This document shows, piece by piece, positions 1-63,769 of a stretch of DNA of 63,769 bases. Numbering within the stretch: the stretch's first letter is position 1; the number at the start of each line of letters is the position of its first letter. The notes below the pieces were generated by a model, which saw only the letters and a program-made list of their open reading frames with translations, was not told the origin of the DNA and did no database searches. Position numbers and translations under genes: made by a program. Source of the stretch: Emiliania huxleyi CCMP1516 (lineage: Eukaryota). The stretch spans positions 124,232 through 188,000 of the forward strand of contig NW_005201123.1 in NCBI RefSeq assembly GCF_000372725.1. The letters run 5' to 3'.

Positions 1-1493
1 GGACGGGCCCCGACCGGCTCTACGCGGGCGCAGGCGCCGTACCCCGCCGACCGACTGCGCGAGGTGTGAGCAGCGCCTTTTTCACAGCTGTAGCCGTGAA
101 AAGGCCCCGTAGGACGACGGCCTCTCCGAGTGCAACGGAATGCAGCACTACCGGCATGAGGGTGGCGGCCGCCGCCCTCGCCACCCCCTCGCCATCGCCG
201 AGGGCTCCCGACGCTCCACCGCCCCACCCGCGAGCCATGCCATGTCCCGCCACGCCGCGCCGCAGGTCCTCCGCCGCCTCGGCCACTCCCAGCCAAAGTC
301 GGAGCGCGGCAAGGCGATCAAGCGCCTCTCGCGGGTGCTGCTGCGCGGAGGCAAGGCGGCGCTCAGCCTCGTGCCCAGCCCACTCCGCCCAAGGTCTGCG
401 GACCCCCAGTCGTATGCGCACCTCTCCTCGGCCGCCTCCCTCTCCGCCCCGCCCTCCACGGCGGTGGGCGACCGCACGGCGCCGCAGATTGCCGCGTACG
501 AGGCGAGGTCGGAGAGGGAGGCGGCCGAGCTGTACCGCGCCCTAGATGCCTCGAGGTCGGATCTGCCTCTAGCGAGCCCTCGAGAGTGCACTGGTGCACT
601 CTCCTCCGCCCACTGTTGTCCTCCGTACTCGCGCCGTGCATATTCGCAGTTTGTGTCTCGGACTCCGTTGCACTCACGCGCCGACGTGGCCCCGATTTGC
701 CACTGCAGGTATCGCTCCCTGGCGGGAGAGGAGCTGCAGCAGAGGTGCGGCGCCGCCCGCCCGACTAGCTAGCTGGCCGGCAGTGCGAGACAGCTAGCTA
801 GGGAGGCGGCGCGGGCCACGCTGCTCGATTGCAGCGAGGCGGGGAGGCGGGGAGGCGGGCGGAGAAGGGGGGGGGGGGTCCAGTCACACCTCGCCAGCTC
901 GGGGCAGCCGAGCGGCGGGCCACGTGCGCCTCCTCCCCAGAGACGGTCGACGCGGCCAGAACCCGCCTCGCCGCAGGGCCGTCGTCGAGGACGAGTCCTC
1001 TCTCCTCGCCACCTCCGCCTCCCCGCCGACGGCCTTTCGTGGCGTCCCTCCCCCGATCGCCACGGCCGGCAGGGCGCCGCGCCGCCGCGAGAGCTGAGTG
1101 CCGCGGCTCTCACCCTGACCCCACCACGTGCGCGTAGGCGGACAGCCGCGGCGGGGACGGGCGCGAGTCGGGGTGGAGCGTGGCGGGATCGATCGAGTCG
1201 TTGGTGCCGCTACGCCCTTGACCCTAAAGCCTGGCCTGTCCCGTGACCTCACCATCCTCCCCTCCCCTGCAGCCTCCTCTCCCCTGCAGCCTCCTCTCCC
1301 CTGCAGCCTCTCCTCCTCCCTGACCCTCAGCCGGGCAAGCCCCCCATCACCCGACCCACCCCACCACCCACCCCCCGCGGCGGCTCCAGAGGGCGGGGTC
1401 TGTGGGGGTAGGTGGCGCTGCAGCGCTCCACCTCGGAGCAGATGGGCGCGCTGCAGAGGCGCGGCGCCACCATATTTCGCTCCCCCCCCCCCC

Positions 1494-1593
1494 NNNNNNN
1501 NNNNNNNNNNNNNNNNNNNNNNNNNNNNNNNNNNNNNNNNNNNNNNNNNNNNNNNNNNNNNNNNNNNNNNNNNNNNNNNNNNNNNNNNNNNNN
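1494..1593. other. assembly gap (100 N)
   Basis: Run of 100 Ns directly after a poly-C tract. Confidence 0.99.
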
Positions 1594-2067
1594 CAGCCAT
1601 CCTTGCCGCCTACCCCGCCGCCGCCGTCGCCGGGGGAGGGAGGATGGCGCGGGGAGGCGCCTCTCTTCACACGCCGCCGGCTGGAGCGCCACCGCAGGCA
1701 GCTCGAGGCGCTGCAGGAGATGCAGCGCAAGCAGCTCGACCACGCCCGCCGCGAGTCCACCTTGCCGCGCGAGACGGAACTGCAGGTCTTGCTGCCGCGC
1801 CACCGCTCGCCGGGGGCGCCGCCGCAGCTGCCGCAGTCGGCGTCGGTGGACGCTCGGCTGGGGAGCGTTGCCGACCTCAGCCTCTCGTCGCGCGCACTCA
1901 CCGATGGGGCGGAGGAGCCGGCCGATGGGGCTCCCGAGGCTCCGCCGAGGGAGGAGCCAGGCGAGAGCCGCGGGTCGGACGAGACGGGGTGGCGGGCGGC
2001 GATCGTGGCGAACACAGCCCCGCAGCACTTTGCTCCGGTGCAGCAGCACCCGCAGGCCCCCTACTAG
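1594..2067 (+). CDS. 3' part of a hypothetical protein (5' part lost in or upstream of the gap)
   Basis: Open frame QPSLPP...LERHRRQLEALQEMQRKQLDHARRE...QAPY* with a coiled-coil-like segment, followed by AT-richer 3'UTR-like sequence. Confidence 0.4.
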   Translation, partial: QPSLPPTPPPPSPGEGGWRGEAPLFTRRRLERHRRQLEALQEMQRKQLDHARRESTLPRETELQVLLPRHRSPGAPPQLPQSASVDARLGSVADLSLSSRALTDGAEEPADGAPEAPPREEPGESRGSDETGWRAAIVANTAPQHFAPVQQHPQAPY

Positions 2068-2232
2068 CTCTGTAGGCCACACCGTGAACTTAGAAGTAGC
2101 ATCGAGAAAAATATATGTCTTATGTGCTCGCTGCGTTCATTATTGTTTGCTACTACACTGCGTGAGCGTGTACAGTAACCGATCTCTGGCGCGGGCGAGG
2201 CCGCCGCGTACCAAAGAAAGGAGGAGAGAGAG

Positions 2233-3960
2233 CTGAGCCCTGCCGCTGTCAGGCTGTCAGGTGCTGACTGCTGTCAGGTGATCTGTCGGGCTGTCGGGCA
2301 GCTGTCAGGCACTGTCAGGTGCCTCTGTCAGACCAGCTGTCGGGTGCTGTCAGTGCTGTCGGGTGCTGTCGGGTGCGTGTCTGACATCAGAGGGGATCTG
2401 TAGCTGTCGGGTGCTGTCGGAGCTGTCGGGTGTTGCTGTCAGACGCTGTCGGAACTGTCAGAGCTGTCAGGCTGCTGCTGCTGTCAGACGTTGGGCTGTT
2501 GCTGTCAGGTGCTGTCAGGTGGTGCTGTCGGGGTGCTGTCAGGCTCTGACACACACCAGCCACACTTATGACATTATCAAGAGGAGACCAGCAGGACTCT
2601 GCTGCACATACTCTAGTCTCTACTCTGCCTCCGGTCCCACCATCTTCTTCATGGTGGACGTCACCATCTTCTTGTCTGCCGCACTGAGAGAATAGCAGAG
2701 AGGCAGGGGGGAGTGCTTCTTCAGGTACACCTTGCTGATGATCTGGTAGTTGCTGGTCCAGCGGAAGGCCTCCCCATCGTTGTCGCTCGTCAGCTTGTAG
2801 TACTTGCACGCTCTGTTCTGGTAGCGCGGGCCGTCTGGGGGGGTCCCGTCACCCTTCACCTCACGGTACCACCGGAGGATAAAGAGGCCCTTGGGGTCGT
2901 TGATGAAGACCCCGTTGCTGCGCTGACTCATCGAGAGCTGGCGCAGGTACTCTGCGCTCGAGCTGCCAGTGGCGCGGCGCGCGTCTACCGTGCCGTCGGC
3001 GACGGCCACCTGCTCGATGTTGCCAATGGCAAAGACCTTGGATCTGTCCTCCATGGTGAAGAGCACCGCAACTGCGGAGAGAAAGAGAAGAGGGAGAGAT
3101 GAGAATGCACGTCTTATGTGTGTGTGTGTGACAGGCGGCAAGGGCGTGGTCACCGTCATCATCATCCATGTAGAAGTCGAGCTCCTCATCCACATCCTCG
3201 CCTCGCTGCTGATGGGACTTGATGAGCCGCTTGACGTGGAAGCGGAGCTTGCGATCCTGTCACTCCTCCTGGATGGAGACGTTGAAATCTGCCAGCAGCT
3301 TACGGATCTCCTCAAAAACTCTGCGCTGCTGCCCTCCTCGCCGCCGGTTGGAGGCGCCACGTTGGCCCCCGTCCGCATCAGCTGGTTCAGCACGGCCTCG
3401 GCATCTGCAGCATCCTGTGCGCCCATGGCGGTCAGCTCGGCCGGCTCAGCATCGGGTGTGCCGTTTGGATCATCCTCCTTCTCTCCCGGCTCCTCCAGCA
3501 ACGCGCCACCCTGGACATAGGTGTCAGCCAGAGGAAAGTGCAAGCACGGCTGCTTGAAGAAGCCGGTCTGTGCACAGAGGTTGGCGCGGACTCCACAGAA
3601 TCGAAGGCGCGGACCACATACACATGTCTTTGCATGTAATAGTTTTGCTATACCCTCATGGGACACAAGAAAGAGGCTGTACGGCCTGAGTACGGTCTGT
3701 GCTGCTGTCGGGCTGGTCGGGCTGTCGGGCTGTCAGCGCTGCTGTCAGGCCGCTGTGTGCTGTCGGGCTGTCGGGCAGCTGTCAGGCTGTCACGTTAGGG
3801 CCTGACAGCGACGGGACGCCTCTGATGTCAGGCTCTGCTGTCAGGCTGTCAGAGACGTGCTGTCAGACTGTCGGAGAAAGTGCTGTCAGCGCTGTCAGGC
3901 TGTCGGGCACTGTCAGGCGCTGTCCGGGGTTTGCTGTCAGGCCGTCAGACCAGGGCTCAG
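2233..3960. mobile_element. non-autonomous DNA transposon with 10-bp TIR, apparent 9-bp TSD and CTGTCRG subterminal arrays
   Basis: CTGAGCCCTG at 2233-2242 and CAGGGCTCAG at 3951-3960. GAGAGAGAG lies on both flanks (2224-2232, 3961-3969). Dense CTGTCAG/CTGTCGG repeats at about 2245-2550 and 3700-3950. Confidence 0.75.
2620..3666 (-). pseudogene. degenerate ORF inside the transposon (possible transposase C-terminal remnant or captured gene)
   Basis: 348-codon frame. An alternative frame at about 3140-3330 reads more protein-like (FEEIRKLLADFNVSIQEE*QDRKLRFHVKRLIK...DEELDFYMDDDD) but has an internal TGA, implying decay. Confidence 0.4.
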
Positions 3961-4271
3961 GAGAGAGAGACGCGCGGTGTCCGGTGAATTGAATAAAAAT
4001 GGCGCCGGCTTTCCCGTTCGCGCGCGCGGGTGTGATGTGTCGACGGGGCGGCTTCGCCGCCGAGTGAGCGGCGCGCTGCGCGCGCAGCTGCATGCCTCTG
4101 CGCCCACCGCCTCGTGCGGCATGGAGCCATGGTCCCCTGTGGCACGGCACTCAAAGGTCTCGTCAACTCCGCGGACCGCGCCCGGGGTGCATGCGCGCCC
4201 TTAGCTATGTGAGTGTCGGTGCTAACCCTAGCCCTAGCCTCCCACGCCTGAGCTAGCCCTAGCTGTGTATG

Positions 4272-4477
4272 CTAACCCTAACCCTAACCCTAACCCTAAC
4301 CCTAACCCTAGAACCCTTACCTGTCTCGCCACTCATCTCTGACCGGAAGGTTCCGTGTAACCCTAGCTCCGCTCGGCCCTAACCCTAGCCGGGCTCCCCG
4401 GGCAATCTCTCAACCCTAGCTAGCCCTCGAAGCTAGCCCTAGCCCTAGCCCTAGCCCTACCTAGCCCTAGCCCTAGC
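4272..4477. repeat. interstitial telomeric repeat (CCCTAA)n plus degenerate (CCCTAG)n
   Basis: About 6.5 perfect CTAACC units at 4272-4310; CCCTAG variants at about 4435-4477. Confidence 0.9.
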
Positions 4478-4789
4478 AAAGGCCGGGAATGGACCCCCAC
4501 CGTTGCTGGTCCAATCAACGTGGCGTTTGCTTGACCCAGTCCTACTAGGATACAAGGGGAGGTCTCACCGCGTATGTCTAAACCCTCGCGCTCGCTATCT
4601 CGGGCCGCGCCAAAGGTGAATTGAGCCGGTGTGCCGCCGCGCGAGCGACGCTCCGAGAGTGCCCGAGATAGCGAGCGGTGGGTGGGGTGTGTGTGTGTTT
4701 GGGGGGGGGGGGGGTCGGGGGGGGAGTCGACAGAGGTGTGCTAGTCGCTACAGTCGGACGTCTGTTGGTGTCGTGTGAGGGAGGACCGG

Positions 4790-5052
4790 TAAAATTCTTT
4801 TGTGTGCGGGAGTTTTGCGCAAAATTCTTTTGTGTTAGTGCCAGTGCGCGCCAGTCCCGTGCCCAGTGTTGTGCGAGGGAGTTTTGTTGTAAAATTCTTT
4901 TGCCTGTGATAGTACTAGCACGCGCCAGTTCGCACCTGTGTCGAGCCTGTCTGCTGTGAGAGAGAGTTCGGTTGTTTAAATTCTTTTGTCAGAGAGGCGG
5001 CTTTTAAGAATTCTTTTGTCAGAGAGGCTTGCGCTTCAAGAATTCTTTTGTC
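4790..5052 (+). repeat. clustered AATTCTTTTG motif (6 copies) upstream of the SDR gene
   Basis: Motif recurs at about 4793, 4822, 4892, 4979, 5009 and 5041. Confidence 0.75.
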
Positions 5053-5106
5053 AGTCGGCGGTCACACGAGGTGCCAAACAGGGCCCCACCGAAAGCTCCC
5101 AGTTAC

Positions 5107-6248
5107 ATGAGGCGCACCCTGCTATTGGGCACGGCGGCCTGCGCGTCTGGCCTCGTGCTAGGCAGTGGCGGCGGTGTCCGCGCTGTGCGAGCGCAGGCCG
5201 CGTCGATGAGCTCCTCCGACGAGCGCGTGTTCTCCCTCGCCGACCAGGTGGCCCGGTTCGCGCGTGCAAAGGAGGAGAACAACCGCCGGTACCTGGACAT
5301 CGACACGGTGTACGACGGCTCCTACCTCAAGGGCAAGCGCGTGCTCGTGACCGGCGGCAACCAGGGGCTTGGCCTCGCAATCGTGCGCGAGCTCGTGGCG
5401 CAAGGAGCCGAGGCGGTGGTGGTCGGCCGCCGCAGCTCTCCCGACCTCGACGCGCTCGGGTGCCAGGTCATCACGGGTGTGGACGTGACGGACGAGGCGG
5501 CGGTCAAGGGCAAGATGGTGGACGAGCTGGGCGAGCCCGTCGATTACGTCATCAACAACGCCGGGTATTTTCCGGACATCACCGACTCGGTGCGCCACGC
5601 CCGCGCCTGTGCGCCTGAATGACGTCACGCCACACTCCGTGAAACGACACCGAACCCCGTACTCCCCGCACCCCGCGCCGGGCGTCCCCACGTGCCTCGC
5701 GGACCGTCCGAAGGTGGCGGACGGCATGATGTTCTCCGAGCAGCTCAAGCAGATCGACATCTGCGCGCTCGGCCCGCTTCGCGTCTCAGAGGCCCTCGTC
5801 AAGGCCGGCAAGGTGCGCGGCGCCATCGTCGTCATCTCGTCGCAGGTGGCTTTGCGCCGCGCCCGGCACCCCGCGAACCCGCGTCGACGCTCTCCACACG
5901 CCGCCTTGCGCGGCGCTCGGTCTCTAGGCGGGCTCGGCCGAGTGGCGCACGACCCAAAACGCAGACGAGGGGGGCGACTACGGGCACCACATGTCGCGCG
6001 CCGCCTGCAACATCGGCGGCGTGCTGCTCGCCGAGGAGCTCAAGAAGCGCGGCGTGCCCGTGCTGCTGCTCCACCCCGGCTTCAACAAGACGGGGATGAC
6101 CTCCAAGTACTCTCACATCTGGGAGGTTGAGGGGGCGGTCGACGCGGCCGTCGGCGCGAAGCGGGTGCTGCACGAGGTGCGCGGCGCAACCATGGAGCGG
6201 ACGGGCCAGTTCATCAACTGCGAGGACGGACTGCGGATCCCGTGGTGA
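5107..6248 (+). CDS. short-chain dehydrogenase/reductase (CsgA-like), probably plastid-targeted; exons 5107-5589, 5714-5845, 5928-6248
   Basis: TGGNQGLG Rossmann motif, [24 protein letters not shown]-terminal [14 protein letters not shown]. Two GT-AG introns restore the frame. N-terminal signal/transit-like peptide. Confidence 0.9.
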
Positions 6249-6932
6249 TGTCTGGCCGCGGCAGCGTTCGGCCAGCGCCGCGTCTCGGCACTCGGGGAGA
6301 GCGGATGCGGCCGCTTTGGAGCGACACCTGCTGCTGGGCGGTGTAGGGGCGGAGTAGTACACGTACAAAAAGGGAGAGTATTGAGCGAATTCGTGTGTCG
6401 ATCACGTTTCCGGGGCGCGTCGCCGCGCCCCGCGGCGGCCGCCGCGGAGCCGAGCCGCTTTCGCTGCGTGCCGCTGCGCAATAAAACCACCTTCGGTTTC
6501 GTCGCCAAGAGTGTACTCTTGGGCCCCGAACCCGAATAAAAAAACGTGAACCCCGCTTCGAGTGTATCTCGAGTGTTGCTATGGAGCGTCCGTTTCAACA
6601 CGCGCTCGCGCGCTTGCGTCTGCTGGCCCCCAGAGAACATGTTGCACCACAAGCTCCCGGCGGAGCCCAACTGCTCGCACTCGACAAGGCAGTCCATCCA
6701 CTCGCGGCAGCTGAAGTCGAACTTCCACTCGATGCGGCTCGCGCCGGGTTGTGAGCTCGGCGAGCGAGGTCGGAGAGCGACCTCAGTTGGCCCAAGCCGC
6801 ACGCCACTGAGGCAGAGCGGCCGTGCGCGTACGACGCCGTACGCGCACGGCCACTCTGCACCGACCGCAGCGCTGCATTGCGACCGCAGAGGCTCAGCTC
6901 AGCCAGGGCTCCTGCAGCGTGCACCTCGATCC

Positions 6933-7124
6933 CTTAGGGGACCCCTAGGGTTCTGAGGGCCGGATTTTTTAAGACCTTTTAAGAAACGAGGAGGTTTGGG
7001 GGCTTAACTTGCCATTTAAGAGATTGCAGGCACGGGGGGTCCCTCTTTTAAGACCGTTTAAGAATTTTAAGAAAATCGGCCTCACCGGCATGCGTCGCTG
7101 GGTTCCGCGCCGTTTTCTCCAATA
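6933..7124 (-). mobile_element. truncated copy of the 500-bp MITE at 21268-21767
   Basis: Reverse-complement match to about 21582-21767, including the terminal CTTAGGGGACCCCTAGGGTTCTGAGGGCCGG. Confidence 0.85.
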
Positions 7125-7425
7125 AAAAGAAATTTTCCCGCGGAAATCACGATGTCAACCCTCCCCAAATGGGTGATCTGATGCTTGTAGGGCTTGAGAG
7201 TGGCCTGCCATGTCACAAGAAGGACTGTGGTTGCAGGAGAGTACCACCAACCATCACTCTAGTTGGTATAGTACCCCACCTTCACCCCTCCCATGATTTC
7301 TTTTTTAGTTTCCCATAAGTAAGGTAGGTAGGTAGGTAGGTAGGTAGGGGCACCGCAGGGGCCGGTCAGGTTTTTCCAGAATTTCAGCATCAGGGCCGCC
7401 CAAGCAAAAATAAACGCCACCTGAG

Positions 7426-7541
7426 CCAGCTGGCTGCCACACCCTGAGTTGGCGTACACCTAACTCAAGGCCACATCCTCTCTGTCGCCCCCCCCAGCAC
7501 TCCAAGGTGCCAAGAGAACAAACAAGGGCACAATAAACAAC
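7426..7541 (+). repeat. dispersed repeat of about 115 bp, second copy at about 35835-35955
   Basis: GCCAGCTGGCTGCCAC...CCCTGAGT..GCGTACAC..AACTCA.GGCCACATCCTC..TGTCGCCCCCCCCAGCACTCCA.GGTGCCAAG..CAAACAAGGGCACAA is shared. Both copies are preceded by a (GGTA)n tract. Confidence 0.85.
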
Positions 7542-7595
7542 TATCGACTCCCACCCCGCTCGAAAACCGAACCCACCAAAGTCGGGCAGTGGTCG

Positions 7596-9123
7596 ATGCT
7601 GCAGGACCCTGGGCGTAGCAGAAGGCGACGGCAGGGCGGGCGAGCACAGCTCTCTCCAAACCGTACGACTACCGCCGCGGGCATATTTCACGTGTGGCTC
7701 GGCTCAGCCTGGCCTCCCTACCTGAACCTCGTCCTGCATGCCGCCGCGGCAAATCGCCGCGCAACCTTCTACTTTGTCGGACCCCCGCTGCCGCCGGGCA
7801 GCGCCATCGGCAACGTCGTCTCGCTCGACGGCCGGAACGGGACCCTGCTCCGAGAGAGGATAGCAACGCACCTCGGAGTGTCCATCCGGCTGACCCACCG
7901 CAAGATGTGCGATCTGAAGCCCACGTGGCCGGCGCTCTTTCCCGAGCTGGCATCGCGCCTGCCTCGCCGTCCCGTTTCCCATCCCGCCGCCCCTCACCCA
8001 CGCCACCCTGGCGCGCCTCCTAGGCGCGGCTGCACGAGTGGGTCGGGTTCTCGGATCTGGACGTAGTGTACGGCGACCTCGACGGCGAGATTGCACGCCT
8101 GCAGGAGGGGGACGAGCTGCTCGTCCCAGCGGGCATGTACCCGCAGCCCCTCGCCAACGGCAACCTGATGCTCTTCCGCTCAACCCACAAGCTACTACAC
8201 GCTTGGGAGCGGATCCCCGGCTGGCGCACGGCGAGAGCGCCCGCCCTCGCGCCGCCATCGCCGCCGCCTCTGTCCTCACCCGCGTCGCGCCTCGATCAGG
8301 CGCTCGCAGACCCGCGCTACCGCGCGCTCGACGAGTGGTGGGGCGTGCGCCCCTCCTTCTCCGACATCCTGTACGACATGACGCTGGACGGCAACCTCGT
8401 CGCCAGGTATTCAGTGATGCACCCTCGACTGAGTAGAGAACTCATGGCCACCGTTCGTCGGTGAGGTGATGAGAGACATTCGTGTAGGCCGACGGCGCGG
8501 CCGCTGGTGGTCGACGTGATCAACCTCTTCAGCGGCAAGGAGTGGAGGGGGACGTTGCGTCTGGCTCGCCCCGCCCCGTCGCGACAGTCCACGAGGCTGC
8601 AATAGGACCGGGCCGCGCAGCAGGAAGTCGCGTTCTCGAGGCGCAGCGCCCAGTGTCCCTTCCCTCCGCCCGGGGCCGCCTCGGCTCCTTCACGTCCTCC
8701 CGCCGCGGGCAGGCGCGAGGTGCCGTTGGACGGCCTCGGCGCCACGTTCAACGCCACGCTCGCGCGCGGCCGGCTCATGGTCGAGCGACGCGGGCCTTGC
8801 GTGTGCGCGAGGGACGCTATTGTCTCGCAGCTGGGCACGTCCAGCCTGGCCACGTGCGCCGAGTGCACGCGACACGGCAGCGCTTCGGAGCGCGCCGGCA
8901 TGCTGGCGCGCGCTGACCCTTCCTCCCCCACGGAATAGGCTTTCACATCGGCCAGGCCGGCCGCAACATCAGCCGCCGGGTGGAGGTGCTCGGTTTGCAC
9001 TTCATGTCGCTCAAGCGCGCGGCCGCTTGGACGTCCCCCGCACCGTCGTGCGGCGAGCACGAAAGCGTCGGCCTGTCGCGGCGAGGGGTATCATGCACAC
9101 GTTGCGAGAGAAGGTGCGAATGA
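7596..9123 (+). CDS. DUF6625-like putative glycosyltransferase, multi-exon (start uncertain)
   Basis: Segments FHVWLGSAWPPYL, RKMCDLKPTWPALFPEL, WVGFSDLDVVYGDL (DxD), NGNLMLFR, ALDEWWG and C-terminal VLGLHFMSLKR resemble the KLCDxKP...WGxxDxDxxxGDL signature of DUF6625. Exon joins judged by eye. Confidence 0.6.
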
Positions 9124-9907
9124 GCGTTTGAGAGGAGAGAATACCAGGGAATAAATAAATAAATAAAACGGTCAAACTCTGAGACGAGATGGGATTAAAG
9201 GGACATGCACAACATGCACAACATACATGTACATGTGTCCCCGGACCCCGCCCTGCACGATCTTGGTGTGAGGGATCTTCAATCCGTGTCCCCTCACCCC
9301 TCGTCACAACCCGACACGCGGCGAGGCGGAAGAGCGGCAAGAGTTCGTGGGGCTGCGGCTACGGCTGCGGCTACGAGAGGGGCCGGGGTCGCGGGAGAGC
9401 CGCTGCGCCGCGTGGACGCGCCTACACACCGCTCTTGGTCTTGCTCCGCTCGCCACCTCTCGCAAAGGTCAAAGCCATATAGCCACCACGGCTAGTTCCA
9501 TTTCACTCTGACACGCTAATCTTGAAAACGTCCAACGGAGCTCCGTGTTGCTCCCAGCGCCCTCCCCCGCGCTTCCTGCGGCCCTAGCCGATGGTACTAG
9601 CATGGGAGGTCATCTGGCTACCGCGAGAGCGACCCAACTCGTCGACATCGTCCGATGATGGTGCCTCAAAGTCAGCCTCCGGCAAGTCTCCTTTCGCCGT
9701 CCCTCCACGCCTGGAAGACCTCGTCGTCATAGCCGTATTGCATCACAGCCTGCTGAACTGCGTCGTGTACGACCCCTGCCGTCCTATCCTGCGCCTCAGC
9801 GTCGGAAAAGTCGAACTCGGAGTCATACTCGGAAGCAGGCACAGACGAGAGTGATATATATTGACGAGAGTAAATTTGATTCCGCGGTTCTTCTGCGTTC
9901 TCGGTTC

Positions 9908-9964
<57 letters not shown>

Positions 9965-9977
9965 GACTGAGAGAGAG
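9908..9977. repeat. (TG)n/(GA)n microsatellite
   Basis: TG run followed by about 20 GA units. Confidence 0.95.
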
Positions 9978-10524
9978 ACCGAGAGGCGAGAGGACCGCGG
10001 TCAGCGCTCGCGACGGTGAGTCGCGCGCGGTGCGCGCGCACGCACAGAGAGCAGTCAGCATGCGGACTGCGACCCCGGGTGTACGACTACGACCGTACTC
10101 TACAGTCACGCCGCGCCAGCCGCGTGACCGCGCGAGCTCGCTAGCACCCACCCAGCTCCCAGGCAGCTAGCAGCTACCCAGCTACACACGACAGCGGGGC
10201 CGGTTGGGCGGGGCCTTTTTTTTTGTTTTTGCGTGCGTAGAGAAAGGTAGTAGAGTCTAGAGAGTGCTCACGCGAAAAGAGCGAAGAGAAATCATAAGCG
10301 AGGTACACGAACCAGTATACAGTGCGCACAAGGCGAACAGGAGGACCACACAGGAGGAAGCCCGCCGTCGCGTGCGCTGTGCGGTGCGCGCGCGGGCCGG
10401 AACCTCTGTTGCGCTCCACCAATCGCTCGCACAGACTCACCGCGCACAGTCGGACGAAGGGAGGGTTGGCACCCACTATTCGGTACGCCGCCCGGACCGA
10501 GTCAGCGAGGCCAATCTCCAATCA

Positions 10525-11217
10525 TCAGGCGGGCGGGTGGCCGTCGCCAGCGTCGCCGATGAGGAGGCGGGAGAGGGTGAGCGACAGTTCACGCTCTATG
10601 CGTAGCATGGGGGGCGGCATGGGCGGCATCGAGGATGGCAGGTGCAGCTTGAAGAGCTTGGACGGGTCGAGCGCCTTCAGCTCGTTGAAGTTGTAGATGC
10701 CGAGGCCCGCCTCGTCAGGGACGATCACGATGCCGCCTCCCGCTCGCACGATGTACGCCTTCAGGAGCGCGACGAAGACGGTCGCGGCGACGAGGACGCC
10801 ACCAGCCTGCCGAGGACGAGGGTGTCGGCCGAACGGAGCGAGTGCGCAGACGGGGCATGCGAACGAAGCGAGTGCGCAGTTGGGGCATGCGGAGGTCTCG
10901 GTTGCCACCTCTTCCAGGCGCTGTCGCACGCTCGGCGCTGTGACGCTCCGTCGCGCCTCGCGGCGGAGAGTCTGCCACCAGCCCTCCGCTATGGCATCGG
11001 AGCGGAACTGCCTCCAGGAGTCGTCCGCGTCGATAAAATTTTCCTCCTCCTCCTCCTCCTCAAACTCGGATGCAATTGGTGGCCGCGTCCGTGCGCACCT
11101 CGTGAACGCGGTACTTGCGATATTTCGCGGCGCGCCACGAAGTGCGCTTCCGTGAACAAGAAACAAGCACTTCGCCTGGACAAAACAAAGCAGCAAACAC
11201 GCGAGGCGCACCGCCAT
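10525..11217 (-). CDS. hypothetical protein with signal/transit peptide and one TM segment
   Basis: MAVRLACLLLCFVQAKCL... presequence, acidic EEEEEE stretch, TM-like GGVLVAATVFVALLKAYIV. Possible in-frame intron at about 10808-10905. Confidence 0.55.
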   Translation of the reverse strand: MAVRLACLLLCFVQAKCLFLVHGSALRGAPRNIASTAFTRCARTRPPIASEFEEEEEEENFIDADDSWRQFRSDAIAEGWWQTLRREARRSVTAPSVRQRLEEVATETSACPNCALASFACPVCALAPFGRHPRPRQAGGVLVAATVFVALLKAYIVRAGGGIVIVPDEAGLGIYNFNELKALDPSKLFKLHLPSSMPPMPPPMLRIERELSLTLSRLLIGDAGDGHPPA

Positions 11218-11841
11218 GCCCCGGTGAATCCTTGTGGACGATTTCGTATGATGAAGAGGGTTCGGCACCATGCACGATGCGGGGCACGTGGGCATAATCG
11301 GTAGGTAAACGAACAAGGTTCAATTCGTCTACGTACGGCTTAGTGAGTGGTTGGGGTGGCTTCAGGCATCCCCAAGGGAGCCTCTGCGGTGCCACATAAG
11401 CAGCTTAGTGATTGTCGAGACTTTAAAGTATTCGTTCGTTGGAAGATCTCGCGAACAAGACAGACACTGCTACTCGAGTAGATCTATGGTCTATGGTCAC
11501 CAGTAAATCATAATTCGACTTTGATCTTTGAGGGATCATATCTCAAAAAGCCGGGAGATAAATAAATAAACAATCTAATTCCCACACACGCTCGGCGCAC
11601 CGGCCTTGCTCGAGCCCTCGGCGAGGGCTTGTGCTGTGAATGCCAGGGTGTTGGGAAAGACAGTCTAGAGGGGGACGACACTGCCTCGGCAGCGTGCACC
11701 TCGATCCTGCACCGTGTTTGTTATGACCCCCCCAATGAACACCCCAGTGAGGGAGGGCGAGACGATCGAGGGGTCCCGTACCATGCGGAATCGGCCCTAT
11801 CCAGTGCTCAAGTCAGTCTCGCCAAACGAGGCCCGTGAGAT

Positions 11842-12700
11842 ATGAACGAGCCAGCAACTGACCTGCCAGTCGCGCTGCTGCAGGGCACGGGCGCTGCTCT
11901 CGTGGCCATAACGCTTAGCGCGCCGCTGGCGAGCACTGCCGGTGTTGCGGCGATCGCAGGTCCGCTGCGCCGTGTGCTTCCCGGCGCCGCATCTGTGCTG
12001 CACGCTTTTGCGGCCGGATGCCAGCGACTGCGTGCACGCGACAAGCTTTTCGTCGCATCGCACGCGATGACCACCTACGCGTGCGGCGACCTCCTCGTTC
12101 AGCTCGCGAGCCACACGGGAGGTGTTCTACACTCGTCCGCCGTTTCCCTGCATGCCGGGTCGCCCCACCACCGACAGTGCTGCGCCACCCAGGTGGGCCG
12201 ATCTCCTATGCACCGCTGCGCACCGTACGTAATTCGGCCGCTGGGATCATCTCCGACGTGCGCGCCTCCCCCGGTCGCTCTAAGTATCGCGATATCACCG
12301 CGTCGAGTGTGTGATCAGGCGCTGCCCTTTTACTACTGGTCTTCGCTGCTTGCCGGGGTCGGCAGCACGACGGCGCGCGCTCTTAGCTGAGCCCGAGATT
12401 GTTGCCATGGCGGCGCCCTACTGGCATGCCGTTCCTCCCACAGCCCGACGCGCGAGAGCATACGCCATCCGGATTCCCATCGCCGCGCTATTCTCAGGCG
12501 TGGCTTCCGGAGATGTTGCGCAGCTCGCCCGCGGCGTTGATCGCGCTCAAGGCCCGCCCGTACCCCCACCGACCACCATCATACTGCTTTTCCTAGGAGC
12601 GTGCGCGTATGCCCACATCAGGTGGCACTCCACATCGTGCTCTTCCAGACCGTTTCCAACGCCCTCTATCTCGCCTCGCACGCGCTGCTGTCTCGCTCCG
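11842..12700 (+). pseudogene. 3'-truncated duplicate of the Mpv17/PMP22-family gene
   Basis: Appears identical to 13813-14671 (offset 1971) but diverges before the last exon. Confidence 0.65.
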
Positions 12701-13812
12701 GTGTCTCGTGTGCCGCCGGCGTGGCGTGAATGTAGGCTTCACGCTGGGGTCGCTCCTCGTCACGAGCGCATCTGCCCCTCTTCTGGCTTCATTGGGATGC
12801 GAGGTCCGTCTGCACCCGCTCCCTCCACTCTGCGTTGGGATGTCAGGTACTGCGTAGCTCTTCCGTTGTGGAGGCACGCGACTCCAGACTGACCCTTTAC
12901 GCGCCAATGTATCACACCTCACGGTGCTGATGCTTGGTTCATGTGGAGAAGCCGAGATAAACTAGTCCGCCGATAACGATTGGGGTGGGGGCCCCAACTC
13001 GTGGTAGGCCACTAGTTTATCGTAGGGTACTCACGGATACCTCTCCTGAGTCCCTCTCGTGTGCCCCCTCGCGCACATCGCATGCGGTCTTCACTCAGCC
13101 TCCGCTGCTGTGAACACCAAACTTGCACTTCAGCTGGTGCGCGCTTTCGCCGCCTACTTTCGCGAGCGCGCTTGGCCCTTGCTCCTCATGCGCGGCGCTC
13201 TCGCTGCGCTCTCTCCCTGCTCATGGGACCTGATGCCGCGCCACCTCTGTGGCCGCTCCATCCTCTCTGACGGCGCCAGCCCTCCGGCTGCGCCATCTCT
13301 CTTTGGTTCCCACCCACCCTCTCCTTGGTGGCATGCTAAGCTCTCACGCTATCATGGGATCCACCGTGGCTCTCACGGCGAAGTCAGCTCGAGCCTCTGC
13401 TCGCGTAATGGGTCCTGTCGTCGGCCCATCTTACCTCTCCCCCCTCTTTATGCGGGGGAGACTCCCGCGTCGTTTACGCGGCGGTAGGTGCTCCACGTGT
13501 GGTGAGCTCCACCTCTCTCTCTACTTGGTCTGAGGTGCGAACCCTTACGGCGCCGCGGCCGGCTGCAGGACGTTGAGGTTACCTCCGGACCTGCAGTTCG
13601 TCCAAGCTGTTTGAGTCCCAACCCTCCGCCTTTAGTGGCAAGACCCCGGGGGATGTCAGGTACTGCGTAGCTCTTCCGTTGTGGAGGCACGCGACTCCAG
13701 ACTGACCCTTTACGCGCCAATGTATCACACCTCACGGTGCTGATGCTTGGTTCATGTGGAGAAGCCGAGATAAACTAGTCAAGTCAGTCTCGCCAAACGA
13801 GGCCCGTGAGAT

Positions 13813-14926
13813 ATGAACGAGCCAGCAACTGACCTGCCAGTCGCGCTGCTGCAGGGCACGGGCGCTGCTCTCGTGGCCATAACGCTTAGCGCGCCGCTGG
13901 CGAGCACTGCCGGTGTTGCGGCGATCGCAGGTCCGCTGCGCCGTGTGCTTCCCGGCGCCGCATCTGTGCTGCACGCTTTTGCGGCCGGATGCCAGCGACT
14001 GCGTGCACGCGACAAGCTTTTCGTCGCATCGCACGCGATGACCACCTACGCGTGCGGCGACCTCCTCGTTCAGCTCGCGAGCCACACGGGAGGTGTTCTA
14101 CACTCGTCCGCCGTTTCCCTGCATGCCGGGTCGCCCCACCACCGACAGTGCTGCGCCACCCAGGTGGGCCGATCTCCTATGCACCGCTGCGCACCGTACG
14201 TAATTCGGCCGCTGGGATCATCTCCGACGTGCGCGCCTCCCCCGGTCGCTCTAAGTATCGCGATATCACCGCGTCGAGTGTGTGATCAGGCGCTGCCCTT
14301 TTACTACTGGTCTTCGCTGCTTGCCGGGGTCGGCAGCACGACGGCGCGCGCTCTTAGCTGAGCCCGAGATTGTTGCCATGGCGGCGCCCTACTGGCATGC
14401 CGTTCCTCCCACAGCCCGACGCGCGAGAGCATACGCCATCCGGATTCCCATCGCCGCGCTATTCTCAGGCGTGGCTTCCGGAGATGTTGCGCAGCTCGCC
14501 CGCGGCGTTGATCGCGCTCAAGGCCCGCCCGTACCCCCACCGACCACCATCATACTGCTTTTCCTAGGAGCGTGCGCGTATGCCCACATCAGGTGGCACT
14601 CCACATCGTGCTCTTCCAGACCGTTTCCAACGCCCTCTATCTCGCCTCGCACGCGCTGCTGTCTCGCTCCGGTTGGCGTGGCGCCGTCACACGGTGCCAA
14701 TCGCGTTGACGCAGATGTCACGCCCCCCCCCCCCCATCCACCCCCCCCCCCCCTCTGCAGGGTGCGTCGCTCACTCTGGCAGACGTGCCTTGTCGCCGCG
14801 GTCAGTTTTGGCATCGGCGGGCCACTCGTCTACATGCTGCCCTCAGTCTTGCTACAGTCTGCCCTCCGCAACGTCGGCGTCCTCGGGTTCTCAAGCTACC
14901 TCGCACTCGTCGCAAACAGTGGCTGA
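13813..14926 (+). CDS. Mpv17/PMP22 family membrane protein, multi-exon
   Basis: TTYACGDLLVQLAS, LPFYYWSSLL, KVALHIVLFQTVSNALYL and the last exon SLWQTCL...PLVYMLPSVLLQSALRNVGVLGFSSYLALV fit the four-TM Mpv17/PMP22 pattern. Confidence 0.65.
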
Positions 14927-15593
14927 GGAGGCGAGTAGGCCCAAGGCGCTTACTGGCCAGCGGGCGTGAGGGCGGGACCGCGCGCTAACCGTTCAGCGCG
15001 CATTGGAGAGAGATCAGAGAAGTGTGAAGTGTGGGGGAGCGCGCCAGGGTTTTTCCATTTTCGTGCCTGATGCGTCTTGTTGCGTGTACTCCGCAACGTG
15101 TACCCTGCAACGTGTACCCGGCTTTGTACGTGTGGTCGGGATAAAGCTAAACCAGGTGCCTTCTGCGCCGGCGCGCGGGCCGCTGTGAGGGGTGTCTCTC
15201 GTCGAGTCTGCGGGGGGGGGGGCCCGCTGGGCCCCGGGGCCCCCGCTATTTTTTTCTCATTTCACATAATACGATTTGGATCAAACACCTTTCACAAATG
15301 ACAAAAGTATCAGGTGCGCCGCACCGTGGCGCGTGGGCACACAGTACACAACACGAGACACATGACACATTATCCGGAGTATGCACCACACTCCATGGTC
15401 TCCCACGCGCCGCTCGTGCGGCGTCATTTCACATGTACATGTGTATGCACTCTTGCAAGCCTCCTCGGCCCGAGTCAAATGCTATTGCATGGCCGTAAAT
15501 ATGTGCCAGGTGCGTACGAATGATAACTTAATACGGCACCCGCGGGCCGCTGCCTGCTCACCGCAAGCCCTAAAGATGCTATAGCCGCGCATG

Positions 15594-16964
15594 TCAGCAG
15601 CGCAGCGCCTGCTTCTTCTCTCGCATTTTAGTCCGCCAGACGCAGTAGGTCTTGAGCTGTAGCACAAACCACATGCCGAGCAGGAGGTAGAGCGAGTACA
15701 GGTCTGCCTCGTGGCCGAGTAGTTCGACGTCGTGGACAATAGGAATTGGGCCCGATCGCATCCCAAAGAGAGAAGTCACAATGGTCACAACCATCAAATA
15801 CAGGCACTGCTCGCCAATGTAACGGTCAAGAAGCGTCAAGTAGCTCACCGCGGGAACCATCGCGGTAATCGCCAACTTGTAGGCAGCCGCCGTTAGGAGC
15901 AACGCGAGCTGTGTCGCGATGCGGTCGCTCGGTTCGGCCATGGTGAAGGCGGTGGCGATCGAGAGGAAGGAGATCATCCCCATCGGAGCGACGACGTTGT
16001 ACAAGAAATAGCCGCATTGCCGCCTTACGGTGCACGTGATCGCGATCGCCGGGTACCTGTTTGCTTCACTGCCTGCGATGCGCTTGATCCCTGAGTGTGC
16101 GAAGGCCGTGGCTTTCGGCGGGAAGGGCGCGAGGTCGTACTCATTCTTGAGGTTGAAGGCCTCGCGGTCGATCGAACTAACCATATCGGGTGAGAGCTCC
16201 AGCTTCACCGGAAACGGACTTGCGCCAATGGCGCATTGTATCTCGACCTGGAGAGTTAGCTCCTGCACGTCGAGGGGGAACTCCTGCAGCTCCATGATTT
16301 CTTGAAATTCGCCCTCGAACCTGAGGATGCACATCAGGTCGTCCCCCCGACGCAGAACCTTGCGCTCCTTGAAGTCGCTCGCGTCTACCGGTTTGTTGGA
16401 GTTGATGAGGCGGAATTGATCCGTGAGGTACCAGAGGACGCTTGGCACCACGGGACACTCCGCGTTGTCCTCCTCGGTCATAGTGTTTTCAACCAAGCCG
16501 TCAAAGCCACGCTTGTAGAAGCGGGTGTCAAGTGCACCGCCGGGAGCGCGAAGTTCCATGTAGTATTGGGCGATGAACACCTGCTCTGCAATCAATATGT
16601 GCTTGATCTTGACAAACACCCTTTGCAACAGGAATATCCGCTCGGGGGCCAGCGCTTTCCGAGTGGGTGCGACACTCTCTTGCCGAACGCGCTGTGGCCA
16701 CAGCCGGCCGGCGTCCCCGGGCGGAATCTCGCCGGGACCATTCCTACGTCGATCCCCCGCATCGGCGACAGCACCGCCACCGGCACCCCGCATAGCACGG
16801 CAACCAGCAGATCTGCTCTGTGCAGAATTAGGGAAAGAAGCGGCATTGTCCGGCTGCAGGTACGTTTCCGGAAGGCGCGCCCAATCGGGTGTCCTCTGGC
16901 GTGCGCCGTGGTCGGACGACGAAGATGCCGCGACTGGTGGCGGGGCGTGGGTCGCCGCCGCCAT
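15594..16964 (-). CDS. Cys-less pentameric ligand-gated ion channel (GLIC/ELIC-like Pro-loop receptor), intronless
   Basis: FQEIMELQEFPLDVQELTLQV (Pro-loop), pre-M1 VRRQCGYFLYNVVAP, M2 DRIATQLALLLTAAAYK, M2-M3 VPAVSYLTLLDRY, M4 at the C-terminus. Confidence 0.9.
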   Translation of the reverse strand: MAAATHAPPPVAASSSSDHGARQRTPDWARLPETYLQPDNAASFPNSAQSRSAGCRAMRGAGGGAVADAGDRRRNGPGEIPPGDAGRLWPQRVRQESVAPTRKALAPERIFLLQRVFVKIKHILIAEQVFIAQYYMELRAPGGALDTRFYKRGFDGLVENTMTEEDNAECPVVPSVLWYLTDQFRLINSNKPVDASDFKERKVLRRGDDLMCILRFEGEFQEIMELQEFPLDVQELTLQVEIQCAIGASPFPVKLELSPDMVSSIDREAFNLKNEYDLAPFPPKATAFAHSGIKRIAGSEANRYPAIAITCTVRRQCGYFLYNVVAPMGMISFLSIATAFTMAEPSDRIATQLALLLTAAAYKLAITAMVPAVSYLTLLDRYIGEQCLYLMVVTIVTSLFGMRSGPIPIVHDVELLGHEADLYSLYLLLGMWFVLQLKTYCVWRTKMREKKQALRC

Positions 16965-17089
16965 GTGTGTGGTTGAGCCGCGTCCGTCCTCTTGGCCGGA
17001 GAATCTTACAACAAAACTCCCTCGCACAACACTGGGCACGGGACTGGCGCGCACTGGCACTAACACAGGCCGGAGAAAAGACAAACTCA

Positions 17090-18258
17090 GCTTCTTAGCT
17101 CCAAGATTCTTAGCTCCCCGGCCCTGGATGTGCGGTTACTGACTGCACTCCAAGTGCTCCAAGTGCTCAGTACGGGGCTAGGGCTCTCTTGCCCGCAACC
17201 CGATCCTGATCATCCGGCCCGCTGGGTGCGCTTCTCAGCTCCCCGGCCCTGGATGTGAGGCTACTAACCGCACTCCAAGTGCTCCAAGTGCTCCAAGTAC
17301 CAGGGTAGTCAGTGTTACACCCTCACCCGGGGAGTCGGGCGCGGGATCGCCGGAGGCGGAGTCAACAGGATCAAGCAGAGAAGACGAGACGGCGGCGGGG
17401 CCGCAGCCGAAAAAGGCTAGGAGGGGAGGTCGGGCCCCGCGCCCGTCGCACAACTATCGGGATGCGACCAGAAGGAAGGACCGAGAGGTGGGGGAAGACG
17501 CCACGGAGTGAAAGTTGGGAGACCACGAAGAGGGGTCCGGTGTGGTGAGGTGCCGGGTGTGGATGGGCGTCGAGTCCGTGTCGAGTGTTTACTAGCTCCG
17601 AGTAGAGGGGGCGTTCTGCTGCTAGGGGAAACCTGGAGCGCGGAGCTAACCCTCGGATACCCGTGTTTACTTTACGGCCCGCCTTTCCCTGCGAACGGCG
17701 AACGCGCACCCCCCCTAGCTAGGTGGGTCAGGGCTCTCTAGCCCGTAGCCCGATGCCGATCATCCGGCTCGCTGGGTGCGCTTCTTAGCTCCCCGGCCCT
17801 GGATGTGAGGTTAATGACTGCACTCCAAGTGCTCCAAGTTACACACCTCCTAGCATGGAGGACGGGCCCACACGCACACACACGCTGCACACGATTGGCT
17901 CGGGAGCCGACACGAGGCACACTGTCACCGGCTGTAGCACCGGGTCCGGACTGCTGGACACACAGCACACAGGTCACACCGACTCACAGGTACGGGGTGT
18001 GGACCGTGAGTTGACCAGGGGTTGTGCGCCGGGCCCTCCTGCTCGGCTCCAGCCAGTAGACAAGTCTTGTCACTAACAGAGTAGAAGGATCTGACCTCGG
18101 GGCCGATGTGACCAAGCGCTGGTAGCGTGGTTTTACCTCACACCCATGGTCTCACAGTGTGCCGGCAGTCGCCGAGCAGTGTCGCTCACACAAGCCGCAG
18201 CACAAGTGACTGAGGGCCAGTGAGGGCGAGCCCATCGCTGTCACAGCTGTGGTAGCCG
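17090..18258 (+). mobile_element. composite repeat-family member with internal direct repeats; related inverted copy at 61935-63570
   Basis: Three copies of CT(T/C)AGCTCCCCGGCCCTGGATGTG...GCACTCCAAGTGCTCCAAGT. 17614-17788 matches revcomp 63397-63565; 17991-18258 matches revcomp 61935-62203. Confidence 0.75.
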
Positions 18259-18791
18259 CACAGTAGGCTGTGTCAACTGTGCAGAGCGTGTGAGCAGCCG
18301 AGGAGCTGCTCTCCAGGCTTCTGACGCAAAGAGCTGCATGCCATCGAAGGCGCTGTCGAGGTTCGCCGAGCGCGGCGCAGGTTGGAGGACACCGTCACCG
18401 ACGAGCGCGTTGGACTTTTCACTCCGGACAAAAACGCGGCACAGCGGACGGTGCGGGGCGTGCCGCAAACTTAGCGGCGAGGCGCGGGACCGTCTGTGGC
18501 GAAGTGGGTCGCGTCCTCCGATTTCCTCAACTCACGGTCCGCTCCCTCTACAGCACACAGGAGTCAGGACAGCTCACCGAGGAGCGAGGTGGCGCTATGT
18601 AGTGGGGTTCTCATGGGACTGAGTGCTCTGCAAAAACAATTGAAAAAAGGGCGGTTAATCCAAACCGTAAAATAGGCCAGAAAAAGCCCCGCTGCAGCCG
18701 GGCGAGAGGCGAACGCCGAGATCGCGGGTACAGGTATGGCCCTCCCCTTTTAAGGCCTGCAACCCTGTGCCTGTCTGCCGACGCAAGTCCA

Positions 18792-18802
18792 TCAGCAGGG
18801 GT

Positions 18803-18872
<70 letters not shown>

Positions 18873-20521
18873 CGGTGGCGGCGCCTCGGGCGCGGGGGGG
18901 GGCGGCTCGTGCCCGGGAGGCTGCGCCAAGGCCAGCGCTTCGCATCGCGGCTGCACGGGCGCCGGGCCAGGCGGCGCGCCCAAGTACCCACACCCGCCGC
19001 CGTAGTGGCCGGGGTAGGCTGCGCCCTGCCAGCCGGCCCCGGTCCCATAGTGGCCCTGCCAGCCGGCCCCGCCGCCGTAGTGGCCATCGTAGGCTCCGTA
19101 GTAGCCTGGGTAGGCTCCGCCCTGCCAGCCGGGGCCGGCGCCACCGTGATAGCCGTACCCATGCGGTGGCGGGTACCCGTGCGGTTGCGGGTACCCGTGC
19201 GCCGAGCCCCGAGGCGGATGCCCGGGTGGCGGCGCAGGGTGTGTGTGCCCGTGCGGTGGCGCGGCGCTGCTGCCATCGGCACTTGCCGGCGGTCTCCGCG
19301 CCGCCTCATCGGTAGAGGAGGGAACAGCGGGACCGGCGCCGTTTGCAGCTGCAAGCGCAGGTGGCGGCAGCCCGGGCGGCGGCTTGGGCCCTCGCTTTTC
19401 GAAATCGTCACGAACCGCCTGCGCGCACGGGAGGGGGGGGGGGGGGGTTCTGGCAATCGGTCGATGCGAGCAAAGGGAGGAGGCCCCCCTCGCTCCAGGG
19501 CACTCCTCGCCCCTCCGAGACGGCCCATCACCCGCCACACACCTTGACGAGCGACTCGGCCAGCGTCCGTCCGAGCTCGAGCGCCTCCGGGCTTGGAGCC
19601 TGCCGGGGAGCCACGCACGGGTGAGCGGTGGTATCCCCAGCGTCTGCCAGCCTCTCTCGACTCTAGCCTCTCTCTCCGCACCGACCCCCGCCACTATGCA
19701 TCACTGACCGAGATCGAGATGTGGAGGGGCCGCGTGTCGAGGCCGCCGTCCACGGTGCTGCATCCCTTGCCGGAAAGCTGCACGCGGCAGCCCGACCGCT
19801 CCTGGATGTGTTTCAGGTAGGCGCCCCTCGGCCCAAGCAGCTTCCCTCGGAGCTGGTAGCCAGTGCACGTCACGTCGAGCCCAACATCCACGTCGCAATG
19901 CAGCACACCGCCCGCCGCGGCGCTCGCCGCGCCTCCCACCGTCGCCGCGGAGCCCGCCAGCGCCGCTGCCGCCGCCGCGGCGGGGTCGCAGGTGCCGCCA
20001 CCATTTGAGTACCCGGGCGCCGGCTCTGGCGGAGGGCCCATGAGCTCGCGCAAGATCGCCTCTGCCCGTTCGATCGCCTCCTGTGTGTCCGCCTCGAGGT
20101 GCAGGTGCAGCGGCCGCTCGTCGGTCGACGTGTCGCCCGGCGGCTTATACCGCCCACGAATCACGATCGACGCCCCGGTTTGCGACGTGACCTCCTCGTG
20201 CGTCTGTTTGCGCGTGAGGGCGCCCTTCGTCTTGCAGTCGTTGATGTCGATGTCCAGAAACGGCCGCCCGGCGAGCAGCCCCGAGGCGACACCTCCGCCG
20301 CCTCCGCCGCCACCGACCAGGCCGGGGAGCCGGAGGCTCGCCACCGCCGCCGCCGCCGCCGCCGCCGCTGCGGCGGCGACACGAGCCGCCTCCTCGGGAT
20401 TGGACGCGGCGGGCGCCTGCGCCTGCGGGGCGGCGGGCGCGGCCTCCGCCGGCGCGGCGGCTCCCCAGCGCCTACGCTTGCGAGGCTGCTCTGCACCGGG
20501 ATCAGCAGCGGTCGGCTCCAT
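18792..20521 (-). CDS. KHDC4: KH-domain RNA-binding protein (KHDC4/BLOM7/RIK-like) with Pro/Gly/Tyr-rich C-terminus; 2 introns
   Basis: DIDINDCKTKGALTRKQTHEEV...GASIVIRGRY...ERPLHLHL (KH1) and LRGKLLGPRGAYLKHIQERSGCRVQLSGKG...RPLHISIS (KH2). The poly-Pro tail is encoded by (GCC)n at about 18804-18880. Confidence 0.85.
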
Positions 20522-21267
20522 GGACACGTTAGGAAAAAAGAAACGGCCAGCGGAAAGAAACGGGCGCCCTCCCACACACAACACTGGGCACGGGGAAGAC
20601 TAACGCGCCGCGCGCATGTAAGATACTCGCACATTAGATTCATTACAGAGAGAGAGAGCTTCCGAGCTCTCACGCCGCGAGTAGGGCCCTTAGGGGCCTA
20701 GAGAACACAACCCCCTCTCCCTTTCCTCCCAGTAAGCTAAAAGTACATACACAGCGGGAAAGAATTGATTCGAGGCGAAAGAATGAGATCAAAGTATATT
20801 TACATCGAAAAGAGTTGCGAGCGCCATACAGACCTCGCGCACGCAGATTTTTTTACCGCTGCACGCTCGCACAGTGGGCAAAAAGTTGAGCAGGAAAAAG
20901 ATTGAGCAGGAAGGATGAGCTCGTAGGTAGGCGGTAGAGAACGCACGCAGCCACAGTCCTGTCGGCAACAACAAAACACAAGTCGGCTGTCGGGGGCGGC
21001 CCGCGCGACGCTTGAGGCGAGATAGCTTCGAGCCCCTGGTATTGGTTCCCTGGGAAACATTCAAATTCTGCCGCGCGCGCGCGCGCACGCGCGCGTGTGT
21101 GTGTGTGTGCTACTCATGGAGGCAACCGATGCGAGTCGACTGGTGTGTGTCGTCGTGGTTTCGTTCCTTCAAGAACGCCTGACTGAGGGAGGGTGTAGAG
21201 GATGTAGAAGGTAAGCGCTGTAGAGCTAGAGATGTACAGCGCTCTGCCTCTGGAGCGCTGTAGAGCT

Positions 21268-21767
21268 CTTGGTACCCCTAGATAGGCTTAAAAGGGTGGG
21301 CCCTGGGGCGCCTGCGGCTTAAACGGCTTAAAACCTGCCATGGCAGGTTTTAAGAGCTGCTGGGCCGCCGATTCCTTAAACGGTCTTAAACGCTTAAACG
21401 GTGCGGGAGAGTTCCCGAGGTCGATGGTCCGGGAGGCTCCCCCCTCCCCGGTAGACGCCGGAGGCCGGGAGAAGCTGGCTACAGTCAGCTGGCACGCGTC
21501 CCCTATGCGAGTATGGCTCCTGCCAGTGCACCAGACTTACAGATGTGTCTTCAGTGGCGGGTTTGTGCCTATTAACGGCAGTATTGGAGAAACCGGCGCG
21601 GACCCCAGCGACGCGTGCCGGTGAGGCCGATTTTCTTAAACGGACTTAAAAGAGGGACGCCCCCCGTGCCTGCAATCTCTTAAATGACAATTTGAGCCCC
21701 CAAACCTCCTCATTTCTTAAAAGGTCTTAAAACAATCCGGCCCTCAGAACCCTAGGGGTACCCTAAG
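21268..21767. mobile_element. 500-bp MITE with 8-bp TSD (hAT- or P-like), TTAA-rich interior
   Basis: Left end CTTGGTACCCCTAG, right end CTAGGGGTACCCTAAG. GTAGAGCT lies on both flanks (21260-21267, 21768-21775). A second partial copy starts at 6933. Confidence 0.85.
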
Positions 21768-22379
21768 GTAGAGCTGTACAGCTCGAGTCACAGTCTGATG
21801 ATGTGCTGGCACTGGTTCTGTACATTTCTTACGCCCGGCCACAAGCCATCCGGGCTGTGAAAAGTAACGTGAAAAGCTTGCTGTCTCGCCCTTCTCGACT
21901 GTCTGTGCTTGTGCGTCTTGGGTCCGGGGTCGTGCCGCGTTTATGTGTCAGCTTGCTGCCATCTGTCCCGATCGTGACCAACCAAAGCCCCCCCTCTTCT
22001 GAGATCCGTGCTTGCACCGATCCTGAATCGTCCACCGCTCCCCAGCCGTGCTCGCCGAACATCAGCCGCCGCCGCCGACGACGCGCCGACAACTCCTGAA
22101 AAGGCAGGCATCAAATGTCGAGGACGGAGAGCATTGCGAGAATCGTACCAAACTCGGTCAGGGGTGGTGAAGAGATGTAGGACCTTCCTTAGGTCCGCCT
22201 CTCACACCCTCACTGTCTGCGATGTGAGCATGTGAGCTTCTTGTTTCCTATCAACCTATCTGTGAAAAGCTTGCGAGCAGCGAGTGGGAGAGGCGCGGCG
22301 CTTGGACTACGAGCTTACTTCCTCTTGATCACAGCGGGAGCAGGCGGACATCGCTTCCAAGGGGGGGGGTGCTTCTCTC

Positions 22380-23100
22380 CACACCACATGCTAGGGGGGG
22401 GGGTCGTGGAGGACCCCCCCAGAGACTCGTGGTCAGCCCTCCGGGCCCTTGATTTTACGCCTCATTTCGCAGCATTTTCGAGGGGAAAATCACCCTTTGG
22501 AGCTACATGAGCCTTCAGACTGGTCAGATTCTCCAAGAATTGGACTTTCAGCCACGATTTCACAACTTTGGGGGCAAAAATCGGCTCTCTGGCGGCTATT
22601 CCTAGCCCACGAACTGCTGGGGGGTGCCTACCACATGCTAGGGGGGGGGGGTCCGACCCCCCCAGAGGCTTCACCACATGCTAGGGGGGGGGTCCCGACC
22701 CCCCCAGAGGCTTCACCACATGCTAGGGGGGCGGGCCCGGGCGGGGCCGGTTCGGGCCCGGCAGGGGCACCGGCGGGCCCCGGCCGGGTCAAAAGTGGCC
22801 GCTCCCGGGCCGCCGAGCGTGCTTTAGCCGGGCCGGTTTTCTCCTCGCCGGGCCCGCCTCGCGCAAAACGGGCCCGGCAAACCGCCTTCCTGCCCGGGCT
22901 CGGCTGTGAGTGAGCGGGCCGGCCTATGTGCCGCAGACGGGCCCGGGCAGGACGGTTTGCCGGGCCCGTTTTCTCCTCGCCGGGCCCGCCTCGCTCCTCG
23001 ACCTGCTGATTTGGGCGCTTCGGCCCGGGAGTGGCAAGCCGGGCCCGGCAAAGCGCGCGGGCCGGGCCCGGGAGGGGCAAGCCGGGCCCGGCGCCCCACT
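22380..23100. repeat. complex GC-rich repeat block (ACCACATGCTAGGGGG x4 including a ~42-bp tandem; GGGCCCG-rich direct repeats)
   Basis: ACCACATGCTAGGGGG at about 22383, 22630, 22674 and 22716. TTTTCTCCTCGCCGGGCCCGCCTCGC occurs twice (about 22837 and 22968). Confidence 0.75.
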
Positions 23101-23256
23101 TTGCAAATCGACCCGATTCCCATCCAATATCTCCCACTCGGCCGCGGAGGCCCCAACTGAGAGCGGGGCCCGGGGGAGGGGGTCCCTACTGGTCGTGCCC
23201 ACCCCTCGCACGACCCCGGGCGACAGCGGGGGACCCCTGGACGAGGGGCGACTGCG

Positions 23257-25767
23257 ATGGCCGAGGTGGAGGACGAGGTTGACTACGAGGACGACGCCGA
23301 CGCCACCGTCGGCTGCAGCGCCGGTGGCGGAACGGGCGCTGCTGCCCTGAGCGTTGACGCGGCTGACGGTGGCACTGATGGCAAGACGGAGCTGAAGGAT
23401 CGGCACACAGCGAAGGGTCGTGACAAGGCGGATCGAGACCGCGATGACGATCAGGCCAAGCGCGACGAGGGTGGGCGCGGAGCGGGCCGCGTAGAGGCGC
23501 GGGGCGCGAGAGACGCCCGGCGGGGTGGTGAAGCTGCGTCGGGAGGGCGGAGGGAGGCGGCGCGTGGCAACGGCGGGGGCGCAGTTGGCGATCGCGACCG
23601 GCGTGTCCGGCGGCGCGACGATGAGCGCGGCGGCGAGCGCGGCGGCGAGCGCGGCGGCGAGCGCGGCGGCGAGCGCGGCGGCGAGCGCGGCGGCGAGCGC
23701 GATCGGCGAGGCGGCGCCAGGGATAGGCAGCGCTCTCGCGAGAGGGGCGGGCGTCGGTCGCGCTCTCCGCGGAAGCGCGAAAGTGGCGGCGGCGGGCGGG
23801 CACGCCGCTCTCGGTCGCCGCGCTCGAGGGAGAAGGGGCGCGCCACGGCATCGCCACCAGCGAACAAGCCGAGGGACCTGCGCGACTCTCTGCGTGACAA
23901 GGTGAGCGCGTAGTTGGTGGTGGAAGAAGGGCGCAACCGGCAGCGGTGCTGGGCAGGCAGGCTCGAGGCAGTAGGCGCTTGCAAAAGAAGGGAGGGACGG
24001 GTGGTGTGGAATTGTGGTGGGTGTGGGTGGGATTGGGGAGGCTCACCGCTCGCTTCAGGCCGCTCGCTTTAGGCTCGCCTACCATGTGTCTAGGAACGCG
24101 AGAGGGAAGCCGACCGGGACAAGGAGCGCGACAGGGAGAGGGACAAGGGAAAGGCCCGCGACGGCGGGCGGGAGGGGGGGCGGGCCTCTCGAAACGACGC
24201 GAGGGGCGGCGGGCGCCGCTCCCGCTCCCGTTCCGCACGCCGGTCTCGCTCTGCGGCTCGCCGCGGTATGGGCGCGCAGCCGTTTCCGTAGAACGCTCCC
24301 AGCACGAACGCGCCAATGCTATGCCCGGCCACCTTGGGTGCTTGGGGAGGACGAGCCGCGATGCAATCTCACTGAGATGCCACCGAGCAGGCCGCCGTTC
24401 GCGCTCGGGCCGCAGAGGAGGCTCCTCTCGCCGCTCGCGCAGCTCGAGCGACCGTTCGGGAGGCAGGGGCAGGCGGGGCGACACCGCCGCCGCCACGGCA
24501 GAGGAGCGCGATGACGGGACAGATGTGTGCCGCGTGAGCGTCAGTATCTCATCGGCTACGGTATTACAGGCGGGTGGCCGAGACGTAGACGGTGGCGGCG
24601 GGCCCGCGTCGGCGGAGGGCAAGGCGGGGAGGGCGCGAGAGGGCGAGAGGGCGAGTGGCGTCAAGCGGTGCGGCGGCCGCGGACGCGGGATGCCTCGCGA
24701 GGTTGGCGATTCGGAGAGAGTAGGGTTCCCGCGATCCTAGGCGCGACAGCAGCGGCTGGGAGGCGGAGCCGCCGGCCAAGCAGAGCCGGGTCGAGAGCCC
24801 TGGCGCCCGCGGCGGCGGCGGCGGCGGCGGCGGCGGTTCGCAGTGGGACGGGCGGTGGGCCCAGGGCGGCGGCGGGAAGGGCGGCGGCGGGAAGGGCGGC
24901 GGCGGCAAAGGCATGGGCGTTATGACGGGCGCGGTGGTCGAGGCACAGGTTCCATGACCAGGAGCCTTGCCCAGTAGGAGGCATGGGCATGGGCAAGGGC
25001 GACGGTCGGGGCGCCGAGGGGTTCGGCAAGGGCGGCGGTGGCAAAGGCGACGGGTGGGGCAAGGGTGGCAAGGGCGGCGGCAAGGGAGGTGGCAAGGGCG
25101 GAGGGAGGGGTGGGGCGCCGCACTTATCGTCCGGCATCCCGCCTCCTCCCATGGCGCCAAGCCGCCCGCCGCCGCCGCCGCCGCCACCTACCGCTGCGCC
25201 GCCACCAATTTCGTTCGATCGGCCGGCGCTCGTCAAGGCGGGGAACAGCGTCGCTGCAGTCCTCGCGGCCGTTCCCATCTCTCCACGCTTCGCTGCGCGC
25301 GCTGTCATCGACGCGCTCGCAAAGGTTCGCCGAGATTTGCCGAGATCTGGGGGAGGGCCTTGCGACGCGCACGTCGGTTCCCGCTCGCAACCTCCCGTCC
25401 TTGCCTCAGGCGCGCGGAGCGCCCGAGGTTGTGCCTGCCAGGGCAGCCGAGGCGACACAGCGGCCGCACGCCGTTCCGTCGCGATGCCCCCTTGACGCGG
25501 CGCCCGCGAGAGCTGTAGGCGCGGCCGTGGGAGCGCGCCGCCGCCCTTGCGCTCTTCCCCGACGCGGAGCTCGCCGCGTACGTCGCTGACGGCCGCGCCA
25601 GGCTAGGCATCCAGGTGCCCGCCACTCGTGTCGATGCCGCGAAGGCTTCTCCTCTGTATGTGCACTGCGACCCGTCTCTTGAATAGGCCGGTGGCGACGG
25701 GGAAGACGACCTCGCCCGCCGCGCCCGGCTCCTCCTCGCGGACCCCGCAGGTTTGCAGGCGGCGTGA
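23257..25767 (+). CDS. RS/RGG- and GKGG-rich low-complexity protein (putative RNA-binding), multi-exon
   Basis: MAEVEDEVDYEDD start, (ERGG)6 encoded by a 12-bp tandem at 23623-23700, RSRSP dipeptides, GKGGGKGG tract, poly-Pro. Exon structure uncertain. Confidence 0.55.
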
Positions 25768-25939
25768 GTGTAATGGGGAGCGATAACCGGAGAATCTCGC
25801 GGAGGCCAACGCGGGTCTTCCGATCTCTGCCCCCCCCCCCCCCCCCCTCTCCCTCGCTCGCTCTCGCGCCGGGCACCGCCTCCGCGGGAGACCAAAGCTC
25901 CCCTCCTCCTGGGACTCGTGGCGAGTACACTTTTCACTG

Positions 25940-26140
25940 GCAGGGGGGGGGGGGGTCCGCCTGCTTTTCGCTGCACATGCTGAAGCCGCCAGGCGCTGTG
26001 AATAGCAGGCGTGGTCTGTACCCTGCTGCCTCCTCCTCCTCTCTGCCTGAAAAAGAATTCTCGACCGTGATCCTTGTTCGTTGTTGCGGGAAAAAGAATT
26101 TTCCGATTTTTTTTCAAGCTTCGAGAGATCTCGGCTGATG
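25940..26140 (+). repeat. mosaic dispersed repeat shared with 27303-27580
   Basis: CTGTGAATAGCAGGCGTGGTCTGTACCCTGCTGC and TTCAAGCTTCGAGAGATCTCGGCTGATG occur in both regions. GGGGTCCGCCTGCTTTTCGCTGC is inverted between them. Confidence 0.8.
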
Positions 26141-27577
26141 TATACAAGCGACATCGGATCGATCGAGCACGAACGAGCGTACTACCGACCCCCGTTTTCG
26201 GCCGTCGCGGCCGGAGAGCACCCCCGTCGCCCCCCGGGGCCCGTCGACACCCCAGGAACGGGCTGCAACAAAGGCAAGCTCGTTGCTGGGTGTGCAGCCG
26301 CCATCCATCTGCTGCTGCTCAGAGCACTCGTTTGACGTACGGACCGACCTTCGTCAGCCTCGTGCCAGGCGTCGAGACGCAAGAAAAAAATTCTGATCTG
26401 ACGTTCAACGCGAGTAGGGGTCAAGGACCGGGCGTTGAACCCAGTCCTTGTGACCGACAGAGGTAGGTCCCACCGGACGGACCGCTCAGCTCCTCCGTGT
26501 CGGGCCGTGGTAAAGTTTTGTGAGATGGACTGCCGCTGGCGCTCGCTCGGTGTAACACGACGGAGGACACCTCTGGCTCGATGACGGATCACTCAAATCA
26601 CGCAATTCTCACACCCCAAGTAGCTAGGAGGGATCTCTTGCCGCTGGAGGTGAGCTTGCTCCTCACTGGGCGGGCAGCAGCGCACGCACACGCACAATAC
26701 GGCTGCATGACGCACTGCAACAGTATCTTCCCCAGTGCGCCATGTGCTCACTTTCCACCTTTCTCACTTGTGCTGCGGTGTGCGCACAGATTCACTGCCG
26801 TTTGAGCGTAATGTGAGGAGATGAGAGGAAGCTTGCCGACGAGGTCCAGGGTGAACGTCGACGGCCGTCGAATCGACGTCTCCGTGGGTGACCACTTTCA
26901 CATCCAGCACGGATGCCTTGTTGTCACAGCCACAAGTAGTCGAAATACGAAAAGAGGTCCGCCGCTCTAGCCGATTGTAGCCGGCTCAGCATAAGACACA
27001 GCGACGCGTCGTAAAAGTCTGTGAGTCCAACCCAGTCAGCTTCTAGGTATGAGGCCATAGCCGCGTCGAAGCTCGGCTCGTAGTCCGCGTCGTGCAAGGA
27101 GACGGACGGAGTGGGGACACTCTTGGCCTGATGTCATGGCGCGCGCCTGATAGTTCCAAGGCTCGTAGCATCCCTGCCAACGCTTACCCAGTGGGTGCAT
27201 GTAGAAGTAGAGGCTGTTCTCGAGGTTCTCGAGGTGGATATCCTTTGGCCGCGTTGGGTAGCGAGGATCGATGTCGCTTGTCGGAGAGCCAAGGACAAAC
27301 AAGCAGCGAAAAGCAGGCGGACCCCCCCCCTGCCAGGCTCTGTGAATAGCAGGCGTGGTCTGTACCCTGCTGCTGCAGCCTCCTCCTCTCTCTGAAAAAG
27401 AAAGAAAACAGACAACCCAGGGGAGGGATGGGAGAAGGCACGCCGCCACCACACAGGGATTTTAAGGAGAGGGGTGTGGTGCGCTAGCCGTCGCCCACCC
27501 TTGGGCCTCCGCCTCGCCACAATTCGCGGATTTCTTTTTCGACGCCCCGCTCTTCAAGCTTCGAGAGATCTCGGCTG

Positions 27578-28556
27578 ATGTTCGCCCTCTCCTTCTCCCC
27601 GCTCGGCTGGAGCGCGACCGTTCGCGCGCCTGGCGCGGCCGCCGGCGCGGCCGCCCGCTTCGAGCGTCCGCTCGTCATGAACGAGGCGGCCGCCAAGGCA
27701 GCCTGGCTCGCCTCGCTCGACCAGCCTTCCTGGGGACCAAAGGCTGCCGCCGTTTCCGCCACCGCGGCCCCTGATGCAACCACGCCGTTTTCCGCCCAGT
27801 CCGAGGCGGCCGCCAAGGCTGCCTGGCTCGCATCGCTCGACAACGAGCCGTCGTGGCTGGGAGCGGCGACTCCAACGGCGGTGGCCAGCGGCGCGCCCCC
27901 GGCATCGCTGTCCGAGGCAGAGGCCAAGGCCCCCCCTCACCTCGTTCAAACCCGTCTCCGACGCGCACGATATCTCCATACCCACCCCCCAGCCATGAAT
28001 AGGCCAAGTGGCTCGCCTCTCTCGACTCTGAGCCATCGTGGCTGGGCGGCGTGGGTTCTGGCACGCCCTTGTCCGAAGCGGCAGCGAAGGCTGCCTTCGC
28101 CTCTCCCTGCGCCGCCCGCTCTACGATAATTTAATCACGGTCCACGGAATACAGGCCAAGTGGTTGGCGAGCCTCGAGACGCAGCCTTCGTGGCTGAGCA
28201 AGGGGCCTGCGGCGGCGCCGGCGCCGGCCTTTGACGCTGCCCCGCCCCTCGCGGCGATGAGCGAGGACGCCGCAAAGGCTGCCTGGCTCGCATCGCTCGA
28301 TTCGACCCCCTCCTGGCTAGGGAAGGGAAGTGCGGCGCCCGCGGCGGCCTCGGCGCCGGACATGAGCGGCAGCGTGGTGCCGACCAGCGTGGGCCTCTCG
28401 GAGGCGGACGCAAAGGTGGCCCAAGCAGCATCCCTCTTGTCTGAACCCAAAACTCCCCCGCAATCGTTCACCACGCTCCTCACTCCACTCTCATCGTCAA
28501 AATAGGCCAAGTGGCTCGCTAGCCTGGAGTCGCAGCCGTCGTGGGTTCGCAACTAG
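27578..28556 (+). CDS. 249-aa six-repeat Trp-sticker protein, probably plastid-targeted (candidate pyrenoid Rubisco linker); exons 27578-27928, 28003-28089, 28155-28415, 28506-28556
   Basis: Three phase-0 introns (GC-AG, GC-AG, GT-AG) join exons of 117, 29, 87 and 16 codons plus TAG. Six copies of [SN]E..AKA[AK]WLASL[DE]..PSW. Confidence 0.85.
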
Positions 28557-29504
28557 CCTTGCAGCGGGCGTGGGCCGATTGGCCTCCCTTGGCCGAAGCC
28601 GGTTTGGGCAAGATTCGGGATTCCTCCCTATCTGTTTGAGATGATCGCAATTGCATGAAGCGCCGAGCTGTGTCTGCTCCTCGCATGGCATTTCCGTGGA
28701 TGGCCGGACCTTGCCGGACTCGGGGAGTGGGGCTGGCCCCCGCTGTCTGTCACTGTTTCCGACATTGCTGTGAGATATGTGTGTTGCTGTTCGGTGTTGG
28801 TCTTGGCAACACCAACAGGTCAGGCTGTTGGCTACATAGAACATACACAACGGCTAGGACGCTAGGATTCGGAGTCCCGCGGGTCGGACGCAAAAGGCCA
28901 TTAATCACGAAAAAAAGAAGAATCACGGCCAGGCAGTCGGCGCACGGGCCTCGGGCGCACGGCCCACGCTCAAGCGTCAAGGAGAAGGACAAAGATCAAG
29001 CGCGGTATCTCCGGGGCCCGCTCTGGACCGAACGCACGAAGAGTGTCTAGATGAAGTCTCAAGGTCTCAACCGTCGACCAAAACGTATAGGGTATAGACA
29101 AAGGCAACGGCCGACGGGCCCGACGCGCGATCAGCGATCGGACCACACGTCGACAGAATGCGCATGCGGGACATACAAGATACATGCGCGCAGCGCGGCC
29201 GCGGGCACGGCGCGCACGGGGCACCGGCAGACCGCCGCCACAGCGGCGTGACGCATACGAGGCGGTGCGCCGGGGGCCTGCCTGGGGCGCTCGAGCGCAA
29301 GCGTCGGGCCTCTCGAGCATCCCTCGCGGGCGCGCGCGTACATGGTATCACGACCCGCGCCGCGCCGCCTCCCGGCGCTGCGGGGCGACTCAAGCTCGGA
29401 GCATTCGGGCCCGAGTCTGCGCACTGGCAGCCGTGCCCGACCGGTCGAGTGCGAACGGGCCCGCTGGCTCGACAGGGACGGCTCGCGGCGCCGGCAGCGC
29501 CCGC

Positions 29505-31536
<2,032 letters not shown>

Positions 31537-31848
31537 TCAGCCCCCGTTGCTCCCCTCTCCGGGGCCTGGCGGGGGTGGGGCCTCTTTGCGGCACACAGCG
31601 AACAAAAGATTTTAGAACAAAAGATTTACCTCAGTTGCCCGGCGCTGCTTGCAGCACCATGGCGAGGGCGCTAAGAGGTTCCTCTTTTCCGCGCCCCCCC
31701 GCAAGGCGCGCGATACACACACCACCGAGTATGCCAGGAGTGAGTGCAGAAGAACGATGAGAGTGGGACGACCGCGAGGTGGCATGAAGGTTGCATGCAG
31801 CGAGAATCGGCGAGAGACTGCGAAAAGAGATACGAAGAGGCAGACTCC

Positions 31849-31962
31849 CTAGGGTGGGCGACGGCTAGCGCACCACACACCTCTCCTTAAAATCCCTGTG
31901 TGGTGGCGGCGTGCCGTCCTCCCATCCCTCCCTTGGGTTGTCTGTTTTCTTTCTTTCTTTCT
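31849..31962 (-). repeat. dispersed repeat, inverted copy of 27396-27505 (partial copy at about 41512-41548)
   Basis: GGGTGGGCGACGGCTAGCGCACCACAC.CCTCTCCTTAAAATCCCTGTGTGGTGGCGGCGTGCC...GGGTTGTCTGTTTTCTTTC. Confidence 0.85.
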
Positions 31963-32663
31963 TTCTGGACTGGAGGAGTGATTTTGAACGAGTGGGCGGT
32001 GCAGGATGTCTGTTTACAGGCGCCGTCCGCCCGCGCGCGCGCCGACCCAACTCCGAGCACGCTCGCTCGCCTGGCGGGGGTGGGGCTGTTGCGGCACAGG
32101 GAACAAAAGAATTTTAAACTGGCGGTCGCACGACACGATTCACGCGACAGGCGAGGCGCGGGCGACGGCTTCCTCAGAAGCCGTCGCCCGCACCACAGGA
32201 GCCCGACCCGAGCAACCCCGCCCCAACCCGACTAACCCGCGAGCCGCTCCCGGCTCCGCCCCCCGCCCAAGACCCACCCGCGCCTGTGCCTTGAGGTTGG
32301 TCTTGGACTTTGAGAAGGGCCGCGGCAGGAACGGGCTGCTTCTGCTCTTCTTCTGCATCGTCGGTCGGGGGGTCGGAGCGAGTGGGGGGCGCGAAAGGCA
32401 GAGAGGACGGTTTCACGGATCATGGATTAACCATAACCGGGCGGAGACCCCCGAGGAGCCACATGCACATGCACATGCACATGCATGTTTTGTGCATGTG
32501 CATGCGCGAAAAACAGCCCAAGACCGACTCGCGAGGTGGGGTGCTAGTACCGCCGAGGCGACAAAACACCTCTCTCCCGAGGCGCAGTTCTCTGTGCGCA
32601 GGCGGTTAGTTAGAGAGAGAGAGAGATTTTTAGCAATACCAACCAAACAACTCTAGTGGTTAC

Positions 32664-32727
32664 TACACAGCAAAACTACGAGCATGGTAACGGGGGCTCG
32701 TTACCATGCTCGTAGTTTTGCTGTGTA
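32664..32727. repeat. perfect 29-bp inverted repeat with 6-nt loop
   Basis: TACACAGCAAAACTACGAGCATGGTAACG-GGGGCT-CGTTACCATGCTCGTAGTTTTGCTGTGTA. Confidence 0.95.
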
Positions 32728-32937
32728 ACCCCGAGACACCCTTCGGAGCTTCGTTGGGAGAGAGATCTTTCTCGCCGATGCCTCGAGGTGTTGTTGATTG
32801 GCAAATCAAGACACAGAGCTCACACGAAAGCACACGACCGTATACCAACACAACCAATTGCCCGAAATCGCAGAGCTAAGTATATAAAAGAAATGACCGA
32901 GTAAAGTGGGCGCTTCGCTTCGTCGGCTCTTCCGTCA

Positions 32938-34391
32938 ATGGACAACTCTTTGCTCGCCCAGATCCAGCGCGGGAGGGAGCTCAAGAAGACGGCGCCTCCT
33001 ACAAGCCCCGCTCCTGCTCTGGGCAAGATCGTCGACACTGATATCTCCCATCGTCACGGCACCGACGATCGTGCTGCGACCACGCGGCCGCCTCCCGGCG
33101 GGATGTTTGCTGGCGGATTCCCCACGCTGCGAAAGGTTGGAGGGCCCGTGAGCGATCTGCGCCAGGCCACTGAGCCTCAGAAGCGCCCTCTGCCACCGCC
33201 GCCACACCCTCCAGCACCCAGTGCTACAGCGGCGAATCCGCGCGCGGCCCCCCGGCAGCCGCCACCCCTGCAGGACATCCTGTCCAAGCCTCTGCCACCA
33301 GCACAGCCAGCGCCGCCTCCATCCGCGCCGCAGAGGCCGCCGCTCCCACCGACCGCCGCAACCACACCGTCTGGCGCCTCGCCGCCGCCAAGGCCGACAC
33401 TGCCACCGCGACCGCCACCGCCGCCACTGCCGGGCAGCGTGCCCTCGCTTGACACGTTACCCGTTCGCCGCGAGTCGTCTGAGCTCAGTGCTTTGCCGAC
33501 AGAGCGCCGCGAGAAGCCTGCCGCCACCGCCGCGGGGACGACCACGCGCTACTCTCTCGGCTGGCCGCCGCCATCGTCGCTGCCGCCACCACCCAAGGCG
33601 TGCAGGGCAAAGAAGGTGTTCCCTTCCGCCGCCCTGCGGTGCGGTGAGAGTGCGAGCGCCAAGAACAGAGGCTCTCGAACTGCTCTCTCCACTCCTCCTC
33701 TGCCGCCTCGGCCAGGCGGTGGGCCACGAGGCGACGGTTGCGGCACTTTGAGCACCGCAGAGCCCCGCGCCATCTGCCCGCCTCCGCCGTTCAAGGCTGC
33801 AGAGCGGAGCCCGGCAAAGCCGCCGCCGCCGCCCCCACGGCCCCAAACACTTCCGTCGGGCGCTCCGGTGAGCGGCTCGCGGCCACAGCCCCCCAAGCCG
33901 CTCGGAAGTGGAGGCGGCGGAGGCGGCAGTGATGACGGCGCCGGCGGTGACGACGGTGGTGGCGTCGCGGGCGGCTGCGGTGAGGCGGGCGTCGCCCCGC
34001 TCCTCTCGCTGCAGGCGAAGCTCGGCGAGGCCAAGGCAGAGCCCAAGATCCGCCTGCCCCACTCCACTCTCTGCCCCCGTTGGACAATGCCCCTCCCCTC
34101 GCACCCCACCCAAGCCCGCTGAGGCCTCTCCGCCGCGCCGAGCATGCCTCGCGTGTGTGCGCACAGGCGCGCGCCGACTTTGAGGAGTGCATCCGGCTCC
34201 GCGATGCCATCGAAGAGGGCATCGCCACGCTCGAGGCGCGCAACGCCTCTCGGCCGCCCCCGCGCCATCACTGAGCATCACATCGATCTCGGCAGGCGGA
34301 AATGCACGCGGCGTCCGCCGCGGGCTGCTTCGAGAAGTGCATTGCCCTGCGGAACCAGCTCGACGTCCTGAAAGCCCCGAGCCGCGCGTGA
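32938..34391 (+). CDS. WIP/verprolin-like actin regulator (2 WH2, Pro-rich) with two C-terminal UVR-like motifs; exons 32938-34035, 34167-34235, 34296-34391
   Basis: SLLAQIQRGRELKKT (WH2), GGMFAGGFPTLRKV (WIP second WH2), poly-Pro, RYSLGWPPPSSLPPPPK...KVFPS (WASP-binding-like), then ADFEECIRLRDAI and GCFEKCIALRNQL. Two GC-AG introns. Confidence 0.75.
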
Positions 34392-34839
34392 CGGCGGCGC
34401 TGGTGTGTTGTGGTGGTGGTGGGCGCGCGCCTCTGATCAATCACCCCGGTGCCCGGACGGGGGTGGATGTGCGCCATCGTCAAGTACTTCACCACGCCCC
34501 CGGCCAGGTTGCCAGGCGGCTCGACGGGGCGCCGACCCCGATGCAACCAACCGCGGAGCGCTCTCACGCCGATCCATGGCCTCGCGCCTCGCTCGGCTGC
34601 GCGCCGCGCCAAAGCCAACCCCAGGCTCCCAGGCAGGGGGCGGTGACGGTGCAACCCCACGTGCACGAATATCGTCATCGTTATAACTAATTCCTGGTCT
34701 AAGGACCAACATATTTGGCATGCGAACGTTGTGTCATAATCCGTCCGGGAGAGGGCGTGCACGTAAAACACAGATGAGATATGAGATGATGTGCAGAACA
34801 CCGTAATAATTACGCCGTCATACATGGACATCTCTACGC

Positions 34840-35480
34840 AACATCGGAAGATCCTTGGACTGTAGATCGTAGATGCCTTTTAGAGATCTCTTAAGTGGCA
34901 AATCTCCTGCCAAGAGCAGCAGTAGATTGAAGAACTGGTGGAGGCAAATCTTCTCCGGTGTAGATGCTCGAGAGGAGTCTGAGATCTCGAGTTGGTGCGT
35001 GCAGTCGCTTGAGATCTTGCGACAGAGGTGGAGATTCTGACTTCGCGCCAAAGGCGCCTAGAGATCGTGTGGGCCGACTGGAGATTGCAAAATGGCGCGA
35101 AAAGAGGGTGGAGATCCTTTTGCATTGTGAATGAATCCATAGCGCATCTCCTTGAAGGTTTGAGCCCCCCTCCTCCCCCGGGCCCCCGAATCGAGATTGG
35201 GGATTGGAGATTGGAGATGGAGATCGGAGATCTGACTGAATCCGGCCTAAGATGACGACGTTGGAGATTGGTCGCCAGTAGATCCCTCCAGTCCGGTTCC
35301 CCATTCAAGACTAAAGAACGAAGATTGAGATTGTGGATTGCAGATCGCTGAGCAGCAACACGGGCCAAAATGTGGAGATAGGAGATGGAGAATGCAGATT
35401 GTAGATCCTAGCGCCCAGCCATCCGCCCCAGATGTGAGATCGAAGATTGAAAATGGAGGTCGTAGATTGCTGCCGGGATC
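34840..35480 (+). repeat. GAGAT/AGATC-rich degenerate repeat array
   Basis: Dozens of (G)AGAT(C/T/G) words on the + strand; no credible ORF. Confidence 0.65.
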
Positions 35481-36206
35481 GAACCACTCCGGGATGGGCA
35501 AGCCCATCGTTCTATAGTGTGTTGAAGACCGACGACCGCGCAGCCGTCTAGACGACGGCCACACACACACACACATAGTGTCCTTACCACCCCTGGACCA
35601 CTGCATCTGCGCAGTTTCGTACCGCTGCGGCGCGGTTTTGCAAAACCGTTCTGCAGCGGCGCGGTTTTGCCCTTCACCCGCAGCCGTAGATCAATAGTCA
35701 GTAGGTAGGTAGGTAGAAAGGTGAAGAACAGCCAGGCTCGGACTGGACACCAACGCGGTATGGGTGGACGCTGGACAGATGATGACGACACGCACGAGCG
35801 ACACACAGACACAAACAGGCTCACAAGACACACAGCCAGCTGGCTGCCACACACCCTGAGTCGGCGTACACATAACTCAGGGCCACATCCTCCCTGTCGC
35901 CCCCCCCAGCACTCCACGGTGCCAAGGGCACAAACAAGGGCACAACTCAAACAACAGACGACAGGAAGTGACATGTGAGGCTAGAGCAGCTTGCTCCACC
36001 TCTAGCAATCTCACCGGCCTGCGAGGCACGGACGAGACCGTATGTGGGGTCTAGTGAGGTGTCTATGGACGCCCTCCTCAGAGGCTAGCTGCCTACGGCT
36101 AGCCCTCCTCGCACTCACAGGCGATGACAATCCAATGTATGAGTGTATGCAAGCTGTCCATTGCCCAGTAAGAGAAAGAAAGAAAACTAGCCAGGTGGCG
36201 TCCTCG

Positions 36207-48290: not shown

Positions 48291-48757
48291 ACCCTTTGCT
48301 GGAGTATCTGCAAGCTGTTACCACTGCTGCGCACACGTCTCCACACCCACCCTCGCCACCATCGCTGCCGTGCGCGAGCAACTGTGCAACCCGCATCTCG
48401 CCATGCAGCAGTGCGCCGATTGCGTGCGCCGGCTGCTCCCAGTGCGTGCTGCTGCAGCGGCTGTGCCCCGACCGTTACCACGAGCGACGCAGCGCCTGGG
48501 CGGCAGATCCAGCCGACTGCGCAGTCGCCAGGGAGGTCGGCGGGTTTTCAGACGAGGATACTCTCTGGCTGTGCGAGAATTCAGAGCGGGTCTCAGCAGG
48601 TCACGGGCCGGTCTGCCTCGGTGCCACCCTACAGTCCGGCACGCTCAAGTATGCGGCCGAGGCAGGCACAGCGGCTGCCAGTGCGTCCAATAGCGCACAC
48701 ACCTCGGAACAGCAGCAGGTGCAGACGGCCCAATTCGGCGCAGGTGGCTGCCAATCC

Positions 48758-50844
48758 ATGACGAGGAGAGGCCGCACACTCACCATCGCCTGCTTCGCCG
48801 TTGCGCGCATCCTCGCTCTGCTACCCTCACCGCCGCACGACTTCAACCTGTACAGCAGCTGGCACGCGTACCGCTTCGGTGACATGTTCAAAGGTACGCT
48901 CCGCCCCGCCACGCTCACTTGTCGCATGCTGCCATGCCGCTGTACACCCGACCCTGTTTTTGAACACATGACCTGAGCGCGATCAGGGGACTCTGAGGCG
49001 GCGGCAGGCGTCGCCGCCGCCTAGCCGCCGTCGCTGCCGCGTAGTAGCCGCCACCGCGCATTCGCTGTAGACTGATGTGCGACCGACGGATGCGCGTGTC
49101 CCCACCACCGATACCCACCTGTGCTGCCTGCCCATCAGGCACCCGGCGTACACAGCCCGGTGGCATGGCTGACCATCGAGCCCACTTCCCCGACTCGCTC
49201 ATCGTCGAGTACGTGCGCCGGGAGCAGCATTGCTGCTCGGACTACTCGCTCCTCAACCGAATCATCAATGAGCGCGTGCACCGCCCCCACGCGCCAGCCG
49301 TGCCGTCACGCACCACGCTGGTGATCCACATACGGACGGGCGACGTGGTCGACTTTGATGAGCACGCGGACGCGCAGTCCGTCCTCGATATGCTCTCGTA
49401 CCCGCGTTTGAGCTCGCTCCTTCAGGCCCTCATCCGCCGAGGCGCGACGCCAAACCACTGCTATCACGGGCCGCCAGACACCACGTCCGAGTGGCCGACG
49501 TGGAGGGCGAGACCTGGAGCCCGTCATGCGCAATTCCTAACCTCGTGCGGCTCGACATTTGAGTATGTGCAGCCGCTCCAATACTACATGGATCGTGTGC
49601 GCGCGCTTCCTGCCGAGATCGATCGCGTGGCGATCGTCTCCGGCTCGCACTGGCCTCTGTCTTCCACTCATCACAGCACGATTGCCCATCCGACGCCGCC
49701 GTGGGCGGGCATCGAGCTCGGCTCGTTTGACAGGAGCTGGCGGCTGCTCTCCACAATCAAAGCTTTCTTCGAGGAGCACGGCTACCCCACTAGTCTGCGC
49801 ACTGGACAGTCGCCCGATGAGGACATCATCTTCATGTCACGCGCCGCCTATTTCATCCCCGCAGACGGTGGCTTCTCCGCCACCGTCGCCCAGCTCGCGC
49901 GCAGGCGTGGCGCGACCATCTTTGGCTTGGATCTGAAGCTGTCGCCCCCTCCGCCCTCGCCCAAACCGCCGCCTCCACCCCCCCCGCCGCCAGCCCCGCT
50001 CTCACCAGCGCCGCCCATCCCCGCTGGTGTCGATCTGGCCCGCCACTTTCGCCATCACTGCCGTGCGCCCAGCCTCACCACCCACCACTTCAACAATGGG
50101 GTGCACGACCGTAGCGTCTCGAGCGTGTTTCTCGACAACGTCAAGGCGGGCTCGACCTCCGTCCGGGAATGGATGAGCCATCACATCCCCGGCGAGAACT
50201 GGACCCTGTGGTCGCCGCCACCCTATGGCTGCCAGCTCCACCACCCATCACCAGCGCCACAGCCGCGCTCAGAGAGCGGCTGCTTCAGCTCGAGCAACCT
50301 CGCCAGTCGCGGCATCAGCGTGTGGTCCATTGCGCGCGAGCCCTTTTCCAAGTTCGAGTCCGGTGTCCGCCAAGCATACAGTGAGACATGGCGGGGCGCT
50401 GCGAGCCTCCGCTGGTTCCGCGAGCGCAGTGCTGATGAGTTGCTGAGATCGGTGATCAGCCATCCCGGTGTGCCCACTAGACTGACGGGGAGCAGCTCGT
50501 GGCACAACGAGCACTTCCAGCCAAGCACGTACCGGCTCTCGGGCTACGGTAAGGATGGCAAAGTGCTCTGGCCAGACCATATCTACCGGCTTGAGGAGCC
50601 TGGCTTCTGGGACAAAATCCTCCGTGATATCTTCCCCCCGCCAATACCACAGGCGGCCCTCCCCCACTCCAACCACCACGGGCAGCAGATGAGTGATGCG
50701 CTCGAGGCGAAGTCGAGGCTGAGCGAACACGCGAAGAGGCAGATGTGCGACTCCGAGCTCTATGGGTACGAGTGGGCATGTCTCGGCTATGCGAGGCCTC
50801 ACTTCTGCTCGGATTACCCGACGCTCAAGTGCTGCAGGCTGTAG
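48758..50844 (+). CDS. GT11-like glycosyltransferase domain, Pro linker and sulfotransferase domain; intron 48894-49138 (start uncertain)
   Basis: YRFGDMFKG|...TLVIHIRTGDV...YVQPLQYY...PDEDIIFMSRAAYFIPADGGFS (HxRxGD GT11-like), SPPPP linker, FLDNVKAGSTSV, SIAREPFSKFESG, NEHFQPS (ST). Confidence 0.75.
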
Positions 50845-51043
50845 TCGGATGTGTGTGCGCGAGAGAGACTATGTGTCGTGTGCGTGTCTATGTGTCGTGT
50901 GGCCTTCTCCGTGGCCCAGCACCTAATATTTTATCAAATTTATTTCAAAATCTGCAGGCGCTCCGCGGAGCGCCTGCGAAAATTTTTGAAGAAACAATTG
51001 CGGTCGGGCCTGATTTTCATCAAGAGTTGGGGCGGGTTGGTAG

Positions 51044-51105
51044 AGGGTTAGGGTTAGGGTTAGGGTTAGGGTTAGGGTTAGGGTTAGGGTTGGGGTTGGG
51101 GTTAG
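51044..51105. repeat. interstitial telomeric repeat (TTAGGG)n
   Basis: About 7 perfect TTAGGG units followed by TTGGGG variants. Confidence 0.95.
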
Positions 51106-52478
51106 TCTTGTTGTGTCGAATGCCAGCGTTGCAGGGTTCTGCGCTGTGGTCCTGGCCCCAGCGCCGACGAGTAAGACTCAGCCCCGCACGCTGACCCCCC
51201 GGCCACCAAATGCCGCCTCAGAGCGCCAGCCGCCTCTTACACGCGGCCGGCGCCCTCTCGCGGCAAACAAAAGGGTCGAGCGAGCGGGCAGAGTCGCGAT
51301 GTCTGCGCACCCGCGTGCCGATGGGCGGCACACGCAGCCGAAAGAGGCCCTGTCACGCCGCCAGTGAGAAAGGAACGGCCAAGACCGGGCAAGCGGAAGA
51401 GACGGATGCAGCGGCGGTGTGGTCGGCTGGTGCGTCGGGCCTGGCGACGGGCGGCGAAGCGGCGGGGGTGCAACTGGAGCCCGGCGGGTCGTGAACGTCA
51501 GCATGCGAAATGATACCATAACAATCGCTTCGTCGTAGCCGAGGAGAACGCCGAGCAGCCGGCTGGACGAATGCAACGGCGGCGTGGTGGGCGGGAGCGG
51601 CGGTGGAGCAGGGGGCGACGGCGAGGTTGCGTCCGGAGCCCGGCGGGTCGATCTGCATCGGCTGCACGTCGGCCACGTCGGCTTCTGCCAGCTCTGGCTG
51701 CTGGGCGGCGGTCGGCGTGGAGAATGGCAGGACAGTTTGGGGCGCATTTGAGAGCGCTGGCCCCGACGCGCCGTCGGTTTGGTCGGGGTGGTTCCTCACC
51801 CCTGGTGTTTCTTCATTCCGTCGGGGAGGCTCTGTGCAGGGCGCAGCGAGGGCCGTGGGGAAGGGGCCAGTGGGGCGATGGGCAGAGAGGGGGCAGTGAC
51901 CCGATGTGTGGGCAGGTGTCTAGGTCTGGCTGTGTGGACAGCCAGCAGCGAGAGTAGGATGTGCTTAGTACCGGCGGGGTGGACGCGACGACCTGGTGTT
52001 GCCGTCGCGGAGGGCTCGGGCTCGAGTGAGCGCCGCCGGCGACGCGTCGTTGCGGCCGTGGCCGCGCGAGCCACTTGCATCGACGGGCTGCTTACGGGGG
52101 GGGGGCGCCAATGCCCGTCGGCAATCCATCCGTATTGAGCTCTGCGGGCATTTGTGGTGGTGGAGGCAGACCGCTCTCCTCGGCCAAGAGTAGACGTGCG
52201 CGAGAATTAATCTTAGGAGTGAGTTACACTACAGAAATAAATTTCTACGTTGAACGATAAACTACATACATCTTTCTGGCAACTCGTCTCTCGACCGAGT
52301 TTCCCTGAGTGAGTCTGCGACGCGTCGTGAGTGGCGGCGCGCGCGCGATCTCCGTTCCCGGGCACGCCGGTCGCAGTGGCATGGGCTCCCAGGCTCAAAA
52401 GCGCTCCCGTCAACAGCGAGCGAGCGCCGCCGCTGCTCCTCCTCCCGCCGCCGCTCACCGAGACTCGGTGCCGCCGTT

Positions 52479-52526
<48 letters not shown>

Positions 52527-54044
52527 TCGCGCCTCGCCTCCGTCACCGCCCGCGCCCTCCATCTCGTCGCAGCGGCGCGTCCCTCTGATGGCGCGGGCGC
52601 CTCGCTCACCGGCGCCTCGCCGCCGCCGCCCCCCCCCCCCTTCTCGCGCCGCTCCGCTCGTGGCCGCCGCCTCCCCTGTCAATCCCGCCGCCTCCCCTGT
52701 CATCCCGCCGCCCGCACCACCGCCGCCACCGCTAGGCCGGTCGGACCCGATTTTATTAAATTTTCAAGTTTAAGCGCAGACCTCGAGACTTGAACGCAAG
52801 CATGTTCAGGCCATCTAGAGTGCCGAACAACATCGCACCGGTTCGATTCGCGCATCACGGCCGCGCAAACTGGCTGCACTGCGGCGCGAGGCTCAGCGGG
52901 GCGTCCGGACCACTGACTCGGGCGATGTGGTGGTCGAGCGCAGCCTTCTTGAGCTGGAGAGCCGCCGCAGTATGCGCGGTGGATGGGACGTCGGCCAAAC
53001 CGCGACGCGCAAGCTGCAGGGAGGAGCTACAGCGGCTCCGCTCCTCATGCTGGTTCGCCAAACCGAGACGTTGAGGTCCTCGTACACTCATGTCGCGCCT
53101 CGAGTAGGAGCCATCACGCTGCCCAGCGCTGGACCGTCGTAAGGTCCGGCCTTAGGCCAGCTCGCAGCACTGTATGAACTCACGCTGGCGAGCACCATCC
53201 CAGGATGAGGCCTTGAAGAGCGTGCGCCAGGGACGTCCGTATGGCAAAATCGGCGTGAATTCGCTATGAAAACGCTTCCAACCCATCAAGAGCGGGCTCA
53301 GAAGAGACGATACTAACCCAGGATCACCAGGGCACCTTAGGGTATCGAAATTTTCCACCCCCCCACCCCCTCCCGCTCCCCCCCCCGCGCCTCTCCCCCT
53401 AACTAACACACGCACCACCGCTGACACCCTCACCAGGCCTCTCCCCCCGCCTCTTCGCTCTCGCGGTGCAAGCCGACTCCTGGCGATCGTCCTGGTCAGC
53501 GGCCCTTGCCAGGACGGTCCGAGCGCCGCGCTCGCTCCGGTGAGTGAGCACTACAGTAGCACCTGCACCGCCTGTAATGGCACCAGCACCAGCCTCCCAA
53601 GCCCCGCCTCTCCAACGTCTCACTCGCCACCCTGCTCGCTGCCGCCCCGCCCGTCGCCACTGCCACTAATCTGCCGCTCCGCAGCCCGCTCCACCTTCCC
53701 GCCCGCAGCGCCTCCCGTGCCGACGCAGCCTAGAGACAACAGAGCTGGGTCAATATCACCGCGGGAACGCCTCCTCTCGACGTGGGACAGAGCCTCCTCC
53801 ACAACGTCGAGAGAGCGACGGCCAGCGTGGCGCGGCGCAACGTCGCGCGGCAGTGGCCGCAGTGGCTCGAGGCGGGCAGCGCCGGCGACAACGAACGCGG
53901 AGCGCGCGGCGACAGCGGTGGCGAGAGCCGAGGGACGTGACTACACCCTCGAGCGCCGTGCGCGCGCAACCTCGTCAGCCAACCACGCGCCGCACCAGCG
54001 CCGCGAGCGACGCCTCGAGGCACAACGTGCAGCCGCCGCATCCC

Positions 54045-54084
<40 letters not shown>

Positions 54085-55524
54085 TGCCTCGCTCCGCGGC
54101 GGCGGCGCCGCCGCCGCAGACTGTAAGCACCAACAGCCGGCGGCTCGGCACGCGGCGGCCGCCTCCGGCCTGGGGGCGCGTCGGCAGCGCGGCGCGCCAC
54201 CTCGCTGCTCGACACGCGCCGGACCTGTCATGCGCGGCTGCGCCACCGCTTCCTCGTGCGGCGCCGTCGCCGCCGCCACGCCGGCCGCCTGCTGTGAGCG
54301 CCGCGCTGCTCGGCCGCACCCGCCCGTGCCGGCCGCAGCTGCTCTGCCGTCAGCGCCGTCGCCGTCACGGGCCAAGCCGCCGTTGTCGCCGCAGCCACGC
54401 CCATCGGCCTCGCTGCCGCCGGTCCAGCATGGCTGACACCGCCACTACCACGGCACCGGGCAGGTGAGGCGCTAGAGGGTGAAGGGTGCATAGAGGCGAG
54501 GTGAGGCGGCACCTAGGGGCAGTGACCCCCGTGAGCCGGCAAGCCGACGCGCCACCGCCGGGCGAGATGGAGGCCGAGCTGCGACCCTCACAGCTCTCGC
54601 GGCATGCGTCCAGAGCTCGATTCATCTGCCTCGCCGCTCGCTCGCCGCCTTTGTGGGACCTAAAGAGAGAGGTTCTGAGCCGTCGGGCGGCGCTGATGGT
54701 GGCCCGCGTGGGTGGAGCCCGCGGCAGCTAGGCCGCCTGGGCGCGGGGGGGGCGGTCCGGTGCTTCAGAGGTAGCGTGAGCGACGGGGGGGGCGAAGATA
54801 TGAGGCGGCTCGCCTGCAGCGCCCACCTGCTGGGCCGTCTGGACCAGAGAATACGCCTCGGGACCATCGAGCTCGTGCATAAAATGTTCACACAAGTCAT
54901 CCCAATGGCCTCAAAAAGTGGCAGGTTGCCACCGATTTTCCGTAGCGCCCGACCCGCCACCTCACCGGCCCGGCGTTCGGAGGCGTAAAATCTTGGTCGG
55001 CCGTTGGGCCGGTGCCATCGGCCGCGGTCGAGTCGACCGTGCCCCGCCTTGGGCACGATGGACATGTGACCGGCTCCGGTCAATATGTGCCCCGGCATGG
55101 CGGCTGAGGCTCTCAGGTTGGGCGACGCGAGCGCCGAGAAGGTGGAGCAAGACCTCGCGTCCCCCATGGGCTTGCTCGGTTGGCAGGGTTGGATTTGGGT
55201 TCTTTGTGATGCGTCAACTTCAAGTTCCGGAACGACTCAACAGGGCCCCCCCCCCCCGGGGGGGGGGGCCGGGCCCAAAGACGGGGGAGCGACCGGCCTA
55301 CCACCGCCTCGCGCCTCGCCGCCGCCGCCACCGACCGCCCTCCTCTCCCCTACGGCTCTACGCCGCTGAGCGCGGTGCAGGGGGCGAGCCCCCGCTGCGC
55401 AGCCTCACCGCAGTGCACTGACTGCGCTCTCCGCGCCCCTGACGATTAGTGAGGAGGTGGTGATGCACAGCATGGAGCTCGGCGAGCGTTTAGCGAGCCT
55501 CAGCTAGTATTCGCATATTTCGCC

Positions 55525-55937
55525 CGAAAAGCTCGCATATTCCTGCGGTGAGGCTGTGGTCGCCGCAGACTGCCTCCAACTTGACGGCGGCATGGAGACG
55601 TGATGCCTCCATGCCGCCGTCGAGTCAAAATCGACATGCGAGTCGATCTTTGCATGTTGCCGACGCGGCACCGGAGTGGCCGGCGCTGCTCGCCGCGACC
55701 ACAACGGCTACTCTGATACTCCGGGCCGACCCGTCCTACCGACGGTGCACTCTTCCACGTCTCGCTCACGCTGAGAAAAATTCTGAAACGGCGTGCAGCA
55801 GAGTCGCCGACGAGTCGGTGCGCGTGCCTCCTCGTGTCCCGTACCGTTCTCACACATCCATAAACTCACTTTGGCCTCACTGAATCCTGAATCCTGAATC
55901 CTCATATATTTTAGATTAGGACGTTGCGCACCCTCTA
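55525..55937 (-). mobile_element. truncated inverted copy of the MITE at 38325-38876
   Basis: Reverse-complement similarity over about 410 bp, ending in GCGCACCCTCTA. Confidence 0.85.
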
Positions 55938-56199
55938 TACACCGGGGTCGGGACTTGGGTCGGGGGGTGCGCGCGCGGCGGCCGGCGCGGGCGGGAATTA
56001 CGGATTGGAGCCGGGAATCAAGTTGGTGTGGCGGTCCGTTTTTTTAAAGAGTGAAGCAACTCACTATATCGCCGGCACAGGGAACGTGCGAAGTGCTGCG
56101 GGCCGATGCAGGGGCGAGGCCGGCCCGGTCGCATTCTCGGATCCCACGCCACTCGCCTCTCTCGTCTCGTCTCTCCCCAATCCGGCATTCCCACCATCT

Positions 56200-58020
56200 T
56201 CAAGCGACGGTGTGAGAAACGTACTGCAGGCGGAGCAGCGGGTACTCCTCGCCGCGCAACCGCAGGTAGCACGGGCCCCACACTATCTCCTCCCAGTCGA
56301 CGCCGCTGTGCAGCACCTAGAGGGTGAGGGTGAGGGGCGCGCGGGGGCACTGAGAGCGGGGCTGCGGCACCGAGGGCGGCGGACGGCGTGGGCGACGGGC
56401 CGCGACATGGCACGCGCCTTAACCGACGACGCGGGAAGCGGCACGCCGAGTCCCTCGAGCGCTCGCCGGTCCATCGATTGGGGCGAGTGGACCTGCGAGA
56501 AGGTATAGGTCGCGTAGCCGCCCGCCGACGTGCCTTTGTAGGCGAGCTCGAAGCGCCGCTGCTTGGACTCGAGGTAAAGCGCCTGCAGCGTGAAGGTCTC
56601 CCGTCACAGGGCTGCTCTCCACCGCGCGGCAGGACTACTCGAGTTTCGCGCGGCAGGACTACTCCTCCCGGAGGGGGGAATGCAACATCTAGGCGGCGCG
56701 CCTCGCGCAGCAGACGCGTCGACGTCCAACGCGCGGCCTGTGGGGCAGTGGCGAGGCCGGTGGGCGGCGGTGGGCACGGCGGCGCAGGGGCGAGCGGGCG
56801 GGCGGGAGGTCGGCAGAGGAGAGAGAGGCCAAGGAGCGTGCCGAGCGGGGGTGGCAAGAGAGCGGAGGGGAGGGGCGGCGCGCTCCTGCGTGTCCTGATC
56901 CGCCACCAGTGCGAGCGAGTACTTGTAGCACGGCTCGTTGGAGAGGTTGAAGATGGCGAGGCTCGCCGACGGTGGCACAGAGAAGGACTCGCCCGGGCCC
57001 GCCTCCTGAGAGGGGGGCGAGCGAGCGCCGTTCGCGCAGTGTGGCAGCGTGGCGCCGCGGCGCAAACCTCTTGGTGAGTCTGGAAACGTCGCGGCAGGAA
57101 CACGCTCCTGGACGCAGAGCGAGGTTGGCATCTGCCGCGACGCCCCGGGCCGCAGGAGCGAGAGCTGCGGCGGCGGCACGGTCCCCGCCGAATGCTGCAG
57201 GCACCGCTCCACTTTGAAGGAGACGCCCTGCGGAGAAGCGGCGGCAAAAGTGAGAGGGCAGAGAGTTCTTGGATCCACGGCTGGCGCTACGAGTCCGCCT
57301 ACTCCTCCGCCCTCACTCACCAGCAAATATCTTCGCTAGAGGAGCAGTTCGGAAGCGTCTCGGAGAGTGACTTTGGAGCATCTATGCCGAGCAGACCTTG
57401 TGCGCTCCGCTCCAGTCGCGCGACGCAAAGCCGCTCCGCTCCGAGCCAGTGTAGGCGTCCTGCGGTGCGAGAGGCCGCCGTCACGGTGCCGCCAGGGCTC
57501 GGAGCGCTCCGGGAAACTCTCTGCTGGCGCCTGCGCGGGGCAGACGCGCAGCGACACCAGCAGAGGCGACTTTGGCGCCGCCCCCTTGAGCTTGAAGTGG
57601 CCCGTGTGGGCGAGCACGGCGACGAGGTCCGAGTCGTCTGTGTACACGTCCGATCCTGCGGCGCGCGAGCGAGGGCGGGGCTGGGCGCGTGCAGCGAGAG
57701 CGGCGGTCACGGGGTAGCGGTGGCGGTGCTGCAGGGCCGGGCACTGGAGGCGCACCCCAGACGCGCCGCTGCTTGACCGCCTTGCAGTCGGCGGCGAGGT
57801 AGCGCGACGGCACGAGCACCTGCGTGGCGGCGACGCGGAGGCACTGTGTCTGAATGGACAGGGAGCAGAACAGAAGAGCGCCGCGCGCCTCGACGAGCGC
57901 GTTCATGTGCTCCGCGAGCGGCAAAACCACGCATGGCTCGTACACGTGGAGGGTGGCCTCGTCTGCGCGGGAGCGCTTCGCGTCGGCGTCGTCAACGGGC
58001 TTGTCTCCGACGCGTTTCAT
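56200..58020 (-). CDS. HDC1/Rxt3-like histone deacetylase complex subunit, multi-exon
   Basis: RRVWG|SDVYTDDSDLVAVLAHTG (Rxt3 signature), FKVERC, FNLSNEPCYKYSLALVAD, WTSTRL...LYLESKQRRFEL, GVPLPAS...VDWEEIVWG...GEEYPL; collinear with the plant HDC1 C-terminal region. Confidence 0.85.
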
Positions 58021-58744
58021 AGTGTGTATACGCGCGCGGATTCTTTTTCTTGATAGGAGACCCGCACATTCCCAACTCACATTCCCAACCGACAGTTGAA
58101 GATGAATGGAATGTACTGAGAGTTGTATATTGAGAGTGCCATTCATCTTAGTGAGAGTGCCGGAGTCGCTACTAACTCAACCAGAAATCCCAAGAAATCA
58201 CACAGACTTCCGGATGTATGTGAGGCTAATGACTGCACTCCAAGTGCTCCAAGTACTTCCCTCACGCTGTGTGATTGATGCACGCCCTGCGAGCGGGGCA
58301 AGGTGCGCGCTGTGCCTCTGTTCTGTTCGTGCGTCGTCCATCCTCGTCGCTCGCTCCTGCCTGGCTGGAGATGCCTGCTCTATTTATTTATTTACACGAT
58401 AGGATTGTGTGTGTCTTTTCTTGCCTTTTGCGGTTTGATAGGCGCTGGCTGGCAAGAGTCGGTGATTTTCTTTCCCCGACGGGTTTTTGTTTGTTTTGTC
58501 GTAAAAATCTTTGACTTTGTTTAAAATCTTTTGACTTTTCTTTCACTTTCTCAATTACCCGGGGGGGTTACACTCGGAATTCTCGTTTGAGCGCGGAGGC
58601 TCAGAGCCGGAGGGTGGCTGGCTCTAAAGGCTGTACGAAGGACCAGAAGGCACTGGATTCACGCGAACGCTGCGCGCCTACCTCTGTGTCGGTACAAGGT
58701 GTACTCCCGCCCTCTGTGTTCCCCTCTTTGTCACTGATGAGCAC

Positions 58745-59280
58745 GGGCCAGGAGAGCGACAGAGAAGGCGAGCTCGTGAGCTGAGAGGCTGGAGAGTCTG
58801 CGTATGACCTTGTCGCGATGAAGTGCCACGAAGCGCTATTTCCTGCTCTCAGCTCACGAGCTCGCCTTCTCTGTCGCTCTCCTGGCCCAGGCCCATAAGT
58901 AGCAAGCCTGAGCCGTCCCAAACCGCACTTATCTGGGGTCTTTGAGCTCACACCGGCTCGTGATGCCACGGAGAGATTGTCCCCGGTGGACCCCATCCGA
59001 GCCGATTGTGAGGGCTTTCCGGAGGTCATTGTCGGCGCCGGAGGTCATTGTCGGCGCCATGGACTGTGCAATGTCCTGTTCCACAGCTCTCATGCACTAC
59101 GCTCATGGATGCAGTCATAATATGTAGCCCTTCTCTCCCGAAGTTTGGAGCAATAGCCGCAAAAGGTGCTTCTTGGCACTTCATCGCGACACGTCCAGGT
59201 GCCGACGAAGCGGCTTCCCAGCTCACCACCTCGCCTTCTCTGTCGCTCTCCTGGCCCAGGCCCATAAGTAGCAAGCCTCG
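58745..59280. repeat. nested inverted and direct repeats (perfect 43-bp IR at 58745-58787 / 58846-58888; third copy at about 59167-59279)
   Basis: GGGCCAGGAGAGCGACAGAGAAGGCGAGCTCGTGAGCTGAGAG and its revcomp 58 nt downstream. Confidence 0.9.
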
Positions 59281-59347
59281 GGAAAATAGAGAGGAAAAGA
59301 GAGGGTGCTGTAGAGAAAAAAGGAAAGGAAAAGAGACGGGTGCGAGA

Positions 59348-59680
59348 GGGGTAACCTGGAAACGACATTTCGCCGTGTTGGGTAATCTGGAAACGACATT
59401 TCTGCGAGGCAAAGTCGCAGACGCCGGGTGATCTGAAAAACGCCGGGTGATCTGCGAGGCGAATCTCAGAAACCGGGTAATCTGATTTATCCTTTTTGCT
59501 GAGCAGGAAAATATCGTTGCCGGGTGATCTGGACGAGAAATTTGGCCGACCGGGTAATCTGCCCTGAGAAATGTTAGCGACCGGGTAAGCTGAAACATGA
59601 ATTGTGGGAGACTGGGTAAACTGGTTTGACGGAAATCGCGCTAAGCAGGAAACTATCGTTGGCCGGGTAATCTGCGAGGC
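59348..59680 (+). repeat. array of GGGT(A/G)ATCTG motifs (about 10 copies), transposon-subterminal-like
   Basis: CGGGTAATCTG, CGGGTGATCTG and variants recur every 20-60 bp. Confidence 0.75.
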
Positions 59681-60595
59681 GAATCACACTGTCCACGCAA
59701 AGACACAACTCCGGGCCCAAGACGCACACTGTTCACACTGTAGAGAGGGTGAAAATTGCGCTGCACCATGACTGTAGACTGAGAATAAAGTGAGAGAACC
59801 GGACCCCTCGAAAAAGTACGATTTCTAAAAATTTCTTCGCGCCTGCGGCGCGGCAGAGTCGGCCTCGTGCCAGCAGCCGATTTCTATTTCGGCCAGGGAA
59901 ATCAGCCAAATTTCCAGCAGCCAATTTCTAAACACCGATTTCTAAGGCAAGAGCACGCACTGTACCCGAAGTACTCGTCGCCCTGAATGGTTGCCCAGGT
60001 TACTCAGGACACGATGCATCGCGCCGTGAACACAACTAACTGACTGACGGATCCGCTCCTGACAGTCGCACGCGCCGTGCTGTGGCGCGTGCGACTGTCT
60101 TTGTTTGAAGTCAAAAGTCGAATCAGAGCGGTGTCGGCGTTGTCCTGAGTTTTCTCCCCCGGACCGCCCGTCCGGCACCGCTCCGGGACGCATGCCGGCG
60201 AAGCACTATCAAGCTGCTGTACGGCCCCAGCATCGCCTCCCCTGGCTTAGCTAGAGTGAGAGATAGTGTGCACACGGTCTGTCTCTACAATATACTCACT
60301 GACACTCCACCTCCCAGAGCTCATCCCGGTACGCCACGGCCATCCTTGGCCTCAGGAGGGCCCCCGGCCGCGGCGCGGTGCAGCGGCGTCACAAATCCGA
60401 CCACAGAGCACCGGGACGCGGTCGGGCGATCTAAGGCCCAACTAGGCGTATGCATTGCCCATCCAGGGCTATCACCTGGACCCATCAACAGGCGCCTGCG
60501 GCGCCGTGGTCACGAGGTGTTGTTCACACCTGGGCAAGCATTCATGCAGCACAGTACTGAGTAGAAGTGAAGTACCCGAGTGCTCCTTGATCCAA

Positions 60596-61588
60596 TCACG
60601 ACACCTTGGGGCAGACCTCGCTGAGCAGGAACCCGCTCAGCCGCCCCAGCTCATCGAGCTTCCCCATAATCTGGTCTCCGCCGCCCCCTGCCGCGCGCAG
60701 CGCCCTGAGCGCGGCGTCCTCGTCGTCCGCCTCGGGATGAAACCCTTTCTTGAGCGCGTCGTCGAGTCTCGGGTGCATGGGCCTCATGCCTTGCACGACG
60801 TGCGCGTAGATGTCGGGCACCCTCTCCGCCGTCTCCGTGTAACCGACGCAAAGGAAGAACTTGGGATCGATCAGCAGGAGCTGAGCGTTCAAGAGCGCGG
60901 CCTGCGTCGTCATCGTGTGCGCCTCGACGTAGCTGCGATGGGGGGACGGGGGGGGGGGGGGGGGTGAGCCCGCAACAGCGAGCGAGCGAGAGAGGAGAGA
61001 CGCACGGCTTCAGGAAGCGACGCGACAGCGAGCTGATCATCGATGCGGGCGCTCTGTGCATGACCACGATGCGAAGATCGACCTCCGCCGCCTCGGCCGC
61101 TCGCGCGAGACTGACGAGGTTGGGGTGGTACCGCTGGCTCTGGTTGTCCGGGTAGCTGAGCATGCTCTTCCCGCCGGCGCCGTTGAGGCAGTGCAGCGAC
61201 GGGGTCGCGTCCGCAGCAGCCTCTGCGCGCAGCGCCGCGACGAGGCGTCGCTCGGCGTCGTCCGACTGCTTGTCGCTGTACCACATGGATCTGAGCATCG
61301 TGTCTGTGTGGCCGTTCGCGCGCGGGCACGGGCCCCCCGGGCTGCCCCCGAGCGACGAGAACCAGCCGTGGTGACCGGTGCCGCCTGAGGGGTGGGAGGG
61401 GCGAGAGTGAGGAGGCCCGGCAGCGGCGCGCAGCACTCGACAGCACGCCCACACACACACACACCGAGTCCAGCCACGAACAGGAACCGGCTCTGCGCCG
61501 AGGTGGTGTTCTTGGCGATGACGATCGGTCGGCCTGCACGGCACGCCGCCACGAGGGACGCGACGATGATGGAGAGCAAACGGATCAT
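60596..61588 (-). CDS. secreted/Golgi P-loop sulfotransferase-like protein, 2 introns
   Basis: Signal peptide MIRLLSIIVASLVAAC, FLFVAGL|GGTGHH, SYPD...HPNL, LRIVVMHRAPASMISSLSRRF (3'-PB-like), CVGYTE. Confidence 0.6.
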
Positions 61589-61934
61589 AAGAAGTTGGGC
61601 GCGGAAGTTCTGCGGTTTGCGAGCGGTACACGCTAATTCCTCCACACCCCAGTGGCCAAATCCACACTTTTTGTTTTCACACAGGGGATCACAAAACATC
61701 GCGCCTGCGGGCAGCGCGGGCGGCGGGCGTGGGCGGAGAGGTGAGAGGTCGAGAGGTGCGCACCTCTCGACCTCTGGTCCGCCGGGTCGCGCAGAGGTGC
61801 GCACCTCTGCACCTCTACCTCTCGCGCGGCCGTCCAGACCCATGCATGGGAAAGGCGGACCAAGTTCCAGCCGCACGGTGTCTGCTGCGTACACGCTCTG
61901 CACAGATGGCACAGCCCACTGTGCGTGCGGCTGG

Positions 61935-63570
61935 CCGGCTGCCACAGCTGTGACAGCGATGGGCTCGCCCTCACTGGCCCTCAGTCACTTGTGCTGCGGC
62001 TTGTGTGAGCGACACTGCTCGGCGACTGCCGGCACACTGTGAGACCATGGGTGTCAGGTAAAACCACGCTACCAGCGCTTGGTCACATCGGCCCCGAGGT
62101 CAGATTCTTCTACTCTGTTGATGACAACACTTGTCTACTCGCTGGAGCCGAGCAGGAGGGCCCGGCGCACAACCCCTGGTCAACTCACGGTCCAGACCCC
62201 GTATTTATTCCTGTGGGTTGTGTCATCGTGGCGGCCCGCTTGTCGGAGATAGCCGCGCAGCGGCTATGTAGGTTATCCTTCAACGTGAGGAGAGGTGGAC
62301 AGCAAGCAACACCCAAAATACGCGATCCAAATTACTGACTCTGCGCCGAAAGAGCGCGGCCGTCGGCTCGCAGCTTTGGGACGCTTGCTCCAACCCCATC
62401 GTCCGAGTCTTGCGCAATCTCGCGTGAGCCCTGCTCCCAGGCCAGCGGGGCAGGCGCATCACATCGTCGGCGATGGGCCTTCTCGAGACTCGAGCCGACG
62501 TGCCGCCGCACCCAGTCAGTGTTCCGCCACAATGCCGCCGCATGCCGCCGCAATGCCAATTGCAGGTAGCGCAGGAACGTACTGGTGCGGCAAGGAAGAG
62601 GCCGGCCCACATGGGCAGACCTCTATTGGGCACGCCACGTGCACGACAGCATGCAACGTGGCGCCCAGAGAAACAGCTCCCCTCTTGGTCCAGGCTTGTG
62701 AGCCATCTCGAGCGAGCCTACGTGGGCGCGAGGAGGCAATGGACCTCTGGCGCATCACAGAGCTCGAGATGACAAGCGTGGCGGAGCGAGCAGCACAGCC
62801 TGTACAGGCGCTCGCATTGCCAGCCCGCCGCCCCCGCCCTCGCCCCGCCCTCGAGGCTTGATAGCCACCTTCGAGGCCTCTTGGTCAAGGCTTGTGAGCC
62901 ATCTCGAGCGAGCCTACGTGGGCGCGAGGAGGCAATGGACCTCTGGAGGAGGCAATGGACCTCTGGCGCATCACAGAGCTCGAGATGACAAGCGTGGCGG
63001 AGCTAGCAGCACAGCCTGTACAGGCGCTTGCATTGCCAGCCCGCCCCGCCCTCACCCCGCCCCCCCGCCCGCCCGCTGCAATGGGGGGCATTGCGGGGCC
63101 TGCAAGAGACGGCGCTGAGATACACTCAAGATACACTCGAAGATACACTTCGAAGATACACCGGTGGGATGTTATAAAGGTGTATCTTTGAAATGTATAG
63201 TCAAGTGTATCTTTGGCTATCACTCGAACTTTGGACAAGGGAATGGCCCAAAGAGGGGGGCGTGCCGGTCCTTGGCCCTCACGCAACGCCCGGCGCCACA
63301 GCCACGGCTCCACGCCAAACTCGTCGTAAAAGCTCCCAAAGCACTGCTGACACTCGAGGCCTGGGCCTCGAGCGTCCGCCGCGGAGACGGGGTTGTCTAA
63401 GAAGCGCACCCAGCGGGCCGGATGATCGGGATCTCGGGCTACGGGCTAGAGAGCCCTGACCCCTAGGGAGGGGGGTGCGCGTTCGCAGGGAAAGGGCTGT
63501 AAAGTAAACACGGGTCCCCGAGGGTTAGCTCTGCGCTCCGGGTTTCCCTACTCGAGTAGCAGAATCTCCT
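61935..63570 (-). mobile_element. longer member of the repeat family at 17614-18258, with a different ~1.2-kb interior
   Basis: Both ends are homologous to the 17.6-18.3 kb copy. The interior has a ~170-bp direct duplication (about 62682-62850 / 62879-63070) and AGATACAC motifs. Confidence 0.7.
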
Positions 63571-63769
63571 TTTGACCGCGCAAGCAAGATATAAAGGGTG
63601 GCTAAGGGCTCTACCCGCAAGGCGCCCGCGTCGCAGACGCGGTACCATTGACAAATCTGCGATATACCCCCACACGAGCAAATAGCAAAATCCGAATACC
63701 GTGCACGAACTGCGTGATGTGCGCCGGGCAAGCCTTCAGCTGGTGCCAAGACATTCGTAAAATTGAAGC

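Follow-up and report, generated by a model that had tools for sequence, protein, structure and literature searches.

The gene at 27578..28556 on the plus strand of the window (the whole stretch of 63,769 nucleotides analyzed here) encodes a protein with six copies of a tryptophan-bearing motif. This motif is probably a Rubisco-binding motif of haptophytes, and the protein one of several likely linkers of the pyrenoid matrix. By analogy with green algae, we infer that the 249-residue protein would enter the haptophyte plastid. There, each of its Trp motifs, helical by prediction, would attach weakly to Form ID Rubisco, and the six copies together would hold Rubisco in the pyrenoid matrix by cross-linking, plausibly with phase separation. 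A bestrophin and membrane-anchored proteins that carry the same motif would tie this matrix to the pyrenoid thylakoids. The motif would then be the haptophyte counterpart of the Rubisco-binding motifs of Chlamydomonas and Chlorella, and the protein studied here one of several paralogous soluble linkers.

The gene has four exons, which when joined give 750 bases and a translation of 249 amino acids with a single, terminal stop. A sequence-only reading had proposed three phase-0 introns, and these are borne out by joints that skip exactly 74, 65, and 90 bases in 8/8 runs compared, from 6 studies. The runs compared are 8 of the 9 that contain the gene (3 recorded as RNA and 5 guessed to be RNA). 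All three joints are crossed by single contigs of two recorded RNA runs (X7, 27584-28859; X8, 27563-28870). The ATG at 27578 is taken as the start, because one RNA contig begins at 27546 and no Met occurs in frame upstream of it. Database records of the gene, among those seen, contain intron read-through or are fragments, and the spliced form of the protein had no match in a database search that scored 7995 candidates. The features are as follows:

27578..27928, plus strand: exon 1, with the leader, motifs 1 and 2, and the start of motif 3 (translation and RNA joints)
27578..27679, plus strand: N-terminal leader of 34 aa, plastid-presequence-like by length and terminal Met, with a weak hydrophobic core
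27680..27736, plus strand: motif 1 (aa 35-53), without intron (motif HMM, codon analysis)
27800..27859, plus strand: motif 2 (aa 75-94), without intron (motif HMM, codon analysis)
27911..28044, plus strand: motif 3 (aa 112-131), interrupted by intron 1 (RNA joints, codon analysis)
27929..28002, plus strand: intron 1, 74 bp, GC-AG, phase 0 (joint in 8/8 runs compared)
28003..28089, plus strand: exon 2 (translation and RNA joints)
28072..28196, plus strand: motif 4 (aa 141-160), interrupted by intron 2 (RNA joints, codon analysis)
28090..28154, plus strand: intron 2, 65 bp, GC-AG, phase 0 (joint in 8/8 runs compared)
28155..28415, plus strand: exon 3, with motif 5 and a G-x-V-V-P-T element (translation, family comparison)
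28260..28319, plus strand: motif 5 (aa 182-201), without intron, predicted helix (AlphaFold2, codon analysis)
28398..28547, plus strand: motif 6 (aa 228-247), interrupted by intron 3 (RNA joints, codon analysis)
28416..28505, plus strand: intron 3, 90 bp, GT-AG, phase 0 (joint in 8/8 runs compared)
28506..28556, plus strand: exon 4, coding part including the stop (translation and RNA joints)
28557..28899, plus strand: 3' untranslated region as covered by RNA contigs, its end undefined

Each intron interrupts its motif between the same two codons, and the interrupted repeats are exactly those three in which Lys precedes Trp; in the other three, the uninterrupted position reads AAG-GC, a proto-splice site. 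This pattern suggests that the repeats fall into two old lineages or that introns were gained at this position. When the intron sequences were compared, the three were not more similar to one another than shuffles are. High GC content and GC-AG introns are typical of haptophytes.

In the translation, the first Trp of the motifs falls at residues 43, 83, 120, 149, 190, and 236, a spacing of 29-46 residues, just as it had been read from the DNA. This spacing falls within the window of 20-120 residues between repeats that FLIPPer uses as its linker criterion (PMC11570498). The six copies score 29-42 bits each against a motif HMM, which found no further copies elsewhere in the 63,769-nt window. 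The protein had been said to end immediately after the sixth motif; it ends close to it, with two residues remaining beyond. Spacers described as rich in Ala, Pro, Ser, Gly, and Thr do consist of these residues to 73-88%. Selection at the protein level, also proposed earlier, agrees with a comparison of the 14-codon core between repeats, in which 78 of the 114 differing codon pairs are synonymous. All three proposals, namely the gene model, the build of stickers and spacers, and selection on the protein, are confirmed. Structure prediction points to helical motifs joined by spacers of coil; for exon 3 alone, AlphaFold2 places a helix on motif 5 and leaves most of the remainder as coil, with low confidence (mean pLDDT 57). 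The G-x-V-V-P-T element of this exon is common to 18 of the 152 relatives examined, among the matches listed.

These relatives come from a profile search of 1.84 billion representatives, which returned 353 clusters (50% identity) at E<=1e-3, 171 of them at E<=1e-10. The 152 proteins examined are the best 150 of the 353 matches, a choice that favors proteins with many repeats, plus the hits of two other searches; the studied gene and its near-identical copy (P0001, P0089) were left out. Among the matches listed, the 152 proteins hold 725 motif copies by the motif HMM, their shuffles hold 0, and the median spacing is 45 residues. The consensus is approximately E-x-x-A-K-x-A-W-L-x-[KRS]-L-D-x-P-x-W, or, in a second version, has [KR] in place of [KRS] and a final G; the motif spans about 19 residues with two Trp. 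Conservation reaches 86% at E-7, 91% at K-3, 77% at D+5, 72% at P+7, and 69% at W+9; as the profile was made from the family itself, these figures are descriptive and no test of the motif. Like the studied protein, 49/152 members (among the matches listed) have their last Trp no more than 16 residues from the C-terminus. By its sequence, then, the studied protein belongs to a large family of paralogues and is not a unique linker. Species names were attached to 2 of the 17 motif clusters looked up, both of them Prymnesium parvum; these names, together with the high GC content and the GC-AG introns, underlie the assignment of the window to haptophytes.

The repeats might instead be amphipathic helices that bind membranes, lipid droplets, or each other, after the fashion of LEA-type proteins, a stress-protective family. 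The Ala-rich helical repeats with two Trp each and the low-complexity spacers would suit such a role, yet we consider it improbable. The hydrophobic moment of the motif is low (0.20) and single residues are conserved rather than merely a pattern, a combination that fits a protein-binding epitope, and proteins that are already anchored in membranes carry 2 to 11 copies. Scanning of 148 proteins (among the matches listed) and the studied protein gave no Pfam family that fits the motif, and, the bestrophin described below aside, no carbonic anhydrase, activase, or other known pyrenoid protein occurs among the best 150 of the 353 matches. PDB sequence searches with family profiles gave 0 hits in one case and one hit at E 0.57 in the other, and the ESM Atlas gave no usable match. 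UBA_RNF31 matched 17/148 proteins in Pfam, 9 of them reaching the cut-off; as no single stretch passes, these matches were discarded as artefacts of summed repeats, and a SHOCT match in P0114 was likewise a summed short-repeat match and not a clear domain.

The sequence-only reading had also assigned the protein a plastid-type presequence. Its length and terminal Met agree with that assignment, but its hydrophobic core is weak and fails our crude test (1.29 against a cut of 1.8). In the family, by our own crude hydrophobicity rule (cut 1.8), a signal-plus-transit-like start is found in 36 of the 68 members with room for a leader (among the matches listed), vs. 2 of 544 internal Met controls. 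The first Trp of the studied protein, at 43, lies inside the range of 34-62 seen in leader-bearing relatives. The family is enriched for plastid-type leaders, and we infer import of the studied protein as well. The weak core could also mean that this paralogue stays outside the plastid, or that it is a minor family member in decay. Either case seems very unlikely, as the frame is intact, splicing recurs across the 6 studies, synonymous differences predominate, the allelic leaders of the gene differ by an in-frame indel of two residues, and the leader is as long as in the family.

Four types of protein carry the motif. The first comprises soluble repeat proteins without Cys pairs, among them the studied protein, which contains no Cys at all. 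The second, which includes P0021, has a C-x2-G-x3-A-C module, present in 110/152 relatives among the matches listed; in these, a conserved helical hairpin with the Cys pair can stand directly ahead of the motif. AlphaFold2 models one such protein as helical hairpins on a string, the second helix entering the motif (pLDDT 80.4, pTM 0.41), and a Foldseek search with the hairpin model gave 0 hits. The hairpin, which has no PDB match, may act as a disulfide switch. The Cys pair beside an A-W helix in these relatives resembles CP12, where Cys pairs occur together with an AWD helix, and raises the question of whether the family regulates Calvin-cycle enzymes by redox in the manner of CP12, with the studied gene as a member minus the cysteines. 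We give this reading hardly any credence: no CP12 Pfam match appeared at E<=1 (five relatives) or at E<=1e-4 (148), the PDB searches returned no CP12 chain, the studied protein has no Cys to begin with, and a bestrophin tail would be unexpected for CP12.

The third type has a predicted membrane helix, seen in 10/152 relatives and placed ahead of all motifs in 8 (among the matches listed). A twin-Arg hydrophobic stretch follows the leader in 7 members, chosen by eye among the matches listed (P0003, P0007, P0076, P0080, P0118, P0149, and P0152). Each of these has a leader, the twin-Arg stretch, a coiled-coil-like part, and then a tail of motifs, and most have one predicted membrane helix. A search of these twin-Arg sequences against NCBIfam turned up no Tat-signal model. 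Their layout is that of the thylakoid tethers RBMP2 or Chlorella PMTT, and they are candidate thylakoid tethers themselves.

The fourth type is represented by P0087, a bestrophin by its Pfam match (PF25539, E 3.4e-59); a plastid-type leader precedes the channel and five motifs follow it. The bestrophin is the only clear known domain among the 148 proteins scanned (among the matches listed). The cluster of P0087 (P0087/P0185/P0186) brings together the annotation of the P. parvum genome and a pair of JGI records that carry 5 and 4 motif copies, and since annotation and records agree, the fusion of bestrophin and motif is unlikely to be a single gene-calling error. This bestrophin is a candidate counterpart of RBMP1 of Chlamydomonas. 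The link comes from 1/148 proteins scanned, that is, one cluster with one named species.

Long N-termini unlike haptophyte leaders were noted in P0009, P0115, and P0005. The signal-like part of P0009 ends in x-H-G-R, which is near the GHG-RR leader pattern described in kareniacean dinoflagellates (PMC11014865), and such N-termini could possibly reflect transfer along with a haptophyte-derived plastid. A bolder proposal can be put forward only tentatively: haptophytes may have evolved a full Rubisco-binding code of their own, which would be the first pyrenoid motif shared among proteins of a red-plastid lineage. In it, one Trp helix would serve soluble linkers such as the studied protein, Tat-anchored thylakoid tethers, and a pyrenoid bestrophin; most linkers would bear the helix on a disulfide-closed hairpin, through which the redox state of the stroma would control condensation; and the whole may have moved with the plastid into kareniacean dinoflagellates.

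The same distribution over carriers is known from green algae (the background cited here is drawn from the available parts of each source). Chlamydomonas has a single Trp motif, shared by EPYC1, the bestrophin RBMP1, the membrane protein RBMP2, and SAGA1/2, which binds to Rubisco and organizes the pyrenoid (PMC7673724, PMC10473226). This motif, [D/N]W[R/K]xx[L/I/V/A], is frequently C-terminal (PMC7673724) and, in the available part of a review, is reported only in Volvocales. Chlorella sorokiniana uses another motif in the same design, with CsLinker, PMTT, PMST, and RHOP (PMC11570498; bioRxiv 10.64898/2026.07.17.739135). As in Chlamydomonas, the haptophyte motif is short, helical by prediction, and repeated on disordered spacers, it is common to soluble repeat proteins, a bestrophin tail, and transmembrane proteins, and it often has a C-terminal copy. 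As in CsLinker, there are six helical stickers, and the motif recurs on a transmembrane tether. The match between the haptophyte carrier set and the Chlamydomonas and Chlorella design leads us to propose that the motif would bind Form ID Rubisco.

The differences from these systems are also clear. The haptophyte motif is a different one (about 19 residues with two Trp, with Ala before and Leu after the Trp), the EPYC1-family motif is absent from the haptophyte consensus, and many haptophyte relatives have the Cys-pair hairpin, which the available descriptions of EPYC1, CsLinker, and PYCO1 do not include. The partner would be Form ID Rubisco, whereas CsLinker belongs to the green lineage and to Form IB Rubisco and has no PDB sequence match to the haptophyte family profiles. 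PYCO1 of Phaeodactylum tricornutum likewise comes from a red-lineage plastid and has six Trp-bearing stickers (PMC10288592). Its weak C-terminal RbcL-binding helix is also Ala-rich with a Trp, a loose likeness that is out of register by one residue (PMC10288592). PYCO1 is, however, basic and prion-like with KWSPRGGS and GTGYNP repeats (PMC10288592), both of which are absent from the studied translation, and the available text reports no PYCO1 homologues in other algae (PMC10288592). PYCO1 (pI 10.03) and EPYC1 are described as positively charged, whereas the mature chain studied here is acidic (computed pI 4.56). Thus the studied protein shares with the linker class its sticker spacing and disorder-type spacers and not its positive charge, which is frequent in the class and is not known to be necessary.

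The idea of a pyrenoid linker, which the sequence-only reading had advanced, therefore gains from the motif on membrane-anchored proteins and, five times over, on the bestrophin tail, and it loses from the acidic chain, the protein's own weak leader, its membership in a large family, the single cluster behind the bestrophin link, the Cys hairpin in relatives, and the absence of further known pyrenoid proteins from the best 150 of the 353 matches. The acidic chain also suits another possibility, in which the motif would dock its carriers to a plastid hub different from Rubisco (PyShell, the CbbX activase, or some thylakoid complex) and the protein would be a multivalent scaffold for that hub. 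The family evidence is a plastid motif shared by soluble and membrane proteins and does not name the partner, and PyShell homologues are present in haptophytes according to the available part of a diatom pyrenoid preprint. We nevertheless consider such a hub rather unlikely: in both green algae where a motif links disordered repeat proteins and membrane proteins the partner is Rubisco, and the motif spacing suits Rubisco cross-linking.

If Rubisco is the partner, as we favor, the site could be on RbcS helices or in the RbcL pocket into which PYCO1 fits its C-terminal Trp helix (PMC10288592); both are guesses. The residues of this pocket are kept at 6/7 positions in the haptophyte-lineage RbcL P0221, and as they are mostly also kept in cryptophyte RbcL, the pocket does not discriminate. 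RbcS position 70 (alignment A2) is Met in 88/89 prymnesiophyte-type sequences and Ala or Ser in 15/16 others; it sits on the second helix and is a possible lineage-specific binding patch. A complex prediction of motif 1 with RbcS of Tisochrysis lutea (P0318) and RbcL P0221 gave no answer (0.00 in both runs, made on sequences without alignments) and counts neither for nor against binding. The RbcS that accompanies P0221 is 81% identical to that of Haptophyceae sp. NIES-3900. Three environmental rbcL-rbcS operons (L016, L040, L043) have the same strain as their closest named RbcS (81% to the RbcS of L040). No prymnesiophyte RbcL came from a primer scan, which gave mostly cryptophyte operons, from viral scans, which gave none, or from a genome scan, which gave 80 loci titled bacteria.

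The literature searched (supplements and most subscription journals lying outside it) held no description of a haptophyte Rubisco linker or pyrenoid-targeting motif, and strings of the motif occurred only in three unrelated papers. The available part of a 2026 review names EPYC1, CsLinker, PYCO1, PPAP28, and RbcS-STAR and no haptophyte protein (PMC13655443), and the available main text of the FLIPPer paper does not mention haptophytes (PMC11570498). Two diatom pyrenoid preprints, PMC13544437, PMC5462543, and PMC5853415, in their available parts, also belong to this background; according to PMC5853415, Diacronema (Pavlova) lutheri lacks a pyrenoid. Whether Rubisco-binding motifs organize the pyrenoids of other lineages, red-plastid algae included, is posed as an open question in a 2023 review and in a July 2026 preprint (bioRxiv 10.64898/2026.07.17.739135). 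The gene and its motif family are real, are undescribed within the literature searched, and combine a linker-like build with a place outside the known linker sequence families. Haptophytes, among them coccolithophores, Phaeocystis, and Prymnesium, have a major part in marine carbon fixation; the 19-residue motif offers a peptide for immediate testing and a query with which to search for the pyrenoid proteome of haptophytes, and possibly a part for condensing red-type Rubisco in engineered plastids.

In the surrounding window, a scan of 119 ORFs found no pyrenoid gene cluster near the gene, the neighbors being SDR, KH, SRP54, bromodomain, and glycosyltransferase genes. The SRP54 gene (29505-31576, minus strand) lies downstream, tail to tail with the studied gene, and has seven spliced joints, several of which, as printed, do not have GT-AG ends. 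Upstream are short dispersed repeats at 27215-27275 and 27397-27515, which also occur in a large number of unrelated RNA contigs. A further copy of the second lies at 31837-31956 (93%), and part of it near 25950-26140.
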